NCBI GenBank assembly: GCA_964482495.1
Contig: CAYZXS010000007.1
Coordinates: forward strand, 34,573 to 98,572
Length of the DNA: 64,000 nt
Direction of reading: 5' to 3'
DNA from: an uncultured Planctomycetales bacterium
GTDB lineage: Bacteria; Planctomycetota; UBA1135
Under the pieces are notes generated by a model that made no database searches, had not been told where the DNA came from, and saw only the letters and a list, made by a program, of their open reading frames with translations. This document shows, piece after piece, positions 1 through 64,000 of this stretch. How positions within the stretch are numbered: the stretch's first letter is position 1; each line of letters starts with the position of its first letter. The position numbers were made by a program, and so were the translations under genes.

Positions 1-1
1 G

Positions 2-2716
2 CCGCGGGAGGCCGTCGGCACGGCCCTCTGCGCCGTGGGCGACCTGACGGGCGACGGCCACCCCGAACTGGCGATCGGCGCCCCGGGCTGGAGCCAGGAC
101 GGCTTCCGCAAGGGAATGGTGCGGATCTACGATCCGGTCGACGGCCGGCTGGTGCGCGAGCTGCCCGGAGTCGCCGCCGACGGCGGCACGGGGCTCTCCC
201 TGGCGGCGGCCGGCGACGTCGACCGCGACGGCCTGCCCGACCTGATGGTGGCGGCGCCGGCCGAGGACCGCGCCGGGATGGTGCGGATCCACTCCGGGAA
301 GAGCGGCGCGGTGCTGCTCGAGATCCCCGGCGAACAGGAGCACGCCCGCTTCGGCAGCTCGCTGTGCGGCCTCGGAGACGTCAACGGGGACGGCGTGCCC
401 GAGCTGGCGATCGGCGCCCCGGGCTTCGACAACGGCCGCGACGACGTCGGGCGGGTGGCGGTGTACTCCGGCGCCGACGGCGAGCGCCTCTACACCCACG
501 ACGGCGAGGCCGACGACACCCGGGTGGGCGCCGCCCTCGCGGCGGCCGGCGACCTGGATCAGGACGGCCGCAACGACTTCCTCGTCGGCGGCACCGGCGT
601 CCGCGGCACTGGGGTGGTCTGGGCGCTCTCCGGCGCCGACGGCGGGGTCCTGCACCGCATCCTCGGCAGCGAGCAAGGCGAGAAGTTCGGCGCGGCGCTG
701 GCCGCCGGCGGCTACGACGGCGACACCGCCCTGCTGGCGATCGCGGCGCCCGACGCCGAGCACAGCGGCCCGATGGCTGGCCGCGTCCGGCTCTACACCA
801 TGCGGGCCGCGCCCCTGCAGCCGGTGGCGGCGGCGGGGACCGAACCCGGATCCGCCGCGCCGGCGGCGCTGCCGGCCGCGAGCCTGAACTTCCTGGACGA
901 CAAGCTGCCGTCGAAGTTCCGCCGGATCGAGGCCGCCGACGGCCGCTGGGTCTTCTACAGCACGATGGGCGCCACCGAGACCCGGGACGCCGTCAAGCTG
1001 ATCGACCGCGCCTACGCCCGCCTCGACGAGGTGCTCGGCGGCCCGGCGCTCGGCCCCCGGGCGGCCACCCAGGCGCCGGTGATCCTGAGCTACGTCTCGA
1101 GCCTCTCCGACCAGAAGCGCATCAGCCGCGAGGTCGGCCGCCAGTTCGAGCACCTGGCCGGGTGGACCAAGGAGTGGGGCGGCCTGCCGCAGATGATCCT
1201 GTGGAACCCGCTGCTCAGCACGATCCGGCACGACGAGACCACCGCCCTGGTCCAGCGGCCGGAGATGCAGGTGCTGCACCACGCCGTCCACCTCGAGCTG
1301 GTGCGGCGCTACGGCCCGGTGCCGGGCTGGATCCCGGAGGCCATCAGCTACGGCATCCAGGACGAGATCACCGGCGAGATCTACGCCTACTCCAACCGCG
1401 GCTGGGAGCAGCTGTCGGAGGACTACCACCAGATCTGGCGCGAGCACGCCTCCGACCTCTGGGTTGACGGCCCGATGCCGACCCTGGACTCGCTCTTCGG
1501 CGGCCGCCACGACGCCTTCCGCCAGCACCAGGCCTACGGCCGCTTCGGCATCGGCCTGTGGATGCTCAAGGACCCGCAGCGCCGCCTGGCCCAGCTCTTC
1601 GAGGCGATCCAAGAGCGGCGGGCGCCGAACATGCTCCCGGAGACCGACTACAAGCCTGAGCCGGACGTGCACCGCAAGCTGCTCACCTCGGTCTACGGCG
1701 ACGACATGAGGCAACAGGCCTCGAGCTTCTGGGGCAGCGTCACCCTCGCCGGCGGACCGCGCGCCCGCCGCGCCGCCGCCCTAGCCTCGATCGAGGACGC
1801 GATCACGACGCTGAAGCTGCACACCGCCAAGAGCCGGGACGGCCAGCTGCGCCTCGCCAGCGACCTGTCGCCCAAGGCCACCAGCAAGATCTTGAAGAGC
1901 AGCGAGTCGGTGCTCGGCCGGCTCTCGAAGGCGACCGACACCCGCCTGCCCAAGGACACCCAGCTGACCATCTTCGTCCTCCGGGACCAAGACGCCTACC
2001 GCCAGGTCTGCGACGGCATCTCGGAGGCGGCGCCCGGCCTGGGCGCCTACCTGAAGGTGATGCGGGAGAGCACCGGCTTCCTGCTGCCCGACATGCCCGT
2101 GGCCGCCTACTGGGACGACATCAAGTTCCAGGAGCAGACCCGGCCCGACCAGTCGGTGGCGCACAGCGTCGTGCACCTGTGGCTGCGCCAGCGCTTCGGC
2201 CAGCTGCCGCTGTGGCTCTCCGAGGGCCTGGCTTGCGCCAGCGAGGAGGTCGAGTTCCGCGACGTCTGGGGCATGTGGAACCTCGAGGGCTTCGTCTACG
2301 ACGCCTCGCGCTCGGCCTGGCGCGAGACGGCCCGCGAGTACGTGACCACCAAGGAGGACACGATCCGCTGCTACGGCTGGTCCGGGGTGACCTACGGCAC
2401 CGAGCCGCCGCGGGTGGAGAAGCCCAAGCCGACCCTGGAGCAGCTCTACGAGTACCCGGCGACGACCTTCCAGGACGACCTGGCGCACCTGGCCTTCGCC
2501 TTCGCGATCTACGGTCTGGAGGGCGACAAGAAGGGCTTCCGCGAGTTCCTCGACGCCCTGCAAGAGGAGTACGACGCCAACTGGAGCACCGTCGGCCGCT
2601 TCGAGCCCGACGCCAAGCTGGTGGAGCGCCTGGTCAAGAAGAGCTTCGGCCGCGATTTCGAGCGGCGGTTCGTCGATTGGTGGTCGAAGAAGGGGGCGAA
2701 GAGGCCCCGGCGCTAG
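2..2716 (+). CDS. FG-GAP repeat protein with two C-terminal DUF1570/peptidase-MA-like modules (5' end outside the window)
   Basis: The frame is open from position 2 (PREAVGTALCAVGDLTGDG...), so the gene starts upstream of the window. The N-terminal half carries repeated GD[LV][DN]GDGxP[DE]LxxGAPG units (FG-GAP/integrin-alpha-like). The C-terminal half has two modules, HHAVHLEL...WIPEAISYGIQDE and AHSVVHLWL...WLSEGLACASEE. These resemble the DUF1570 pattern HExxH...WLxEGLAxYxE but lack the catalytic Glu. Stop TAG at 2714-2716. Confidence 0.85.
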   Translation, partial: PREAVGTALCAVGDLTGDGHPELAIGAPGWSQDGFRKGMVRIYDPVDGRLVRELPGVAADGGTGLSLAAAGDVDRDGLPDLMVAAPAEDRAGMVRIHSGKSGAVLLEIPGEQEHARFGSSLCGLGDVNGDGVPELAIGAPGFDNGRDDVGRVAVYSGADGERLYTHDGEADDTRVGAALAAAGDLDQDGRNDFLVGGTGVRGTGVVWALSGADGGVLHRILGSEQGEKFGAALAAGGYDGDTALLAIAAPDAEHSGPMAGRVRLYTMRAAPLQPVAAAGTEPGSAAPAALPAASLNFLDDKLPSKFRRIEAADGRWVFYSTMGATETRDAVKLIDRAYARLDEVLGGPALGPRAATQAPVILSYVSSLSDQKRISREVGRQFEHLAGWTKEWGGLPQMILWNPLLSTIRHDETTALVQRPEMQVLHHAVHLELVRRYGPVPGWIPEAISYGIQDEITGEIYAYSNRGWEQLSEDYHQIWREHASDLWVDGPMPTLDSLFGGRHDAFRQHQAYGRFGIGLWMLKDPQRRLAQLFEAIQERRAPNMLPETDYKPEPDVHRKLLTSVYGDDMRQQASSFWGSVTLAGGPRARRAAALASIEDAITTLKLHTAKSRDGQLRLASDLSPKATSKILKSSESVLGRLSKATDTRLPKDTQLTIFVLRDQDAYRQVCDGISEAAPGLGAYLKVMRESTGFLLPDMPVAAYWDDIKFQEQTRPDQSVAHSVVHLWLRQRFGQLPLWLSEGLACASEEVEFRDVWGMWNLEGFVYDASRSAWRETAREYVTTKEDTIRCYGWSGVTYGTEPPRVEKPKPTLEQLYEYPATTFQDDLAHLAFAFAIYGLEGDKKGFREFLDALQEEYDANWSTVGRFEPDAKLVERLVKKSFGRDFERRFVDWWSKKGAKRPRR

Positions 2717-2803
2717 GTCCGGCGCCTTTTCCCGGCGCCAGGAGGCGGCTTTTGCTAAACCGCCGGGTCCTTCGGGGGTATTCCCCCCCTCGGACCCGAC
2801 GCC

Positions 2804-5800
2804 ATGCCTCCGTCCCCCGCTCCCGCCCTCGCTCTGCTCCTGGCCCTTTCGGCCCCGCCCGCGCCCGCGCCCGGCAGCGGTCCGAGCGAGATCCGGACCC
2901 TGAACGGCCCCCAGGACCAGGCGAAGCTCGGCAGCGCCGTTGCGGTCGTCGGCGACCTCGACGGCGACGGCCAACCCGAGCTGCTGGCCGGCGCCCCGGG
3001 CCTGCGCGGGGTCGGCAAGCGCTCCGGCGCGGCCCTGGTCTATTCGGGCGCCACCGGCGAAGTGGTCCGCCAGCACGACGGCGACGGCCCCTGGTCCGAG
3101 CTCGGCTGCAGCGTCGCTGCCCTGGGCGACGTCGACGGCGACGGCCGCCCCGACTACGCCGTCGGCGCCCGCTTCGACGGCGCGGACAACGACCGCTCGG
3201 GCAGCGTCTCGGTCTACTCCGGCGCCAGCGGCAACCTGCTCCGCAGCTTCTCCGGCGGCGCCCCGCGCGAGGCCGCCGGCACCGCCCTCAGCGCCCTGGG
3301 CGACCTCGACGGGGACGGCGTCACCGAGCTGGCGGTCGGCGCCCCGGGTTGGTCTCGCGACGGCTTCCGCGTGGGCATGGTCCGCGTCTACTCCCTCGCG
3401 GGCGGCGCCCTGCTGCACGAGATCCCGGGCGTGGCCGCCGACGGCCTGGCTGGGAGCGTACTCGCCGCCGCCGGTGACCTCGACGGCGACGGCGCGCCCG
3501 ATCTGCTCATCGGCTGCCCCGGCGAAGGCGAAGGAGGCGCGGTCCGAGTTCACTCTGGGCGCAGCGGCGCCCCGCTGCTCGAGCTCGCCGGCGACGAAGC
3601 CCGCGCAGAATTCGGCGCCGCCCTGTGCTCGCTGGGCGACCTCGACGGCGACGAGATCCCGGACTTCGCGGTCGGCGCGCCTGGCTACGACGGCCGCGGC
3701 GAGGACATCGGCCGGGTGAGCCTGCACTCCGGCGCCGACGGCCGCGAGCTGGCGGCGCTCGAAGGCGGCCGGTCCGGATCGCGCCGAGGCGGCGCCTTGG
3801 CCGTGGCCGGCGACTTCGACGGCGACGGCAAGCTGGACCTGCTGCTCGGCGGACGCCGCGGCCCCGAGGGCGGCAGCGGAAGCGTCGAGTTGATCTCCGG
3901 CGACGGCCTGCGCCGCATCCAGCTGGTGCAGGGCCAGACCGACGGGCCCAGCTTCGGCGTCGCCCTAGCTTCGGGGCCGCTGGACGCCGGCCACCGCTTG
4001 GTCGCGGTGGGAGCGCCCGAGGCCAATTTCCGCGGCCCCGCCGCCGGACGGGTCCGCCTCTACGCCCTGGAGCGCGGCGCCGGCCAGCCCGGCGCTGCCA
4101 CCGATGCCGCACCCACGGTGCCCGGCGAGGCCGTCGCCGAGGCCCCCGCCGCGGCGGTCGGGACCAGCTTCCTCAGCGCGGCGCTTCCGGCGCGCTTCCG
4201 CCGCACCACCGCTGACGACGGCCGCTGGATCTTCTTCAGCACCATGAGCACCGAAGAATCGCGGGTGGCCGTCGAGCTGATCGAGCGCAGCTACGGCCGG
4301 CTCGACCAGGTGCTCGGGAACCGCGCCACCGGCGCCGCCGCCGCCACCGCCGACCCCGTCGTGCTGGCCTTCGTCTCCTCGCTCGAGGACCAACTCGAGA
4401 TCTCGGGCGCGGTCGGGAAGCACAAACCCGAGCTGCAGGAGTGGGTCCAGGAGTGGGGCGGCATGCCGCAGATGACCTTGTGGAACCCCCTGCTGGCGAT
4501 CGTGCGCCACGACGAGACCACGGCGCTGGTGAAGCGGCCGGAGCTGCAGATCGTCCACCACCTGGTCCACCTGGAGCTGGTGCGGCGCTACGGCTCCATC
4601 CCCGGCTGGGTGCCGGAGGCGCTCAGCTTTTTTTTTAATGATTAGTTGACCTGCGAGATCTACTCCTACTCCAACCGCGGCTGGGAGCAGCTCTCGGAGG
4701 AGTACCACCAGATCTGGCGCGAGAACAGCTCCGACCTCTGGACCGGCGGCCGGCCGCCGGTGCTCGACCGGCTGTTCGGCGGCCGCCACGACGCCTTCAA
4801 GCAGCTCCAGGCCTACGGCCGCTTCGGGCTGGGCCTGTTCTGGCTCAAGGACCCGGAGCGCCGGCTGCCCCGGCTGCTCGAGGGCTTGGTGGCGCTGCGG
4901 CCCGACGGCACGGTTCCCCAGATCGACTTCCAGCCCGAGGACCAGCAGCAGCTGGCGGCGCTGCTCGACTGCTACGGCCGCGACCTGCAGCAGCAGGTGG
5001 CCGGCTTCTGGGCGACCGTGTCGCTGGCCGGCGGGCCGCGGGCGCGCCGGGCGGCGGCCAAGGCCTCGGTCGAGGATGCCATCGCCGCGCTCGAGCTGGG
5101 CGTCCACACCAGCCGCGACGGGCGCCTCCGAGTGGTCAGCGACGCCTCGAAGAAGGAGGCCTCCGCGGTTCTGAAGAGCGCAAGCGCCATGACCGGGCGG
5201 CTGGAGAAGGCGCTCGGTAAGGGTTGGCCCGAGGACGACCCGCAGCTGACGCTGTTCCTGCTGCGCGACCGCGCCTCCTACCAGCAGGTCTGCGACGGCA
5301 TCGCCGCGGCCTGGCCCGGCATCGGTCCCTACCTGGCCGAGGCCCGCGACGGCGTCGGCTTCCTCCTGCCGCACATGCCCGTCGCGGCGACTTGGAACGA
5401 CATCAAGTTCCAGGAGCAGACCCGGCCGGCGCAGTCGGTCGGCCACCAGGCGGCGCACCTGTGGCTGCGGGTGCGCTACGGCCAGCTGCCGCTGTGGCTG
5501 TCGGAGGGCCTCGCCTGCGCCCTGGAGCAGGCCGAGTTCGACAGCGTCTGGGCCAATTGGAACCTGCAGGGCTTCGTCTACGACTCCTACCGCGGCGCCT
5601 GGCCGCGGACCGCGCGCGAGCTGCTCACCGGCAAGGACGAGACCGTGCGCTGCTACGACTGGACCGGCGTGCCCTATGGCGCCGAACCGCCGAGGGTCGA
5701 GCGGCCGAGGCCGGGGATGGACCAGCTCTACCAGTACCGCGCCACGGTCTTCCGTGACGAGCTGGCGCACCTCGCCTTCGCCTTCGCGCGCTACGGCCTG

Positions 5801-5977
5801 GAGAAGGACAAGAAGGGCCTGCGCAAGCTGCTCGAGCTCCTGCAGGAGGAGTACCTGGCCAACTGGGTCACGGTCGGCCGCTTCGAGCCCGACGCGCCGC
5901 TGATGCGCGGCCTGGTCGAGCGCGGCTTCGGCGCCGATTTCGAGGACCGGCTGCGCGCCTGGTGGGCGAAGCAGTAG
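2804..5977 (+). pseudogene. Tandem paralogue of the upstream FG-GAP/DUF1570-like gene, interrupted by an in-frame TAG at 4643-4645
   Basis: Signal peptide MPPSPAPALALLLALSAPPAPAPG, then FG-GAP repeats and the same two C-terminal modules (VHHLVHLEL..., GHQAAHLWL...WLSEGLACALEQ). Track ORFs 2804..4645 and 4646..5977 are contiguous and in the same frame. Together they align end to end with the protein encoded at 2..2716. The only break is the TAG inside the AT-rich patch. Confidence 0.8.
4628..4649 (+). other. Compositionally alien 22-nt patch TTTTTTTTTAATGATTAGTTGA with stop codons in all three forward frames
   Basis: Only 3 of 22 bases are G/C, in a very GC-rich window. TAA 4636 and TGA 4639 share one frame, TAG 4643 is in the gene frame, and TGA 4647 closes the third frame. 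The patch replaces seven codons without changing length relative to the paralogue at 1349..1369. Confidence 0.9.
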
Positions 5978-6001
5978 CGCCGGCGGCGGGCGGCCGCTGG
6001 C

Positions 6002-6586
6002 CTACTCCTCGGGGTCGCCGAAGCGGATCCGGATGACGGTCGAGCCGCTCTGGTCGGTGATCAGGTCCTGGCGCAGGTCCGCGCCTTCGGGGCGCTTGTA
6101 CTCGGCCTCGGTGAAGCCCGGGGTCAGGTGCTTGCGCAGCCGCCAACCGTCCGCGGTCGAGAGTTGCTCGTCGTAGTAGTCCTCCACCTCGGCGACGGCG
6201 TCGTCGGTGTGGAAGGCGATCTCGAAGTGCTGGGAGTCGCCGGCGCGGGCGAAGGCGGTGCCGGCGTGGACCGCCCCGGGGTAGAAGGGCACCCCGGCCT
6301 CCTCCTCGCTGAGCTGCGGCTCGGTGCCGGCTTCGATCTCGGCGCCGGGGGCGGTGATCGAGACCTGGCCGCCGTCGGCGTCCCCGGTGACCTTGACCGT
6401 CGTGCCCGGCGCCTGGACCGTGACCTCGCCGCCGTCGGCGTCCCCGCTGACCGACACCGAGGCGCCCGGCACCGAGATCTGGACCTTGGACTTGTCCCGG
6501 TCGGACTCGATCCGGACGCAAGAGCTGACGACCAGCGCCAACAGCGCGCAGGACCCGGCGGGGCACAGGGAGAGGAGGCGGCGCAT
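6002..6586 (-). CDS. Putative lipoprotein with internal GDADGG repeats
   Basis: N-terminus MRRLLSLCPAGSCALLALVVSSC has a signal peptide and a lipobox-like Cys. It contains the duplicated unit VSVSGDADGGEVTVQAPG / VKVTGDADGGQVSITAPG. The C-terminal domain has ordinary globular composition, unlike the Arg/Gly-rich shadow ORFs on the other frames. Confidence 0.7.
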   Translation of the reverse strand: MRRLLSLCPAGSCALLALVVSSCVRIESDRDKSKVQISVPGASVSVSGDADGGEVTVQAPGTTVKVTGDADGGQVSITAPGAEIEAGTEPQLSEEEAGVPFYPGAVHAGTAFARAGDSQHFEIAFHTDDAVAEVEDYYDEQLSTADGWRLRKHLTPGFTEAEYKRPEGADLRQDLITDQSGSTVIRIRFGDPEE

Positions 6587-6631
6587 GGCGCCATCTTAGG
6601 CCGGGGACGGCGATCGGGCGGTCCGGCTAGG

Positions 6632-8560
6632 ATGGGCTGGGTGAACGAGAGCACGGCTTCCCCTCCTCGCCTGCCGCTCGCCCTGGCCCACGCCCTCGCC
6701 GGCGCCGGTCTGGTCGGCCTGCTCGACGCGGCGCTGCGGATCCCGCTGGACACCAGCGGCTTCCTGCGCGAGGCGGTGGTGGTCGTGGTCGCCGGGGACC
6801 TGCTGGTGGCGGCGGCGGCGCTGCTGCTGCTGGCGGCGCTGCGGCGCCGGCCGAGCGCGCGCGACGCCTTCGCCCTGGGCCTGGCGGTCGGCCTGGTGCC
6901 GCTGCTGAGCTTCAAATTCCACTCCCCCGTGACCTGGTGGGCCTTCGCCGCGCCGGCCTTGGTCCTGTTCGCCGGGGGGCTGCGCCGGGTGGCCTCGCCC
7001 CCGCCGGCCGCGGTCGCCGCCTTCGCCCCGGCGCTGCTGCTGGGCTTCGCCTTGCTGCCGCCCTCGCTGCAGCCCGAGCTGCCGCCGGCGCCGGACAGCG
7101 CGGCCCTGGTGGCCGCCGGCCGGCCGGACGCGCGCCCGGACATCTTGCTGGTGTCCTGCGACACGTTGCGGGCGGACTCGGTGAACGACCCGCCCGGGGC
7201 GCTGCCGAACCTGCAACGGCTGCGGGAAGAGGGCAGCTGGGCCGAGTACGCGCTGTCGACCAGCTGCTCGACGCGGCCGGGGCACGTGTCGATGCTCACC
7301 GGCCTCGGGGCGATGGAGCACGCCGTCGCCAGCAACGAGAACCGGGTCGAGGTCGAGGCCGAGCTGGTCTCCGAGCGGCTCGCGGCCGCCGGCTACCGCA
7401 CCGCCGCGGTGGTCAGCAACGCCGTGATCCAGGGCGGCTCGGGCTTCGGCGCCGGCTTCGAGGTCTATGACGACTCACCGGTCGCCCGGCGCGGCCCGCG
7501 CGAGGCCTTCCTGCGCATGGTCGCCGAGCACACCTGGCTCGGGCGCTTGGGCCTGGCCGAGCTGCCGCCGGCGGCGGCGGTGTTCTTGTTCGGAGAGGGC
7601 TCCACCGTGCTCGAGGGCGACCGCGGCAACGGCCGCCACACCACCGACCACGCCTTGGCCCTGATGGAGGAGCTGCAAGCGGGCGCGGCGCCCTACTTCC
7701 TGTTCGTCCACTACATGGACCCGCACGCGCCCTATTGGCCGCCGGCCGACACCGCCGGCGAGTACGCGCCCGACGCCGCCCTGCCCGAGCGCTACCGCGG
7801 CCAGGGCCTGCAGAACGGCGAGCGGGCCCTGGCGCACCGGCTCGGCGAGGAGCTGCAGTCGGGCAGCGAGCAGGCGATGGTCGACCTGCAGGACCAGCGC
7901 CGGCTCTACGACGAGGAGGTGCTGTTCGTCGACCGCATGCTCGGCGAGCTGCAGCAGCAGATCGCCTCCAGCGGCCGGCCGACCGTGGTGCTGTTCACCG
8001 CCGACCACGGCGAGCACTTCGGCGAGCACGGCCTGGTGCTGCACCGCAACTCGCTCTACGAGCCGCTGGTGCGGGTGCCGCTGATGCTGGCCGGCCCCGG
8101 CGTGCCGCGGCGCAAGCTCGAGACCGTGCCTCACCTCGAAGACGTCGCGCCGACGCTGCTGGCGGCGGCCGGCCTCGACCCCGAGGACTTGCCCGGCCGC
8201 GACCTGCGCGCCGAGACCGTGCCGGAGCTGCCGCACTTCGAGCGCTACAAGGACATGCTGGCGCTGCGCGACCGCGGCTGGAAGTTGCACTGCCGGCTGG
8301 TGGCGGACGCCGACGGCACGCTGCAGGCCGTGCCGCGCGAGCTCTACTTCGTGGACGGCGACCCCGAGGAGCTGGACGACCGGCTCGCCGCCGAGCCGGA
8401 GGTCGCGGCCCGGCTGCTGACGGCGGCCAACGCCGTGCTCGCGGCCAGCGCCGCCACCTTGGAGGGAGCCATCGACGACGACCCCCTGCACCAGGAGGCG
8501 CTGGAGGCCCTGGGCTACATCGACGGCGTCGACGACCCGGAGCCGGGAGGGGACGGCTAG
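6632..8560 (+). CDS. Membrane-anchored sulfatase-like hydrolase/transferase (alkaline phosphatase superfamily)
   Basis: About 150 aa of hydrophobic TM segments are followed by DILLVSCDTLRAD (metal-binding Asp) and STRPGHVSMLTG (TxPxHxSxLTG-type nucleophile motif). Further on come FTADHGEHFGEHG and NSLYEPLVRVPL. The start is taken at ATG 6632 because the upstream part of track ORF 6128.. overlaps the lipoprotein gene on the opposite strand. Confidence 0.8.
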   Translation: MGWVNESTASPPRLPLALAHALAGAGLVGLLDAALRIPLDTSGFLREAVVVVVAGDLLVAAAALLLLAALRRRPSARDAFALGLAVGLVPLLSFKFHSPVTWWAFAAPALVLFAGGLRRVASPPPAAVAAFAPALLLGFALLPPSLQPELPPAPDSAALVAAGRPDARPDILLVSCDTLRADSVNDPPGALPNLQRLREEGSWAEYALSTSCSTRPGHVSMLTGLGAMEHAVASNENRVEVEAELVSERLAAAGYRTAAVVSNAVIQGGSGFGAGFEVYDDSPVARRGPREAFLRMVAEHTWLGRLGLAELPPAAAVFLFGEGSTVLEGDRGNGRHTTDHALALMEELQAGAAPYFLFVHYMDPHAPYWPPADTAGEYAPDAALPERYRGQGLQNGERALAHRLGEELQSGSEQAMVDLQDQRRLYDEEVLFVDRMLGELQQQIASSGRPTVVLFTADHGEHFGEHGLVLHRNSLYEPLVRVPLMLAGPGVPRRKLETVPHLEDVAPTLLAAAGLDPEDLPGRDLRAETVPELPHFERYKDMLALRDRGWKLHCRLVADADGTLQAVPRELYFVDGDPEELDDRLAAEPEVAARLLTAANAVLAASAATLEGAIDDDPLHQEALEALGYIDGVDDPEPGGDG

Positions 8561-8580
8561 CGGCCGGCGGCGGCCGCTAG
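8557..8580. terminator. Stem-loop shared by two convergent genes (possible bidirectional terminator)
   Basis: CTAGCGGCCG (8557-8566) and CGGCCGCTAG (8571-8580) are perfect reverse complements around a 4-nt loop. The hairpin lies between the stops at 8560 (+) and 8591 (-). There is no U-tract. Confidence 0.45.
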
Positions 8581-8590
8581 CGTCGGCCGC

Positions 8591-9610
8591 CTACTCCGCC
8601 AGCAGCTCCTTGATCTTCGCCTCGAGCTCGTCGCCGCGCAGGTTCTTGGCCCGGATCACGCCCTCGCCGTCGAGCACGAAGATCGTCGGCCAGCCGGTCA
8701 CCCCCCACTGGGTGGCGATCGGGCCGCCGATCAGGCCGCCGTCGAAGAAGGACGGCCAGGTGATCTCCTCCTCCTTCATCGCCTTCCGCAGCTCGTCCAC
8801 GTCGTCATCGCTGTTGACGCCCAGGATCACGAAAGGCACGTCCTTCAACTCAGCCACGAGCGACCGCTCGTGCGGGTACATGGCCCGGCAAGGGCCTCAC
8901 CAGTGCCCCCAGAAGTCGAGCACCACCACCTTGCCGCGGTAGTCGCTCAGCTTCATCGGCTTGCCGTCGAGGTCGGCGCCGGTGATCTCCGGCGCGGTCT
9001 GGCCGATCTCCAGCGCCTCGCGCGGGTGGATGTTCTGGTAGGCGTGTGCCATCGCGCCGTAGGTCGAGGCCTTGTAGGGCAGCTCGCCGTATTCCTCGCT
9101 GAGGCGGGTCAGGGCGCGTGCGGCGGCCTTCTTGCTCCGCTCGTCCTTGCTGCGCGAAGCGGCGACGCCGATGCCGAGCAGCGCCGCGGCCTTGACCTCG
9201 TCGTGCGGGGTCAGCTGGTGGATCTTGCGGAACAGCGGGATGCGCTCGTCGCTGCCGAGCACGTAGGCGGAGTCCATGATCTCGGCCAGCCGCGGCGAGG
9301 CGGCGTGATCCTGCAGGATCCGGTCGAGCTGAGCCTTCGCGGTGGCGGCCATCGTGCCCTCCTGGCGCTCCCACCACGCCTGGCCGAACAGCCACAGGCG
9401 GGCGCGGACGGCGACGTCCGGGTCCTTCGCGGTCTCGGCCAGCTCGAGGAAGCGCGAACGGAAGGCCTGGTACTTCTCGGCGTAGCCGAGCTCGGAGGCG
9501 TCGTGCTCGGCGATGAGCGTCTGGTAAGCGTCCGGCGGCGGTCCGGTGTCCTGGGGCGCCGGCAGCGGCGCCGCGAACACCGACAGGGAGAGCAGGGCGG
9601 AGAGGAACAT
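8591..9610 (-). CDS. TlpA/ResA-like thiol:disulfide oxidoreductase with predicted selenocysteine (UGA at 8897-8899) in a U-G-P-C active site
   Basis: Track ORFs 8897..9610 and 8591..8881 are in the same frame, separated only by TGA plus five codons. Joined, they read ...GKVVVLDFWGHW-U-GPCRAMYPHERSLVAELKDVPFVILGVNSDD...WPTIFVLDGEGVI. This is a canonical thioredoxin fold in which the UGA sits exactly where the first Cys of WCGPC belongs. The N-terminus has a signal peptide (MFLSALLSLSVFAAP) and a helical domain. Confidence 0.8.
8855..8899 (-). promoter_or_regulatory. Candidate bacterial SECIS region downstream of UGA 8897-8899
   Basis: The mRNA reads UGA GGC CCU UGC CGG GCC AUG UAC CCG CACGAGC-GGUC-GCUCGUG. 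That gives a perfect 7-bp stem with a GGUC loop starting 24 nt after the UGA (+ strand 8855-8872). Folded by eye only. Confidence 0.45.
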
Positions 9611-9651
9611 GGCTCCAGCCTAGCGGGCTCCCGCCAGCCGAGCCGCCTCGG

Positions 9652-11301
9652 TCAGCGGACGTCGACCTTGTGCCGCCCCAGCACCCGCTTCAGCCCCACC
9701 ACCTTCAGCCCCTCGGGCTTGGCGGCGGTCGGGAAGGCGGTCTTGAGGCCCTTCGGCGGCACCATCAGCCGCCGCCGCTGCAGCTGGCCGTCCTCGCGCC
9801 ACTCCAGGTCGAGCGGCACGTGGAAGCCGGTCTCGCCGCTGCCGCGGTTCTCGACCACGACCCGGATGCGCTCACCCTGGACCTCGGCGGTGCCGCGCAG
9901 CATCGGGTAGCCCTCGCCGTAGACCCACTGCTGGAAGAAGCGGCTCCAGTCCTGGCCGGTGTGCTCCTCGAGCACGGCCTGGAAGTCCTCGGTGCTGGCG
10001 TTGCGGTAGCGGAAGCGCAGGTTGAAGTCCTTGATGCTCTTCCACCAGACCTCGTCGTCGTCGACGTAGTGCCGCAGCGTGTTCAACACCGCGGAGCCCT
10101 TGCGGTAGATCACGCCGGCGTAGGCCTGGCGGCTGTCGACGCCCTCGCCGCGGTAGAGCCGCGAGCGCTTGCGGACGCCGCGGGTCTGCTCCTTGAAGTA
10201 CTGGTCGGCGACCTCGCGGCCGCGGGTGCGCTCGAGGTAGACCCCCTCGGCGTAGGTCCCGAAGCCCTCGTGGATCCAGAAGTGGCCCCAATCGCTGGCG
10301 GAGACCGCGTTCCCCCACCACTCGTGCGCCAGCTCGTGGACTAGGATGAAGTCGAACCAGCGGTTGCGCGAGGCGATCGGGTCGCGGACGCCGTTCTCCT
10401 TGCACCAGGCAGGGTAGCTCGAGCCGTAGGCGATGGCGGTCGAGTGCTCCATGCCCCAGAAGCTGGTCTCGACCAAGGCCAGCTTGGAGTCCGGGAAGGG
10501 GAAGGGGCCGAAGGCCTCGCAGTAGACCCGCATCAACTCCGGCACTTGCTTGAACTGCACCGCCGCCTTCTCGGCGTTCTCGGGCAGGACGTAGTAGACG
10601 AAGGGCAGCGGCTGGTCGTGCCCCGGCAGGCCGCGGAGCTGGTCGGCCACGACCACGTAGGGCGCGACGTTGAGGGTGACGGTGTAGGTCTCGAGCGGGT
10701 AGTCGTGGCGCCAGCGGAAGGTGGTCCAGCCGTCGCCGGCGGACTCGGTCGCGACCAGCCGGCCGTTCGAGACGCCGGTGAGCCCCTCCGGCACCGTCAA
10801 GTCCATGCTGACGCGCTCAGGCTTGTCGTCGGCGTGGAAGAAGTTGGCCTTGCACGGCCACCAGGAGTGGGCGCCCGGACCCTGGCAAGAAGTGCTGACC
10901 CAGGGCGCTCCCGCTTCGGTCCGGGCCCAGTGGAAGCCGGCGAAGCCGTCGAAGGACTTCGGCTGGCCCTGGTAGTCGACCGCGATCGAGAAGGCGCCGC
11001 CGCGGTGCAGCGGCTCGGGCAGCGCGGCGCGGATCCGGGCCTTGGCGTGGGTGAACTCCAGCTCCTGGCCGCCGAAGCGCACGGCGTCGACCTGCCAGAA
11101 GTCGAACAGGTCGAGGACCACGGCGTCGAGGCGCTCGCCGGTGACGAGGGCCTCCATGGTCACGGTGCCGGAGAGCCGCTCGGCGCCGGGATCGACCCGG
11201 AGGTCCAGGTGGTAGGCCTGGACGTCGTAGAGCTCGCGCGGGTCGCCGTCCGACTGGGCGGTCGGCAGGCCGAGCAGGAGCAGCGGGAGGAGGCTGGCCA
11301 T
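9652..11301 (-). CDS. M1-family aminopeptidase (aminopeptidase N-like), secreted
   Basis: Contains HELAHEWWGN (HExxH), WIHEGFGTY (third zinc ligand Glu) and a GMEH variant of the GxMEN exopeptidase motif. Signal peptide MASLLPLLLLGLPTAQS. Confidence 0.95.
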   Translation of the reverse strand: MASLLPLLLLGLPTAQSDGDPRELYDVQAYHLDLRVDPGAERLSGTVTMEALVTGERLDAVVLDLFDFWQVDAVRFGGQELEFTHAKARIRAALPEPLHRGGAFSIAVDYQGQPKSFDGFAGFHWARTEAGAPWVSTSCQGPGAHSWWPCKANFFHADDKPERVSMDLTVPEGLTGVSNGRLVATESAGDGWTTFRWRHDYPLETYTVTLNVAPYVVVADQLRGLPGHDQPLPFVYYVLPENAEKAAVQFKQVPELMRVYCEAFGPFPFPDSKLALVETSFWGMEHSTAIAYGSSYPAWCKENGVRDPIASRNRWFDFILVHELAHEWWGNAVSASDWGHFWIHEGFGTYAEGVYLERTRGREVADQYFKEQTRGVRKRSRLYRGEGVDSRQAYAGVIYRKGSAVLNTLRHYVDDDEVWWKSIKDFNLRFRYRNASTEDFQAVLEEHTGQDWSRFFQQWVYGEGYPMLRGTAEVQGERIRVVVENRGSGETGFHVPLDLEWREDGQLQRRRLMVPPKGLKTAFPTAAKPEGLKVVGLKRVLGRHKVDVR

Positions 11302-11414
11302 TGGGATCCGGGGGGGGCCCGCGGAGCCCTACGGCGCCGCGGCGGATGAGGCGGGCATTTTGGCGGCCGCCGGCCGATCTGCCAATGCCCGAGCGGGCGT
11401 TATGCTCGGGGCCG

Positions 11415-11891
11415 ATGCGACGCCTCATCGAGCTGGCCCTGTTCGCCGTAGTGGCCTTCCTGCTGCTCTCGCGCTGCAATACGCCGATGGTCGGCGAGCA
11501 GGCGCCGGCGCTGCAGGGCGGGCCGTGGGTCGGCGCCGAGCAGGTGGCGCTGCCGACGGAGCCCGAGGCCGGCTGGCGGCTGCTGGCCTTCTTCAACCCC
11601 GGCTGAGGCCCTTGCCGCAAGGAGGCGCCGCGCCTGGTTCAGGTCGACCGCGCCTTCCGCGACCGGGGCCTGCGGGTCTACGGCGTCACCGCCGCCGACG
11701 AGGGCCGCGCCCGCGCCTTCATCGGTGACTTCGCGCTCGGCTACCCGGTGCTGAGCGGCGCCTGGCCGAGCTTCGAGGCCTTCGGGGTCCGCAGCGTGCC
11801 GGCGACCTACCTGGTCGACCCGGAAGGCGGGATCGTCGCCTCGGGACTGGGCGGCATCGAGTCGGAGCTGGCGGCGCGCCTCGGTGGCTGA
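11415..11891 (+). CDS. Membrane-anchored ResA/CcmG/TlpA-like thioredoxin with predicted selenocysteine (UGA at 11604-11606) in a U-G-P-C site
   Basis: The frame of track ORF 11301..11606 continues through the TGA. It reads MRRLIELALFAVVAFLLLSRC...WRLLAFFNPG-U-GPCRKEAPRLVQVDRAFRDRGLRVYGVTAADEGRARAFIGDFALGYPVLSG...VRSVPATYLVDPEGGIVASG...*. The real stop is TGA 11889-11891. The post-UGA half (95 codons) is missing from the track because it has no early start codon. The cis-Pro loop VPATYLVD and the CxxC-equivalent site are both in their expected places. Confidence 0.8.
11604..11652 (+). promoter_or_regulatory. Candidate SECIS region downstream of UGA 11604-11606
   Basis: Hairpin CCUUG-CCG-CAAGG at 11610-11622. 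A second structure has stem CGCG...CGCG (11629-11632 / 11649-11652) enclosing CCUG-GUU-CAGG (11633-11643). By-eye folding, weak. Confidence 0.3.
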
Positions 11892-12273
11892 GGCGGACCG
11901 CCGCTGGCACCTGCGCCGGGCGCTGGCGCTGGCCGGGATGGTCGCCGCCCTGCTGGTCGGCGCGGCCGCGCTGCCCTCGGGTTGCCTGGTGCAGACGCTC
12001 GCCGGACTGCCCTGCCCCGGCTGCGGCCTGAGCTCGGCGGTCGCGGCCACGGTCCGCGGCGACCTCGCCGGCGCCGCGATCCTGCACCCCCTCGGTCCGG
12101 CGGTGGCGGCGATGTTCCTGCTGCTCTTCCTGCTCAGCGCCGCCCAGGCTTGGCGGCCGGCGCGCACTCCGGAAGGGCGCCAGCGGGCGCTGCGGCTGTG
12201 CCGGAGCGCCGACCGCCTGCTGCTCGCCGGCCTGGCTGGCGCCTGGCTCTGGCGCCTGGCGGCGCTAGTCTGA
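11884..12273 (+). CDS. DUF2752-like membrane protein
   Basis: Contains the GLPCPGCGLS motif followed by hydrophobic helices, as is typical of DUF2752. The GTG start overlaps the stop of the upstream thioredoxin gene by 8 nt. Confidence 0.65.
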   Translation: MAEADRRWHLRRALALAGMVAALLVGAAALPSGCLVQTLAGLPCPGCGLSSAVAATVRGDLAGAAILHPLGPAVAAMFLLLFLLSAAQAWRPARTPEGRQRALRLCRSADRLLLAGLAGAWLWRLAALV

Positions 12274-12281
12274 TCCCTCCC

Positions 12282-12449
12282 ATGAGCGTCATCTCCTGCC
12301 CCTCCTGCGGCGGCCAGACCGCCCGCGCCGGATTCGCTGCCTGGCAGTGGATCGTCTCGATCTGCTTCTTCCCGATCGGCCTCCTGTCGCTGCTGGCCGG
12401 CCGCCAGCCGACGACCTGCAGCCACTGCCGCCACGCCTTCACGACCTGA
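12282..12449 (+). CDS. Small LITAF-like zinc-ribbon membrane protein (55 aa)
   Basis: MSVISCPSCGG...(hydrophobic WQWIVSICFFPIGLLSLLAG)...TCSHCRHAFTT. Two CxxC knuckles are split by a hydrophobic hairpin. The gene starts 9 nt after the DUF2752 stop. It lies within the frame of the longer track ORF 11982..12449, whose upstream part is Arg/Pro-rich noise. Confidence 0.5.
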   Translation: MSVISCPSCGGQTARAGFAAWQWIVSICFFPIGLLSLLAGRQPTTCSHCRHAFTT

Positions 12450-12541
12450 TTCGGGGCCAGGCCGAGGGGCCTCTGGGATATCGCAAGCCACGATCTGTTT
12501 GCCCCCGAGGGGTCTGAGAGGGAGGATTCCCCTCCCTCGTC

Positions 12542-14212
12542 ATGTTCGCATCCCTCCTGCTGTCCGCCCTCGCAGCCGCGCCGTCGCCCCAGGACGCCGC
12601 CCAAGAGCTGGTCCCGATCCCCGCCTTCCTGGACTCGCCGCGCTGCGCCTCTTGCCACGAGTCCAGCCCGACGGCGACCGCGATGCGCGACGCCAGCGGC
12701 CGCAGCGTCGCGCCTTACGACCTCTGGCGCGGCACCATGATGGCGAACGCCGGCCGCGACCCGCTGTGGCAAGCGATGGTCTCGGCCGAGGTCGCCGCCC
12801 AGCCGCAGCACCGCGAGTTCATCGAGGACAAGTGCACCAAGTGCCACGCGCCGATGGCCTGGGTCGACGCCCACGAGACCGATCTGACGACTCTGGGAAT
12901 GGACGACTTCCACGGCGAGCACGAGCGGGCGGTGCTGGCCCGCGACGGCGTCTCCTGCACCTTGTGCCACCAGATCACGCCCGACGGCCTGGGCACGGAG
13001 GCCAGCTTCACCGGCGGCTACCGGATCGGCACCGACCTAGAGATCTACGGCCCCTACGGCGACCTGTTCTCGATGCCAATGCGGCGCCACACGGGATACC
13101 AGGCGACCGAATCGGCCCACGTGCGGGATTCGGCGCTGTGCGCGACCTGCCACACGCTGTTCACGCAGGCCCTCGACGAGAGCGGCGACTTCACCGGTCA
13201 CAGCCTGCCCGAGCAGACCCCGTACCTGGAGTGGCGCAACTCGGTCTACAGCACCGAGGTCGCCGAGCCCGGGCCGATGGCCGCGAGCTGCCAGGAGTGC
13301 CACATGCCGGCGACCGATGCCGACGGCGCGCCGATCGCGACCGGCATCGCCCGCAACCCCGCGGGCAACGACTTCCCGCGGGTCGGACCGCGCTCTCCCT
13401 ACGGCCGCCACCTGTTCGTCGGCGGCAACACGGTACTGCCGGCGATCTTCCGCGAGAACGCCGAGGAGCTGGGGGTAGAGGCGCCGGCAGCGGCCTTCGT
13501 CGCGGTCGAGCAGGCCGCCCGCGAGCAGCTGCAGGAGCGCACCGCCGAGCTCGAGCTGGCCGGCGCCCGGCGCGACGGCGACCGGCTGCTGCTCGACTTC
13601 GAGGCCCGCAACCTCGCCGGCCACAAGCTACCGAGCGGCCACCCGCTGCGCCGCGCCTGGCTGCAGGTCACGGTGGCGGACGCCGACGGCGCCCTGATCT
13701 TCGCCAGCGGCCGGGCCGACGACCGCGGCCGGATCCTGGGCGGGGACGGAACGCCGCTGGCCGCCGAGCGGGTCGGAGGACCGGTGGAGCCGCACCACCA
13801 GGTGCTGGAGTCCTCGGACCAGGTCCAGATCTGGGAGGCGGTGATGGAGGACAGCCTCGGCCGGCCGACCTGGAGCCTGCTGGCCGGCGCGGTCTACTTG
13901 AAGGACAACCGCCTGCTGCCGCGGGGATGGGACCCGGGCCACGCCAGCGCTGAGGTGATCGGCGCCATCGGCACCGCTGGCGACGAGGACTTCGTCGGCG
14001 GCGTCGACCGGGTCCGCTACGCGGTCGCGGCTCCGGCCGCGCGCGGGCCGTTCACGGTGCGGGCCGAGCTGCTCTACCAGACCGCCTCGGCGCGCTTCCT
14101 GGACGAGCTGTTCGCCGTCGGCACGCCCGAGACCGCGCGCTTCCAGCGCATGTGGCGCCAGGCGCCGCGGCGGCCGGAGCGGATGGACGCGGTCGCCTAC
14201 CGGGTGGAGTGA
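12542..14212 (+). CDS. Secreted pentaheme c-type cytochrome
   Basis: Five CxxCH motifs: CASCH, CTKCH, CTLCH, CATCH and CQECH. Signal peptide MFASLLLSALAAAPSPQ. Confidence 0.9.
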   Translation: MFASLLLSALAAAPSPQDAAQELVPIPAFLDSPRCASCHESSPTATAMRDASGRSVAPYDLWRGTMMANAGRDPLWQAMVSAEVAAQPQHREFIEDKCTKCHAPMAWVDAHETDLTTLGMDDFHGEHERAVLARDGVSCTLCHQITPDGLGTEASFTGGYRIGTDLEIYGPYGDLFSMPMRRHTGYQATESAHVRDSALCATCHTLFTQALDESGDFTGHSLPEQTPYLEWRNSVYSTEVAEPGPMAASCQECHMPATDADGAPIATGIARNPAGNDFPRVGPRSPYGRHLFVGGNTVLPAIFRENAEELGVEAPAAAFVAVEQAAREQLQERTAELELAGARRDGDRLLLDFEARNLAGHKLPSGHPLRRAWLQVTVADADGALIFASGRADDRGRILGGDGTPLAAERVGGPVEPHHQVLESSDQVQIWEAVMEDSLGRPTWSLLAGAVYLKDNRLLPRGWDPGHASAEVIGAIGTAGDEDFVGGVDRVRYAVAAPAARGPFTVRAELLYQTASARFLDELFAVGTPETARFQRMWRQAPRRPERMDAVAYRVE

Positions 14213-14219
14213 GCGGCGC

Positions 14220-14981
14220 TCAAGCGTCCGCGGCGGGCGCCGCCGCCCCGGCCTCCAGCCGCTCGATCTCGCGGCTGGTGCGGAGGCCGTTCCACCACTG
14301 GGTCGGCCAGAGCAGGAAGTAGGCCATGCCGGCCCAGGCGCCCCAGCGCTCGTTGGCCGCCGCGATCGCCACCGACAGCCCGGCGACGGCGACGCTGATC
14401 AGCTGGGTGCGCATCGAGCCGCGGGTGATCTCCTGCTCGACTGGGTCCAGGCCCAGCTCGACGCGGAGCCGCCAGGCGCGCCAGAACATCAGCGCGAACA
14501 ACCCGAAGATCGCGACCCCGCCGGCGCTGTAGAGGATCATCAGGAGCTGCATATCAGCGTAGCTGTTGATCATCGGCGCTCCGCCAGGGTCGGCGTAGTC
14601 CCAGGGCCGGCCCAGCACCAGGTGGTTGTAGAGCAGGTGGAACAGGAACTTCAGCGGGTAGACGTAGACCAGCACCAGGAACAGCGCGGCGAAGTTCAGC
14701 AGCCGGGTGAGGGCGTCCTCCAGCCCGTAGCGGCGGTGGTAGACGAAGTGCTCGTGCCAGACCAGGATCAGCAGCACGAAGGTGACCAGCAGCACCGGCA
14801 GCTGGACGAAGAACTCCTTCAGCTGCCCCAGGTTCGCCGGCATCTCGGTCGAGACCAGCAGCAGGGTCAGGGCGAAGGCGAAGGCGGCGTCGACGATGCC
14901 CTCGAGCCGCGAGACGTCGCCGCCGCGCCAGCGGAAGCGTTGCTCGCCGGGCAGGGTCTTCGCGAGGTACTGGCTGATCAT
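14220..14981 (-). CDS. TMEM175/DUF1211-family membrane protein (putative K+ channel)
   Basis: RLEGIVDAAFAFALTLLLVS matches the RxxxFxDxxFAxAxTLLV signature of the first helix. Six hydrophobic segments in total. Confidence 0.75.
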   Translation of the reverse strand: MISQYLAKTLPGEQRFRWRGGDVSRLEGIVDAAFAFALTLLLVSTEMPANLGQLKEFFVQLPVLLVTFVLLILVWHEHFVYHRRYGLEDALTRLLNFAALFLVLVYVYPLKFLFHLLYNHLVLGRPWDYADPGGAPMINSYADMQLLMILYSAGGVAIFGLFALMFWRAWRLRVELGLDPVEQEITRGSMRTQLISVAVAGLSVAIAAANERWGAWAGMAYFLLWPTQWWNGLRTSREIERLEAGAAAPAADA

Positions 14982-15025
14982 GCGTCGTCAGCCTAGCAAG
15001 CCGGCGGCGCTACCCTCTCCCCCGC

Positions 15026-16108
15026 ATGCCCGCGCTCCCCTACGTCCTGCGCCGGCCGGCGCTGCTGGCCCGGGACCTGCTGGTCGACCGCCGCGAGCCG
15101 GCGATCGGCAAGCTGCGCGCGATCGAGGACCCGGAGCGCTTCGTGTGGGCGATCCTGCCGCACGCCGCGCGCAGCTTCTCGGCATGCATCACCATGCTGC
15201 CGGCGCGGCTCGCCCGGACGGCGGCCGTGGGTTACCTCTACTGCCGCATGCTCGACACCTACGAGGACCTCGAGCCGGACGTCGAGGCGAGGGTGGCGGC
15301 GCTGGGCGCCTTCGCCGAGCGCATGCACGAGGACGCGCTGCGGCCGGCGGCGGCGATCCAGGATCCGGTGGTGCAGGACCCGCGCGACCGGGCACACCTG
15401 CTGCTGGTGGAGAAGCACGCGCTGGTCGACGCGGTCTACGCCGAGCTGTCCCCCGAGCACCGCAGGCTGGTGCGCGAGGTGGTCGGCGACATGGCCGAGA
15501 GCATGCGCTGGTCGGCGCGCGCCTTCCACGACCAGGGCGGCGTGCTCGAGAGCGGCGAGCAGCTGTCGCGCTACTGCCACGGCGTCATGGGCCAGCCGGT
15601 TCGCTTCGCCTTGCGGCTGAGCCTGAAGCAGCCGCTCACGCCCGAGCAGGAGCAGGACGCGCTGGCGGTGGGCGAGTACGTGCAGCTCGCCAACATCACC
15701 CGCGACGTCGAGAAGGACCTGGCGCGCGGCATCGCCTACCGGCCGGAGCTGCGCGAGGACCTGGGGGCCGACCCAGCGCAGCCGGCGGTGGCCGAACGGG
15801 TGCTGGCCGCGCGCACGGCGCTGCTCGGCCGCGCCCTCGAGCTGGCGCCCTGCTACCGGCGCCTGATCACCAACCTGCCTTTCCCGCGGATCAGCTTCGC
15901 CCGCAGCTCGGCGGTGCTGATGCAGCTCTTCACCGACCGCTTCTACAGCGGCTGCGCCGGGCGGATGGGCCTGCCGCCGTGGCGCAAACCGGTCGGCGGC
16001 GTGCGGCTGATCTTCCGGGCCTTTCCGGCCTTCCTGTCGCCGCGCGGCGCCGCCCGCACGCTCGAGAGCATCGAGCGGGATCTGCTGCGGGCGGCGGCGG
16101 GGATCTGA
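15026..16108 (+). CDS. Squalene/phytoene synthase family protein
   Basis: Two Asp-rich motifs: YLYCRMLDTYEDL (DxxED) and LANITRDVEKDLARG. Confidence 0.85.
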   Translation: MPALPYVLRRPALLARDLLVDRREPAIGKLRAIEDPERFVWAILPHAARSFSACITMLPARLARTAAVGYLYCRMLDTYEDLEPDVEARVAALGAFAERMHEDALRPAAAIQDPVVQDPRDRAHLLLVEKHALVDAVYAELSPEHRRLVREVVGDMAESMRWSARAFHDQGGVLESGEQLSRYCHGVMGQPVRFALRLSLKQPLTPEQEQDALAVGEYVQLANITRDVEKDLARGIAYRPELREDLGADPAQPAVAERVLAARTALLGRALELAPCYRRLITNLPFPRISFARSSAVLMQLFTDRFYSGCAGRMGLPPWRKPVGGVRLIFRAFPAFLSPRGAARTLESIERDLLRAAAGI

Positions 16109-16123
16109 CGAAGGGCGCCGGCG

Positions 16124-17314
16124 TTAGCCGCCGTGCTCCTCGCCTTCGCCGTGCTCGCCGTGCTCGGCACCCTCGGTCTCGGCCGCCGGCTTCGGCGTCC
16201 AGGTCTTCCAGTCCTTCAGCAACTGCTCCTCGCGCTCGGGCGTGATGCCGGCGCGCCACGGGCGGTCGGCGTCGCGCTCCTCCAGCGCCCACTTCAGGGT
16301 GTCGCGCAAGGTGTCGCCGGTCGGGCGGTGGCTGAGCCCGGCCTTGCGCGCCTTCTCCCAGCTCGAGACCTCGAAGGGCGGCTCCATCGGCACCCAGATC
16401 GGGATGCTGTCCGGGCCGGCCCAGGGGCGCACGCCCTGCTCGGCCAGGAACTCGTTCGTGACCCAGGTGAAGTTGCACTCGGCGCCGAGCACCACCTTGC
16501 AGCCGAACAGCAGCTCGGCCATGTTCAGGCCGCCCTCGGGGCCGATGGCGTTGAAGGGGCCGAAGATCTGCTGCTCCATGCAGTGCACGGTCCACTCGGC
16601 CAGGTCGCGGGCGTCGATGAAGCGCACCGGCATGTCCCAGTGGCCGGGGGCGATGACCTCGCCGCCGCGGTGGATCCGCAGCGGCCACCAGGTCAGGCGG
16701 TCGCTGTTGTCGCCGGGGCCGACGATCAGGCCGGGGCGGATGTTCAGGGTCCGGCCGGGCCAGTGCTGCTCGGCCGCCTGCTCGCACAGCACCTTGAGGC
16801 CGCCGTAGGTCAGCCCGGTGATCTCCTCGGTGGTCGGGTCCTTGAGCGTCGCCAGCTCGGACTCCTCGGTGTTGGCGCCCATCCAGTCCGGGTAGACCGA
16901 CATGGTCGAGATGAAGACGTAGGCGCCGACCCGGTCCTTGACCACGTCGGCGAGCATGTTGACGACCCGCGGGTAGTAGCCGCTGGTGTCGACCACGAAG
17001 TCCCAGGTCCGGTCGCCCTCGAGCGCGGACAGGTCCTTGCCGCGGTCGCCCTTGATCTTCTCGAGCTCGGGGAACAGGTGCGGGTTGGTGCGGCCGCGGT
17101 TGAAGAGGGTGACCTCGTGGCCGCGGGCCTGCAGGGCGCGCACGGTGTGCGGGCCGAGGAAGCCGGTGCCGCCCATGAAGAGGATCTTCAGCTTCTTGGG
17201 GGCGGGGCGGACCGGGCCGGCGGCGGGGGCGCTGGCGACGGCGGCGGGCGCTAGGCCCGCGGCGGCGGCGGCAGCGGCGGTCTGGGTCAGGAACTCTCGG
17301 CGGGTCTTGCTCAA
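16124..17314 (-). CDS. Tat-signal NAD(P)-binding Rossmann protein (epimerase/dehydratase or NmrA-like)
   Basis: SKTRREFLTQTAAAAAAAGLAP is a twin-arginine signal. ILFMGGTGFLGPH is the GxxGxxG Rossmann motif. The start is proposed at TTG 17312-17314, preceded by GGAG, because the longer track ORF adds an Arg/Pro-rich N-terminus. Paralogue at 51583..52785. Confidence 0.75.
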   Translation of the reverse strand: MSKTRREFLTQTAAAAAAAGLAPAAVASAPAAGPVRPAPKKLKILFMGGTGFLGPHTVRALQARGHEVTLFNRGRTNPHLFPELEKIKGDRGKDLSALEGDRTWDFVVDTSGYYPRVVNMLADVVKDRVGAYVFISTMSVYPDWMGANTEESELATLKDPTTEEITGLTYGGLKVLCEQAAEQHWPGRTLNIRPGLIVGPGDNSDRLTWWPLRIHRGGEVIAPGHWDMPVRFIDARDLAEWTVHCMEQQIFGPFNAIGPEGGLNMAELLFGCKVVLGAECNFTWVTNEFLAEQGVRPWAGPDSIPIWVPMEPPFEVSSWEKARKAGLSHRPTGDTLRDTLKWALEERDADRPWRAGITPEREEQLLKDWKTWTPKPAAETEGAEHGEHGEGEEHGG

Positions 17315-17444
17315 GGGGGTCTCCGGGGGGTCGGGGCGGCGGGATGGGTCCGGGCGCGGCCGGGCGGGCTCTCCCCTACGATGCTGCCGCGCCGGCGCGG
17401 GAGCTTTCCTATCGGGAGGCCCCGCCCAGCGTAAGACCCTACTC

Positions 17445-18797
17445 ATGCCCGGCGGCGCGGATCCCCCCAGCTTCCTCGGCCGGCTGCTCTCGGTGCGCCG
17501 CGAGGAGCTGCGCCCGGCCCTCTGGGCGGCGCTGTTCCACTTCTTCCTGTTCGCGGCCTACTACATCCTGCGGCCGCTGCGGGACGAGATCGGCTCGCAG
17601 CACCGCGAGGCCCTGGCGATGGCCTGGTCCCTGGTGGCGGTGGCCTGCCTGGTGCTCGTGCCCCTCTATTCCTGGGCCGGCTCGCGGTGGCCCCGGCGAC
17701 GGCTCCTGACCCTGGTCTACCGCTCCTGCGGCCTGCTCGTCCTGGTCTTCTCCTTCGCCATCCGCGGGCTGCCCGAAGAGGGCAACCTCCCGATCGAGAT
17801 GGCCTTCTACATCTGGATCGGCGTCTACCCGATGTTCGCCGCGACCGTCTTCTGGGGCTTCATGGCCGACCTGTTCCGGGCCGAGCAGGGCCGCCGGATG
17901 TTCGGCCTGCTGGCGCTGGGGGGATCGCTGGGCGGCGTGTGCGGCCCCCTGCTGCTCGGCTGGCTGCTGGAGCCCCTGGGCGTCGCCAACATGCTCCTGA
18001 TCCCGGTCGTGCTGCTCGAGCTGGCGATCTTCTGCCAGCGCCGCACCGAAGCGGCGGCGCGGCGGCTGGGTCCGCCGGAGGCCGCGCCGGCCGCCGAGGA
18101 GCCGCTCGCCGGCAACGCCTTCAGCGGCATCGCCACGGTCTTCCGCAGCTCCTATCTGCTGCGCCTCTCGGCCTACCTGCTGGTCTTCGTCTTCGGCTCC
18201 GGCTTCCTCTACTTCTTCCAGTCGGACCTGGCCCGCGAGGCCTTCCCCGTCCGCGACGACCGCCGGCACTTCTTCGCCCGCATCGACTTCTGGGTCAACC
18301 TGTCGACGCTGGTGATCCAGTTCCTCGTCACTGGCCGCGTGTTGCGGCTCCTCGGCACCGGCTGGACCCTGACCCTGGTCCCCCTGCTCACGGTCTTGGG
18401 CTTCCTCGGCCTGGCCTGGAACCCGGTGATCGGCGTCTTCGTCGCCTTCTACCTGCTGCGGCGCACCCTCAACTACGCGCTGTCCCGGCCCGCTCGCGAG
18501 ACCCTGTTCACGGTCGTTCCGCGGGAGCAGAAGTACAAGTCGAAGGCGTTCCTCGACACCTTCGTCTACCGCGGGGGCGACGTCGCGACCGGCTGGATCT
18601 ACCACGGCCTGGCCGGCGCCGGACTCGCCATGGGCACCCTGTGCCTGGTCGCCGCTCCCGTGGCCGTCGGCGGCGTCTTCCTGGCCCTCTCGCTCGGCCG
18701 CAGCCTGCGCGCGACCGAGGCCCTGCGGGCCTCCCCCAGCGCCGGACCTCCCCTCGCACCGGAATCCCCCGATCCCCCTAAGATCCCGACCCCATGA
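17445..18797 (+). CDS. TLC/AAA-family-like (Npt1/Npt2-type) MFS transporter
   Basis: LFHFFLFAAYYILRPLRDEIG, TVFWGFMADLF and KSKAFLDTFVYRGGD resemble ATP:ADP-antiporter-family signatures. About 11-12 TM segments. Start taken at ATG 17445. Confidence 0.75.
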   Translation: MPGGADPPSFLGRLLSVRREELRPALWAALFHFFLFAAYYILRPLRDEIGSQHREALAMAWSLVAVACLVLVPLYSWAGSRWPRRRLLTLVYRSCGLLVLVFSFAIRGLPEEGNLPIEMAFYIWIGVYPMFAATVFWGFMADLFRAEQGRRMFGLLALGGSLGGVCGPLLLGWLLEPLGVANMLLIPVVLLELAIFCQRRTEAAARRLGPPEAAPAAEEPLAGNAFSGIATVFRSSYLLRLSAYLLVFVFGSGFLYFFQSDLAREAFPVRDDRRHFFARIDFWVNLSTLVIQFLVTGRVLRLLGTGWTLTLVPLLTVLGFLGLAWNPVIGVFVAFYLLRRTLNYALSRPARETLFTVVPREQKYKSKAFLDTFVYRGGDVATGWIYHGLAGAGLAMGTLCLVAAPVAVGGVFLALSLGRSLRATEALRASPSAGPPLAPESPDPPKIPTP

Positions 18798-20848
18798 AGG
18801 CTCGCCTCCCCCTTCTCCCCGCCGCCGCCGCCGGCCTGATCCTGCTCGGCGGCTGCGCTTCGCTGCTCGAAGACCCCGCCCCGGGCCCGGCCTGGGACCT
18901 CGCCGACATGGACGTCTCGGTCGACCCCGGCGAGGACTTCTACCGCTTCGCCAACGGCGGCTGGCTCGACGCCAACCCGGTCCCGGCGGCCTACAGCTCC
19001 TACGGCGCCGGCCACGAGATCCAAGAGCGCAACCAAGACATCCTGCTGGCCGTGCTCGAACAGGCCGCCGAGGCCGAGCGGCCCTGGCCCGGCTCGCACG
19101 AGCAGATGCTGGGCGACTTCTACGCCTCTGGCATGGACGAAGCTCACATCGATGAGCTCGGGGCCCGGCCGCTGCACCCGCTGCTGGGCCGCATCGCCGC
19201 CGCCGCCGACCTCGAGGGCCTGCAGGGCGCCATCGCCGCGCTGCAGCGGCACGGCATCGGCGCGCCCTTCGTCTTCGGTGCCGAGGCCGACACCCGGGAC
19301 AGCACCCAGATGGTCGCCTACCTGGCCGCCGGCGGCCTGGGCCTCCCTGAGAAGGACTACTACCTGCGCGAGGACGACGAGTCGGTCGCGCTGCGCACCC
19401 AGTACGCCGGCCACGTCGCCGCCATGCTGACCCTGCTCGGCGAGGACGCCGCCGCCGCCGCCGACCAGGCCGCCGCCATCCTCGCCTTCGAGACCCGGCT
19501 GGCCGGGAAGATGCTCGGCGCCGTCGAGATGCGCAATCCGGCCGTGTACGACGACGTCCGGCCGCTGAGCGAGGTCGACGCCCTCCTGGGCGACTTCGAC
19601 CTGGCAGGCCACTGCGCGGCGATCGGCCTGACCCCGCCGGAGACGGTGCACGTGATCGGCGCCGACGCCTTCGCCGAGCTCGGCGCGGCCTTCGCCGACA
19701 CCCCGCTCGAGACCTGGAAGGCCTACCTGCGCTGGCACCTCCTCCACGAGACCGCCTTCGCCTTGAGCGCGGACTTCGCCGGTGAGAACTTCAGGTTCTA
19801 TGGCACCGCCCTCTCCGGCCAGCAGGAGATGCGGCCGCGCTGGAAGCGGGTGCTCAGCGCCACCAACGACGCCCTCGGCGAGCTGCTGGGCCAGGCCTAC
19901 GTCGAGCGGGCGTTCACGCCGCGCGCCAAGGAGCTGTGCCAGCAGATGGTCGCCGACCTGCAGTGGGCGATGGAGCGGCGCATCGAGGCCAGCGACTGGA
20001 TGAGCGAGGCCACGCGCGAGCAGGCGCTGGTCAAGCTGGCGGCCTTCGGCTCCAAGATCGGCTATCCCGACGAGTGGCGCAGCTACGACGGCCTGCAGAT
20101 CGACCGCGACTCCTACGTCGGCAACGTCCTGCGCGCCGCGGCCTTCAACGCCTCCTTCCAGTTGGCCAAGATCGGCAAGCCGGTCAACGAGCACGAGTGG
20201 GGCATGAACCCGCAGATGGTGAACGCCTATTACCACCCGATCCACAACGAGGTGGTGTTCCCGGCCGGCATCCTGCAGCCGCCCTTCTTCAGCGAGCACA
20301 ATGACCCGGCGCTCAACTACGGCTCGATGGGCGCGATCATCGGCCACGAGCTGACCCACGGCTTCGACGACTCCGGGGCGCAGTTCGACGCCGAGGGCCT
20401 GCTGCGCAATTGGTGGCAGCCCGAGGACCTCGAGGAGTTCGGCCGCCGCGGGGCCGCGCTGGTCGCCCACTTCGACGAGTACGAGGCGGTCGAGGGGCTG
20501 CACGTCAACGGCGAGCTGACCCTGGGCGAGAACATCGCCGACCAGGGCGGGGTGCTGATCGCCTACGAGGCCCTGATGATGCGGCTCGGCGAGATGGGTC
20601 CCGGGGCGATGGAGCCGATCGACGGCTACACGCCGCAGCAGCGCTTCTTCCTGGCCTTCGCGCGCTCGTGGCGGCAGAACGCCCGCGACGAGTACCTGCG
20701 GATGCAGGTCCAGACCGACCCGCACTCGCCCAACCGCTTCCGCCTCTACGGCGTGATCTGCCAGCTGCCGCAGTTCGCCGAGGCCTGGGGCCTGGACTCG
20801 AGCTCGCCGATGGTGCTGGCACCCGAGGAGCGGGACCTGGTCTGGTGA
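18794..20848 (+). CDS. M13-family zinc metallopeptidase (PepO/endothelin-converting-enzyme-like) lipoprotein
   Basis: Contains HELTHGFDD (HExxH) and GENIADQGG (ExxxD). Lipobox [11 protein letters not shown] overlap with the upstream transporter gene. Confidence 0.95.
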
Positions 20849-21417
20849 GCGACGGCCCCGCTGCCCCGCCCGCCGGCCGCCTGGTCTGGATGGACCTCGA
20901 GATGACCGGGCTCGACCCGGAGCGGGACCGGATCCTCGAGATCGCCACCCTGATCACCGACGACCAGCTGAACCTGGTCGCCGAGGGCCCGGACCTGGTG
21001 GTGCACCAGCCCGACGCCCTGCTCGACGGCATGGACGAGTGGAACACCGAACACCACGGGGCCAGCGGCTTGACCCAGGCCTCGCGGGAGTCGGCGATCA
21101 GCGAGCGGGAGGCCGAGGAGCGCACGCTGGAGTTCCTCCGGGAGCACGTCGCCGAGGGCGCCAGCCCGCTGTGCGGCAACACGGTGCACCAGGACAAGCG
21201 CTTCCTGGTGCGCCAGATGCCGCGCATCGACGCCTACCTGCACTACCGGATCATCGACGTCAGCACGGTGAAGGAGCTGGCGAAGCGGTGGTACCCGGCC
21301 GAGTACGAGGCCGCCCCCGCCAAGGAGGGCGGCCACCGGGCGCTGGTCGACATCCAGGAGTCGATCGAGGAGCTGCGGTACTACCGGCGGGTGGTGATGA
21401 AGGGCGCCGGCGGCTGA
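20845..21417 (+). CDS. orn: Oligoribonuclease
   Basis: [27 protein letters not shown] (DEDDh ExoI motif), [12 protein letters not shown] and [22 protein letters not shown] overlap with the M13 peptidase stop. Confidence 0.93.
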
Positions 21418-21456
21418 TCGGGTCACCGGCCGCGCGGGCCGGCTTATGCTGGCCCC

Positions 21457-22989
21457 ATGCGCTATTCCGTCTGGACTGCCCTCGCCATCTGCGCGGCGGC
21501 GGTGGTCTGGCTGATCCTCGCGCTGCCGAGTTCCCGGGAGCCGGCGCCGGCGGTTCCGAGCGGAGGGGAGAGAGGCGGACAGGGGGCGGTCGAGCCTCCG
21601 GCAGCCCTGCCGCTCCCCCACCCCGGGCTCCCTGGGTCAGCGGATCCGGAAGCGAAGCCGGTCACCCAGCGGAAGCTGCTCGCCACGCCCCAGCCCTTCC
21701 GCGTCGCCTCCTTCACCAGCGAGCCGTCTCCGACCGGGACGACCAGCCTCACGATCGAGCTGGTGGGGACGCCGGGCTTCGCGCACCCTGGCGTCCAGCT
21801 CGACCTCCTGCCCTACGCGGCCGTCGGCCTCGTCCGGGAGGTCGCCGTCCCTGGGACGATCACCATCGTCGAGGGCGCCACGGCGGAGACCGGCTTCCGG
21901 CTGCCGCCAGACCTCGCGAACCCGGAGCTGCCGCCGCTTCCTCCCGGCGCGGATGACCTCGACCGCGCCCTGGCGATGCTGAACATCGGCTCCCACACCA
22001 GACCCCTCATGGTGAACGGGCTCCCCGTCACCTCCGAGGACGCGCTGCCGATCGCGGCCGGGTCGGCCCACGAGCTCGTGATCGAGTTCGGCCCGTGGAG
22101 CTGGGCGCAGCTGCAGATCCCCGATCGCGGCGTCACGCCACCGCGGTGTTTCCTGGACCTCCGTTTCCGGCGCCTCGGCTCCTCGAAGGGTGGGGCCTGG
22201 CGAGAGCTGGGCGATTCCCCATCGCAGGAGATCGCGGACATCCTCTTGGACCGAGACCGCCCCTTCGAGGAGGAAGGCCGCATCGACCTGCCGCCGCTCC
22301 CGAGCGGACGCTACGGCTTCTCGATGCCTTGCGCCTTGCCGGGCACCTCCGTCGCGTGGGAGGCCGAGCTCGAGCAGGGCTACCAGGTCCTCGAGGCGCC
22401 GGTCCCCGACACCTTCCTCGAGATCGAGGATCCCGCCGGTTTCCGCCCGACCATCGGAGAGGAGTGGATGGCGGTCTGGGCCCTACCGTGGCCGATGAGG
22501 CAGGAGGAGCTGCGCCGGGGAGCCGAACGGCACGCGACGCGGAGGATCCCCTTCCGAGGCCGGACGCTGGCCTTCCTGCCGCCGGGGCGTTTCCTCCTCC
22601 TGATGAGGCACAAGTCTCTCTACCGCTGGGCGGTCGCCGACGTCGATCTCACCGAAGGGACTCCGCAGCGCCTCTCCCCCGATTGGCAGGAGTCCGGCGC
22701 CGCGCGGATCCACATCCAGAACTGGCGGCAGCCCGGCCGGTTCGGCTGGGTGCGGCTGATCCACCTGGACAGCGGCTGGTTCTCCGTCCCGCGGACCGTG
22801 GCCTCCGACCCGACTCAGCCCGTGTTCTACGGGTTGCCGCCAGGGCGCTACCAGGCCGTCTGGGGGTGGAGCAACGAGGCGAAGGCCGTCGGCTTCAGCG
22901 ACCCCTTCTCCGTCCCCGCCAAGGTCACGGTCCAGGTGCCCTTCCCGACGTCTCCTGACGGCGGCGGCGCGCTCGAAGTCGTGGACTAG
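21457..22989 (+). CDS. Hypothetical secreted protein with LPxGRY (CarboxypepD_reg-like) modules
   Basis: N-terminal hydrophobic anchor. Repeated LPSGRYGF, LPPGRFLLL and LPPGRYQAVWG motifs. The C-terminus is paralogous to the protein encoded at 24128..25612. Confidence 0.6.
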   Translation: MRYSVWTALAICAAAVVWLILALPSSREPAPAVPSGGERGGQGAVEPPAALPLPHPGLPGSADPEAKPVTQRKLLATPQPFRVASFTSEPSPTGTTSLTIELVGTPGFAHPGVQLDLLPYAAVGLVREVAVPGTITIVEGATAETGFRLPPDLANPELPPLPPGADDLDRALAMLNIGSHTRPLMVNGLPVTSEDALPIAAGSAHELVIEFGPWSWAQLQIPDRGVTPPRCFLDLRFRRLGSSKGGAWRELGDSPSQEIADILLDRDRPFEEEGRIDLPPLPSGRYGFSMPCALPGTSVAWEAELEQGYQVLEAPVPDTFLEIEDPAGFRPTIGEEWMAVWALPWPMRQEELRRGAERHATRRIPFRGRTLAFLPPGRFLLLMRHKSLYRWAVADVDLTEGTPQRLSPDWQESGAARIHIQNWRQPGRFGWVRLIHLDSGWFSVPRTVASDPTQPVFYGLPPGRYQAVWGWSNEAKAVGFSDPFSVPAKVTVQVPFPTSPDGGGALEVVD

Positions 22990-23066
22990 AGCCGGCTGGG
23001 CGCGGGTGGCCGCGCTCCTCTCTCGAAGGCAAAGGGGGACTGCATGAAGGAGCCTGACACCAAGGC

Positions 23067-23966
23067 CTACTGCAGCAAGGACAGCACCGCGACTACGGGT
23101 TCGTGGTCGCTGGGGCAGCGGCCTTCCCAGCGGGGGCGCAGGATGTCGGCGGACTCGACGCGCCAGCCGGGGCTGCAGTACAGGTGGTCGATCTTGGCGC
23201 CGGTGGTCTCGCCGCGGAAGGCGCTGAAGGTGCCGACCTCGGTGGCCTCGGGGTGGGCGACGCGGAAGCTGTCGAGGTAGCCGGCCTTGCGGATCGCGGC
23301 CATCGGCGCCGAGTCCTCGCCGGCGTTGAAGTCGCCCAGGATCACGACCGGCGCCCGCCACTCGTTGTTGATCGCCGCCACCTGGCGCACGATCAGCCGC
23401 GCGCTCTCGAGCCGCGCCAGCTCGCCGCGGTGGTCGAAGTGGGTGCCGACCGCGAGGAAGCGCGAGCCGGCCGGAGCGCGGCGGTCGCTCAGCACCGCCC
23501 ACACCGCCATCCGCGGCAGCGCCGCGTCCCAGCCCTGGGACCCGACCTGCTCCGGCGTCGGCGACAGCCAGAACTCGCCCCAGTCCTCGACCTCCAGCCG
23601 CGACTCGTCGACCAGCAGGCCGCAGAATTCGCTGCTGGTGCCGCCCATGCGGTGCTGCCCGAGCTGACGGAACTGCGGGAAGCGCTGGCGCAGCTCGGCC
23701 ATCTGGAAGTCCAGCCCCTCCTGCACCCCGAGCAGGTCGGGGGCGAAGTCGCCGATGACCTCCATGACGAAGTCCCGGCGGTGCTCCCAGCGGTCGTCGC
23801 CGTCGTCGGCAGTGCCGTAGCGGATGTTGAAGGACATGATCCGCAGGCTGCCGTCCTCGGGCGGCGGCTGCGGGTCCATCGTCCCGGCGCCCTGGCAGGC
23901 GCTGAGGGAGAGGACCAGGGCGAGAGCAGTGAGCAGGGGGACCAGCGGGCGAGCGGGGGGTCTCAT
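23067..23966 (-). CDS. Endonuclease/exonuclease/phosphatase (EEP) family lipoprotein
   Basis: LRIMSFNIRYG, DLLGVQEG, VGTHFDH, ILGDFN and PSDHEPVV motifs. Start taken at MRPPARPLVPLLTALALVLSLSAC (lipobox). Confidence 0.85.
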   Translation of the reverse strand: MRPPARPLVPLLTALALVLSLSACQGAGTMDPQPPPEDGSLRIMSFNIRYGTADDGDDRWEHRRDFVMEVIGDFAPDLLGVQEGLDFQMAELRQRFPQFRQLGQHRMGGTSSEFCGLLVDESRLEVEDWGEFWLSPTPEQVGSQGWDAALPRMAVWAVLSDRRAPAGSRFLAVGTHFDHRGELARLESARLIVRQVAAINNEWRAPVVILGDFNAGEDSAPMAAIRKAGYLDSFRVAHPEATEVGTFSAFRGETTGAKIDHLYCSPGWRVESADILRPRWEGRCPSDHEPVVAVLSLLQ

Positions 23967-24127
23967 GGCTGGCCCGCATGGTAGGCCCCGCCTCGGCAGG
24001 CGTTCCCCCGCCTTCCCCTCTCCCGGCGCCGAAGCCGCGGATCCGGCTGGCACCCGGATTGCTGCCGGCCCAGAGGCCGTGACCGCCTCCTCCCCCGGAC
24101 TAGGGAGGACCGTACGGCACCCCCCTG

Positions 24128-25612
24128 ATGCGGCTGATCCCCACCCTGCTCGCCCTCCTGCTCCTGGCCTCGCTCTGCGCCATCCTGGCGCTCGGCGAGC
24201 CGGCAGCGGAAGCGGCGGGCGCGGCTCCAGGCCCGGGGAGCACCGCCCGCTCCGGCCAGGGCGCCGCCCGACCCGCCGCCACAGCTCCCTCCTCCGAGAC
24301 CGCCTCCCGCAAGCCAGACGCCTCTCGCTACGGCCGCAGGATCACCACCCGCGCCGAGCTCGACCGCGACGGCGGCGAGCTATTCCTGTCCACCCGGCTC
24401 CTGGTCCCCGAGGGCTGCGCCTCCTGGCCGGTCGAGGTCCTGCTGATCCGCGAGGGCCTCGACGCCGACCAGCGCAAGGAGTACCGCTACGGCGTCCGCA
24501 CCGCCCCGGCCGGCGCCGAGGTCGGCTTCCAGGTCGCCCGCTCGGGCCCCGAGCCGGCCAGCGGCTGGTCGCTCTGGGTCGGCGGCTACCCGGCGGTGGA
24601 GCTGCTCGAACTGGACCCCGACCGGCACACCCAGCTCACGCTCGACCTCCGCGAGCTGGCCTGGATCCGGGTCGAAGCCGGCTCCGCCGCCCGGCCCCAG
24701 CCGGTCGACCGCTGGCGCTTCTGGCTCGACGGCAGCCCGCTGCCGCCGCACCGCCGCGCCGCCAAGCAGGGCGACTTCCGCTCCCACTCCGAGTTCCTGC
24801 CCAGCAAGCTGCTCCTCGGCCGGCGGCCGGAGGGGGAGCTGAGCTGCCGGGTCCTGGTCCGCGACCCCGCCGGCGCCGCCGGCGTCATCGGCCATAGCTA
24901 TTCCGCCGCGCAGCGGAAGGGCCTGTGGGCCCGGTCCGGGCGGCTCCGGCCCGAACGCGGGCCGCAGCTGCTCCGCCTCGACGTCCCCACCGGGGTGGTC
25001 CGCTACCGGTTCGCGCGGGCGGACGGCGAGCAGCCCAGGCACGTCCAATCGGTCATCTCGCTGGTCCCCGCCCGCTGGAAGGAGCCGCCCTACCGTCGCG
25101 ACGACCGCCTGCTGCTGCGCACCTTCGTCGCCAAGGGACGGGCGGGCCAGACCCGGGTGAGGACCACGCAGGACGTCGAAGGAGAGTTCGACTCGGTCGC
25201 AGACGGCGAGTACCGCCTCGCCTGGCGCTCTCACCGAGGGGTCTCCATGAGCTCCGCCTTCTGGATCGAGGGCGGCGAGGTCGAGCTGGAGCTGGCGCTG
25301 CCGCAACCCGGCTGCGAAGTCGAGGTCCGCGCCGTCGGCTTGTTCCTCCCCGAACGCGGCGCCCCGCTCGTCGGCGTGATGAACCTCGAGACGGGGTGGT
25401 TCCCGCCCGCCCAGCGGCTCGGCAAGGGCGCCGCCGCCACCTTCGAGCACCTCCCGCCCGGCCGCTACCAGGCCTACTGGGGAGGACCGGAGCCCGGCGC
25501 CGCCATCGCCGGCTTCGGCGAGCCCTTCGTCGTCAACGGCGCGGCGGGGCTGGAGGTCCAGCTCGACGGCAGCCGCCCCGCCGCTTACGCCTGCCCCCTG
25601 GTGGCGCCCTGA
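24128..25612 (+). CDS. Hypothetical secreted protein, paralogue of 21457..22989
   Basis: Signal/anchor MRLIPTLLALLLLASLCAILALG. The C-terminal LPPGRYQAYWGGPEPGAAIAGFGEPFVV aligns with LPPGRYQAVWGWSNEAKAVGFSDPFSV of the paralogue. Confidence 0.6.
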   Translation: MRLIPTLLALLLLASLCAILALGEPAAEAAGAAPGPGSTARSGQGAARPAATAPSSETASRKPDASRYGRRITTRAELDRDGGELFLSTRLLVPEGCASWPVEVLLIREGLDADQRKEYRYGVRTAPAGAEVGFQVARSGPEPASGWSLWVGGYPAVELLELDPDRHTQLTLDLRELAWIRVEAGSAARPQPVDRWRFWLDGSPLPPHRRAAKQGDFRSHSEFLPSKLLLGRRPEGELSCRVLVRDPAGAAGVIGHSYSAAQRKGLWARSGRLRPERGPQLLRLDVPTGVVRYRFARADGEQPRHVQSVISLVPARWKEPPYRRDDRLLLRTFVAKGRAGQTRVRTTQDVEGEFDSVADGEYRLAWRSHRGVSMSSAFWIEGGEVELELALPQPGCEVEVRAVGLFLPERGAPLVGVMNLETGWFPPAQRLGKGAAATFEHLPPGRYQAYWGGPEPGAAIAGFGEPFVVNGAAGLEVQLDGSRPAAYACPLVAP

Positions 25613-25627
25613 CCGCCCCCGGCCGGC

Positions 25628-27403
25628 TCAGCCGTGCAGCCCCTGCAGCTCGACCAAGCGCCAGTAGACGCCGCGGCGGGCCATCAAGGCGGCGTGGTCG
25701 CCCTCCTCGACCAGCTCGCCTTGGTGGAAGACCAGGATCCGGTCGACGTCGCGCACCGTGCTCAGCCGGTGGGCGACCGCCAGGCTGGTGCGGCCCGCCA
25801 TCAGCTCGTGCACCGCTTGCTGCAGGACGTGCTCGGTGTGGCTGTCGACGTTGCTGGTGGCCTCGTCGAGCGCCAGGACCGGCGGGCTGGCGGCCAGCAC
25901 CCGGGCGAAGCTCAAGAGCTGCTTCTCGCCGGCGCTGAGGTTCTTGCCGCGCTCGCGCACCGGCTCGCGGTAGCCGCGCGGGAAGCGGGCGACGAACTCG
26001 TCGAGGTGCAGCCGGTCGGCGGCCGCCTGGGCCTGCTCGTCCCCGATCTCGGGCTTGCCCAGGCGGATGTTCTCGAGGATCGTGCCCTCGAACAAGAACA
26101 CGTCCTGCGGCACCAGGGCGACGCGCCGGCGCAGCTCGCGCAGCGGGTGGTCGCGCAGCTCGACGCCGTCGAGCAGGATGCGGCCGTGAGTGGGGTCGTA
26201 GAGCCGCGTCAGCAGCTTCAGCACCGTCGTCTTGCCGGCGCCGGTCGCCCCCACCAGGGCCACGCGCTCGCCAGGGGCGACGCGGAAGCTGACCCGCTTC
26301 AGCACCTGCTCCTCGCCGTAGCCGAAGCCGACCTGGTCGAAGACGATCTCGCCGCGGGCGGTCGGCAGCGGCGGCGGCGCGGCGGGCTCGGGCAGCGCCT
26401 CGTCGACGTCGAGCAGGTCGAAGATGCGGCGGCTGGCGGTGGTGGCGTTCTGCAGCACCGTCCACTTCATGCTCAGGTCGTTGAGCGGCGCGAAGAAGCG
26501 CTGCATGTACTCGATGAAGGCGAACAGGGTGCCCAGGGTCAGCGCCGACTCGGCCGCGCCGGGGCCGCCGTCGAGGGCCTCGAGGGCGTGGCCGCCGCCG
26601 AACCACAGGATCAGGGCCACGGTGAAGCTGCCGAGCATCTCGACCGAAGCCGACAGCACCGACTCCCAGCGCACCGTGCGGAGCTGGGCGGCGCGCACGC
26701 CGCTGTTGGTCTGCTCGTACTGCTCCGCGACGCGCTGCTCACGCAGGAACATCTGGTTCACGGCCATGCCGCCGACCTGCTCGTGCAGGAAGGCGTTCAT
26801 CGCCGCCAGCTGCGCCCGCATCTCGTGGTAGGCCCGGCGCACGCGGCCGCGCACGAACATGGTCACGGCGCCGAGCGGCGGCACGATCAGCAGGGTCGCC
26901 AGGGTCAGCTGCCAGTCGAGCGCCAGCAGGATGCCGAGGGTGGCGCCGAGGAAGACGAAGTCGCCGAGCACCGTGACCACGCCGCTCGAGAACAGCTCAT
27001 TGAGGGCTTCGACGTCGGTGGTGACCCGGCCGAGCACCTTGCCGGTCGGGGTGCGGTCGTAGTACCGCGCCGGCAGCCGCTGCAGGTGGCCGAAGAGGCG
27101 GCTGCGCAGATCGAGCAGCGCGTTCTGGCCGGCGGTGTCGACCGAGATCATCTGCAGACGGCGCGCGACCATCTCGACCACGCCGACGGCGACGAAGGCC
27201 GCCACCAGCCAGCCGACGCCGTCGAGCACCCCGGGGGTCAGGTAGTCGTCGATGCCGGTCTTGACCAGGAAGGGCAAGCACAGCCGGCAGCCCGAGCCGA
27301 TGAGCAGGAACAGGAAGCCGCGCGCCAGGAAGCGCCGGTGCGGGCGCAGGAAGGGCCACAGCCGCCGCAGCAGGCCGAAGTCGATGCCGCGGCGCTCGCT
27401 CAT
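25628..27403 (-). CDS. ABC exporter, fused permease/ATPase subunit
   Basis: Six-TM domain followed by Walker A GATGAGKTT, signature LSAGEKQLL and Walker B VLALDEATS. ATGA overlap with the upstream partner gene. Confidence 0.95.
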   Translation of the reverse strand: MSERRGIDFGLLRRLWPFLRPHRRFLARGFLFLLIGSGCRLCLPFLVKTGIDDYLTPGVLDGVGWLVAAFVAVGVVEMVARRLQMISVDTAGQNALLDLRSRLFGHLQRLPARYYDRTPTGKVLGRVTTDVEALNELFSSGVVTVLGDFVFLGATLGILLALDWQLTLATLLIVPPLGAVTMFVRGRVRRAYHEMRAQLAAMNAFLHEQVGGMAVNQMFLREQRVAEQYEQTNSGVRAAQLRTVRWESVLSASVEMLGSFTVALILWFGGGHALEALDGGPGAAESALTLGTLFAFIEYMQRFFAPLNDLSMKWTVLQNATTASRRIFDLLDVDEALPEPAAPPPLPTARGEIVFDQVGFGYGEEQVLKRVSFRVAPGERVALVGATGAGKTTVLKLLTRLYDPTHGRILLDGVELRDHPLRELRRRVALVPQDVFLFEGTILENIRLGKPEIGDEQAQAAADRLHLDEFVARFPRGYREPVRERGKNLSAGEKQLLSFARVLAASPPVLALDEATSNVDSHTEHVLQQAVHELMAGRTSLAVAHRLSTVRDVDRILVFHQGELVEEGDHAALMARRGVYWRLVELQGLHG

Positions 27404-29250
27404 AAGCCCTCCCCCTCCGGGTCCACGCCCAGGTCGGCGGCCAGCGCCTCGCGGGTGCGCTGCTGGTGGTAGAGGCGCGCGTAGGGGCCGTCCTCGCGGA
27501 TCAGCTGTTCGTGGCAGCCGCGCTCGACGACGCGGCCCTCATCGAGCACCAGGATCTGATCGCATCGCCGGATGGTGGCGACCCGGTGGGCGACGATCAC
27601 CGCGGTGCGGCCGTGCATGACCGGCCGAAGCCCGGCTAGGATCTGCTCGGTGGTCTCAGCGTCGACCGCCGAGAAGGGGTCGTCGAGCAGCAGCACCCGC
27701 GGCCGCAAGAGCATCACGCGCGCCAGCGCCGTGCGCTGCCGCTGGCCGCCGCTGACATTCAAGCCGCGCTCGCCGACCATGGTCTCCAGGCCGTCGGGGA
27801 ACTGCGGCAGGTCCTTGCCGAGCTGGGCGGCCTCCATCGCCGCCATCACGGCCTCGGCGCTGGCGTCGGGCTGGCCCAGGGCGACGTTCTCGGCCAGGGT
27901 GGCGCTGAACAAGAAGGCCTCCTGCGGCACGTAGCCGGTGGCGCGCCGGGCGTCGGCCAGGCGGAGGGCGGTCAGGTCGGCGCCGTCGAGGAAGACCCGT
28001 CCCGGCTCGATCTCGAGCTGCCGCGCCAGCGCCTTGAGCAGCACGCTCTTGCCGGAGCCGGTGGCGCCCACGATGCCGAGGGTCTGGCCAGCGGGCAGCT
28101 CGAAGCCGACCTGGTCGAGCACGGTGCGCGCCTCGCCGTGCTCGTTCTCGAGCGTGACCGTGAGCTCGCGCACCTCCAACCGGCCGCCCCCGGCCGGCAG
28201 CTCGGCGGGCGCCGGCGGGTCGTCCAGTCCCGGCGGCGTGTCGAGCAGTTCCCGGATGCGGCCCAGGGCCGCGGTGCCGCGCTGCAGCGAGCTGAGCACG
28301 AAGCCGAGCACGGCGGTCGGCCCGGCCAGGAACTGCAGGTAGAGCAGCATGGCGACGAAGTCGCCCAGGCTGATGCCGCCGCCGATCACCTTCGGCCCGC
28401 CGACCAGCAGCACCACCAGCGGCCCGACGGCGCTGAGGCCGATCATCATCGCCTGCATCCGCGAGCGGGCCCGCGTCAGCAGCAGGTTGAGGTCGCGGTA
28501 CTCCCGGCAGCGGCGCTCGAAACGCTCGCGGTCGAAGTCCTCGAGCACCAGGCCCTTGATGACCATGTGGCCAGAGAGGCTCTCGTCGACCCGCGTGCTG
28601 ATCTCGGACAAGCCCTCCTGCGAGGCGCGCGACAGCTTCTGGATCTGCGCCGCGATGCGCCGCGCCCGCCACAGCGCCAGCGGGAAGGGCAGCATCCCGA
28701 CCAGGGTCAGCGCCGGGTCGATGGCGAACATGAAGCTCAGGCAGACCACGTACAGCGCCGCGGTCTCGGCCAGGTAGAGGAAGACCGGCCCGAGTAGGCT
28801 CTGCACGAACTGGACGTCGTTGACGCAGCGCGACATGACGTCGCCGGTCTGGCGGCTGGCGTAGAAGGACGGCGATAACTTCAGCAGGTGACCGAAAACG
28901 CGCTCGCGCAGGTCGTGGATGCCGCGGCGGCTGGTGCCGAGCACGAGCAGCCGGCTGGTGGTGCGGACCGCGGCGCCGGCGGCGGCGATGAGCACGATCG
29001 ACAGCGCGCCGATCCAGAGTAGCTGGCGCAGCTCGGCGGCGTCGGGCGGCGGCGCGGCTTCGGCGCCGGCCACGGCCGCCCCTCCACCGAGCGTGGGCGC
29101 CGCGGCCTCCTTGAGCACGTCGATCGAGTCGCCCAGGTAGCGCGGCACCAGCATGCGCAGCAGCACCGCGCCGATGATGCACAGGGCCCCGCCGAGGTAC
29201 CGCCAGCGGTAGCGTCGGAAGATCGGTCCGAGCAGGGCGAGCTCGCGCAA
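27400..29250 (-). CDS. ABC exporter, fused permease/ATPase subunit (heterodimer partner)
   Basis: Walker A GATGSGKSV, signature VSGGQRQR and Walker B LLLDDPFSAVD. Confidence 0.95.
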   Translation of the reverse strand: MRELALLGPIFRRYRWRYLGGALCIIGAVLLRMLVPRYLGDSIDVLKEAAAPTLGGGAAVAGAEAAPPPDAAELRQLLWIGALSIVLIAAAGAAVRTTSRLLVLGTSRRGIHDLRERVFGHLLKLSPSFYASRQTGDVMSRCVNDVQFVQSLLGPVFLYLAETAALYVVCLSFMFAIDPALTLVGMLPFPLALWRARRIAAQIQKLSRASQEGLSEISTRVDESLSGHMVIKGLVLEDFDRERFERRCREYRDLNLLLTRARSRMQAMMIGLSAVGPLVVLLVGGPKVIGGGISLGDFVAMLLYLQFLAGPTAVLGFVLSSLQRGTAALGRIRELLDTPPGLDDPPAPAELPAGGGRLEVRELTVTLENEHGEARTVLDQVGFELPAGQTLGIVGATGSGKSVLLKALARQLEIEPGRVFLDGADLTALRLADARRATGYVPQEAFLFSATLAENVALGQPDASAEAVMAAMEAAQLGKDLPQFPDGLETMVGERGLNVSGGQRQRTALARVMLLRPRVLLLDDPFSAVDAETTEQILAGLRPVMHGRTAVIVAHRVATIRRCDQILVLDEGRVVERGCHEQLIREDGPYARLYHQQRTREALAADLGVDPEGEGL

Positions 29251-29272
29251 GGCCCGATAGGATGACGCCGCG

Positions 29273-32200
29273 ATGCGTGATCTGCCCCTTCTTTGCTCCG
29301 CGCTGGCCCTGCTCTCGGCGGCCTGCGGCGGCCCCGGCCACCTCGCCGATCTCGGCGCCCCGGACGGCGCCGCCGGCGGTCATCCGCGCGGATACGTGTG
29401 CTATCCGGGCTCGCCCGAGGTCGACGGCCGGCTCGACGACGCGGCCTGGGCGGCCGCCGACTGGACCGCGGAGTTCGTCGACATCCAGGGCACGCCGCCG
29501 CTGCCGGCGCCGCGCTTCCGGACCCGCGCCAAGATGCTGTGGGACGAGGAGTACCTCTACGTCGGCGCCTGGATGGACGAGCCGCACGTCTGGGGAACGC
29601 TCACCGAGCACGACGCGGTGATCTTCTACGACAACGACTTCGAGGTCTTCCTCGACCCCGACGGCGACACCCACCAGTACTACGAGTTCGAGATCAACGC
29701 CCTGAACACCGGCTGGGACCTGCGGCTGGTCAAGCCCTACATCGACGGCGGGCCGGCGCTGAACGAGTGGGAGATCCCGGGGCTGCGGACCGCCGTCTGG
29801 ATCGACGGCAGCCTGAACGACCCCTCGGACAGAGACCGCGGCTGGTCGGTGGAGCTGGCCTTCCCGTGGGCGGTGCTGGCGGAGTTCGCCGACCGGCCGT
29901 CGCCGCCGCAGGACGGCGACCAGTGGCGGATCAACTTCTCGCGCGTGCAGTGGCAGCACGAGGTGGTCGACGGCGGCTACCGGAAGGTGCCGGACACCCC
30001 GGAGGACAACTGGGTCTGGTCGCCGCAAGGGCGGATCAACATGCACCTGCCGGAGCGGTGGGGCTACTTGCAGTTCTCGACCGGGGAGCCGGGTCGAGTG
30101 TCCTTCCGACCCGACCCCGCGTGGCCGGCGCGCGAGGAGCTGATCCGGATCTACGAAGCGCAGAAGGCCTTCCACGGCGAGCATGGCCGCTGGGCCGGCA
30201 GCCTGGAGGAGCTGGGGCTGGAGTCGCCGGCGATCCTGTGGCCGGAGCCGGGCGGCTGGCGGGCGACGGTGGGCAATCTCTCGATTCGCCAGGACCGGCG
30301 GATCTCCGCCCCCGGCTGGGGGACCGCCCTCCTCGACTGCGGAGAGGAGCGCTTCGCGGAGTGGGCGCAGGCGCTCGCCACGCTCCCCGAGGACCAGATG
30401 CTCGGCGCGCTCTTCCTGCTCGAGCACATGCCGCGACGCGACCTGGAGAACATCGACCTCGGTGTCGTGCTCGAGAACCTCGAGTACGCCTACCGCGCCC
30501 GCGCCGAAGTGCCGTGGGGCGCGGACATCCCCGAGGAGCTGTTCCTCAACGACGTCCTGCCCTACGCCAACGTCAGCGAGACCCGTGAGGCCTGGCGCAA
30601 GCCGATGTACGAGCGCTGCATGCCGCTGGTGCGCGACTGCAAGACGCCGGCCGAGGCGGCGCAGAAGCTGAACCAGGAGCTGTTCCCGCTGGTCGGCGTC
30701 AAGTACTCGACCCAGCGGCGCCGCGCCGACCAGAGCCCGTCGGAGTCGATCGAGATCGGCATGGCCTCCTGCACCGGGCTGTCGATCCTGCTCGCCGACG
30801 CCTGCCGCGCGGTCGGCGTGCCGGCGCGGCTGGCGGGCATCCCGCGCTGGGCCAACAAGCCCGGCAACCACACCTGGGTCGAGGTCTGGGACGACGGCTG
30901 GCACTTCGCCGGCGCCGCCGAGCCCGACGGCCGCGGCCTGAACCACGCCTGGTTCGAGGGCGACGCCCGTCTGGCGCTGCGCGACTCGAAGATGAGCGCG
31001 ATCTACGCCGTCAGCTACGCCCGCACTGGGGTCGAGCTGCCGATGGTGTGGAGCGAGGTCGATTGGGGGGTGCAGGCGGTGAACGTCACCGACCGCTACG
31101 CCCCGCGCGACGGCGCGGCGGTGCGCGAGGACCGCACCCGGCTGATGATCGACGTCCGCGACGGCGCCGACGGCCCGCGGATCGCGGCGGCGCTGCGGCT
31201 GACCGACGCCGAGGACCCCGAGATCCTGTTCGAGGGCACGACCAAGGGCGAGGGCGCCGACACCAACGACCACCTGGAATTCGAGGTGCCGCGCGGTCGG
31301 CGCTGGGCGGTCCAGGTCGAGTTCGGCGGCCGGACGATGAGCCTCGAGCACCCGGCCAAGGCCGAGCCGCAGGAGATCGTCGTCCTCCACCTGCCCGCCG
31401 CCGGCGCGGAGGCCTCCTCCGCCGCGCCCGGCCCCGGCGGCCCGCGCGAGCAGCTGCTGGCGACCGCCCGGGAGTGGTTCGCGGCCGACGACCAGGCCCG
31501 GGCCGGCATCCGCTTCCCCGCCGCCGTCGACCGCTGGATCGGCGCCAACCAGGAGTACGAGGAGCAGGCCGTCCGCGCGGTCTGGCAGGCCTACCGCGAA
31601 GCGCCGATCCACGACGAAGCGCGCGCCGACTTCGACGCCCGCCGCGTCCGCGCCGGCGGCAAGGAGAGCCCCTACACCCTCAAGCAGGTCGGCGAGAAAC
31701 CCGCCGGCGGCTGGCCGCTGTTCATCGCCATGCACGGCGGCGGCGGCGTGCCCAAGCACGTCAACGACGGCCAGTGGGAGCACATGCAGATCTACTACCG
31801 GGACCACCCGGAGGCGGGCGGCTACCTCTACCTGGCCCTGCGCGCCCCCACCGACGAGTGGAACGGCTTCTACACCGGCTACATGTACCCGGTGATCGAC
31901 GCCCTGATCCGCCAGCAGCTCCTGTTCAGCGACGTCGACCCGGACAAGGTCTTCCTGATGGGCTACAGCCACGGCGGCTACGGCGCCTTCGCCATCGGCC
32001 AGGTCATGCCCGACCGCTTCGCCGCGGTCCACGCCTCGGCCGCCGCGCCGACGCCCGGCGAGGGATCGCCCCGCAACCTCCGCAACACCGTCTTCACCTA
32101 CATGGTGGGCGAGAAGGACACCGCCTACGGCCGCGCCGAGCGCAACCAGGAGTTCGCGGTGGAGATCGAGGCGCTGAAGGAGGCACACCCCGGCGCCTAC

Positions 32201-32623
32201 CCCGTCACCTTCGAGTGGCAGCCCGGCTACGGCCACGGCGGCCTGCCCGACCGCGACAAGATCCCCTCGATGTACCCGGCGGTGCGCCAGGCCGCGCCGC
32301 GCCAGCTGGACTGGGTGGTCACCGGCGACCGCGTCCGCGACCACTTCTGGCTGCACCTGGACGCGCCCGCCAAAGGCCAAGAGCTGTCGGCCAGCCTGGC
32401 GGACAACGCGCTGAAGCTGGAGGCCGAGGGGGTGACCACCGTCGAGCTCTGGTTCGGCGGCCGCCTGGTGGATTTTAGCCGGCCGTTGGAGATCCACGCC
32501 AACGGCGAAGCGAGCACCCGCGAGCTCGAACCGAGCGCGGCCGATCTCTGCCGCACCCTGCTCGATCGGGGCGATCCGCGGCGGGCCGCGAGCGTCGTCC
32601 TGCGCCTGTCGGTCGGGCCCTGA
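29273..32623 (+). CDS. Multidomain lipoprotein: CBM9/DOMON-like + transglutaminase-like core + alpha/beta-hydrolase (esterase) domain
   Basis: Lipobox LLSAAC. CBM9-like VDGRLDDAAWAAADWT...YYEFEINALNT...WSVELAFPW. Transglutaminase core MASCTGLSILLADACRAVGVPAR...NHTWVEVWD. Esterase region LFIAMHGGGG and the nucleophile elbow GYSHGG. Confidence 0.8.
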   Translation: MRDLPLLCSALALLSAACGGPGHLADLGAPDGAAGGHPRGYVCYPGSPEVDGRLDDAAWAAADWTAEFVDIQGTPPLPAPRFRTRAKMLWDEEYLYVGAWMDEPHVWGTLTEHDAVIFYDNDFEVFLDPDGDTHQYYEFEINALNTGWDLRLVKPYIDGGPALNEWEIPGLRTAVWIDGSLNDPSDRDRGWSVELAFPWAVLAEFADRPSPPQDGDQWRINFSRVQWQHEVVDGGYRKVPDTPEDNWVWSPQGRINMHLPERWGYLQFSTGEPGRVSFRPDPAWPAREELIRIYEAQKAFHGEHGRWAGSLEELGLESPAILWPEPGGWRATVGNLSIRQDRRISAPGWGTALLDCGEERFAEWAQALATLPEDQMLGALFLLEHMPRRDLENIDLGVVLENLEYAYRARAEVPWGADIPEELFLNDVLPYANVSETREAWRKPMYERCMPLVRDCKTPAEAAQKLNQELFPLVGVKYSTQRRRADQSPSESIEIGMASCTGLSILLADACRAVGVPARLAGIPRWANKPGNHTWVEVWDDGWHFAGAAEPDGRGLNHAWFEGDARLALRDSKMSAIYAVSYARTGVELPMVWSEVDWGVQAVNVTDRYAPRDGAAVREDRTRLMIDVRDGADGPRIAAALRLTDAEDPEILFEGTTKGEGADTNDHLEFEVPRGRRWAVQVEFGGRTMSLEHPAKAEPQEIVVLHLPAAGAEASSAAPGPGGPREQLLATAREWFAADDQARAGIRFPAAVDRWIGANQEYEEQAVRAVWQAYREAPIHDEARADFDARRVRAGGKESPYTLKQVGEKPAGGWPLFIAMHGGGGVPKHVNDGQWEHMQIYYRDHPEAGGYLYLALRAPTDEWNGFYTGYMYPVIDALIRQQLLFSDVDPDKVFLMGYSHGGYGAFAIGQVMPDRFAAVHASAAAPTPGEGSPRNLRNTVFTYMVGEKDTAYGRAERNQEFAVEIEALKEAHPGAYPVTFEWQPGYGHGGLPDRDKIPSMYPAVRQAAPRQLDWVVTGDRVRDHFWLHLDAPAKGQELSASLADNALKLEAEGVTTVELWFGGRLVDFSRPLEIHANGEASTRELEPSAADLCRTLLDRGDPRRAASVVLRLSVGP

Positions 32624-32709
32624 TCCCGGAGCGGGAACAGGCCGACGAAGGCGCGGTCCTCTCGTAAGGTGGGATTCACCCCCCCAGTCCCCCGGACTCC
32701 CCCGACGAC

Positions 32710-33933
32710 ATGATCCGCGCGCTCTCCCTGCCCCTGCTCTGCACCTTCCCCCTGCTCGCCGCGGCCCCGCCGCAAGAGCCCGAGGCCGTCGCCACCCTGG
32801 TCGACTCCGCCGCCCTCGAGCTCGACGGGACCCTGATTCCGTCCGCCTCCGAGGCCGTCACCTTCTGGCCGGAGACCTGGGCCGGCGAGCTGCTCTTCCT
32901 CGAGGTCGTGCCCCACGGCGCCATGGTCGAGGCCGGCCAGGTGATCGCCGTCTTCGACCCCCGGCAGATCGACGAGCAACTCCGCGCCGCCAAGGAAGAC
33001 CTCGAGTCCTCCCGCCTCAGCTTCCGGATCAGCACCCGCAAGGCCGAGCTCGAGGATCGCGCCGGGCGCCAGCGCATCGAGATGGCGGAGCGGGCCCTGA
33101 AGCGGGCCGAGCAGGGCCTGGAGAGCTTCCACGAGTTCGAGCTGCCGATGCGGGCGAAGCAGATGGAGCTGCAGCAGCTGTACAGCGAGGACGGCATCAA
33201 GGACCTGAAGGACGAGCTGGCCCAGCTCAAGGCGATGTACGAGGACGACGAGATCACCGACGCCACCGAGGACATCGTGCTCCAGCGCTCGGTGCGCCAG
33301 CTCGAGCGGACGCTCGTCAGCGCCGAGCTGTCGAAGGCCCAGCGGCAGCACCAGCGGGAGTTCGACTGGCGGATGGAGGCCCAGCGCAAGGAGGAGGACG
33401 TGCTGCGGCAGCGCAGCGCGCTGGAGAAGATGGTCGAGGAGTTCAAGCTGGATCAGCGCGCCCGCCACGACCGCCAGGCGAAGACCGAGGGCGAGCTGAA
33501 GCGCAAGGCCGAAAAGCTGGAGCGGCTGGCCCGCGACCGCCAGTCCTTCGAGCTCGAGGCGCCGCGCGCCGGGATGCTGCTGCACGGCAAGGTCGAGGAC
33601 TACTACCCCGGCGCGGCGGCGCCGCGCCACGCCCGCGGCGGCCGCGGCCAGCTGCGCGCGCCGATGTTCACGATCGCCGAGCCGCGCGGCTTCCACGTCG
33701 CCGTCAAGCTCAACGAGTCGCAGGTCGGCGGCCTGCAACAGGGCGCCGCCGTCACGATCGAGCCGGTGATCCAGGCCGAGGGCACGCTGCGAGGCACGCT
33801 GACCGTCGAGGTCCTGCCGCTGCCCGAGAGCGCCCGCGGCCCCGAGAACCAGTACGCCGGCCTGGTCGAATCCGACAACCAGGCGACCGGCTGGGCGCCC
33901 GGCATGCGCGCCAAGGTCGTGGTCGAGGGATGA
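32710..33933 (+). CDS. HlyD/membrane-fusion-like periplasmic adaptor protein
   Basis: Signal peptide, then a lipoyl-like hairpin (GAMVEAGQVIAVFD), a long Glu/Arg/Lys/Gln coiled coil and a C-terminal beta domain (MRAKVVVEG). Confidence 0.6.
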   Translation: MIRALSLPLLCTFPLLAAAPPQEPEAVATLVDSAALELDGTLIPSASEAVTFWPETWAGELLFLEVVPHGAMVEAGQVIAVFDPRQIDEQLRAAKEDLESSRLSFRISTRKAELEDRAGRQRIEMAERALKRAEQGLESFHEFELPMRAKQMELQQLYSEDGIKDLKDELAQLKAMYEDDEITDATEDIVLQRSVRQLERTLVSAELSKAQRQHQREFDWRMEAQRKEEDVLRQRSALEKMVEEFKLDQRARHDRQAKTEGELKRKAEKLERLARDRQSFELEAPRAGMLLHGKVEDYYPGAAAPRHARGGRGQLRAPMFTIAEPRGFHVAVKLNESQVGGLQQGAAVTIEPVIQAEGTLRGTLTVEVLPLPESARGPENQYAGLVESDNQATGWAPGMRAKVVVEG

Positions 33934-35090
33934 TCACCGCCCTGCTGCTCGCGGCGGCCGCCCTCCCCCAGGAGCCGGCCCACCTCTCCCCTCCGCGCGC
34001 CGAGGCCATCCAAGGCGCGGTCGAGTGGCTGGTCGCCAACCAGAACCCCACCGGGACCTGGGGCAGCCACCACTCGCCGCGGCCGATCGAGGTGTTGTGC
34101 TCGGTGCCCGGCGGCCACCACGTGTTCCGCGTCGCCACATCGGCGCTGTGCGTGATGGCGCTCGACCGCAGCCCCTACCAGACCGAGGCCAGCCGCGCCG
34201 CCGCCGACCGCGGCGTCGACGCCATCCTGCGCGAGCACGAGGTCAAGCGCGCCAGCATGCTCGAGCACTACACGGTGTGGGCGCTCGGCTACACGCTGCA
34301 GGCCCTGAGCGAGCGACTGATCGCCCAGCCCGACGACCCGCGGGCCGAGGCCATGCGCACGGTCTGCCAGCGCATGATCGACAAGCTGGAGCTCTACCAG
34401 TGCCTGGACGGCGGCTGGGGCTACCTCAGCCTGCAGGAGTTCAAGACCTACAAGCCGTCCTTCACCTCGATGAGCTTCACCACCGCGACCTGCCTGATCG
34501 GGCTGGCGCGGGCGCGCGAGGCCGGCTTCGAGCTGCCGCCCGAGATGATCCGCAAGGCGGTCGACTCGGTCGACCGCTGCGAGACGGCGATGAAGTCCTT
34601 CACTTACGGCGAGCTGTGGCGCAAGGGCCGGCCGAACTCGCCCAGCGTCAACCACTCCAAGGGCGCCGCCTGCCGCGGCCCGGTCTGCCTCGAGTCGATC
34701 CTGCTCTTCGGTCGCGAGCGGGCCCACGGCGACCTGATCCGCGCCATGGACCGGCTGCTCATCGACCACCTCGACTTCCAGATCGCCTCGCTGCGGCGGC
34801 CGATCCCGCACGAGTCCCACTACGGCATCTCCGGCTACTTCTACCTCTACGGCTACTACTACGCCGCCGAGATGCAGCGGCGCCTCCCTGACGCAGACCG
34901 CGCCCGCTACGCGCCCCTGCTCGAGAAGGCGGTCAACGTCTGCCGCCAGCCCGACGGTTCCTACTGGGACTACCCGCTCTACAGCTACCACAAGCCCTAC
35001 GGCACCGCCTACGCGCTGCTGACCTTGTCCGAGGTCGAGCACGTGGCCCAGCACCACAGCCCGTCGGCGCCGGCCCCTCCTCGAGGCTGA
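33930..35090 (+). CDS. Prenyltransferase/squalene-oxidase-repeat (alpha/alpha-toroid) protein
   Basis: Repeats QNPTGTWGS, LDGGWGY and QPDGSYWDY. ATGA overlap with the adaptor gene. Confidence 0.7.
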   Translation: MITALLLAAAALPQEPAHLSPPRAEAIQGAVEWLVANQNPTGTWGSHHSPRPIEVLCSVPGGHHVFRVATSALCVMALDRSPYQTEASRAAADRGVDAILREHEVKRASMLEHYTVWALGYTLQALSERLIAQPDDPRAEAMRTVCQRMIDKLELYQCLDGGWGYLSLQEFKTYKPSFTSMSFTTATCLIGLARAREAGFELPPEMIRKAVDSVDRCETAMKSFTYGELWRKGRPNSPSVNHSKGAACRGPVCLESILLFGRERAHGDLIRAMDRLLIDHLDFQIASLRRPIPHESHYGISGYFYLYGYYYAAEMQRRLPDADRARYAPLLEKAVNVCRQPDGSYWDYPLYSYHKPYGTAYALLTLSEVEHVAQHHSPSAPAPPRG

Positions 35091-35093
35091 TCC

Positions 35094-35256
35094 CGTCCGG
35101 TTTCCCCTTTCCGCCCCCTCGACGTCTCGTGCCAGTTTGGCACCAAACCCTGCGGCCCTCGGATCTGCGCCGCTGCGCGGCGCGGATCCACGGGCCGCAG
35201 GGTTTGGTGCCAAACTGGCACGAGACGTCGAGGGGGCGGAAAGGGGAAACCGGACG
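35094..35256. repeat. 163-bp near-perfect palindrome (65-bp perfect arms plus a nested 13-bp inner stem)
   Basis: 35094-35158 is the exact reverse complement of 35192-35256, checked base by base. In the spacer, 35161-35173 pairs with 35177-35189 with one T:G position, around a 3-nt loop. The palindrome lies exactly between the convergent stops at 35090 (+) and 35286 (-). Confidence 0.95.
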
Positions 35257-35285
35257 AGGGCGGCGCGGGGACCTTGAAGGAGGCC

Positions 35286-37172
35286 TCAGCGGGCGGCGTC
35301 GAGGTCGGCGAGAGTCTTGTTGCGCAGCTTGGGGAAGTTGCGGCTGAGGCGGCCGGGGATTTGGGGGGACTCGAGAGGGATGGCCTCGATGGACTCGCGG
35401 TAGGGTGCGGCGAGGGCGTCGAGGCGGTCGACGGCGTTCCAGGCGGCGAGGGCGAGCCAGGGGCCCTGGGCATCGGGGTGGCAGAGGGCGATCAGGGACG
35501 GAATGGCGCGGGCGCGGTCATCGGGGGTGCCGCGGCGGGCGAGGGCTTCGAGCCCCAGGATGCGGACGCTCGGGTCGGCGTGGTCGGCGAGCTGACGGAG
35601 GTTGCGCAGGCTGGCCTCGTGTTCGTGCAGCAGCGCCTGGGCGGCCCACCAGGCCCGGGTGGGATTGGCTTCGGTCGTCGCGCTGGTGGCGAGGGCGTTG
35701 CGGTGCAGGTAGCTGGTGTCGCGGCCGAGGTCCTTCAGGATCTGCTCGAGCGGGTAGCGCTCGAGGGCGGCGCCGAGGGCGGCGGGCGGGGCGCTGAGCT
35801 CGGCGGCGGCGTGCATCTGGGCCTCGGGCATCAGGCCGAGGTCGCGGGTGTGGAGCAGCCAGGAGCGGAGTTCGGCGCGGAGACGGATCAGGTGGCCGCG
35901 GTGCTGCTCGGAGGCGGCCAGGTTTCGGATCTCGTCGGGGTCGGTCTCCAGGTCGTAGAGCTCCTCGCGCGGCTTCGGCTCCCAGAAGCGGGCGAGGTGC
36001 GGCGGCAGGCCGCCGGCCCGGTAGGCGGCGCGCCAGGCGCGGGTGGTCGGGGTCTGGTTCTCGTAGTCGAGGAACTGGCCCTGCGGCAGCTGCGGCAGGT
36101 AGTTGCGGATGTAGACGTAGCGGCCGTCGGTGACCGAGCGGACGATGTCGAAGCGCTCGTCCATGCGGCCGCGGAAGCCGAACAGGTGGTCGCGAAAGCG
36201 CGCCGATGGGCGGCCGAGGTGCTCGGCGTCGGAGACGTGCGGGCCGAGGAAGGGCGTGCCGTGCATCCACTCCGGCGGCGCGATGCCGGCCAGGCTGAGC
36301 ACGGTCGGCGCCAGGTCGAGGAAGTCCACGAGCTGGTGGCTGACCTGGCCGGGCTTCCAGCTCCGCGAGGCCATCCCGCGCCATTTCGGCGGGATGCGCA
36401 CGATCAGCGGCACCCGCAGCCCCGAGTCGTAGGGCCAGCGCTTGCAGCGGCTGAGGCCGGGGCCGTGGTCGGCGAAGAAGAAGACGATGGTGTCTCCGGC
36501 GAGGCCGTCCTGCTCCAGCTCGGCCAGCAGCCGGCCGACGCGGGCGTCGAGCTCGGAGATCTTGTCGTGGTATTGCGCCCAGTCCCGCCGCACCTCGGGC
36601 AGGTCGGGGTGGAAGCCGGGCACGCGGACCTGCTCCGGGTCGTGCTTCAGCTCGTGCGGCCGCTTGCGGATCTGGCTCTCGTGGGTGACCGTGAAGTTGA
36701 AGACGGCGAAGAAGGGCTGGCCGTCGGCGCGGCGGCGCCAGTGGGCCTTGCCGCTGGTCTCGTCCCAGACCTGGCCGGGCTTGACCAGGTTGTAGTCTTC
36801 CTTGCGGTTGTTGGTGCAGGAGTAACCCGCCTCACGCAGCAGCTGCGGGAAGAAGCGCAGCCACTCCGGCGGCTCGACCAGGGTGCGCATGTCGTGGGCG
36901 CCGAGGCTGGGCGGCCAGACGCCGGTGATCAGCGCCGTGCGGGCCGGCGCGCACACCGGCGCGCTCGACCAGGCGCGCTGGAAGCGCATGCCCTCGGCGG
37001 CCAGGGCGTCGAGGTTGGGGGTGACCGCGTCCGGGTCGCCGTAGCAGCCGAGGTGGGGTCCGTGGTCCTCGCTGGTGATCCAGAGGATGTTGGGGCGCTC
37101 CGCCTCCTGCGGGCTGAGAGCAGCAGCAGGGGCCGAGAGCGGCGCGAGGGCGAGCAGCAGGCTGGAGATCAT
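35286..37172 (-). CDS. Formylglycine-type sulfatase with C-terminal HEAT/ARM-like repeat region
   Basis: NILWITSEDHG and SSAPVCAPARTALITG (CxPxR FGly motif), plus FFADHG. The C-terminal ~180 aa are helical-repeat-like (ADHADPSVRILGLEALARRG...). Confidence 0.9.
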   Translation of the reverse strand: MISSLLLALAPLSAPAAALSPQEAERPNILWITSEDHGPHLGCYGDPDAVTPNLDALAAEGMRFQRAWSSAPVCAPARTALITGVWPPSLGAHDMRTLVEPPEWLRFFPQLLREAGYSCTNNRKEDYNLVKPGQVWDETSGKAHWRRRADGQPFFAVFNFTVTHESQIRKRPHELKHDPEQVRVPGFHPDLPEVRRDWAQYHDKISELDARVGRLLAELEQDGLAGDTIVFFFADHGPGLSRCKRWPYDSGLRVPLIVRIPPKWRGMASRSWKPGQVSHQLVDFLDLAPTVLSLAGIAPPEWMHGTPFLGPHVSDAEHLGRPSARFRDHLFGFRGRMDERFDIVRSVTDGRYVYIRNYLPQLPQGQFLDYENQTPTTRAWRAAYRAGGLPPHLARFWEPKPREELYDLETDPDEIRNLAASEQHRGHLIRLRAELRSWLLHTRDLGLMPEAQMHAAAELSAPPAALGAALERYPLEQILKDLGRDTSYLHRNALATSATTEANPTRAWWAAQALLHEHEASLRNLRQLADHADPSVRILGLEALARRGTPDDRARAIPSLIALCHPDAQGPWLALAAWNAVDRLDALAAPYRESIEAIPLESPQIPGRLSRNFPKLRNKTLADLDAAR

Positions 37173-38149
37173 CGGGGCGGCTCCGGGTCGCGGCAGGCTT
37201 CGATCAGCTCGGCGACCGTGGCGGTGGCCAGGCCGACCACGGTGTCGGCGGCGCCGTAGTAAACGCGCACCAGGCTGTCGGGTTCAGCGAAGCCGTCGGC
37301 GTCCACCCGGTCGATGATCAAGCCGCTGGGGAAGACCACGTTCGGCACCTGGCCGGTCAGCTCCCACGGCTCACGCGGCTCGAGGACGTTGTTCCAGGTC
37401 CGCGCCAGCACCCGCGACGGGTCCTCCAGGTCGAGCAGCACCGCGCCGCCCTGGTAGAGGTTGGCGCTTGCGAAGTGGGTCGCGACGCCGTGGTAGAGGT
37501 GCAGCCAGCCCTCGCGGGTCTTCACCGGCGGCGGGCCCGAGCCGATGCGCTCGTCCCAGTAGCGCCAGCGGCCGCTCATCACCGGCGCCACCGGCTTCCA
37601 CGACACCAGGTCCTCGGACTCCGCCAGCACGATGGCGTCGCCGGAGGTCGGGCCGCCGTCGAGCGCGAGCTGGTTCGGCCGCTCCAGCCGCAGCCAGCGG
37701 CCGCCGACCTGCTCGGGGAAGAGCACGCCGTTGCGGGAGTCGCCGGCCGGGTCGAAGCCGATCAACTCGAAGCGCTCGAAGTCGGTGGTCGCGGCGACGC
37801 CCAGCCGGCAGGCGTCGTCGGTATCGGCGGCGAAGACGACGTAGCAGGCGTCGCCGACGACCGTCAGCCGGGCGTCGTAAACGTGGTGCAGGGTCTCCCC
37901 CACCGCGTCCAGGCCTTCGATGGTGATCGCGCGCGGCTCGACCTCGAAGGCGACCCCGTCCAGGCTGTGCGCCGGCACCAGGAAGCTCTCGCGCGAGCGC
38001 CCCTGCACCCGCAGCAGCAGACGGTCGCGGCCGAGGAAGCGCGCCGCGCCGGGGTTGAAGACCGAGCTGGCGTCGAGCAGCCGCGGCGGGATGTCCGGCA
38101 GGTCGGCGCGGCTCAGGATCGGGTCAGGGTGTCGTCGCAGCGAGGCCAC
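37169..38149 (-). CDS. GH130-family glycoside phosphorylase/hydrolase
   Basis: VFNPGAARF, NGVLFPEQVGGRWLRLERP, REGWLHLYHGV, NVVFPSGLI and VYYGAADTVVGLA motifs. ATGA overlap with the sulfatase start. Confidence 0.85.
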   Translation of the reverse strand: MASLRRHPDPILSRADLPDIPPRLLDASSVFNPGAARFLGRDRLLLRVQGRSRESFLVPAHSLDGVAFEVEPRAITIEGLDAVGETLHHVYDARLTVVGDACYVVFAADTDDACRLGVAATTDFERFELIGFDPAGDSRNGVLFPEQVGGRWLRLERPNQLALDGGPTSGDAIVLAESEDLVSWKPVAPVMSGRWRYWDERIGSGPPPVKTREGWLHLYHGVATHFASANLYQGGAVLLDLEDPSRVLARTWNNVLEPREPWELTGQVPNVVFPSGLIIDRVDADGFAEPDSLVRVYYGAADTVVGLATATVAELIEACRDPEPPR

Positions 38150-38248
38150 GGGGGCAGGTTAGCGCCGATCCAGTGACAACTCCGGCTTCCTGCGATAGAA
38201 CCGGGTCTCGCCCGCACCGCCACGCCCACCCGCTCGCCCATCGATTCC

Positions 38249-39559
38249 ATGACCCGACTCCTCTTCAAGATCAGCGCCCTCGCGGCGCCCCTGGCGGCCG
38301 CCGCCTGCGGCGCGCCCGGGCACGTCACCAGCGCCACCGCGGACGGCGACTCCACCCGCGTCGTCGGCGCCTCGATGCGCGACGAAGCGATCCCGCCCGA
38401 CCGCGCGTCCTTCCTGCTCCCGCCGACCCAGCTCCGCGCCGGCGGCGCCCCGATCGACACCGGCGAGCTGATCGGCTATGCCGGTCCGACCGCCCACGAC
38501 TACGACGGCGACGGCCGGATCGACCTGATCGTCGGCGCCTTCGTCGGCAAGCTGCAGCTGTTCCGCAACACCGGCAGCGCCACCATCCCCGAATTCGGCG
38601 CCGGCAGCTTCCTGCAGGCCGACGGCGAGGACATCGAGATCTCCAATTGGTGATGCATCGGCGTCCGTCCGCAGTTCGCGGACATGAATGGCGACGGCCG
38701 GCTCGACATCGTCACCGGCAGCTACGACGGCCGGCCCTACCTGACCCTGGCCACCGCCAGCGGCTGGGCCGAGCCGGAGATGGCGCGCAAGGAAGACGGC
38801 GGCGAGCTGATCCTCGGCATGTACTGGGACTACGAAGGCGATCAGTGGCGGAACCGCACCGACGGCGCGCACAACGAAGCCCACGGCACCTGCGCCGCGC
38901 CGGTGGACTGGGACGGCGACGGCGACTACGACCTGCTCATCGGCGCCGGCGACGGCGCGGTCTACTGGTGGCAGAACGTCGGCGGCCCCGCCACGCCCGC
39001 CTTCGCCGCCGACGCCGCCGAGGTCACCGCCGGCGGGGAGGCGCTCCGCGCCGGGGCCGGCTACGCCACCCCCACCGCCGCCGACTGGGACCAGGACGGC
39101 CGCTGGGACCTGGTCTACGGCAACGATGACGGCGCCGTGGCTTGGGCCCGCAACACCGGGGAAGCGGGTTCGCCGCGCTTCGCCGCCCCGACGGTGCTGC
39201 TCGAAGCCACGCAGAGTTCGACCACGCGATCGGGCGCCAGCGCCCAGGTGGCCGTGGCCGACCTCAACGGCGACGGCCTGGTCGACCTGATCGTCGGCGA
39301 CAACCAGGACCTGCCCGTCGGCGACGGCATGACCGAGGAGCAGGCCGCGCGCTTCGAGGAGCTGTCGGGCCAGTTCGCCGAGTTCAAGCCGATCATGGAC
39401 GCCCTCTACGGCGACGACGATTCCGCCCGCGAGGCGGTGACCCCGGAGCAGGAGCAGGCGCTCGAGGCGCTGATCGAGGAGTACAGCTCCCTGATGCCGC
39501 AGTCCGATTCCCACGGCTGGGTCTGGTTCTACCCGCGCACGACCTCTCCCCCCGCCTGA
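38249..39559 (+). CDS. FG-GAP/VCBS-repeat lipoprotein with an in-frame UGA at 38651-38653 (candidate selenocysteine, otherwise a pseudogene)
   Basis: Track ORFs 38249..38653 and 38684..39559 share one frame. Read through, the sequence is ...GEDIEISNW-U-CIGVRPQFADMNGDGRLDIVTG.... The second ORF would otherwise start in the middle of a DxDGDGxxD propeller repeat. Lipobox LAAAAC at the N-terminus. Confidence 0.6.
38651..38683 (+). promoter_or_regulatory. Candidate SECIS-like hairpin after UGA 38651-38653
   Basis: GUCCGC-AGUUC-GCGGAC (38667-38683). The stem starts 13 nt after the UGA and the loop contains GU. By-eye folding. Confidence 0.3.
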
Positions 39560-39604
39560 TCGCCGCCGGCGCCGCCTCGCAACGCGGCGGTGACCGGGAA
39601 CCTC

Positions 39605-39634
39605 GGGCTCCCTCCTCTCGCCGGGAGGGAGCCC
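39605..39634 (+). terminator. Intergenic stem-loop (11-bp perfect stem)
   Basis: GGGCTCCCTCC (39605-39615) and GGAGGGAGCCC (24-34) pair around an 8-nt loop. It lies between the FG-GAP gene stop and the GH38 start. No U-tract, so terminator function is uncertain. Confidence 0.4.
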
Positions 39635-39651
39635 TGCTACATTGCCCCGCC

Positions 39652-42600
39652 ATGATCGGCATCGGCGACCGGGACTACGTGGCGATCCGCTTCGAGGCAT
39701 TCCTCGACGAGGTCCTGGCGCCGGCGGCGGTCGTCGCCCGCGCGCCCCTCGAGCTCGAGGTCTGGCAGCCGGGCGAGGCGGCGGCGCTCCCTTCCGCCCA
39801 GGCCGCGGCCGACGCCGGCGAATACGCCCCCTGCGCCCCCGGCCACCGCTGGGGTCCTGCCTGGAGTACGGCCTGGTTCCGGATCCGCGGTCGCGTACCG
39901 GAGGAAATGGGCGGCCACCCGGTGGCCCTGCGCTTCTCGAGCGGCACCGAGGCGCTGCTGTGGCGCGACGGCGCGCCGCGGCAAGGCTTGGACGACAACC
40001 GCGACCGGGCGCTGCTGTGGCGACGGGCCGCCGGCGGCGAAGAGCTCGAGCTGTTCGTGGAGGCCGCCTGCAACCTGCCGCTCGGGGTCAGCACCTTCTG
40101 GTGGGACCACCCGGAGCTGGCGGCGCGCTGGCGCGAGGACCAGCCGGGACGCGTCGAGTGCTGCGAACTGGTCGCGGTCGATCCGGAGCTGGAGCGGCTG
40201 TGCCGCAAGGTCGACCTGGCGCGCCGCACCCTGCTGGCGCTGCCCGAGGACCACCCGCGCGGCCTGGAGCTGCTGCACGGCCTGCGCCGGCTGCTCAACG
40301 AGGTGCCGGCGGCCGAACCGCGGCGCATCCTCGAGCTCGAGCCGGGCCTGGACGCCTTGCTGCGAGGCGCCCCGGAAGCGCCGCGCTCGGTCTGCCACGC
40401 CGTCGGCCACGCCCACGTCGACACCGCCTGGCTGTGGCCGCTGCGCGAGACCCGGCGCAAGCTGCTCCGCACCTGGGCCAGCGCCCTCGAGCTGATGGAG
40501 CGCTTCCCGCGCTTCCGTTTCCTCGCGAGCTCGGCGCAGCACTACGCCTGGGTCGAGCAGGACGCGCCGGAGCTGTTCGCGCGGGTGAAGCAGCGCGTCG
40601 CCGAGGGCCGCTGGGAGGTCATCGGCGGCTCGTGGGTGGAGAACGACTGCCACGCCCCCTCGGGCGAGTCGCTGGTGCGGCAATTGGTGCACGGCCAGCG
40701 GTGGTTCGCGGACAAGTTCGGCGACGCCGCGCCGCAGCGGTTGATGTACCTGCCGGACACCTTCGGCTTCCCGGCCTCGCTGCCGCAGATCGCCAAGGGG
40801 GCGAGGCTGGACACCTTCGTCACCAACAAGCTGTCCTGGTGCCACCGCAACCCCTACCCCTTCACCACCTTCCGCTGGCGCGGCGTCGACGGCAGCGAGC
40901 TGCTGAGCCACTTCACGCCCGGCGACGACTACAACGCGCCGCTCGAGCCGAAGGATCTGCTGCACGGCGAGGGCAAGCTGCTGCGGACCGACCGCGGCGC
41001 CTTCCGCGAGCCGCGCGGCGGGGAGCCGCCGCGCTGGCTGCAGCCCTTCGGCTACGGCGACGGCGGCGGCGGGCCGACCGAGGAGATGGCGGCGCGGGCC
41101 GAGCTGGCGGCGGCGGTGAACGGGCTGCCGCCCGTGGTGCAGGGCAGCGCCGCCGACTTCGCCGCGGCGCTGCACGCCGACCGCGACGGCCGCCTGGCGC
41201 GGGGCGAAGCCGACCTGCCCGCCTGGGACGGCGAGCTCTACCTGGAGTTCCACACCGGCACCCAGACCAGCCAGGCCTGGCTGAAGGCCGCCAACGCGCG
41301 GGCCGAAGCGCAGCTGCGGAGGATCGAGGGCATGCTCGCGGCCGGCGGGGACCAGGGGTTGGCGCGGGAGCTGGCCCCGCGGATGGACGCGGCCTGGAAG
41401 ACGGCGCTGCTGCACCAGTTCCACGACATCTTGCCCGGGACCTCGATCGCGGCGGTCTACGAGCAGGCGAGGGCAGACCACGGCGCGCTGGAGGCGGAGC
41501 TCGAGGCCCTCGAGGCGCGCGCCGCGGCGGCGCTGCGGGCGCGGCTGGACGACTCCGGCATGGCCGAGCCGGTGATGGTCTTCAACGACGGCTCGACGAC
41601 CCGCGGCCGGATCCTGCGCGGCGCCGGCGGCTTGCGCTGGACCCGGCCGATCCCGCCCATGAGCGCCGCGCTCTTCGACCTGGCGCTGCCGGGGCCGGTG
41701 CCGTCGCCGGTGCGCCCCCACGCCGGCAAGCGGCGGCTGGAGAACGACCTCGTGGTCATGGAGCTCGACGACGCCGGCCGGATCGCCCGCCTGCAGCGCC
41801 GCGGCTGCTCCGCCCCGGTCAACGCCCGCCGCGCCGACGGCGGCCTGGAGCCGCTGCACCAGCTGGTCGCCTACGAGGACCGGCCGCGGCGCTGGGAGGC
41901 CTGGGACCTGGACTTCGACTACCCGGACAAGGCGGCGCTGATCGAGTCGCCGGCGGACTCCATCGAGCTGGTCGAGGATGAGGCCCTGCGCTCCACCTTC
42001 GAGGTGCGGCGGCGCTGGCGGTCGAGCGAGATCGTGCTGCGCTACAGCCTCGAGGCCGGCTCGGACCGGGTCGAGATCGCCCACGAGATCGACTGGCGCG
42101 AGGAGCGGACCCTGCTGCGCGCCCTCTACCCCACCGCCATCCGCGCCCGCCACGCCCGCTTCGGCATCCCCTTCGGCTTCCTCGACCGCCCCACCCACCG
42201 CAACACCGACCGCGAGCAGGCGGCCATCGAGCACCCCGGCCAGCGCTGGATGGAGCTGCGGCAGCCCGGCCTGGCGCTGCGCGTCGAGGACGACGGCAGC
42301 AAGCACGGCCGCTCCGTCGACGGCGGCACCCTCGGCCTGTCCCTGCTGCGGGCTCCCAACTTCCCCGACCCCGACGCCGACCGCGGCCGCCACGAGTTCA
42401 CCCTCTGGTGTCAGGCTCCTTCGTCAAGTGCCGGCGACCCAGCGGAAGCCTCGCCGGCGGCCGCCGGCGCCGCGACGACCGGTCCGCGCCGAGCGCTGGG
42501 ACGGCTACAGGTCTCCGCCGGCGTCTCCATCGCCGCCTTCAAGCTGGCCGAGGACGGCGACGGCTGGATCCTGCGCCTGGTCGAGGAGCGCGGCGGCCTG

Positions 42601-42792
42601 ACGCCGCTAGAGCTGCGCCTGGACCCAGCGCCCGCCACGGTGGAAGTCGTCGACCTGCTCGAGCGCCCGGCGCAGCGCCGGGACCCGCGCGGGGCCTCAG
42701 CCGCGGCGGACTGCATGAAGGAGCCTGACGCCGTCTCCCTCCTCCTCCGCCCCTTCGAGATCCTGACGCTCCGGATCCGGGACGCGGAATGA
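39652..42792 (+). CDS. GH38-family alpha-mannosidase
   Basis: HAVGHAHVDTAWLWPLRETRRK is the GH38 metal-site signature. Also WVENDCHAPSGESLVRQ and FHDILPGTSI. Start taken at ATG 39652. Confidence 0.93.
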   Translation: MIGIGDRDYVAIRFEAFLDEVLAPAAVVARAPLELEVWQPGEAAALPSAQAAADAGEYAPCAPGHRWGPAWSTAWFRIRGRVPEEMGGHPVALRFSSGTEALLWRDGAPRQGLDDNRDRALLWRRAAGGEELELFVEAACNLPLGVSTFWWDHPELAARWREDQPGRVECCELVAVDPELERLCRKVDLARRTLLALPEDHPRGLELLHGLRRLLNEVPAAEPRRILELEPGLDALLRGAPEAPRSVCHAVGHAHVDTAWLWPLRETRRKLLRTWASALELMERFPRFRFLASSAQHYAWVEQDAPELFARVKQRVAEGRWEVIGGSWVENDCHAPSGESLVRQLVHGQRWFADKFGDAAPQRLMYLPDTFGFPASLPQIAKGARLDTFVTNKLSWCHRNPYPFTTFRWRGVDGSELLSHFTPGDDYNAPLEPKDLLHGEGKLLRTDRGAFREPRGGEPPRWLQPFGYGDGGGGPTEEMAARAELAAAVNGLPPVVQGSAADFAAALHADRDGRLARGEADLPAWDGELYLEFHTGTQTSQAWLKAANARAEAQLRRIEGMLAAGGDQGLARELAPRMDAAWKTALLHQFHDILPGTSIAAVYEQARADHGALEAELEALEARAAAALRARLDDSGMAEPVMVFNDGSTTRGRILRGAGGLRWTRPIPPMSAALFDLALPGPVPSPVRPHAGKRRLENDLVVMELDDAGRIARLQRRGCSAPVNARRADGGLEPLHQLVAYEDRPRRWEAWDLDFDYPDKAALIESPADSIELVEDEALRSTFEVRRRWRSSEIVLRYSLEAGSDRVEIAHEIDWREERTLLRALYPTAIRARHARFGIPFGFLDRPTHRNTDREQAAIEHPGQRWMELRQPGLALRVEDDGSKHGRSVDGGTLGLSLLRAPNFPDPDADRGRHEFTLWCQAPSSSAGDPAEASPAAAGAATTGPRRALGRLQVSAGVSIAAFKLAEDGDGWILRLVEERGGLTPLELRLDPAPATVEVVDLLERPAQRRDPRGASAAADCMKEPDAVSLLLRPFEILTLRIRDAE

Positions 42793-44825
42793 GCTTCGCC
42801 GCGATCGATTGGCTGATCATGGCGGCGGTCGTGACGGTGCTGACCGTGGCCGCGGTCCGCACCCGCCGCTACGCCAACACCGTGTCGGGCTTCCTGGCCG
42901 CCAACCGCTGCGCCGGCCGCTACCTGATCTCGGTGGCCTTCAACATGGCGCAGCTCGGCGTCATCACCCTGGTCTGGTACTTCCAGCAGAACTACGACGT
43001 CGGCTGGACCTCGATCTGGTGGGGCCTGCTCGAGGGCCCGGCGCTGATCATCATGGCCCTCAGCGGCTGGGTCATCTACCGCTTCCGCCAGACCCGCGCC
43101 CTGACCCTGGCGCAGTTCTTCGAGCAGCGCTACTCGAAGCGTTTCCGCGTCTTCGCCGGCCTGGTCGCCTTCCTCTCGGGCATCATCAACTACGGCATCT
43201 TCCCCGGCGTCGCGGCGCGCTACTTCATGGCCCTGTGCGGCCTGCCCGAGCAGCTCGACCTCGGCTTCGCCACCGTCTCGACCCTGGCGACGCTGATGAT
43301 CGGCCTGATGGCCATCGCCCTGTTCTTCGTCTTCCTCGGCGGCCAGATCGCGGTCATGGTCACCGACTTCCTGCAGGGCGTCTTCTCCAACGTCGTCTTC
43401 CTGGTCGTCATCTTCTTCCTGCTGCTGACGATCCCCTGGACCCACTTCGAGGACGTGCTGCTCGGCGAGGTCTGGATGGGTCGGTGGGTGGCCGACTCCG
43501 GCGTCGCCCCGCCCGAGGGCAAGTCGATGGTCCACCCCTTCGACCTCGGCGGCGAGTCCCAGTTCAACGTCTGGTACTGGATCATCAGCGTCGTCGTCAT
43601 GTTCTACGGCATGCGCGCCTGGCAGGGCGACCAGGGCTACAACGCCGCCGCCAAGTCGCCGCACGAGGCGCGCATGGCCAACATCCTCAACGGCTGGCGC
43701 TTCCGCGTCCTGATGCTGATCACGATCGTGCTGCCGATCGCGATCCGGGTGCTCATGCACCACCCCGAATACGCCGGCGCCGCCGAGGTGGTCCAGGCCG
43801 GGGTGGACCTCCAAGCGACCGACGCCCTCAAGTCGGAGGTGCGGATCCCGCTCGGTACCCTGGCGCTGCTGCCGGTCGGCCTAGTCGGCCTGATGGGCGC
43901 CGCCATGCTCGGCGCCTTCATCAGCACCAACGACACCTACCTCCACTCCTGGGCCGCGATCTTCATCCAGGACGTGGTGCTTCCCTTCCGCAAGAAGCCG
44001 CTCAGCCAACGCACCCACCTTTGGCTGCTGCGCGGCGCGATCTTCGGCGTCGCCGCTTTCGCCATCCTGTTCTCGCTGAACTACGAGCCCAACCAGTACA
44101 TCGCCATGTTCCTGGCGCTGACCGGGGCGATCTTTGTCGGCGGCGCCGGCTCGGCGATCATCGGCGGCCTGTACTGGAAGCGCGGCACCGCCGCCGGCGC
44201 CTGGTCGGCGATGATCGTCGGCATGAGTCTGTCCGGCTTCGGCATCATCATGAAGCAGGCCTTCATCGGCGAGGCCCTGCTCGACGGCCAGGCCAAGGGC
44301 GGCCTCGGCGTCGTCGGCGGCTGGCTGCTCTCCATGCACCAGAGCGAGGTGCTCACCGGCCAGGTGCTGACCTTCGTCGCCATCGCCGCCGCCTGCTCGA
44401 CCTACGTCGTCGTCTCGCTGCTCACCTGCCGCCAGCCCTTCAACCTCGACAAGCTGCTGCACCGCGGCGCCTACGCGGTCGAGGAGGACAAGGTCGAGGA
44501 GCACGAGAAGGCCTCCTGGCTGGCGAAGCTGGGCTTCAATCGCGAATTCAGCGGCATGGACCAGTGGGTCACCTGGATCACGATCTCGTGGCCGCTCGTG
44601 TGGACCCTGATCTTCATCGCCTTCACGGTCTACAACGTCGCCGTCGACGTGCCGCCCGAGAGCTGGCTGTCCTTCTGGCACGGCTGGACCTGGTTCGTGC
44701 TGCTCACCGGCACCGTGATCATGGTCTGGTTCACGGTCGGCGGCTTCCGCGACCTGCGCACCATGTTCCGGCTGCTGCGCGAACGCCAGGCGGACGAGCA
44801 CGACGACGGCCGGGTCGAGGACTGA
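42789..44825 (+). CDS. Sodium:solute symporter (SSS) family transporter
   Basis: 13-14 TM segments. The N-terminus IDWLIMAAVV...RRYANTVSGFLAANR is typical of SSS proteins. ATGA overlap with the GH38 gene. Confidence 0.88.
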   Translation: MSFAAIDWLIMAAVVTVLTVAAVRTRRYANTVSGFLAANRCAGRYLISVAFNMAQLGVITLVWYFQQNYDVGWTSIWWGLLEGPALIIMALSGWVIYRFRQTRALTLAQFFEQRYSKRFRVFAGLVAFLSGIINYGIFPGVAARYFMALCGLPEQLDLGFATVSTLATLMIGLMAIALFFVFLGGQIAVMVTDFLQGVFSNVVFLVVIFFLLLTIPWTHFEDVLLGEVWMGRWVADSGVAPPEGKSMVHPFDLGGESQFNVWYWIISVVVMFYGMRAWQGDQGYNAAAKSPHEARMANILNGWRFRVLMLITIVLPIAIRVLMHHPEYAGAAEVVQAGVDLQATDALKSEVRIPLGTLALLPVGLVGLMGAAMLGAFISTNDTYLHSWAAIFIQDVVLPFRKKPLSQRTHLWLLRGAIFGVAAFAILFSLNYEPNQYIAMFLALTGAIFVGGAGSAIIGGLYWKRGTAAGAWSAMIVGMSLSGFGIIMKQAFIGEALLDGQAKGGLGVVGGWLLSMHQSEVLTGQVLTFVAIAAACSTYVVVSLLTCRQPFNLDKLLHRGAYAVEEDKVEEHEKASWLAKLGFNREFSGMDQWVTWITISWPLVWTLIFIAFTVYNVAVDVPPESWLSFWHGWTWFVLLTGTVIMVWFTVGGFRDLRTMFRLLRERQADEHDDGRVED

Positions 44826-44850
44826 GCCCGGCCGCGGCGACCGCGGGCGC

Positions 44851-46220
44851 TCAGGGCGCCTCGCCCACCAAGGCCGCGCGCAGCTCGCTCCAGGCCGAGA
44901 GCAGCTCGGCGTAGACCTCGAGCCGGTCGACGCGGAGGCGGCTGACCTCCTCGGCGGCGAGCAAGGCCCCGGCCCGGGAGAGGTCGCCGGCGGCGGCGCG
45001 GGCCTCGGCCACCTCGAGCTGCGCTTCCGCGGCCGGCAGCAGCTCCTGGTCGTAGAGGGCGAGCCAGTCGAGGGCGTTGCGGCAGCCGGCGTGAGCCAGC
45101 CGGAAGGCGGCGACGGCGTCGCGCTCGACCGCGGCGGCGCGCTGGCGGGCGGCGCTCTGCTCGAAGCGGGCGGCGCGGGCCTCGGCGGACCGCCGGCCCT
45201 GGATCGGCAGCTCGAAGGCCAGACCGGCGTCAAAGCTATCCCGGCCGTCCCCGCGGCGGCGGTAGGCCAGCCCGAGCTCCACCGAGGGCAGCGTGCGCGC
45301 CTCCGCCAGCTCCACCCGCCAGCGCGCCAGCTCGGCTTCGGCGAGGGCTTCCGAGACCACCGGCAAGGCAGCCGGCCCGGTGAGCAGGGCCTCCATCTGC
45401 CCGACGGCGAGCACCTGGGAGAGCTCGCCCTCGACCGGCCCGATGGCTCCGGCAACGGCCCCAATCAAGTCGCTCAGATTGTTCTTTGCAGCTTTCTCCC
45501 CCACCCGGGCGTCCTGCAACGCTCTCGCCGAGGCCGCGACTCCAGCCTGCAGAGCCCGCGCCGCCGAAGGCAGCAGGTCGCCATGCTCGACCCTGGCTGC
45601 CGCGATCTCGACCAGCCGCGCCCCAATCCGGGTGCGCTGGTCCAGGCCGGCGACCAGCTCCTGCGCTGCGAGCGCCTGGGCGAAGGCGCCGCGCACCCGG
45701 GTCTCGAGTTGGAGGCGCAGGACCTCTCGCCGAGCCTCCGCGAGCTCCCGCTGGCTCTCCGCCAGCCCACGCGAGGCCGCGCCGGCGCTGGACAGCGGGA
45801 CCTCCTGGCTCAGCCCGGCCAAGAACTCGTCCCCGTCACGGGGTGACGAGAAGGGCACCGCTTCCACCCCCAACGACAGCTCCGGATCCGGCAGGCTGCC
45901 GGCGGCGCCGCGCCGGGCCTCGGCGGCGTGGACCAGGTCCTGGCCCGCGCCCAGCTCGGGCGCGCGGGCCGCGGCCAGGCGCAGCGCCTGCTCCAGATCC
46001 AGCGCGAGCGAAGCGGGAGCGGCCGGCGCCGCGTTGGCGGAGGCTCCGGCCGTGGTCGCGGCCGCGGCCTCGGCCATGGCGGGAGATCCGTCCGGCTCAG
46101 CCAAGCTCGGCTCTGGGGCCGGGCGCGGCGGCCCGCCACCCCAAGCCGGCGGCGGCGCTTCGTCGAAGGACTGGCAGCCGGCGAGCGGCGCGGCGGCCAG
46201 GAGCAGCAGCAGGGATCGGT

Positions 46221-46224
<4 letters not shown>
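44851..46224 (-). CDS. TolC/CzcC-like outer-membrane efflux factor (lipoprotein)
   Basis: Start MNRSLLLLLAAAPLAGC (lipobox), followed by two long alpha-helical repeat halves. ATGA overlap with the RND pump stop. Confidence 0.85.
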
Positions 46225-49307
<3,083 letters not shown>

Positions 49308-49308
49308 C

Positions 49309-50958
49309 TCAATGGCTGTGGGCAGGGATGGTGCCGGAGAGCGAGACCAGCCGGACGATGTAAGCGCCGTCCGAGACCACGCGGTCGCCGGCGTCGACGC
49401 CCTCGAGGATCTCGATCCAGTCGCCGTCGCGGGCCCCCGGACGCACCGGGCGGCGCTCGAAGGTCTCGCCAGCGGCCTGGCGGTAGACCACCATCAGGCC
49501 GTCCTCGTCGACCAGCGCGCTGACCGGCACCGCCAGCGCCGGCCGCGGCGGGCCGTCGGCGAGCCAGCCCTGGCGCACCGCGCCGGGCATCAGGTCGCCG
49601 GGGTTGGGGGCCTCGTAGACGATCTCGCCGGTGCGGGTGGCGGGGTCGATCAGCGGGTGGTCGAGCAGCAGCTCGCCGCCTTCGCCGGGCAGCTCGAAGG
49701 CGGCGCCCGGGCCGAGCTCGACCCGGACCCGCGGGTCGGTCAAGCCGACGAAGCGCTCCTCCGGCAGCCGGGCGCGGAAGTGCAGGGTCGAGGTGTCGAG
49801 CACCTCGAAGACCAGGCTGGCGGCGTCGACCCAGCCGCCGGGGCCGGTCGGCGCCTCCACCAGCCGGCCGGAGATCGGCGCCCGCAGCTCCAAGTCGAGG
49901 AAGGGGTCGGCGGCAGCCGGGGACCCGGCGCCGTCGGCGGGCGCGGCGGCTCCGGTCCGCGCCTGGAAGTCGGCGCGCGCCCCGCCCCAAGCGGCGTGCA
50001 CGGCCCGGGCCGAGGCCGCGGCCGCCTCGGCGGCCGCCAGCTCGGCGACGGCCTGCTCCAGCTCGCGCGCTGATTTGGCTTCCGATGCCGCTAGCGCCGC
50101 CGTGCGCAGGTGCTGCTTGGTGGCCCGCTCCAGCGCGGCCTCGGCGCGCTGCAGCTCGCCGGCAGCCTCCGCCACCCCGCGCTCCAGCTCGGCGCGGAAG
50201 GCGGCCCGCTCGAGCGCCGCGCCCTCCACCGCGGCGCGGTCCGCCGCCACCACCGGCACGCGCAGCCGCGCCAGCAGCTCGCCGGCCACCACCGCGCTGC
50301 CCAGCTCCGGCCAGTCCTCTTCGGCGGCGCCGCCCGCGAGCAGCTGGCCGGTCATGGGCGACACCACTTGGGCCGAGTGCCCCGGACAGGTGGCCGCGGT
50401 CACGGTCGCGGGAAAGCGCGGCTGCATCGGCCGCACGGCGGCGACGGCGGTGAGCATGCGCAGCGGCCACTGCTGCTCCTTCAGCATCGTCACGCCCTCG
50501 GGCTCGGCGCCGAAGTCCTCCTCGCTGAAGGCCAGCGCGCCCTGGTCCTCGTAAGCGTGGATCTCCGGCAGCGGCGGCTGGTCACCGTCCACCTCGAGGG
50601 TCCAGGTCCAGGCGCCGGCCTCCGGCAACACGAAGTCGTCGAGGTAGACCCCTGGCCGCGCCGGGGCGTCGAGGACGCGCTCGACCGATTGCTCGCCCAT
50701 CCGGAAGGCGAAGCGGAGCGGCCCCTCGGCGCGCGGGGAGCCGTCGGCGAGCTGGGTGACGTGGACCGCGAGGCTGGAGCGCCGGCCCTGGACCACGTAG
50801 TCGTGCTCGATGAAGTACTCGTAGCGGTCGGTCCACCGCGTCAGCGCCCGGCTCGGCCACTCCGGCGCGGCGGGCGGATGGTCGTGGCCGTGGTCCGCGG
50901 CGGGGCTGCAGCCGGCCGCCAGGAGCAGGAGGAGGGTACGGGAAGGTCGTCGGGTCAT
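49309..50958 (-). CDS. RND periplasmic adaptor (CzcB/CusB-like) with an N-terminal extension
   Basis: Lipobox LLLLAAGC, a coiled-coil hairpin (ELQRAEAALERATKQHLR...) and C-terminal beta domains (GDWIEILEGVDAGDRVVSDG). The stop lies 1 nt before the pump start. Confidence 0.85.
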   Translation of the reverse strand: MTRRPSRTLLLLLAAGCSPAADHGHDHPPAAPEWPSRALTRWTDRYEYFIEHDYVVQGRRSSLAVHVTQLADGSPRAEGPLRFAFRMGEQSVERVLDAPARPGVYLDDFVLPEAGAWTWTLEVDGDQPPLPEIHAYEDQGALAFSEEDFGAEPEGVTMLKEQQWPLRMLTAVAAVRPMQPRFPATVTAATCPGHSAQVVSPMTGQLLAGGAAEEDWPELGSAVVAGELLARLRVPVVAADRAAVEGAALERAAFRAELERGVAEAAGELQRAEAALERATKQHLRTAALAASEAKSARELEQAVAELAAAEAAAASARAVHAAWGGARADFQARTGAAAPADGAGSPAAADPFLDLELRAPISGRLVEAPTGPGGWVDAASLVFEVLDTSTLHFRARLPEERFVGLTDPRVRVELGPGAAFELPGEGGELLLDHPLIDPATRTGEIVYEAPNPGDLMPGAVRQGWLADGPPRPALAVPVSALVDEDGLMVVYRQAAGETFERRPVRPGARDGDWIEILEGVDAGDRVVSDGAYIVRLVSLSGTIPAHSH

Positions 50959-51051
50959 GCCTGAGCTCGAAAGAAGGTGGTACGGAACCCGGCGCGGCGA
51001 GCGCGCGCCGGTCAAGCCGATTCGAATCACCAACCGCGCGGGGCGCGGCCT

Positions 51052-51564
51052 TCAAGCCAGGGGCGGAGCCCGGGGTCCGGTGGACCAGCGGATCTGGCCG
51101 GCGCCCCCGCCCAGCTGCCGGGCCCTCCGGCGCAGGCCGAGCTCGGCCGGGGCCTCCACGGCGAAGGGCTGCTCGGGCGCCGCGAGGGCGCCGTGTTCGG
51201 CGGCCGAGCTCTTCTTCGAGGTCAGGAAGGGCAGGTCGAAGCTGTGCTCATGGACCGAGTGGTCATGGGCCGGCGGCAGCTCGTGCAGGTGCGGGGCTTC
51301 GGTGCCGCAGGGCGCGGGGACGGCGCGGCCGCCGCGGTGATGGTGACCGTGGCCGTGGCCGTGACCCTGTCCGTGTCCGTGTCCGTGTCCGTGATCATGG
51401 CTCGCCAGGCCTGGCCCTCCGTGGCCGCCGCCCTCCTCGTGGTGGTGCAGCATCCGGTGCACCGGCACGGCCGCGCCGAAGACCACCAGGATCCACGCTG
51501 CCAGCAGCAGGATCGAGACGCGCCTCGGGACGGACACGGCGAGCGGTTCGTGGGCCGGAGTCAA
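51052..51564 (-). CDS. Membrane-anchored His-rich protein with a (His-Gly)n tract
   Basis: One TM segment (VSILLLAAWILVVFGAAV), then HHHEEGGGHGG...SHDHGHGHGHGQGHGHGHGHHH...HLHELPPAHDHSVHEH. It is the first gene of the czc-like operon. TTG start, which is uncertain. Confidence 0.6.
   Translation of the reverse strand: MTPAHEPLAVSVPRRVSILLLAAWILVVFGAAVPVHRMLHHHEEGGGHGGPGLASHDHGHGHGHGQGHGHGHGHHHRGGRAVPAPCGTEAPHLHELPPAHDHSVHEHSFDLPFLTSKKSSAAEHGALAAPEQPFAVEAPAELGLRRRARQLGGGAGQIRWSTGPRAPPLA
51337..51399. repeat. Imperfect hexanucleotide tandem repeat encoding the (His-Gly)n tract; perfect core (TGTCCG)x4 at 51368-51391
   Basis: The sequence reads gtgatggtgaccgtggccgtggccgtgaccctgtccgtgtccgtgtccgtgtccgtgatcatg. 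Confidence 0.85.
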
Positions 51565-51582
51565 GGACAGGGAGACTCTATA

Positions 51583-52785
51583 TCAGCCGCCGGCCGGCGC
51601 AAGCTCGCTCTCGGATCCGGCCTCCTCAACGGAATCGGCGGCGACGTCCTGCTCAGCGCGCCACCGCTCCAGCAGCTCGCGCTCGCGCTCGGGCTGCATG
51701 CCGTAGGTGCCCCAGCGGTAGTCCGCGCCGCGGACCTCGTGGAACCAGTCGACCATCTCGGTGATGGTCTGGGCGATCGGCCGGAACTCCATGCCCGCGG
51801 CCACGCCCTTGTCGTTGGCGAAGTAGACGGCGTAGGGGTCGGGCAGCCAGAACGGCATCTCGACGAAGGGCCGGACCTGGTGCTGGAGCAGGAAGTCGGC
51901 GCCGCACCAGGTGAAGCGGGCGTCGGCGCCGAGCACGATCTTGCAGCCGTGCAGGAACTCCTGCATCGTCACCGGCATGGCGAAGCCGGCGGCGTTGTAG
52001 ACGCCGGCGCGGTCGGCGCTGCCCAGGACGAAGCAGTGCTGGGCCAGGTCGCGGACGTCGGTGAACTGGATGCGGGCGTCGCGGTCGCCGGGGCACAGCA
52101 CCTCGCCGCCCTGCTGGACCCGGATCGCCCAGTAGGTGAAGCGGTCGGTCGGGTCGTCGCGGCCGACGATTACGCCGGGCCGCAGCGAGGTCACCCGGCC
52201 GGGCATCGCCTGCTCCGCGGCCTGCTCGCACAGCGCCTTGAGCGGCCCGTAGAACTCCATGCGCCGGAAGACCTCGCCGATGGTGCGGATCTTCATGCGC
52301 TCGCGGTCGGGGATGTCCTGCACCGCGGCCTCCTCGGCCAGGTCGCCAACTCCGGGAGCGGGCGCGTAGACCGAACAGGTCGAGATGAAGACGTAGTGGC
52401 CGACGCGGTCCGCCAGCAGCTCGGCGCTGGCGCGGACGTGCTCAGGCACGTAGCCGGAGGTGTCGACCACCAGGTCCCACTCCCCCTCCGCGAGCGAGGC
52501 CAGGTCGCCGGTGTCGCGGTCGCCGCGGCGCTTCTCGAGCTCCGGGAACATCTCCGGGTTCGACTTGCCGCGGTTGAAGAGCGTGATCTCCCAGCCGGCC
52601 GCCTGGGCGGCGTGGACCACCGCCGGGCCGAGGAAGCGGGTGCCGCCGAGCACCAGCAGCCGCTTGCCGTTGGGGCGAGCCGGGCGCTGACCCGGGCGCG
52701 GCGCGGCCAGGGCCGGGAGCAGCGGGGAGGCGAACGCCAGGCCGAGGCCGGCGCCGAGGAAGTTCCGTCGGTCGAGGGTAGTCAT
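51583..52785 (-). CDS. Tat-signal NAD(P)-binding Rossmann protein, paralogue of 16124..17314
   Basis: MTTLDRRNFLGAGLGLAFASPLLPALAAP is a twin-arginine signal. LLVLGGTRFLGPA is the Rossmann motif. It aligns along its whole length with the other copy (ITLFNRGKSNPEMFPELEK vs VTLFNRGRTNPHLFPELEK). The 967-aa track ORF upstream of this start is shadow sequence. Confidence 0.8.
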   Translation of the reverse strand: MTTLDRRNFLGAGLGLAFASPLLPALAAPRPGQRPARPNGKRLLVLGGTRFLGPAVVHAAQAAGWEITLFNRGKSNPEMFPELEKRRGDRDTGDLASLAEGEWDLVVDTSGYVPEHVRASAELLADRVGHYVFISTCSVYAPAPGVGDLAEEAAVQDIPDRERMKIRTIGEVFRRMEFYGPLKALCEQAAEQAMPGRVTSLRPGVIVGRDDPTDRFTYWAIRVQQGGEVLCPGDRDARIQFTDVRDLAQHCFVLGSADRAGVYNAAGFAMPVTMQEFLHGCKIVLGADARFTWCGADFLLQHQVRPFVEMPFWLPDPYAVYFANDKGVAAGMEFRPIAQTITEMVDWFHEVRGADYRWGTYGMQPERERELLERWRAEQDVAADSVEEAGSESELAPAGG

Positions 52786-52853
52786 GGGGGGCGCGGGAGT
52801 CCGGAGCAGCCTACGGCCGAACCGAGCGGCGGTGGCCGATCTCCGGCGGGGGC

Positions 52854-53321
52854 TCAGCCTTCGACCGGCCGCCCCCGCTCCAGCAGCCGCCAGGCGCCCA
52901 CCCCGACCATGCCGAACAAGGTCGCGGCGTAGCTGCCGGCGTGCAAGCCGAAGATCAGGTAGGCGGCCAGCGAGCCGTTCTTCTGCGCCGCTTCGTCCAG
53001 GCTCGGGAATTGGGCCAACATGGCCTCGACCACCAGCGCGCCGACGACCAGCGCTACGGCGACCCATAGCTTCCAGGACATGCGCAGGCGGTCGAGGGCC
53101 AGCCCCGCGCCCCACATCGTCAGCATGCCTGCCAACGCCAGCGCCGGCAGGGCGGCGCCGGTGGTCTGGATGTCGCCCGCCAACAAGAACACCCAAGCGC
53201 CCGCCACCGAGCCGAGGGCCCACAGGCCGTACTCGTCGCCCGGGTAACGGAAGCCGATCACGCAGGCCAGGCACCAGAGCAGCGGCAGGACCGTGGCGAA
53301 GTTGCGGCGGAGGCGCGGCAC
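52854..53321 (-). CDS. Hypothetical 4-TM membrane protein
   Basis: Four hydrophobic segments with non-shadow composition. No recognisable family. Confidence 0.5.
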   Translation of the reverse strand: MPRLRRNFATVLPLLWCLACVIGFRYPGDEYGLWALGSVAGAWVFLLAGDIQTTGAALPALALAGMLTMWGAGLALDRLRMSWKLWVAVALVVGALVVEAMLAQFPSLDEAAQKNGSLAAYLIFGLHAGSYAATLFGMVGVGAWRLLERGRPVEG

Positions 53322-53358
53322 CCCCGAATGCTAGCCGTCCGTTACCTTGGGAGGACCC

Positions 53359-54711
53359 ATGAAGCCCTGGCTCATCCCCTGCCTGGCGCTCGCGGCCGCC
53401 ACCCCCGCTCTGCCCGCCCCGCTCGCGGCGCAGGACCCGCCGCTGCCGCCCGCCGCCACCGGCACCCTCTACCTGGCCGACAACGTCGGCAGCGTGGTCG
53501 CCGAGTTCGACCGCAGCGGCGGCTTCGTCCGCAGCCTGACGATCACCGGCCTGGCCTCGCCGCGCGGCGTCGCCGTCGACGACCACGGCAATCTGGTCGT
53601 CGTCTCCTCCGGCAACGGCCGGGTGGTGGTCGCCGACCTCGAGGGCAACCTGCTGCGCACCGTCACCCACCCCGACCTGGGCTCGGGCACTGGCATCAGC
53701 CGCTCCCCCGCCGGCGAGTGGTTCGTGGGCAATTTCTCCCCCGGCCGCGTGGTGGTCTTCGACGCCGCCTGGAACCACCTGCGCACGATCACCGCGACCG
53801 GCATGAACGGGGTCAATTGCGTCGCCTTCGACCCCGGCGGCGCCTTCGCCGTCTCGGCGGCGCTGTCGAACGAGATCTTCCGCTTCGACGCCGCCGGCGG
53901 CTACCTCGGCAAGCTCTCCCACCCGAGCATGCTGTCGCCGATGTCGATCGCTCTCGACTCGAGCGGCGACCGCTACGTCTCTGGCGGCGGCTCCGGGCGG
54001 GTGACGAAGTTCGACGCCGGCTGGAACTACCTGCTCGACTTCGGCGCCGCCGGCCTGCTGGCCCCGCAGGGCGTGGTCGTCGACGAGCAGGACACGCTCT
54101 TCGTCAGCGACTTCAGCAGCGACCAGATCCGGGTCTTCGACACCGCCGGAAACCTGCTCGGCGACTGGCTGCATCTGGGCCTGCCGCTGGTGCGCAACTT
54201 CGCCTTCCAGACCGCGCCCTACGCCCTGGCCCGCGAGGGCGCGGTGGCCCGCGGCGGCCAGCCGGTGGCGGCCCCGGTGCTGACGGTGAACGGCTCCTCC
54301 GGAGACCGGCTCGGCCGCCTCGACCTGCTCGCCGGCGACGCCCTGAGCGTCGAGTTGGCGGCCTCCCCGGCTGGCCCCGCCGCCGCCGGCTTCGTGCTCT
54401 ACGCCCACCTCGGCGCGCCCGGCCCCGGCGAGGTCCGGGCGCTCTCCAACGGCGGCGGCCTGCTGGCCTTCCCGGCGCCCTTCCACGGCGGCGCGCCGCT
54501 GGTGGTCATGAACTCGCTCGGCGCGCCCGGCCTGCTCGGCGCCGGCGCGCTCCCGCCCGTGGCCGCCCCGGCCACCGTGCTCAGCCTGCCCAACGGCCTC
54601 GGCCGGGTCGGCGACTTCTGCCTGCAGGCGGTGCTACACGACGTCGGCTCGCCGGCGGGAGCGGCCTCGCCCTACGCCGCCACCAACGCGGTCACGCTGC
54701 GGGTGCGCTGA
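53359..54711 (+). CDS. NHL-repeat beta-propeller protein, secreted
   Basis: ATG 53359 is preceded by GGAGGA. Signal peptide MKPWLIPCLALAAATPALPAP. Repeated units of the type PRGVAVDDHGNLVVVSSGNGRVVV and PQGVVVDEQDTLFVSDFSSDQIRVFD. Confidence 0.8.
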   Translation: MKPWLIPCLALAAATPALPAPLAAQDPPLPPAATGTLYLADNVGSVVAEFDRSGGFVRSLTITGLASPRGVAVDDHGNLVVVSSGNGRVVVADLEGNLLRTVTHPDLGSGTGISRSPAGEWFVGNFSPGRVVVFDAAWNHLRTITATGMNGVNCVAFDPGGAFAVSAALSNEIFRFDAAGGYLGKLSHPSMLSPMSIALDSSGDRYVSGGGSGRVTKFDAGWNYLLDFGAAGLLAPQGVVVDEQDTLFVSDFSSDQIRVFDTAGNLLGDWLHLGLPLVRNFAFQTAPYALAREGAVARGGQPVAAPVLTVNGSSGDRLGRLDLLAGDALSVELAASPAGPAAAGFVLYAHLGAPGPGEVRALSNGGGLLAFPAPFHGGAPLVVMNSLGAPGLLGAGALPPVAAPATVLSLPNGLGRVGDFCLQAVLHDVGSPAGAASPYAATNAVTLRVR

Positions 54712-54732
54712 GCGGGTGCCGGTCCCTGCGGC

Positions 54733-55212
54733 TCAGCTGGCGGACGCGCTGGCCGCCCGCTTCCACATCAGGATCACCAGCCAGGCGCAGAAGGCCCGCA
54801 GCTCGAGCGGCAGGTCGGGGTCGAGGTCGACCTCCATCCGGCGGCTGAGCAGGCTGGCCGGGCTGAGGGCGCCGAGCTCCGGGCCGCCGCCCCTTTGCCC
54901 CTCCCAGAGCCGGAAGTCCCGCCGCAAGGCGGAGCTGGGGGCCAGCAGCATGCGGCGATCGCCGAAGCCGACCACGAAGCGCCGCAGGAGGGGGCTCGGC
55001 TTCTCGGCGAAGGCCTGCATCCGGCCGCCTTCGGCGATCAGGTAGCGGCCGCTGAACCAGCCCTCCCGCCAGAGGGCCAGCTCCCGGCCGTCCGCCAGCC
55101 GCAGCTCCCCGGCGTCCCGGACGGCGCGGGTGCGCAGCTCGGCCACCTTGCGCCCGCCATCCCGGAACTCGTAGGACCAGGTCAGGAGGCCCAGCGGACG
55201 GCCGACCAGCAC
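54733..55212 (-). CDS. Hypothetical protein
   Basis: ORF with ordinary composition that is tightly packed against its neighbours. No family recognised. Confidence 0.45.
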   Translation of the reverse strand: MLVGRPLGLLTWSYEFRDGGRKVAELRTRAVRDAGELRLADGRELALWREGWFSGRYLIAEGGRMQAFAEKPSPLLRRFVVGFGDRRMLLAPSSALRRDFRLWEGQRGGGPELGALSPASLLSRRMEVDLDPDLPLELRAFCAWLVILMWKRAASASAS

Positions 55213-55219
55213 GACCGGC

Positions 55220-55672
55220 TCAACCCCCGGTCTGCACCAGCCGGATGCTCACGCCGACGATCAGGAAGCAGACCGCGAGCAGCATCTGCAGCCAGGCGTG
55301 CACCGCCAGGGCCCGGAAGCCCCACTCGCCCCGCGCCACCTTGGGCGCCATGCGCACCCGGGCGTGGATGAAGATCGGCACCAGCAGCGCCAGCAGGAAG
55401 AGCTTGGAGAAGATGTGGGCCGAGACCGTGCTGTGAGTGGGCAGCCAGTTGGTCGGATCGGGGACCCACCAGGCGGCCAGCATCGGCCCGGTGATCACCT
55501 GCACCAGCAGGGCCGGCGCCGAGTACATGAAGAAGCGGCGCGAGAAGCCGAGCGCCGCCTTCGGGTCGCCGGCGCGGCGGGCCTGGGGCAGGATGATCAG
55601 GGTGAAGACCAGGCTTCCGCCGGCGAGGATGCAGGCGGCGAGGACGTGCAGGTTGAGGGTGAGGGCGTTCAT
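55220..55672 (-). CDS. Hypothetical 4-TM membrane protein (weakly CopD-like)
   Basis: Four hydrophobic helices. ATG start. Confidence 0.55.
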   Translation of the reverse strand: MNALTLNLHVLAACILAGGSLVFTLIILPQARRAGDPKAALGFSRRFFMYSAPALLVQVITGPMLAAWWVPDPTNWLPTHSTVSAHIFSKLFLLALLVPIFIHARVRMAPKVARGEWGFRALAVHAWLQMLLAVCFLIVGVSIRLVQTGG

Positions 55673-55822
55673 GGATGCTCCAGCGTCAGCCCTGCTTCCT
55701 AGGACGGCGGGGCGCCCCGTTCACGAGCAAGGCGGACCAGGATCGGCGCTGCGGGCAATGGTAGTCGCTCGGCGCCGCCCAACCCCGCTGGACGAAGCCG
55801 GCGCCGGCGGTCAGGATGGGGC

Positions 55823-56599
55823 ATGGCGGCGGTCTCCGGCAAGAAGGCCTTCGAGAAGCGCGCCGGCGGCAAGCTGCTCCGGGCGACCGGACTGCTGCGC
55901 GAATACCGGCTGCTGGCCTTCGAGCAGCCCGACCTCCTGGCCTGCCGCAACGGCGCCGTGGTCGGCATCGAGGTCTCCCGCCTGTTCCGGGACGAGGGCC
56001 AGAAGGGCAAGCCGCAGCACCGCGCCTACGCCCAGCGGCGGCGGGTCCTGCGCGAGGCCCAGATGCGGCACCGGCGGGAGAGCTCGCGCTCCCTCGACCT
56101 GATGGTCGAGTTCCAGAACGGCCTGCTCCTGTCCGAGGAGCAGGAGACCGCCCTGGCGCAGGCCCTGCTCGAGGCCGCGCGCGAGGAACCGGAGGCGGTC
56201 GGGGAGCAGCTGACCCTGCCGTCGCTGCCGCTCCGGCGCGCCGGGCTCGAGGAGGTGGTGCGCGCCGTCCGCTCCACCCGGCTCGAGGGCGAGGAGGGGC
56301 CCTTGTGGGGCATGGCCAGCGAGCCCTGGACCGAGGAGGGCGTCCGCAGCCTGCTCCAGCTTCGGCTCGGGAAGAAGGAGGGGCTCCTGGCCAATTACCG
56401 CCAAGACGGGGTGCTGGCCCACTGGCTGCTGCTGATCTGCGACGCCCTGCCGGGCCGCCGCCCCGAGCTCCCCCACCCTTGCGCCGCGCCCGGCCGCTAC
56501 CCCAGCTCCTTCCAGCGGGTCTTCGTGATGGACTTCCTGGGGAAGCACTGGGGCGAGCTGGAGCTGGAGCGGGACGGCGACTCCCCGGGCACCCCCTGA
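55823..56599 (+). CDS. Hypothetical protein
   Basis: The composition is more balanced than the overlapping Arg/Pro-rich frames. No family recognised. Confidence 0.5.
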   Translation: MAAVSGKKAFEKRAGGKLLRATGLLREYRLLAFEQPDLLACRNGAVVGIEVSRLFRDEGQKGKPQHRAYAQRRRVLREAQMRHRRESSRSLDLMVEFQNGLLLSEEQETALAQALLEAAREEPEAVGEQLTLPSLPLRRAGLEEVVRAVRSTRLEGEEGPLWGMASEPWTEEGVRSLLQLRLGKKEGLLANYRQDGVLAHWLLLICDALPGRRPELPHPCAAPGRYPSSFQRVFVMDFLGKHWGELELERDGDSPGTP

Positions 56600-56606
56600 C
56601 CGCCGC

Positions 56607-57023
56607 TCACGCCGCCGCCGCCCCGTCGTCAGGGATCCGGGCGCCAGGGAGCTGATCCATGAACTCCTGCGCGCCGACGTAGACCTTGATCAGGAGCTGC
56701 TTCTTCTTCTTCAAGTCGCGGCTGCCGGCGGTGAGGGATCGGATGACCTCGGGGCACTCGCGCAGCTGGCCCAGGTCCACTTCGAGGCCCTGGCCGAGGT
56801 ACAGGCTCTGGAGATCGGCGAGCAGCTCCTCGAGCTTCTCGCAGGCGTCCAAGCGGACCAGGATCGCCTGCTTGTAGGCGCCCGGGGCGGCCTCCCAATC
56901 TCCCGCTGCGGCCAGGCGACGGGCGGCGGCATGGTGCAGGTCGCCGTCCCGCTTCTGCTTGATGCTCATCCCTGCCCAGACGAGGCCGGCGATGAGGGCG
57001 ATGGCGAGCCAGACGGCCTCCAT
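56607..57023 (-). CDS. Hypothetical N-terminally anchored protein
   Basis: One N-terminal TM segment (AVWLAIALIAGLVWAG). The start lies 1 nt after the stop of the upstream gene. Confidence 0.45.
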   Translation of the reverse strand: MEAVWLAIALIAGLVWAGMSIKQKRDGDLHHAAARRLAAAGDWEAAPGAYKQAILVRLDACEKLEELLADLQSLYLGQGLEVDLGQLRECPEVIRSLTAGSRDLKKKKQLLIKVYVGAQEFMDQLPGARIPDDGAAAA

Positions 57024-57024
57024 C

Positions 57025-57456
57025 TCAGGCCCTCTCCTGCTCGCGCTGCCCGGCCTCGACCGCGCTCAAGGTGCCGTACTCCTTCAGGTCGTCGGCGCCG
57101 GCCCAGACCAGGAAGGCGGCCAGGCCGAGGTTCACCAGCGGGTTGTCCAGGAAGTCCCCGCCGCCAGGGCCACTCGCCGTGAAGAAGAGGAAGAGCACGG
57201 CGAGGGCGAAATTGTCGATCGCCTGGAACACCTTCACCTTGGGCGAAGCGGAGACGAAGGTGGCCAGGCCGGTCGCGGCCCCGAAGAGCCCGAGGGCGAT
57301 CATGGCGACGCCGAAACCGGTGGCCCCGACGTCGGTCAGCCAGTAGCCGAGGAAGGTGAAGAGGCCGCCGTAGACGATGGCGGGGAAGTCCCGGCCGACG
57401 GCGGTCGGCGTCTCCGCCTTGACGGAATCGAGTTCTTTTTGGAGGGAGTCGTTCAT
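57025..57456 (-). CDS. Hypothetical multi-TM membrane protein
   Basis: Start taken at MNDSLQKELD (ATG 57454-57456). Three to four TM segments. Confidence 0.5.
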   Translation of the reverse strand: MNDSLQKELDSVKAETPTAVGRDFPAIVYGGLFTFLGYWLTDVGATGFGVAMIALGLFGAATGLATFVSASPKVKVFQAIDNFALAVLFLFFTASGPGGGDFLDNPLVNLGLAAFLVWAGADDLKEYGTLSAVEAGQREQERA

Positions 57457-57598
57457 GGGTGGATCGCTCTGGGATCGGGCTTCGGAGGTCCACGCGGCGA
57501 AAGGTCCGCCCGGGCGCAATCCAGCCTTGGCGCCTCCGCAGGACCTGCCTACTCTCCATCGAACCCGCGCCGCCGAACGACCCCGCTTGGAACGATCC

Positions 57599-58279
57599 AT
57601 GAACCGGCTCCTCTCGACCGCCCTGCTCTGCTCCGCCTTCGTCTCCTGCGCCGCCGAGCCGCCCGGGCCGGTGGCCCTCTTCAACGGCGTCGACCTGGCC
57701 GGCTGGCACAGCGACGTGCCGGCGGCCGACGGCGGCGCGGAGGTCGCGCCCTCCTTCGAGGTCCGCGACGGGCTGCTGCACAGCAACGGCAACCCGCCCG
57801 GCCACCTGATCACCGACGCCGCCTACGCCGACTACCGCCTGGTGGTCGAGTACCGCTGGCCCGGCGAGCCCGGCAACTGCGGCGTGCTGGTCCACGCCTC
57901 GACGCCGCGCCGGCTCTACGGCATGTTCCCCGCCTCCATCGAGTGCCAGATGCACTCCGGCAACGCCGGCGACTTCTGGTGCATCGGCGAGGACATCCGC
58001 GTCGACGACGAGCAGGCCCGCCGCGGCGACCCGGAGAAGTGGGGCGGCGACGAGGGCGACGCCCGCCGGATCAAGAACCTGACCGACGACTCGGAGAATC
58101 CGCCCGGCGAGTGGAATGAGATGGTGATCGAGTGCGTCGGCGACGCCATCAAGGTGTGGGTCAACGGCGACCTGGTCAACCACGGCTACGACTGCACCGC
58201 CAGCAGCGGCCAGATCGCGCTCCAGGCCGAGGGCGCCGCCTGCGAGTTCCGCAAGGTGGAGCTGACGCCGCTGGGATGA
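57599..58279 (+). CDS. DUF1080 (3-keto-disaccharide hydrolase-like) lipoprotein
   Basis: Lipobox AFVSC, LFNGVDLAGWH and the C-terminal GQIALQAEGAACEFRKVELTPL, all typical of DUF1080. Confidence 0.85.
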   Translation: MNRLLSTALLCSAFVSCAAEPPGPVALFNGVDLAGWHSDVPAADGGAEVAPSFEVRDGLLHSNGNPPGHLITDAAYADYRLVVEYRWPGEPGNCGVLVHASTPRRLYGMFPASIECQMHSGNAGDFWCIGEDIRVDDEQARRGDPEKWGGDEGDARRIKNLTDDSENPPGEWNEMVIECVGDAIKVWVNGDLVNHGYDCTASSGQIALQAEGAACEFRKVELTPLG

Positions 58280-58359
58280 GCCCTCTCGTGGGCGGAGCAG
58301 GGTCGTGACCCTTTCGTGAAGCTCTCGTGGTGGAATGGGGCGGCCGGCGCCGCCGGCGG

Positions 58360-59083
<724 letters not shown>

Positions 59084-59087
<4 letters not shown>

Positions 59088-60577
59088 TCCGCAGCCTCGG
59101 CCTCAAGCTCGGGCTCGCCCTGCTGGCCCTCCTGCTCGTCCTCGGCGCCGCCCACCTGGCGCTGACGGCGCGGACCGCCCGCCTCTACGCCCTCGAGGTC
59201 CAGCAGCGCCTGAACCGCGACACCGCCCGCCACATCGCCGAGGCCACGGAGCTGTTCCAAGGGGGCGAGGTCAACAGAGACGGCCTGAAGGACCTGTTCA
59301 TGAAGGCCATGGCCGTGAACCCGACGCTCGAGATCTACCTGCTCGACGAGGGCGGCGCGATCCTCGGCTTCGACGCCCCGCCGGAGAAGATCGTCCGCGA
59401 GAGGGTCTCCCTGGAGCCGCTCCTGGAGCTGACTCGCGCGACCAGCGACTCCCTGGTGCTCGGCGACGACCCGCGCGACGCCAGCCGGCAGAAGGTCTTC
59501 TCCGCCTGGCCGGTGGAGACCGGCGGCCGGCGCGGCTGGGTCTACGCGATCCTCGCCAGCGAGGAATACGAGTCGATCGCCCGCATGACCCGGCGCAGCC
59601 AGATCCTCCGACGCAGCGTCTGGATCGGGCTGCTGGCCGTGACCGTGGCGGGCTGCTGCGGCTTGCTCATCTTCGCGCTCCTGACCCGGCCGTTGCGCCA
59701 GCTCCGCCAGAGCGTCGAGCGCTTCCACGGTGTCGACCCCGACACCAGGGCCGCGGTCACGAGCGACGACGAGATCGGCGCCCTGGCGGCGGAGTTCAAC
59801 CGGATGGCGGACCGGATCGGCCTGCAGATGCGCCGAATCCGTCGCAACGATCGCAACCGGCGCGAGATGGTTGCGAGCATCTCTCACGACCTCCGCACGC
59901 CCCTCGCCTCCCTCCAGGGTTACCTCGAGACCTGCCTGATGAAGGCGGATGACTCGGCCCCGGAGCAGCTCCGCGGCTACCTGGAGTCGGCGATGCGGAA
60001 CGGCGAGCGCTTGAAGCGTCTCGTCGAGGATCTCTTCCAGCTCTCGCGGCTCGAGGCTGGCGAGATCCAGGTCGCCTTCGAGCCCTTCTCCCTCGGCGAA
60101 TTGGCGCAGGACGCGCTGCAGAAGTTCGCGCTGGCGGCCGAACGGAGGGGCGTCGCCCTGCGGGCCGAGATCCCGGCCGACCTGCCCCCCGTGGGCGGGG
60201 ACATCGGCCTGATCGAGCGCGCCCTCGACAACCTCGTGGAGAACGCCCTCCGCTACACCCCGCCCGGCGGGACCGTGAAGGTGGCGCTGCTCCGCCACCA
60301 GGCCGGGGTGGAGCTGCGGGTCGTGGACACCGGCGCCGGCATCCCCGCGGAGGAACTCCCGCGCGTCTTCGACCGCTTCTACCGGGTCGAGAAGAGCCGC
60401 GGCGACGACGGCGGCGGCGCCGGACTGGGGCTGGCGATTACCCGGCGGATCGTGGAGCTGCACCGCTCCACGATCGAAGCGCGAAGCCAGGTCGGCCGAG
60501 GCACCCTGTTCCGCTTCCGCCTGGCCGCCGCCGGAGCCGGAACGGCCGACCCGCCCGCGGCGGCCCCTGCGGCGTGA
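59084..60577 (+). CDS. Sensor histidine kinase (2 TM, HAMP, HisKA, HATPase_c)
   Basis: H-box ISHDLRTPL, N-box LVENALRYTP, G1 VVDTGAGI and G2 GGAGLGLAI. Confidence 0.95.
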
Positions 60578-60676
60578 CCAAAACGTGATGATCTCGTAAC
60601 GAGGTGGTGATCGGGGCGCCGGAGACTCGGCGGCGAGTGGTCGGAACCACCGGCCAGTACCCAAGCCCACATCACC

Positions 60677-61366
60677 ATGATCCACAACCGCTTCCTGCTT
60701 CCCACGCTCTCCCTCTCCGGCATCGGCGCCCTCGGCCTCGCCCTCGCCGTCGGCACCCCGACAGCGCAGGCCACCAACACCCCGATGCGCATGTACGAGG
60801 TCACCATCACCAACCTCACCCGCAGCCAGGTGATCTCCCCGCCGCTCATCGCGGTGCACGACGAAAGCGCCGCGGTCTTCGAGCCGGGGTTCGCCGCCAG
60901 CGCCGAGCTGGCTGCCCTCGCCGAGGATGGCGACAACTCCATGCTCGCGGCCTTGCTCGGCGCCCACGCCGGCGTCCTGGAGGTCCAGACCGCCGCCGCT
61001 GGCGTCGCCCCCGGCGCCTCGGTGAGCTTCACCGTGATGGCCGATCCGCAGCACCCTTACCTCAGCGGCGCCGGCATGCTGGTCAGCACCAATGACGCCT
61101 TCGCCGGCATCGACGCGGTGACCATGGATCCGAGCCTGGACCACATGAGTTTCTACATCCCCGCCTTCGACGCCGGGACCGAGTTCAACTCGGAAGACTG
61201 CGCCTTCATCCCCGGCCCCCCCTGCGGCAACGGCGGTGTCCACGACCCGACTCCCGCCGAAGGCTACGTCCACGTCAGCAACGGGATCACTGGCATCGGC
61301 TCATTGGCCCCGGAGATCTACGACTGGCACAACCCTGTGGCCAAGGTGTCCGTGACGCGGCTCTAG
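60677..61366 (+). CDS. Spondin_N-domain secreted protein
   Basis: Signal peptide, then YEVTITNLTRSQVISPPLIAVH...MLVSTNDAFAG...YIPAFDAGTE, matching the bacterial spondin N-terminal domain pattern. Confidence 0.75.
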   Translation: MIHNRFLLPTLSLSGIGALGLALAVGTPTAQATNTPMRMYEVTITNLTRSQVISPPLIAVHDESAAVFEPGFAASAELAALAEDGDNSMLAALLGAHAGVLEVQTAAAGVAPGASVSFTVMADPQHPYLSGAGMLVSTNDAFAGIDAVTMDPSLDHMSFYIPAFDAGTEFNSEDCAFIPGPPCGNGGVHDPTPAEGYVHVSNGITGIGSLAPEIYDWHNPVAKVSVTRL

Positions 61367-61424
61367 GCCCTCTGAGTCCTCTGTGCCCTTCACCTCGAAG
61401 CCGGGCGGCCGCGGCCGCCCGGCT

Positions 61425-62606
61425 TCAAGCCGTTGCTTGGACGAACTCCCGTAGGTCGGAGCGCAGCACGGCGTCGACCTCGGCGAAGTCGTCGTCGGGG
61501 GTCTCGGCGACCAGGAAGCCGAACAGCGGATAGGCGCGCGGGTCGATGCGCTCGAGGGCCAGCGGCTGGCGGAAGCGGGCTAGCAGCCGCTGGTAGTCGA
61601 AGCCGGTCCGTTCCGCCGCCGGGACGCCGGTGGTGTCGTCGAGCACCACGAGGTGGAAGGCGCGGCCGCCGCGCGCGGCGAGCAGGCGGGGCCAGTCCGG
61701 CCGCTCGTCCCGCAGGTAGGCCTGGTAGGGGTCGAATCCCCAGGCACGCGCGGTCAGCTCGGCGGTGGTGCAGAAGCCGCCGAAGCGCAGCGGGTTGACC
61801 TCGATCGGGGTGACCCGGCTGGCCTCGTCGACGCGCAGCTCGGCGTGCAGGGAAAAGCCGCGCAGCTCGGCCAGGGCGCCGAAGCGGCGCAGCCAGTCCG
61901 CGAAGGGCCCCCGCCAGCGCTCGACCAGGGCCGGGGTGGTCCGGTAGACCCGGTCGCTGACGTCGTCCTCGCCGGCGAAGACGTGCTCCATCAGGTTCAG
62001 GATCACCGGCTCGCCCTGGTCGTCGAGGTAGGCGTCCAGCGCGAACTCGGCGCCGTCGATGAGCTGCTCGACGATCAGCCGGCCGGAGTCGAGGACCGCG
62101 CCCGGGTAACGGCCCGCGAAGGCCTGCAGCTCGTCGCGCAGGCGCCGCCGGACCGCCGGCCACTGCTCGGGCGCGCTCACCCGGTGCACGCCCAGGCTGA
62201 AGAAGCCGGCGGCGGGCTTGATCACGAAGGGCACCGGCAGCGCCGCCAAGTCGAGGCGGTCGAGCTCCTCCAGCCCCACCCCGAGGAAGCGCAGCTCCGG
62301 GTGCAGGGGCCGAGTGAGCTCGCGGAAGGCCAGCTTGTCCTTGCACAAGCCGGCGCCGCGGGCGAGGGCGCTGTCCGGGGCCCGCTCCGCCAGCCAGGCC
62401 AGGGCGTCCTCCGAGTTAGTGTGCAGCCGCGGCGGTGACGGGCCGGCGAGCTGACGGGCTGCCTCCTCTTGCGGGATCCAATCCACCTCGGTGCCTGCGA
62501 GTCGCTCGCGCGCGGCGGCGGTTGCCACCACCGGGATGCCCCCGGCGGCGAGGCTGCGGCGCAGGGCGGCTGAGACGTGCGGGCGATCGACCAGGAACAT
62601 CGGCAT
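61425..62606 (-). CDS. ATP-grasp domain protein
   Basis: FVIKPAAGFFSLGVHRV, LIVEQLIDGAEFALDAY and LHAELRVDEASRVTPIEVNPLRFGG match the ATP-grasp core pattern. Confidence 0.75.
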   Translation of the reverse strand: MPMFLVDRPHVSAALRRSLAAGGIPVVATAAARERLAGTEVDWIPQEEAARQLAGPSPPRLHTNSEDALAWLAERAPDSALARGAGLCKDKLAFRELTRPLHPELRFLGVGLEELDRLDLAALPVPFVIKPAAGFFSLGVHRVSAPEQWPAVRRRLRDELQAFAGRYPGAVLDSGRLIVEQLIDGAEFALDAYLDDQGEPVILNLMEHVFAGEDDVSDRVYRTTPALVERWRGPFADWLRRFGALAELRGFSLHAELRVDEASRVTPIEVNPLRFGGFCTTAELTARAWGFDPYQAYLRDERPDWPRLLAARGGRAFHLVVLDDTTGVPAAERTGFDYQRLLARFRQPLALERIDPRAYPLFGFLVAETPDDDFAEVDAVLRSDLREFVQATA

Positions 62607-62682
62607 GGAAGGGCAGGTGGGGCGGCGACTCAGCGGCGCCGAGCCGACGACGGTAGCAGTCCGCTAGAGTGAGGTCCGCGCC

Positions 62683-63273
62683 ATGGCCTCCCTCACCACC
62701 GACCGCCTCCGCATCCGGCCGCTGGAACCGGAGGACGCCGCCGAGGTCCAGCGCATCCGCTCGCTGCCCGAGGTCGCGCGCTTCCAATTCTGGCAGCCCG
62801 GCGAAGCGCAAGAGGTGGAGCGCCTCGCGGCCTCCCAGGCCGGCCGGGTACCGGGCGAGAGCGGGACTTGGTTCCAGTGGGTGATCACGCGCCGGGAGGA
62901 CACCGAGCTGATCGGCGACATCGGCCTGCACGCGCCGGGCCAGCCCCACGCCGAGGCGGAGGTCGAGCTCGGCATCAGCCTCGACCCCGCGCACCAAGGC
63001 GCGGGTTACGCCGCCGAGGCCATGCGGGCGCTGCTCGGCTACGCCTTCGACGAGCTCCGCGCGCACCGCGCGCGCTGCTCCACCGACCCGCGCAACCTCG
63101 CCTGCGTCCGGCTGCTCGAGGGCCTGGGCATGCGCCGCGAGGCCCACTTCCGCGAGAGCCTCTGGTTCAAGGGCGCCTGGGCCGACGACCTGATCTACGC
63201 CATGCTCGAGCGCGAGTGGCGCGCCGGTCAGCCGCCGGAGCCGGAGCCGCCGGGCTCGCCCGCGGCGCCGTAG
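62683..63273 (+). CDS. GNAT-family N-acetyltransferase (RimJ/RimL-like)
   Basis: TDRLRIRPLEPEDA..., LDPAHQGAGYAAEAMRALLGYAF (acetyl-CoA binding motif A) and NLACVRLLEGLGMRRE. Confidence 0.88.
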   Translation: MASLTTDRLRIRPLEPEDAAEVQRIRSLPEVARFQFWQPGEAQEVERLAASQAGRVPGESGTWFQWVITRREDTELIGDIGLHAPGQPHAEAEVELGISLDPAHQGAGYAAEAMRALLGYAFDELRAHRARCSTDPRNLACVRLLEGLGMRREAHFRESLWFKGAWADDLIYAMLEREWRAGQPPEPEPPGSPAAP

Positions 63274-64000
63274 CCGTCGATCTCCAGCACCAGCCGGAAG
63301 CTGGTCTCCATGGAGGTGGCGCCCGGCGGCATGCCCAGGCCGGAGGTCGGCTTGGCCGCCACCGCCCCGCCCTGGGCCCAGCTGCCGCCGCCGGCGAAGC
63401 GCAGGCTCTGGTCGGGGTCCCACCAGGCGTCGAGCCACTCCAAGGCGCTGCCGGAGCCGTCGTAGACCCGGAAGGCCGACTCGTCGATCGGATAGCGGCG
63501 CACCGGTTCCGGCGCCGGCTTGGGCCGTGAGAAGCAGCAGTTGGACCAGTTCGGCCGGAACCAGGGGCCGTAGGGGTAGGCCCAGAGGCCGGATCCCCGC
63601 GCCGCCACCCGGAACTCCCCCAAGGTCGGCAGGCGGAAGGTGTACGGCAGCCCGCGGGCCCGGGCGCGCGCGGTCCGCCACTCGGCGTAAGCCACCGCGT
63701 CGTTCCAGGAGACGCCGAAGGCCGGCCAGGCGCCGGGCCAGTGGTCGGGCAGGTGGAAGCGGCCCTCGGTGTCGCGCTTCCACGAACCGCCGGCGGCAGC
63801 GTCCTCGAAGCTGCGGGGGTAGAGCGGCGGCTCGGCCCCGCCCGCCATCCGCGCCTGGGTCTCGGGAGCGTTCAGGAACTCCAGGTACTCGGCGCTGGTC
63901 AGCTCGCGCTCCATGATCCAGTAGCTCGGGATCGCCCACACCGGCTGCGGCAGGACCCGGACGAAGCCCGGCGGGCTGGTCCCGGCCGGCGCCAGGCGGA
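63228..64000 (-). CDS. FGE-sulfatase (SUMF1-like, formylglycine-generating-enzyme family) domain protein, 5' end outside the window
   Basis: IMERELTSAEYLEFL, GVSWNDAVAYAEW, FRLPTLGEFRVAARG, GSALEWLDAWW, RFAGGGSW and SFRLV motifs. The frame stays open upstream of the track start to the window edge (...GFVRVLPQPVWAIPSYW). Confidence 0.82.
   Translation of the reverse strand, partial: RLAPAGTSPPGFVRVLPQPVWAIPSYWIMERELTSAEYLEFLNAPETQARMAGGAEPPLYPRSFEDAAAGGSWKRDTEGRFHLPDHWPGAWPAFGVSWNDAVAYAEWRTARARARGLPYTFRLPTLGEFRVAARGSGLWAYPYGPWFRPNWSNCCFSRPKPAPEPVRRYPIDESAFRVYDGSGSALEWLDAWWDPDQSLRFAGGGSWAQGGAVAAKPTSGLGMPPGATSMETSFRLVLEIDGYGAAGEPGGSGSGG

What the first reader, a model, noticed from the sequence alone, without database searches (positions are those of the whole stretch)
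4628..4649. Length-preserving 22-nt AT-rich patch with stops in all three frames, inside one of two tandem paralogues
TTTTTTTTTAATGATTAGTTGA has 3 G/C in 22 nt and is the only strongly AT-rich stretch I saw in 64 kb of very GC-rich DNA. It closes all three forward frames: TAA 4636 and TGA 4639 share one frame, TAG 4643 is in the gene frame, and TGA 4647 closes the third. Against the upstream paralogue (EAISYGIQDEITGEIYAYSNRGWEQ, DNA 1349..1369), the patch substitutes exactly seven codons (YGIQDEI becomes FFFND*L). There is no indel, and homology resumes in frame straight afterwards (TCEIYSYSNRGWEQ). Natural insertions or decay rarely preserve length and frame while adding a three-frame stop. 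The patch therefore resembles an engineered stop cassette, an assembly or contamination artefact, or a very unusual gene-conversion scar. It removes the segment equivalent to the DUF1570 EGLAxYxE region of module A. A TTG follows the TAG directly, so a restart product of 443 aa is conceivable.
Basis: seen in the sequence. Interest (0 to 1): 0.75.

Follow-up and report, generated by a model that had tools for sequence, protein, structure and literature searches.

The report
Private miscall patch, not biology
The AT-rich, stop-filled 22-mer is real in this window, but seven independent public assemblies of the same bacterial population have an intact gene there, so it is almost certainly a sequencing or assembly error and not a biological or engineered element.

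Summary
TTTTTTTTTAATGATTAGTTGA sits at 4628-4649. It is the only strongly AT-rich 22-mer in the 64 kb window (72.7% GC), closes all three forward frames and preserves length.

The interpretation does not hold. The same population (at least 99.9% identical) occurs in many public metagenome contigs. Seven distinct contigs span the site, and all read AGCTACGGCCTGCAAGACGAGATCACCGGCGAGATCTACGCC, which gives an intact 1057-aa gene.

Across the 60.4 kb of the window covered by public contigs, the only window-private differences are 15 substitutions at 4629-4664. There are no indels. Thirteen of the 15 changes are to T, whatever the original base. The cluster starts abruptly and thins to the right.

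The patch starts 9 nt after a GGC triplet. It overlaps the longest exact repeat shared by the two paralogues (53 nt). It lies about 100 nt upstream of a perfect 20-nt GC palindrome where five other assemblies break or carry junk or N-gap sequence.

The replaced residues (Y-G-L-Q-D-E-I) are conserved across the whole protein family.

Best reading: a cluster of base-call errors fixed into one consensus at a spot that is hard to sequence and assemble. It is not a real feature, and interest is low.

The parts
4629..4664 (+). The true extent of the anomaly: 15 window-private substitutions and no indel. Thirteen are to T (from A x3, C x4, G x6), plus C->A at 4637 and C->G at 4648.
   Evidence: Ungapped comparison with L001, L002 and L004 and with L012 and L013. 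Private-difference scan over 60.4 kb.
4628..4649 (+).
2804..5977 (+). Gene B (1057 codons): N-terminal FG-GAP repeats plus two C-terminal modules that resemble a degenerate zinc-peptidase (HxxxH...E) fold. It is interrupted in this window only, by TAG 4643. It is intact (1057 aa) in public contigs.
35..2716 (+). Paralogue A (its 5' end is cut by the window start). It is 58% identical in protein to wild-type B and has the wild-type-like motif SYGIQDEITGEIYAYS.
4640..4692 (+). Position, in wild-type B, of the longest exact repeat shared with paralogue A (53 nt; the A copy is at 1361-1413). The patch overlaps its left 25 nt.
   Evidence: the next longest shared segment is 31 nt.
4618..4620 (+). 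GGC triplet 9 nt upstream of the first changed base. This is the published trigger context for runs of consecutive Illumina miscalls.
   Evidence: Sequence. Nakamura et al. 2011, PMC3141275.
4742..4761 (.). Perfect 20-nt GC palindrome ACCGGCGGCC|GGCCGCCGGT. Other assemblies carry junk (L003) or an N10 scaffold gap (L011) here. Contigs L014-L016 end at 4798/4800.

Best explanation
The patch is a non-biological error in this one consensus sequence. A cluster of substitution-type base miscalls, biased towards a single base (T), was fixed into the assembly at a spot that is hard both to sequence and to assemble. The real gene is intact and reads ...AGC TAC GGC CTG CAA GAC GAG ATC ACC GGC GAG ATC TAC GCC... 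(S Y G L Q D E I T G E I Y A). Shown: the patch is private to this window, consists only of substitutions, is T-biased, starts abruptly and thins out, and lies in a zone where other assemblies also fail. Inferred: the trigger was Illumina-type sequence-specific dephasing after the GGC at 4618-4620, with the opposite-strand reads compromised by the GC palindrome at 4742-4761. Also inferred: few clean reads were left between these two triggers, and the 53-nt inter-paralogue repeat made the assembly graph ambiguous, so an error-laden read path became the consensus. Length and frame are preserved because sequencing-by-synthesis errors are substitutions. Stop codons appear because T placed in front of the retained purines (AA, GA, AG) of this purine-rich segment creates TAA, TGA and TAG.
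For: (1) Seven distinct contigs from seven assemblies span the site and all have the wild-type sequence and an intact or otherwise uninterrupted motif. They are JGI 3300009128, 3300013119 and 3300013111, and ENA SAMN10231892, -893, -913 and -914. (2) Against L001 the window shows 15 differences in 21,301 nt, all within 36 nt. Over the 60.4 kb covered by public contigs there are no other window-private differences. (3) The changes show no sign of natural mutation or selection. The target base is uniform (13 of 15 to T) while the source bases are mixed (A 3, C 6, G 6). There are 4 transitions and 11 transversions, and codon positions 1/2/3 are hit 7/2/6 times, with no bias towards third positions. 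(4) The spacing between changes is 1,1,1,1,1,2,1,2,3,1,3,2,4,12, so the cluster has a sharp left edge and decays to the right. (5) The context fits. A GGC lies 9 nt upstream. The patch overlaps the longest A/B exact repeat (53 nt). A perfect 20-nt GC palindrome lies about 100 nt downstream, where L003 has a C10 junk insertion, L011 has an N10 gap, and L014-L016 end. (6) The literature fits. Illumina errors are substitutions. Consecutive miscalls start within about 10 nt after GGC or at inverted repeats, depend on read direction, and cause coverage loss, branching and assembly gaps. T accumulation is a listed cause of miscalls (PMC3141275). (7) Other contigs of the same sample series carry single-base-biased error clusters near their ends: L016 at 8393-8447 (all to C) and L003 at 628-631 (all to G). 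(8) The replaced residues are conserved in all 16 family representatives aligned (37-61% identity for the closer ones), so a functional gene is expected. (9) Neither ORF created by the patch (613 aa, 443 aa) is on record in the public gene index. All 16 contigs carrying the neighbouring 194-aa gene show gene B intact, N-gapped or cut by a contig end.
Against: No reads are available, so the error mechanism is inferred and not shown. Under a simple decaying X->T miscall model, an in-frame stop is common (30-37%) but closure of all three frames is rare (1-2%). That is mildly odd, although the feature was noticed after the fact. The other error clusters seen in this sample series are biased to G or C, not T. 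A de Bruijn assembler needs correct sequence on both sides of an error burst to bridge it, so an interior burst or an overlap or scaffold merge must be assumed. The provenance of the window is unknown, and it matches none of the fetched contigs exactly. The negative collection scans say nothing either way, because those collections also lack the wild-type contigs.
Confidence: 0.85

Rival explanations
1. The sequence record was corrupted or edited after assembly. Examples are a gap-fill, polishing or ambiguity-code replacement step that wrote T into uncertain positions, or a deliberate synthetic edit of this window. This would also be non-biological.
For: The patch-bearing ORFs are absent from the public gene index, although neighbouring genes of the window are present with exact sequence. 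TAA-TGA-T-TAG-T-TGA looks designed, and three-frame closure has only 1-2% probability under a random miscall model. Outside the patch the window shows no private differences.
Against: A replaced cassette should not keep wild-type bases interleaved. Eight of 21 positions match inside 4629-4649, against about 3.8 expected from composition (my calculation). It also would not add isolated G->T changes at 4652 and 4664. Overlap with the 53-nt repeat and the GGC/palindrome context has a chance probability of roughly 0.1-3% for a randomly placed edit. No vector or plasmid source was found (E = 6 only).
Confidence: 0.08
2. The patch is a real, very recent strain-specific lesion: a localised hypermutation or templated repair patch that inactivated gene B in a subpopulation.
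For: The sequence is in the window as given. The tandem paralogue could buffer loss of B. An ORF with a TTG start follows the stop.
Against: There are 15 changes in 36 nt and none in the other 60 kb. Convergence of A, C and G on one target base is the reverse of known enzymatic hypermutation, which acts on one source base (C deamination, or adenine-specific changes in diversity-generating retroelements; established knowledge). The site is wild-type in all seven other contigs. The replaced residues are family-invariant or nearly so.
Confidence: 0.05
3. The patch is a gene-conversion scar or a chimeric join with a homologous AT-rich donor.
For: Length and frame are preserved and the wild-type bases are interleaved, as would be expected from a diverged homologous donor.
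Against: Paralogue A, the only homologue in the window, carries GC-rich wild-type-like sequence at this site. No other copy exists within 3 mismatches. The family is small (126 representatives at E <= 0.001 among 1.84 billion), and every aligned member encodes the conserved motif.
Confidence: 0.02

Closest known systems
Illumina sequence-specific error (SSE) clusters (Nakamura et al. 2011, NAR 39:e90, PMC3141275)
   Same: The changes are substitutions only. They are consecutive miscalls with a sharp starting position within 10 nt downstream of a GGC triplet, with some correct bases interspersed. A GC-rich inverted repeat lies nearby. Neighbouring assemblies show gaps, branching and contig ends at the same place.
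   Different: SSEs are described at the level of reads, whereas here the errors sit in a finished consensus. The strong bias to T is not the 'matches the preceding one or two bases' pattern reported in the paper, apart from T4628 preceding the run. The sequencing platform and the reads are unknown.
Error-laden contig ends or tips and scaffold-junction junk in short-read metagenome assemblies
   Same: Contigs of the same sample series show clusters of single-base-biased substitutions within about 5-60 nt of their ends (L016, L003, L025, L023). L003 and L011 carry junk or N-gap sequence 100-140 nt from the patch.
   Different: The patch is internal to a contig of at least 64 kb, and its bias is to T, not to G or C.
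Engineered three-frame stop cassettes
   Same: Stops occur in all three frames within 14 nt, offset by single T spacers.
   Different: It is not a block replacement, because wild-type bases are interleaved and two outlying substitutions lie beyond it. The host is known here only from environmental metagenomes. No match to plasmid or vector records was found.
DUF1570 / Peptidase_MA_2 (zinc-peptidase-like, gluzincin) domains. This concerns the affected gene, not the patch.
   Same: The modules carry H-x-x-x-H followed about 20 residues later by P-x-W-x-x-E. Four of 19 family members match DUF1570 (best E 4.9e-6) and two match Peptidase_MA_2 (7.3e-5). One member (P0008) keeps HEAVH.
   Different: The window's own modules are below the Pfam threshold (E 0.03-0.06). 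The catalytic Glu of HExxH is replaced (HHLVH in module 1, HQAAH in module 2), so peptidase activity is doubtful.

Membership tests
Sequencing/assembly artefact (miscall cluster fixed in a consensus) | Absent from independent assemblies of the same population | tested here: met
   Seven distinct contigs all carry the wild-type sequence at 4629-4664.
Sequencing/assembly artefact (miscall cluster fixed in a consensus) | Substitutions only, clustered, biased to one called base, with no codon-position or transition bias | tested here: met
   15 substitutions, 0 indels, 13 to T, transitions:transversions 4:11, codon positions 7/2/6.
Sequencing/assembly artefact (miscall cluster fixed in a consensus) | Located at a known error or assembly trigger (GGC, inverted repeat, repeat boundary) where other assemblies also fail | tested here: met
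   GGC 9 nt upstream. 53-nt A/B repeat. 20-nt palindrome. Junk, N gap and contig ends in L003, L011 and L014-L016. Literature.
Sequencing/assembly artefact (miscall cluster fixed in a consensus) | Not supported by high-quality reads on both strands | not testable with these tools
   No read data are available.
Engineered three-frame stop cassette | A contiguous foreign block replaces or interrupts the native sequence | tested here: not met
   21 of 36 positions keep the wild-type base, interleaved with the changes. Isolated changes at 4652 and 4664 lie outside the 22-mer.
Engineered three-frame stop cassette | A genetically tractable, cultured host, or associated vector or marker sequence | tested here: not met
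   All related sequences found are environmental metagenome contigs. The plasmid search gave only chance hits. No genome in the species-representative collection matched.
Gene-conversion scar from the tandem paralogue | The donor copy carries the converted sequence | tested here: not met
   Paralogue A reads TACGGCATCCAGGACGAGATC at the homologous site. There is no other copy in the window.
Diversity-generating retroelement or deaminase-type targeted hypermutation | The changes arise from a single source base (A for diversity-generating retroelements, C or G for deaminases) | tested here: not met
   The source bases are A x3, C x6 and G x6. It is the target base that is uniform.
Diversity-generating retroelement or deaminase-type targeted hypermutation | A reverse transcriptase and template repeat nearby | not tested
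   The window was not scanned for a reverse transcriptase. No second copy of the segment was found other than paralogue A.
DUF1570 / Peptidase_MA_2 (the gene affected) | Match above the Pfam gathering score | tested here: not met
   Window modules score 14-15 bits against a cut-off of 22. Only 4 of 19 relatives match at E <= 0.01.

The most novel reading that the evidence does not exclude
The patch is a genuine, very recent strain-specific lesion made by an unknown localised mutational process that converts any base to T over about 36 nt (for example non-templated or A-rule synthesis across a damaged stretch), knocking out one of two tandem paralogues.
Probability: 0.04. Interest if true: 0.55.

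Novelty: not a real feature. Interest (0 to 1): 0.07.

Why it matters
The main value is as a caution. The locus would be annotated as a pseudogene or as two split genes, and its three-frame stops could be read as engineering or as a regulatory element. Comparison with the same population in other assemblies shows an intact 1057-aa gene under conservation. The case also gives a recognisable signature for such artefacts. They contain only substitutions, converge on one base, have a sharp edge with a decaying tail, are private to one assembly, and sit next to GGC or palindrome motifs and paralogue repeats where other assemblies break.

Tried and rejected
(1) Exact look-up of the two ORFs created by the patch (613 aa, 443 aa) found neither on record.

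(2) A genome-contig scan with peptides of the C-terminal ORF found no relative. A second scan with a 40-mer from just outside the window end gave 0 hits. The source genome is therefore not readable in that collection.

(3) Two metagenome-contig scans, one for the patch with its flanks and one for the flanks with 24 N, both gave 0 hits. The control shows the collection also lacks the wild-type contigs, and the pattern was verified on the fetched loci and the window. These negatives are therefore uninformative.

(4) A homologue search with the 142 aa upstream of the patch found nothing, although the exact protein is encoded on public contigs. This is a limit of the word-index search. The exhaustive search found 126 relatives.

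(5) A BLAST of the patch against plasmid records gave only chance hits at E = 6.

(6) A PDB sequence search with the C-terminal modules found nothing significant.

(7) A literature search for the sample and run accessions gave 0 papers.

(8) I considered and rejected several readings: an engineered cassette, a conversion from paralogue A, diversity-generating-retroelement or deaminase hypermutation, programmed frameshifting on the T9 run, and a restart at TTG 4646. The last two are moot because the run is absent from every other copy.

(9) I considered whether ENA scaffold_284 (104 kb) is the window's source. It differs from the window at 35187 and 35216, so it is not.

Full report
**1. Observation**

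The 22-mer TTTTTTTTTAATGATTAGTTGA is at window 4628-4649, exactly as described. The window is 72.7% GC. Every 22-nt window with 6 or fewer G/C overlaps this site, and the next lowest value anywhere is 7. It is also the only T run of 6 or more.

The stops TAA 4636, TGA 4639, TAG 4643 and TGA 4647 close all three forward frames. TAG 4643 interrupts an otherwise open 1057-codon frame, 2804..5977. The alignment to the upstream tandem paralogue (35..2716, cut by the window start) has no gaps.

**2. The same population in other assemblies**

Exact-protein look-ups of neighbouring window genes returned many public metagenome contigs at 99.9-100% identity to the window. They come from JGI (3300009128, 3300013111, 3300013112, 3300013118, 3300013119, 3300007511, 3300007512, 3300008954, 3300009378), from ENA (SUTE22-1 assemblies of SAMN10231892-914) and from Logan (SRR80623xx).

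Seven distinct contigs span the site. All of them read AGCTACGGCCTGCAAGACGAGATCACCGGCGAGATCTACGCC. Four of these contigs encode an intact 1057-aa gene B. The other three are wild-type at the site as well: L013 also encodes the intact gene, and L003 and L011 are disturbed only by their own junk about 100 nt downstream.

An ungapped comparison of the window with L001 over 21,301 nt gives 15 differences, all inside 4629-4664. Tiling all loci covers 60.4 of the 64 kb. The only positions where the window differs from every covering contig are these 15. Two further differences from L019, at 24382 and 24409, are ordinary polymorphisms shared with five other contigs.

The two ORFs the patch would create are not on record. 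All 16 contigs carrying the adjacent 194-aa gene show gene B intact, N-gapped or cut by a contig end.

**3. Anatomy of the difference**

- The difference consists of 15 substitutions and no indels.
- Thirteen changes are to T: three from A, four from C and six from G. The other two are C->A at 4637 and C->G at 4648.
- There are four transitions and eleven transversions.
- Codon positions 1/2/3 are hit 7/2/6 times.
- Of the ten affected codons, seven are missense, one is nonsense and two are unchanged at the protein level.
- The spacing between successive changes is 1,1,1,1,1,2,1,2,3,1,3,2,4,12. The left edge at 4629 is sharp and the tail decays to 4664.
- Twenty-one of the 36 positions keep the wild-type base, interleaved with the changes.

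The sequence is therefore the wild type with bases overwritten, and not a foreign block. The stops arise because T lands in front of retained purine pairs: C-AA-G-AC-G-AG becomes T-AA-T-GA-TT-AG.

Under a simple decaying X->T model applied to the wild-type sequence, an in-frame stop appears in 30-37% of trials. Closure of all three frames appears in 1-2% of trials. That is uncommon, but the property was noticed after the fact.

**4. Context**

- The patch begins 9 nt after the GGC at 4618-4620.
- It overlaps the left 25 nt of the longest exact repeat between paralogue A and wild-type B. That repeat is 53 nt, at 1361-1413 in A and 4640-4692 in B. The next longest shared segment is 31 nt.
- About 100 nt downstream lies a perfect 20-nt GC palindrome at 4742-4761.
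- At that palindrome, L003 carries a 23-nt junk insertion containing a C10 run, and L011 carries an N10 scaffold gap with junk. Contigs L014, L015 and L016 end at 4798/4800, and L017 ends at 4886.
- Other contigs of this sample series show clusters of single-base-biased substitutions close to their ends: L016 at 8393-8447 (all to C), L003 at 628-631 (all to G), and also L025 and L023.

Nakamura et al. 2011 (PMC3141275) report several relevant points about Illumina sequencing. Its errors are mostly substitutions. Runs of consecutive miscalls start at specific positions, usually within 10 nt after a GGC or at inverted repeats. These runs depend on read direction and still contain some correct calls. 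They cause coverage loss, apparent branching and assembly gaps. The paper also lists T accumulation among the known causes of miscalls.

**5. Explanation**

Shown:
- The patch is private to this window.
- It consists only of substitutions that converge on one base.
- It starts abruptly and thins out.
- It sits where sequencing and assembly demonstrably fail in sister assemblies.
- It destroys a motif that is conserved throughout the family.

Inferred:
- Plus-strand reads dephased after the GGC at 4618-4620, and minus-strand reads were compromised by the palindrome.
- Few clean reads were left between these two triggers.
- With the 53-nt paralogue repeat adding ambiguity to the assembly graph, an error-laden path became the consensus.

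A post-assembly corruption step, or a deliberate edit, cannot be excluded (about 8%). It would be equally non-biological. The interleaved wild-type bases, the two outlying G->T changes and the co-location with the repeat argue against a planted block.

**6. The affected gene**

Genes A and B are tandem paralogues, 58% identical in protein. Each has N-terminal FG-GAP repeats and two related C-terminal modules (E = 1e-13 between the modules). Each module carries H-x-x-x-H followed by P-x-W-x-x-E.

An exhaustive search found a small family: 126 representatives at E <= 0.001, of which about 15 have the full architecture. In the 16 representatives I aligned, the residues overwritten by the patch (Y/F-G/A-L/I/V-Q-D/E-E-L/I) are conserved. 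The block YG(L/I)QDEITGEIYAYSNRGWEQLSE is the best-conserved stretch between A and B.

The window's own modules score below threshold for DUF1570. Four of 19 relatives match DUF1570 and two match Peptidase_MA_2. One relative (P0008) retains HEAVH. The family is probably a degenerate zinc-peptidase-like (gluzincin) fold, but this is inference.

**7. Comparison and verdict**

The closest known phenomenon is an Illumina sequence-specific error cluster, or contig-junction junk, fixed into a consensus. The features that would define an engineered cassette, a paralogue conversion, or diversity-generating-retroelement or deaminase hypermutation were tested and not met. This is not a real biological feature. 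Confidence that it is non-biological is about 0.93 in total (0.85 for a read or assembly error, 0.08 for later corruption). Interest is low.

**8. Limits**

- No reads could be examined.
- The window's source record is unknown.
- Three collection scans were uninformative, because those collections also lack the wild-type contigs (with controls).

Noticed in passing
window 35094-35256: A 163-nt near-perfect palindrome (80-nt arms, 96% complementary, 3-nt loop) lies between convergent ORFs. Five public contigs start or end inside it. One 104-kb ENA scaffold (L022) runs through it with two mismatches (35187, 35216). It could be a real long hairpin element or terminator, or an assembly hairpin artefact.
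   Followed up: partly
L003 about 14060-14100 (window about 4752-4766); L011 (window about 4748-4758): Two other public assemblies carry their own junk at the 20-nt GC palindrome inside gene B. L003 has a 23-nt insertion with a C10 run, which splits the gene into 797 + 262 aa. L011 has an N10 scaffold gap with G-rich filler, which gives a 1065-aa call. The 797-aa artefactual product even appears as a cluster representative (P0013) in the protein library.
   Followed up: yes
window 35-5977 (genes A and B) and relatives P0001-P0015: A small, uncharacterised family combines FG-GAP repeats with two tandem modules that resemble a degenerate zinc peptidase. Most members have lost the catalytic Glu of HExxH (HHLVH, HQAAH). 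One member keeps HEAVH. There are only about 126 representatives among 1.84 billion clusters.
   Followed up: partly
L016 (window 8393-8447), L003 (628-631), L004/L009 (6995, 7014), L025 (45941-45956): Public contigs of this sample series show small clusters of substitutions, often biased to a single base (C or G), mostly within 5-60 nt of contig ends. This suggests recurrent read-tail errors retained by the assemblers.
   Followed up: partly
window 6128-62606 (gene content): The neighbourhood encodes sulfatases, a GH38 alpha-mannosidase, a GH130 enzyme, M1 and M13 peptidases, a transglutaminase/CBM9 protein, an RND efflux system and a serine/threonine kinase fused to an FGE-sulfatase domain. 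This fits a very GC-rich marine glycan- and protein-degrading bacterium known here only from metagenomes. No taxonomic name could be obtained.
   Followed up: no
tools / collections: The word-indexed homologue search returned nothing for a 142-aa segment that is encoded identically on public contigs. The metagenome-contig collection lacks JGI contig Ga0118727_1001163, which the encoding-contig look-up returns. Negative results from these two resources should not be read as absence.
   Followed up: yes

What the first reader, a model, noticed from the sequence alone, without database searches (positions are those of the whole stretch)
35094..35256. 163-bp near-perfect palindrome filling the gap between two convergent genes
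The arms 35094-35158 and 35192-35256 are exact 65-nt reverse complements. The 33-nt spacer forms another 13-bp stem (GGATCTGCGCCGC / GCGGCGCGGATCC, with one T:G position) around a 3-nt loop. Nearly the whole element can therefore form one ~80-bp hairpin or cruciform. Each arm also contains a nested inverted repeat, GTGCCA-N3-TGGCAC. This is far longer than an intrinsic terminator needs to be. Candidate roles are a bidirectional terminator or RNA stabiliser, a REP/MITE-like mobile palindrome, a protein-binding or cruciform site, or a recombination hotspot. The mirrored peptides in track ORFs 35129..35347 and 35009..35473 are a by-product of the symmetry.
Basis: seen in the sequence. Interest (0 to 1): 0.6.

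Follow-up and report, generated by a model that had tools for sequence, protein, structure and literature searches.

The report
REPIN-like palindromic repeat, new family
The 163-bp palindrome is real, but it is one copy of a small family of selfish-looking palindromic DNA repeats (REP/REPIN-like) in an uncultured planctomycete, so it is an ordinary kind of element in a new lineage.

Summary
The palindrome at 35094-35256 is exactly as described: 65-nt perfect arms, 80-nt arms at 96%, a 3-nt loop and a fold z-score of -23. It is not unique. Each arm carries a 29-nt unit, CTCGACGTC plus an 8-bp/3-nt hairpin. A covariance model finds 46 such units in this 3.9-Mb MAG, 19 in its closest relative, 3 in a third congener, and 0-1 in 46 other genomes of the family. 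Every unit away from a contig end lies in a dimer with the tags on the outside. Spacers are 0-298 nt and unrelated in sequence, and 17 of 18 dimers sit beside a gene's 3' end. Two congeners have an empty site here (12-16 nt between the two stop codons). A third has a homologous palindrome that differs by about 40%, including matching indels in both arms, yet is still near-perfect. Seven dimers are palindromic beyond the units. Their apex is usually GCGNAGC, the stable DNA mini-hairpin motif. There is no U-tract. No RAYT-like gene is flanked by these units, although two other repeat families in this genome do flank RAYT-like genes. Verdict: a REP head-to-head dimer (REPIN-like) of an undescribed family. 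Any terminator or RNA-stabiliser role is secondary and untested. The scan had noted a different palindrome family in this genome, not this one.

The parts
35094..35256 (.). Whole 163-bp near-perfect palindrome: a head-to-head REP dimer plus its self-complementary flanks and spacer
35094..35117 (+). Outer left arm (24 nt). It is specific to this copy, is not conserved in the family, and pairs with 35233-35256
35118..35146 (+). Left REP unit: CTCGACGTC tag plus the hairpin region TCGTGCCA-GTT-TGGCACCA and a final A. Its C at position 2 of the stem (family consensus G) leaves a C-C mismatch, so only GTGCCA/TGGCAC pairs cleanly (subfamily A)
   Evidence: CM hit G000:C7:69687-69722, 47.1 bits
35129..35143 (+). 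Nested hairpin GTGCCA-GTT-TGGCAC inside the left unit
35147..35203 (.). 57-nt spacer. It is self-complementary here and unrelated to the spacers of other copies
35161..35189 (.). Apical 13-bp hairpin with loop TGC (35174-35176). The apex reads GCGCAGC on the - strand, a GCGNAGC mini-hairpin motif
35204..35232 (-). Right REP unit, identical to the left unit, with its tag on the outside
   Evidence: CM hit C7:69772-69807, 47.1 bits
35207..35221 (-). Nested hairpin inside the right unit
35233..35256 (-). Outer right arm (24 nt), the exact complement of 35094-35117
33930..35090 (+). Upstream convergent gene, similar to a prenyltransferase or squalene-cyclase repeat protein. Its stop is 3 nt before the palindrome
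35286..37172 (-). Downstream convergent gene, a sulfatase with a HEAT-repeat tail. Its stop is 29 nt after the palindrome

Best explanation
The palindrome is a head-to-head dimer of a 29-nt REP-type unit. Each unit has a conserved 5' tag, CTCGAC[A/G]T[C/T], followed by an 8-bp stem and a 3-nt loop. The element is REPIN-like, non-coding DNA and belongs to a family confined to a sub-clade of one planctomycete genus. SHOWN: the family exists, with about 23 dimers in this genome. Units occur only as dimers with tags outside. Spacers vary. Most copies lie just after genes. Copies are present or absent at orthologous sites between species. At this site the element is shared by three species and missing in two. 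INFERRED: the element arrived as an insertion directly after the stop codon of the upstream gene, in the common ancestor of G000, G001 and G004. Since then its two arms have been kept identical by copying of one arm from the other. The likely process is replication template switching or hairpin-templated repair, as known for quasi-palindromes, because the arms stay 95-96% complementary while orthologues have diverged by about 40% with matching indels. The same process can spread palindromy from the units into the spacer and flanks, producing the unusually long 163-bp form. The GCGNAGC apex would nucleate the single-stranded DNA hairpin. Both convergent genes presumably transcribe into the element. 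It would then give an ~80-bp RNA hairpin at both 3' ends, which probably blocks 3' exonucleases and hinders read-through. This is a side effect and not a canonical intrinsic terminator. What moves the units is unknown. No tyrosine transposase gene is flanked by them.
For: The repeat family is seen (32 regex hits against 0 in the reversed genome). The covariance model R1 finds 46 units in G000, 19 in G001, 3 in G004, 0 in G002 and G003, and 0-1 in 44 further genomes of the family. All 18 internal loci are dimers with tags outside, and all 10 lone units sit at contig ends pointing off the contig. Spacers are 0-298 nt and unrelated in sequence. Of 18 dimers, 17 have an adjacent gene 3' end and only 1 lies between divergent genes. 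The nested hairpin is 87.8% paired, and pair 16-28 occurs as U-A in 21 units and A-U in 11. Empty orthologous sites are TGA-16 nt-TCA in G002 and TGA-12 nt-TCA in G003, and the old spacer GGGCGGCG.. is still recognisable to the right of the element in G000. The G004 orthologue is a 153-nt palindrome that aligns along its whole arm with ours and has matching indels in both arms. The G000 copies at C10:64935 and C3:116121 are absent from the orthologous sites of relatives, while G001 has a dimer 300 nt away where G000 has none. The apex is GCGNAGC in 13 of 16 apical hairpins, against a genome-wide frequency of 0.0023 per position; the motif's stability is described in PMC13037366. For the literature: REP HH dimers with 20-100-bp variable spacers, some embedded in longer palindromes, are described in PMC3733652. 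REPINs with common compensatory changes are described in PMC3116915. Template switching homogenises and extends inverted-repeat arms and inverts spacers (PMC8604942, PMC13100816, PMC7202029). The RAYT-linked family in the same genome also forms 133-149-bp palindromes.
Against: No cognate transposase was found. Both RAYT-like genes, and their homologues in G001 and G004, are flanked by other repeats. No target-site duplication or excision footprint was seen. Copy number, about 46 units, is low for a REP family. No two copies share outer arms or spacers, so there is no direct trace of recent copying of whole elements. Presence and absence could partly reflect loss. Arm homogenisation is inferred from comparison, not observed. 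Strong selection on an RNA stem, or independent insertions at the same site, could mimic it. No transcript data are available, so the RNA role is conjecture. The assembly is 87.6% complete and breaks at these repeats.
Confidence: 0.72

Rival explanations
1. The element is mainly a bidirectional transcription terminator or 3'-end RNA stabiliser for the two convergent genes, kept by selection on the RNA stem. Its family resemblance is secondary.
For: It sits between convergent stop codons. The RNA hairpin is extremely stable. Most family members lie within 100 nt of a 3' end. Some G-U-compatible changes occur in the unit stem. REPs are known to stabilise upstream mRNA in E. coli (own knowledge).
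Against: There is no U-tract on either strand. Two congeners manage with 12-16 nt between the same two genes. Copies also lie upstream of genes and between divergent genes (C19, C8, C12). The arms are Watson-Crick perfect and do not show the G-U tolerance expected of an RNA stem. Matching indels in both arms are hard to obtain by selection alone. A canonical hairpin followed by T7 exists elsewhere in this lineage (G001:C143), so ordinary terminators are in use.
Confidence: 0.12
2. The element is a pair of binding sites for a sequence-specific DNA-binding protein. The 19-bp dyad TGGTGCCA-N3-TGGCACCA would act as an operator or nucleoid site, possibly for the ORF6N-domain protein whose gene has such a dimer next to its start.
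For: Each unit is a perfect dyad of operator size. Symmetric changes in both half-sites would also be expected for a homodimer. A dimer lies about 25 nt upstream of the ORF6N gene in three species.
Against: Units arrive as insertions of 100 nt or more and are absent from orthologous sites in relatives. They lie mostly after genes and not in promoters. They occur only as inverted pairs at variable distances of 0-298 nt. The ORF6N link rests on one orthologous locus, so it is a single evolutionary observation.
Confidence: 0.08
3. The element is a MITE: a deletion derivative of an insertion sequence whose terminal inverted repeats are the 29-nt units.
For: The unit-bearing terminal regions are inverted, the element is small, and it shows presence/absence polymorphism.
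Against: Interiors are unrelated between copies. No target-site duplication is seen at the filled and empty sites compared. No longer element with a transposase lies between units in G000, G001 or G004. The palindromy extends outside the 'TIRs' with copy-specific sequence. Scans of genome and metagenome collections found no parent element.
Confidence: 0.05
4. The palindrome is an assembly artefact, such as a fold-back chimera.
For: Palindromes can be created by assemblers or amplification. At least 10 contig ends of this MAG lie inside such repeats.
Against: It lies inside a 104-kb contig, and both flanks are syntenic with four relatives. G004 assembled a homologous palindrome at the same site. 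G001's contig reads through the apex before it ends.
Confidence: 0.01

Closest known systems
REPINs (REP doublets forming hairpins; Bertels & Rainey 2011, PMC3116915)
   Same: Two inverted REP units plus a spacer fold into one long hairpin or, alternatively, a 'clover' of small hairpins. The doublet, not the single unit, is the unit of occurrence. Copies are extragenic. Compensatory changes across the hairpin are common. The family is restricted to a lineage.
   Different: No RAYT gene is flanked by these units. Spacer length is not fixed (0-298 nt here, about 71 bp between 16-mers in SBW25 GI). There are only about 23 dimers. The spacers and the outer flanks are copy-specific, and in 7 copies they have become fully palindromic.
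CGTC-tagged REP head-to-head dimers (Di Nocera, De Gregorio & Rocco 2013, PMC3733652)
   Same: Subfamily A units read CGTC and then an 8-bp stem. HH dimers (tags outside) predominate. Spacers are 20-100 bp, often variable, some with complementary ends. Some dimers sit inside longer palindromes. No dedicated transposase is known. Copies lie downstream of ORFs between tandem or convergent genes.
   Different: The conserved tag here is the longer CTCGAC[A/G]T[C/T]. Subfamily B (CATC) and the G004 type (CATT) lack CGTC. The loop is 3 nt, not 4-5. There is no CCA tail, and the stem does not start with two A/T pairs. CGTC families were not reported from Planctomycetes.
The two RAYT-flanking palindromic repeat families of the same genome (GGGGTCAGACATCGATTG... 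and TGGTGTCAGGCTCCTTCGTCAAGTC)
   Same: Same genome and same habit: inverted pairs, 133-149-bp near-perfect palindromes, and contig breaks at the repeats.
   Different: Their sequences are unrelated. Those families flank RAYT-like genes in G000, G001 and G004. Ours does not.
MITE-type palindromic repeats such as Correia/NEMIS of Neisseria or ERIC of enterobacteria (own knowledge)
   Same: They are 100-160-bp elements with inverted ends in transcribed intergenic regions, with insertion polymorphism between strains.
   Different: Those have a conserved interior, and Correia elements have a TA target duplication. Here only 29 nt per arm are conserved and no duplication is seen.
U-less 'I-shaped' hairpins and the TRIT motif downstream of convergent genes in high-GC actinobacteria (own knowledge, not checked here)
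   Same: They are very stable GC-rich hairpins without a U-tract, right after stop codons in a high-GC genome.
   Different: Whether such hairpins terminate transcription is disputed. Here a conserved tag-plus-hairpin unit and presence/absence polymorphism point to a repeat family and not to a locus-specific signal.

Membership tests
REP (repetitive extragenic palindrome), broad sense | A short (20-40 bp) imperfect palindrome repeated many times in extragenic DNA | tested here: met
   A 29-36-nt unit occurs 46 times in G000 (E<=1e-4) against 0 regex hits in the reversed genome. All loci are extragenic. Copy number is low for a REP family.
REP, tagged super-families of Di Nocera et al. 2013 (CGTC type) | An unpaired CGTC (or TGTC/CCTC) tetranucleotide at one end of the stem-loop | tested here: inconclusive
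   Subfamily A, including this copy, has CGTC directly 5' of the stem. Subfamily B has CATC and the G004 type has CATT. The invariant part is CTCGAC.
REP, CGTC families 1-4 | Stem of 8-9 bp beginning with two A/T pairs, loop of 4-5 nt, and a 3-nt CCA-like tail | tested here: not met
   The stem is 8 bp (T-A, G-C, G-C...), the loop is 3 nt, and the tail is A or AA. It is therefore not one of the four described CGTC families.
REP dimers | Units paired head-to-head (tags outside) with spacers of about 20-100 bp | tested here: met
   18 of 18 internal loci are HH. Spacers are 0-298 nt, mostly 19-98 nt.
REPIN | An inverted REP doublet plus spacer predicted to form one hairpin | tested here: met
   for this copy. 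Seven of 18 dimers are palindromic throughout; in the others only the units pair.
REPIN | A cognate RAYT (Y1/HUH transposase) gene flanked by the same REP units | tested here: not met
   Two RAYT-like genes match PF01797 at 23 bits; the C33 gene, the only one scanned, matches NF047646 at 46.5 bits, below the 80-bit cut-off. They are flanked by unrelated 42-nt and 25-nt repeats in G000, and their homologues in G001 and G004 are flanked by the same two repeat families. The assemblies are 75-88% complete, so a third RAYT could be missing.
REPIN | Evidence of excision or insertion | tested here: inconclusive
   Filled and empty orthologous sites are seen at three loci.
MITE | Terminal inverted repeats, a target-site duplication, a conserved interior, and a related autonomous IS | tested here: not met
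   No duplication is seen at the junctions. Interiors are unrelated. No IS bounded by the units was found.
Intrinsic (Rho-independent) terminator | A GC-rich hairpin immediately followed by a U-tract | tested here: not met
   No terminator-like site was found in 34600-35800 on either strand. The hairpin is followed by GAGGGCGG on the + strand and GGGATCAG on the - strand.
Integron attC site | R''/R' core sites (RYYYAAC...GTTRRRY) and location at cassette ends in a co-oriented array | tested here: not met
   No such cores are present in the sequence. Copies are dispersed on 15 or more contigs. Relatives lack only the palindrome, not a gene cassette.
Any Rfam family | A match at the gathering score | tested here: not met
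   Only generic long-hairpin (miRNA precursor) hits appear, far below their gathering scores.

The most novel reading that the evidence does not exclude
This is a REPIN-like family that has no transposase of its own. Its palindromes persist and grow in place through replication template switching, nucleated by a GCGNAGC DNA mini-hairpin at the apex. On this reading long perfect palindromes are built locally from a short head-to-head REP dimer. Unit types at orthologous loci are overwritten within each species: the ORF6N locus carries three different unit types in three species. That implies gene conversion among dispersed copies, or mobilisation in trans by the RAYTs of the two other families. 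Those RAYTs show the same present/absent pattern across the five congeners.
Probability: 0.2. Interest if true: 0.55.

Novelty: new member of a known kind. Interest (0 to 1): 0.3.

Why it matters
For this window the result is mostly housekeeping. The striking palindrome is a genomic repeat. It is not a regulatory device particular to these two genes, and the small ORFs across it are spurious. Three points have wider use. First, the family and its two RAYT-linked companions explain why MAGs of this genus break into contigs: at least 10 contig ends of this assembly lie in units of this family alone. Second, it adds a REP family without a cognate transposase from Planctomycetota, next to two families that have one. 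That makes a natural contrast for asking how 'orphan' REPs spread. Third, the orthologous palindromes in three species diverged by about 40% yet stayed near-perfect, with matching indels and a GCGNAGC apex. They are a clean natural example of arm homogenisation in a bacterial palindrome.

Tried and rejected
- Rfam: only sub-threshold miRNA-precursor look-alikes, as expected for any long hairpin.
- Sigma-54 promoter reading of TGGCAC: the spacing to a TTGC is off by one in the only copy that has it, and the downstream bases are not conserved. Rejected by inspection.
- Inverton (invertible segment between inverted repeats): spacers of 0-98 nt are too short and several are themselves palindromic. 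Rejected by reasoning, not tested with reads.
- attC/integron, CRISPR, parS and dif: the sequence and arrangement do not fit.
- A loose 'CTCGAC plus any hairpin' scan was uninformative: 1525 hits against 1295 for a control tag. It was replaced by a stricter pattern and a covariance model.
- Whole-collection scans for the unit found only the sister MAG (an uncultured Planctomycetales bacterium, CAZXTO01) and one unconvincing metagenome contig.
- The apparent reading frame through the C19 copy is not a gene. The element lies between a divergent pair.
- SbcD search: only a 30-bit partial match against a cut-off of 77.65. It is inconclusive whether the hairpin nuclease SbcCD is absent.

Full report
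**1.

The window sequence and the repeat finder show arms 35094-35173 and 35177-35256 of 80 nt, 96% complementary, around a 3-nt loop. The outer 65 nt of each arm are exact complements. The inner 13-bp stem has one T:G position and a 2x2 internal loop. Each arm holds GTGCCA-N3-TGGCAC (2 matches, 0 expected).

As RNA, 35080-35270 folds into one hairpin of -198 kcal/mol, with z = -23.4 and 0 of 200 shuffles as good. With DNA parameters the 163 nt give -116 kcal/mol, against -28 for a 'clover' of the three small hairpins.

The element lies 3 nt after the stop of a prenyltransferase-like gene (33930-35090, +). It lies 29 nt before the stop of a sulfatase/HEAT gene (35286-37172, -). A whole-genome scan shows it is the longest palindrome in the assembly.

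**2. It is not unique**

The window is contig C7:34573-98572 of a 3.87-Mb, 99-contig, 71.7% GC MAG that is 87.6% complete. One arm matches about 20 other places through a 29-nt core, CTCGACGTCTGGTGCCAGATTGGCACCAA.

A second subfamily was then found: CTCGACATCAGGAACCA-N3/4-TGGCTCCCTG. A stricter pattern gives 32 hits, against 0 in the reversed genome.

Forty units from three species align without gaps (A1). CTCGAC is invariant. The 8-bp stem is 87.8% paired, and pair 16-28 occurs as U-A in 21 units and A-U in 11.

A covariance model of the unit (R1) gives these counts:
- G000: 46 units at E<=1e-4.
- G001, the closest relative: 19 units.
- G004: 3 units.
- G002 and G003: none.
- 44 other genomes of the same family: 0-1.

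Scans of 185,579 species representatives and of the JGI metagenomes found the unit only in G001 and in one doubtful contig. G001 is an uncultured Planctomycetales MAG.

**3. Anatomy of the family**

All 18 loci away from contig ends are dimers with the tags outside. All 10 lone units lie at contig ends and point off the contig. The true number is therefore about 23 dimers, with no singletons and no tail-to-tail or tandem pairs.

Spacers range from 0 to 298 nt and share no sequence between copies.

Seventeen of the 18 dimers have a gene 3' end next to them. Four or more lie between convergent genes, about ten between tandem genes, and one between divergent genes.

In seven dimers (C7, C8, C14, C19, C31, C63 and partly C3:116121) the palindromy runs through the spacer and 12-27 nt beyond the tags. 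These extra arms are different in every copy and tend to stop at the nearest coding sequence.

Where the spacer forms an apical hairpin, its apex is GCGNAGC on one strand in 13 of 16 cases. Some of these are orthologous pairs, so the count is about 9 of 12 independent loci. The motif's frequency in the genome is 0.0023 per position. In our copy it reads GCGCAGC on the minus strand. GCGNAGC is the 'mini-hairpin DNA' motif, known for extraordinary stability as single-stranded DNA (PMC13037366).

**4. Comparison with relatives**

At the orthologous site, G002 has TGA-16 nt-TCA and G003 has TGA-12 nt-TCA between the same two genes. In G000 that short spacer (GGGCGGCG..) is still visible to the right of the element. 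The element is therefore an insertion directly after the upstream stop codon, with no target duplication.

G001 has the element at 90% identity. Its contig ends just past the apex. G004 has a 153-nt palindrome at the same place.

The G004 arm aligns with ours along its whole length, outer arm and apex included, but at only about 60% identity and with several indels. Both G004 arms carry the same changes, and each genome's arms are 95-96% complementary.

Flanking-gene identities place G000, G001 and G004 together against G002 and G003. The figures are 90, 89, 89 and 84% upstream, and 83, 80, 72 and 71-81% downstream, for G001, G004, G002 and G003. The simplest history is one gain, followed by divergence with the two arms kept alike.

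Other copies are younger or less stable. The G000 dimers at C10:64935 and C3:116121 are missing from the orthologous sites of G001, G004 and G002. G001 has a dimer 300 nt away, after a GIY-YIG gene, where G000 has none.

G004 has its own unit type, CTCGACATTGGGTGCACWTTCTGCCCC, at four or more places.

**5. What might move the units**

The genome has two RAYT-like genes. Both match PF01797 at 23 bits. The C33 gene, the only one scanned, matches NF047646 at 46.5 bits, below the cut-off, and it has the HUH and Y motifs.

Each gene is flanked by its own inverted repeat, GGGGTCAGACATCGATTGATATTCGA.. or TGGTGTCAGGCTCCTTCGTCAAGTC. These are themselves larger dispersed families, with about 100 and about 45 hits. 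The same arrangement holds in G001 and G004.

No RAYT-like gene is flanked by CTCGACRTC units. The C33-type RAYT is present in G000, G001 and G004 and was not found in G002 and G003. This is the same pattern as our family, which is suggestive but no more.

**6. Comparison with the literature**

Di Nocera et al. (PMC3733652) describe REPs tagged by GTAG or CGTC. They report mostly head-to-head dimers with tags outside, spacers of 20-100 bp that are often variable and sometimes self-complementary, some dimers embedded in longer palindromes, and a preference for sites downstream of genes. For the CGTC class they found no dedicated transposase.

Our subfamily A fits that description except for loop length (3 nt, not 4-5), the tail and the first stem pairs. 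The conserved tag is really CTCGACRTY, and subfamily B lacks CGTC. I therefore do not file the family under their four CGTC families.

Bertels & Rainey (PMC3116915) define REPINs as inverted REP doublets that form hairpins, with frequent compensatory changes. Our element matches in form but fails the RAYT-association criterion.

Template switching at imperfect inverted repeats is an established process. It makes arms identical, lengthens them and flips spacers (PMC8604942, PMC13100816, PMC7202029). It accounts for three features here:
- the matching indels in both arms;
- the spread of palindromy into copy-specific DNA;
- dimers whose two loops are not complementary (for example AGA and AGA in G001:C143).

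**7. Function**

There is no U-tract and no promoter-like site. Relatives do without the element. It is therefore not a necessary terminator.

If transcribed, it must form a very stable 3' hairpin on both convergent mRNAs. A stabilising or read-through-limiting effect is likely but untested.

A protein-site reading remains a minority possibility. It rests on one locus: an ORF6N-domain gene has a dimer about 25 nt upstream of its start in three species.

**8. Limits**

No reads or transcripts could be examined. The assemblies are incomplete and break at these repeats. Homogenisation and mobility are inferred from comparison of five genomes. An SbcD homologue was not found above the cut-off, but this is inconclusive.

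**Verdict**

It is of modest interest.

Noticed in passing
G000 C33:20118-21295 and C1:206510-207583; copies in the window at 23046-23061(-), 42407-42422(+) and 42717-42732(-): Two other dispersed palindromic repeat families (GGGGTCAGACATCGATTGATATTCGA.., about 100 hits; TGGTGTCAGGCTCCTTCGTCAAGTC, about 45 hits) each flank a RAYT-like tyrosine-transposase gene. These look like genuine REPIN/RAYT or TIRYT systems.
   Followed up: partly
G000 C45:7473-8278; G001:C98:1664-2486; G004:C4:139-615: A 141-143-aa ORF6N-domain (PF10543) gene has a REP unit or dimer about 25 nt upstream of its start at the orthologous locus in three species. Each species has a different unit type there (subfamily B, subfamily A, G004 type). 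Unit types at a fixed site therefore get replaced.
   Followed up: partly
Ends of G000 contigs C3, C7 (both ends, outside the window), C8, C28, C32, C43, C66, C67 and C88, with a dimer 50 nt from the start of C75; many other contig starts at positions 13-55 carry the GGGGTCAGAC family: Contigs of this MAG, and of G001, end inside these palindromic repeats. C28 and C88 end with the same 55 nt. This fits a k=55 de Bruijn assembly that cannot cross inverted repeats of 55 nt or more, so repeat counts are lower bounds.
   Followed up: partly
G001:C143:3905-3948 (locus L042): Where G000 has a REP dimer between two genes, G001 has a canonical intrinsic-terminator-like hairpin followed by seven T (CCAGGGGGGGGTGGTCGACGACCGCCCTCCTGGTTTTTTT). 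Ordinary U-tract terminators therefore exist in this high-GC lineage.
   Followed up: no
G001:C98:2150-2450 (locus L051): The 309-nt spacer of this dimer contains a run of 8-nt tandem repeats (CGCCAGTC / CGCCAGCC, about 7 copies).
   Followed up: no
G001:C44:1007-2851 (loci L025/L029): At the site where G000 has the C3:116121 dimer, and where G004 has only 5 nt between the genes, G001 has an extra ~1.8-kb segment. It carries a 610-codon open frame on the minus strand. This intergenic position is a hotspot for insertions.
   Followed up: no
G000 C9:83348-83629: The best SbcD (TIGR00619) match in the genome scores only 30 bits against a cut-off of 77.65. The hairpin nuclease SbcCD may be missing, which would help long palindromes to survive. 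The assembly is incomplete.
   Followed up: no
window 35009-35473(-) and 35129-35347(+): The two ORFs that cross the palindrome are mirror images produced by the symmetry. Their neighbours are called with GC3 of at least 0.85, and these ORFs are not genes.
   Followed up: partly
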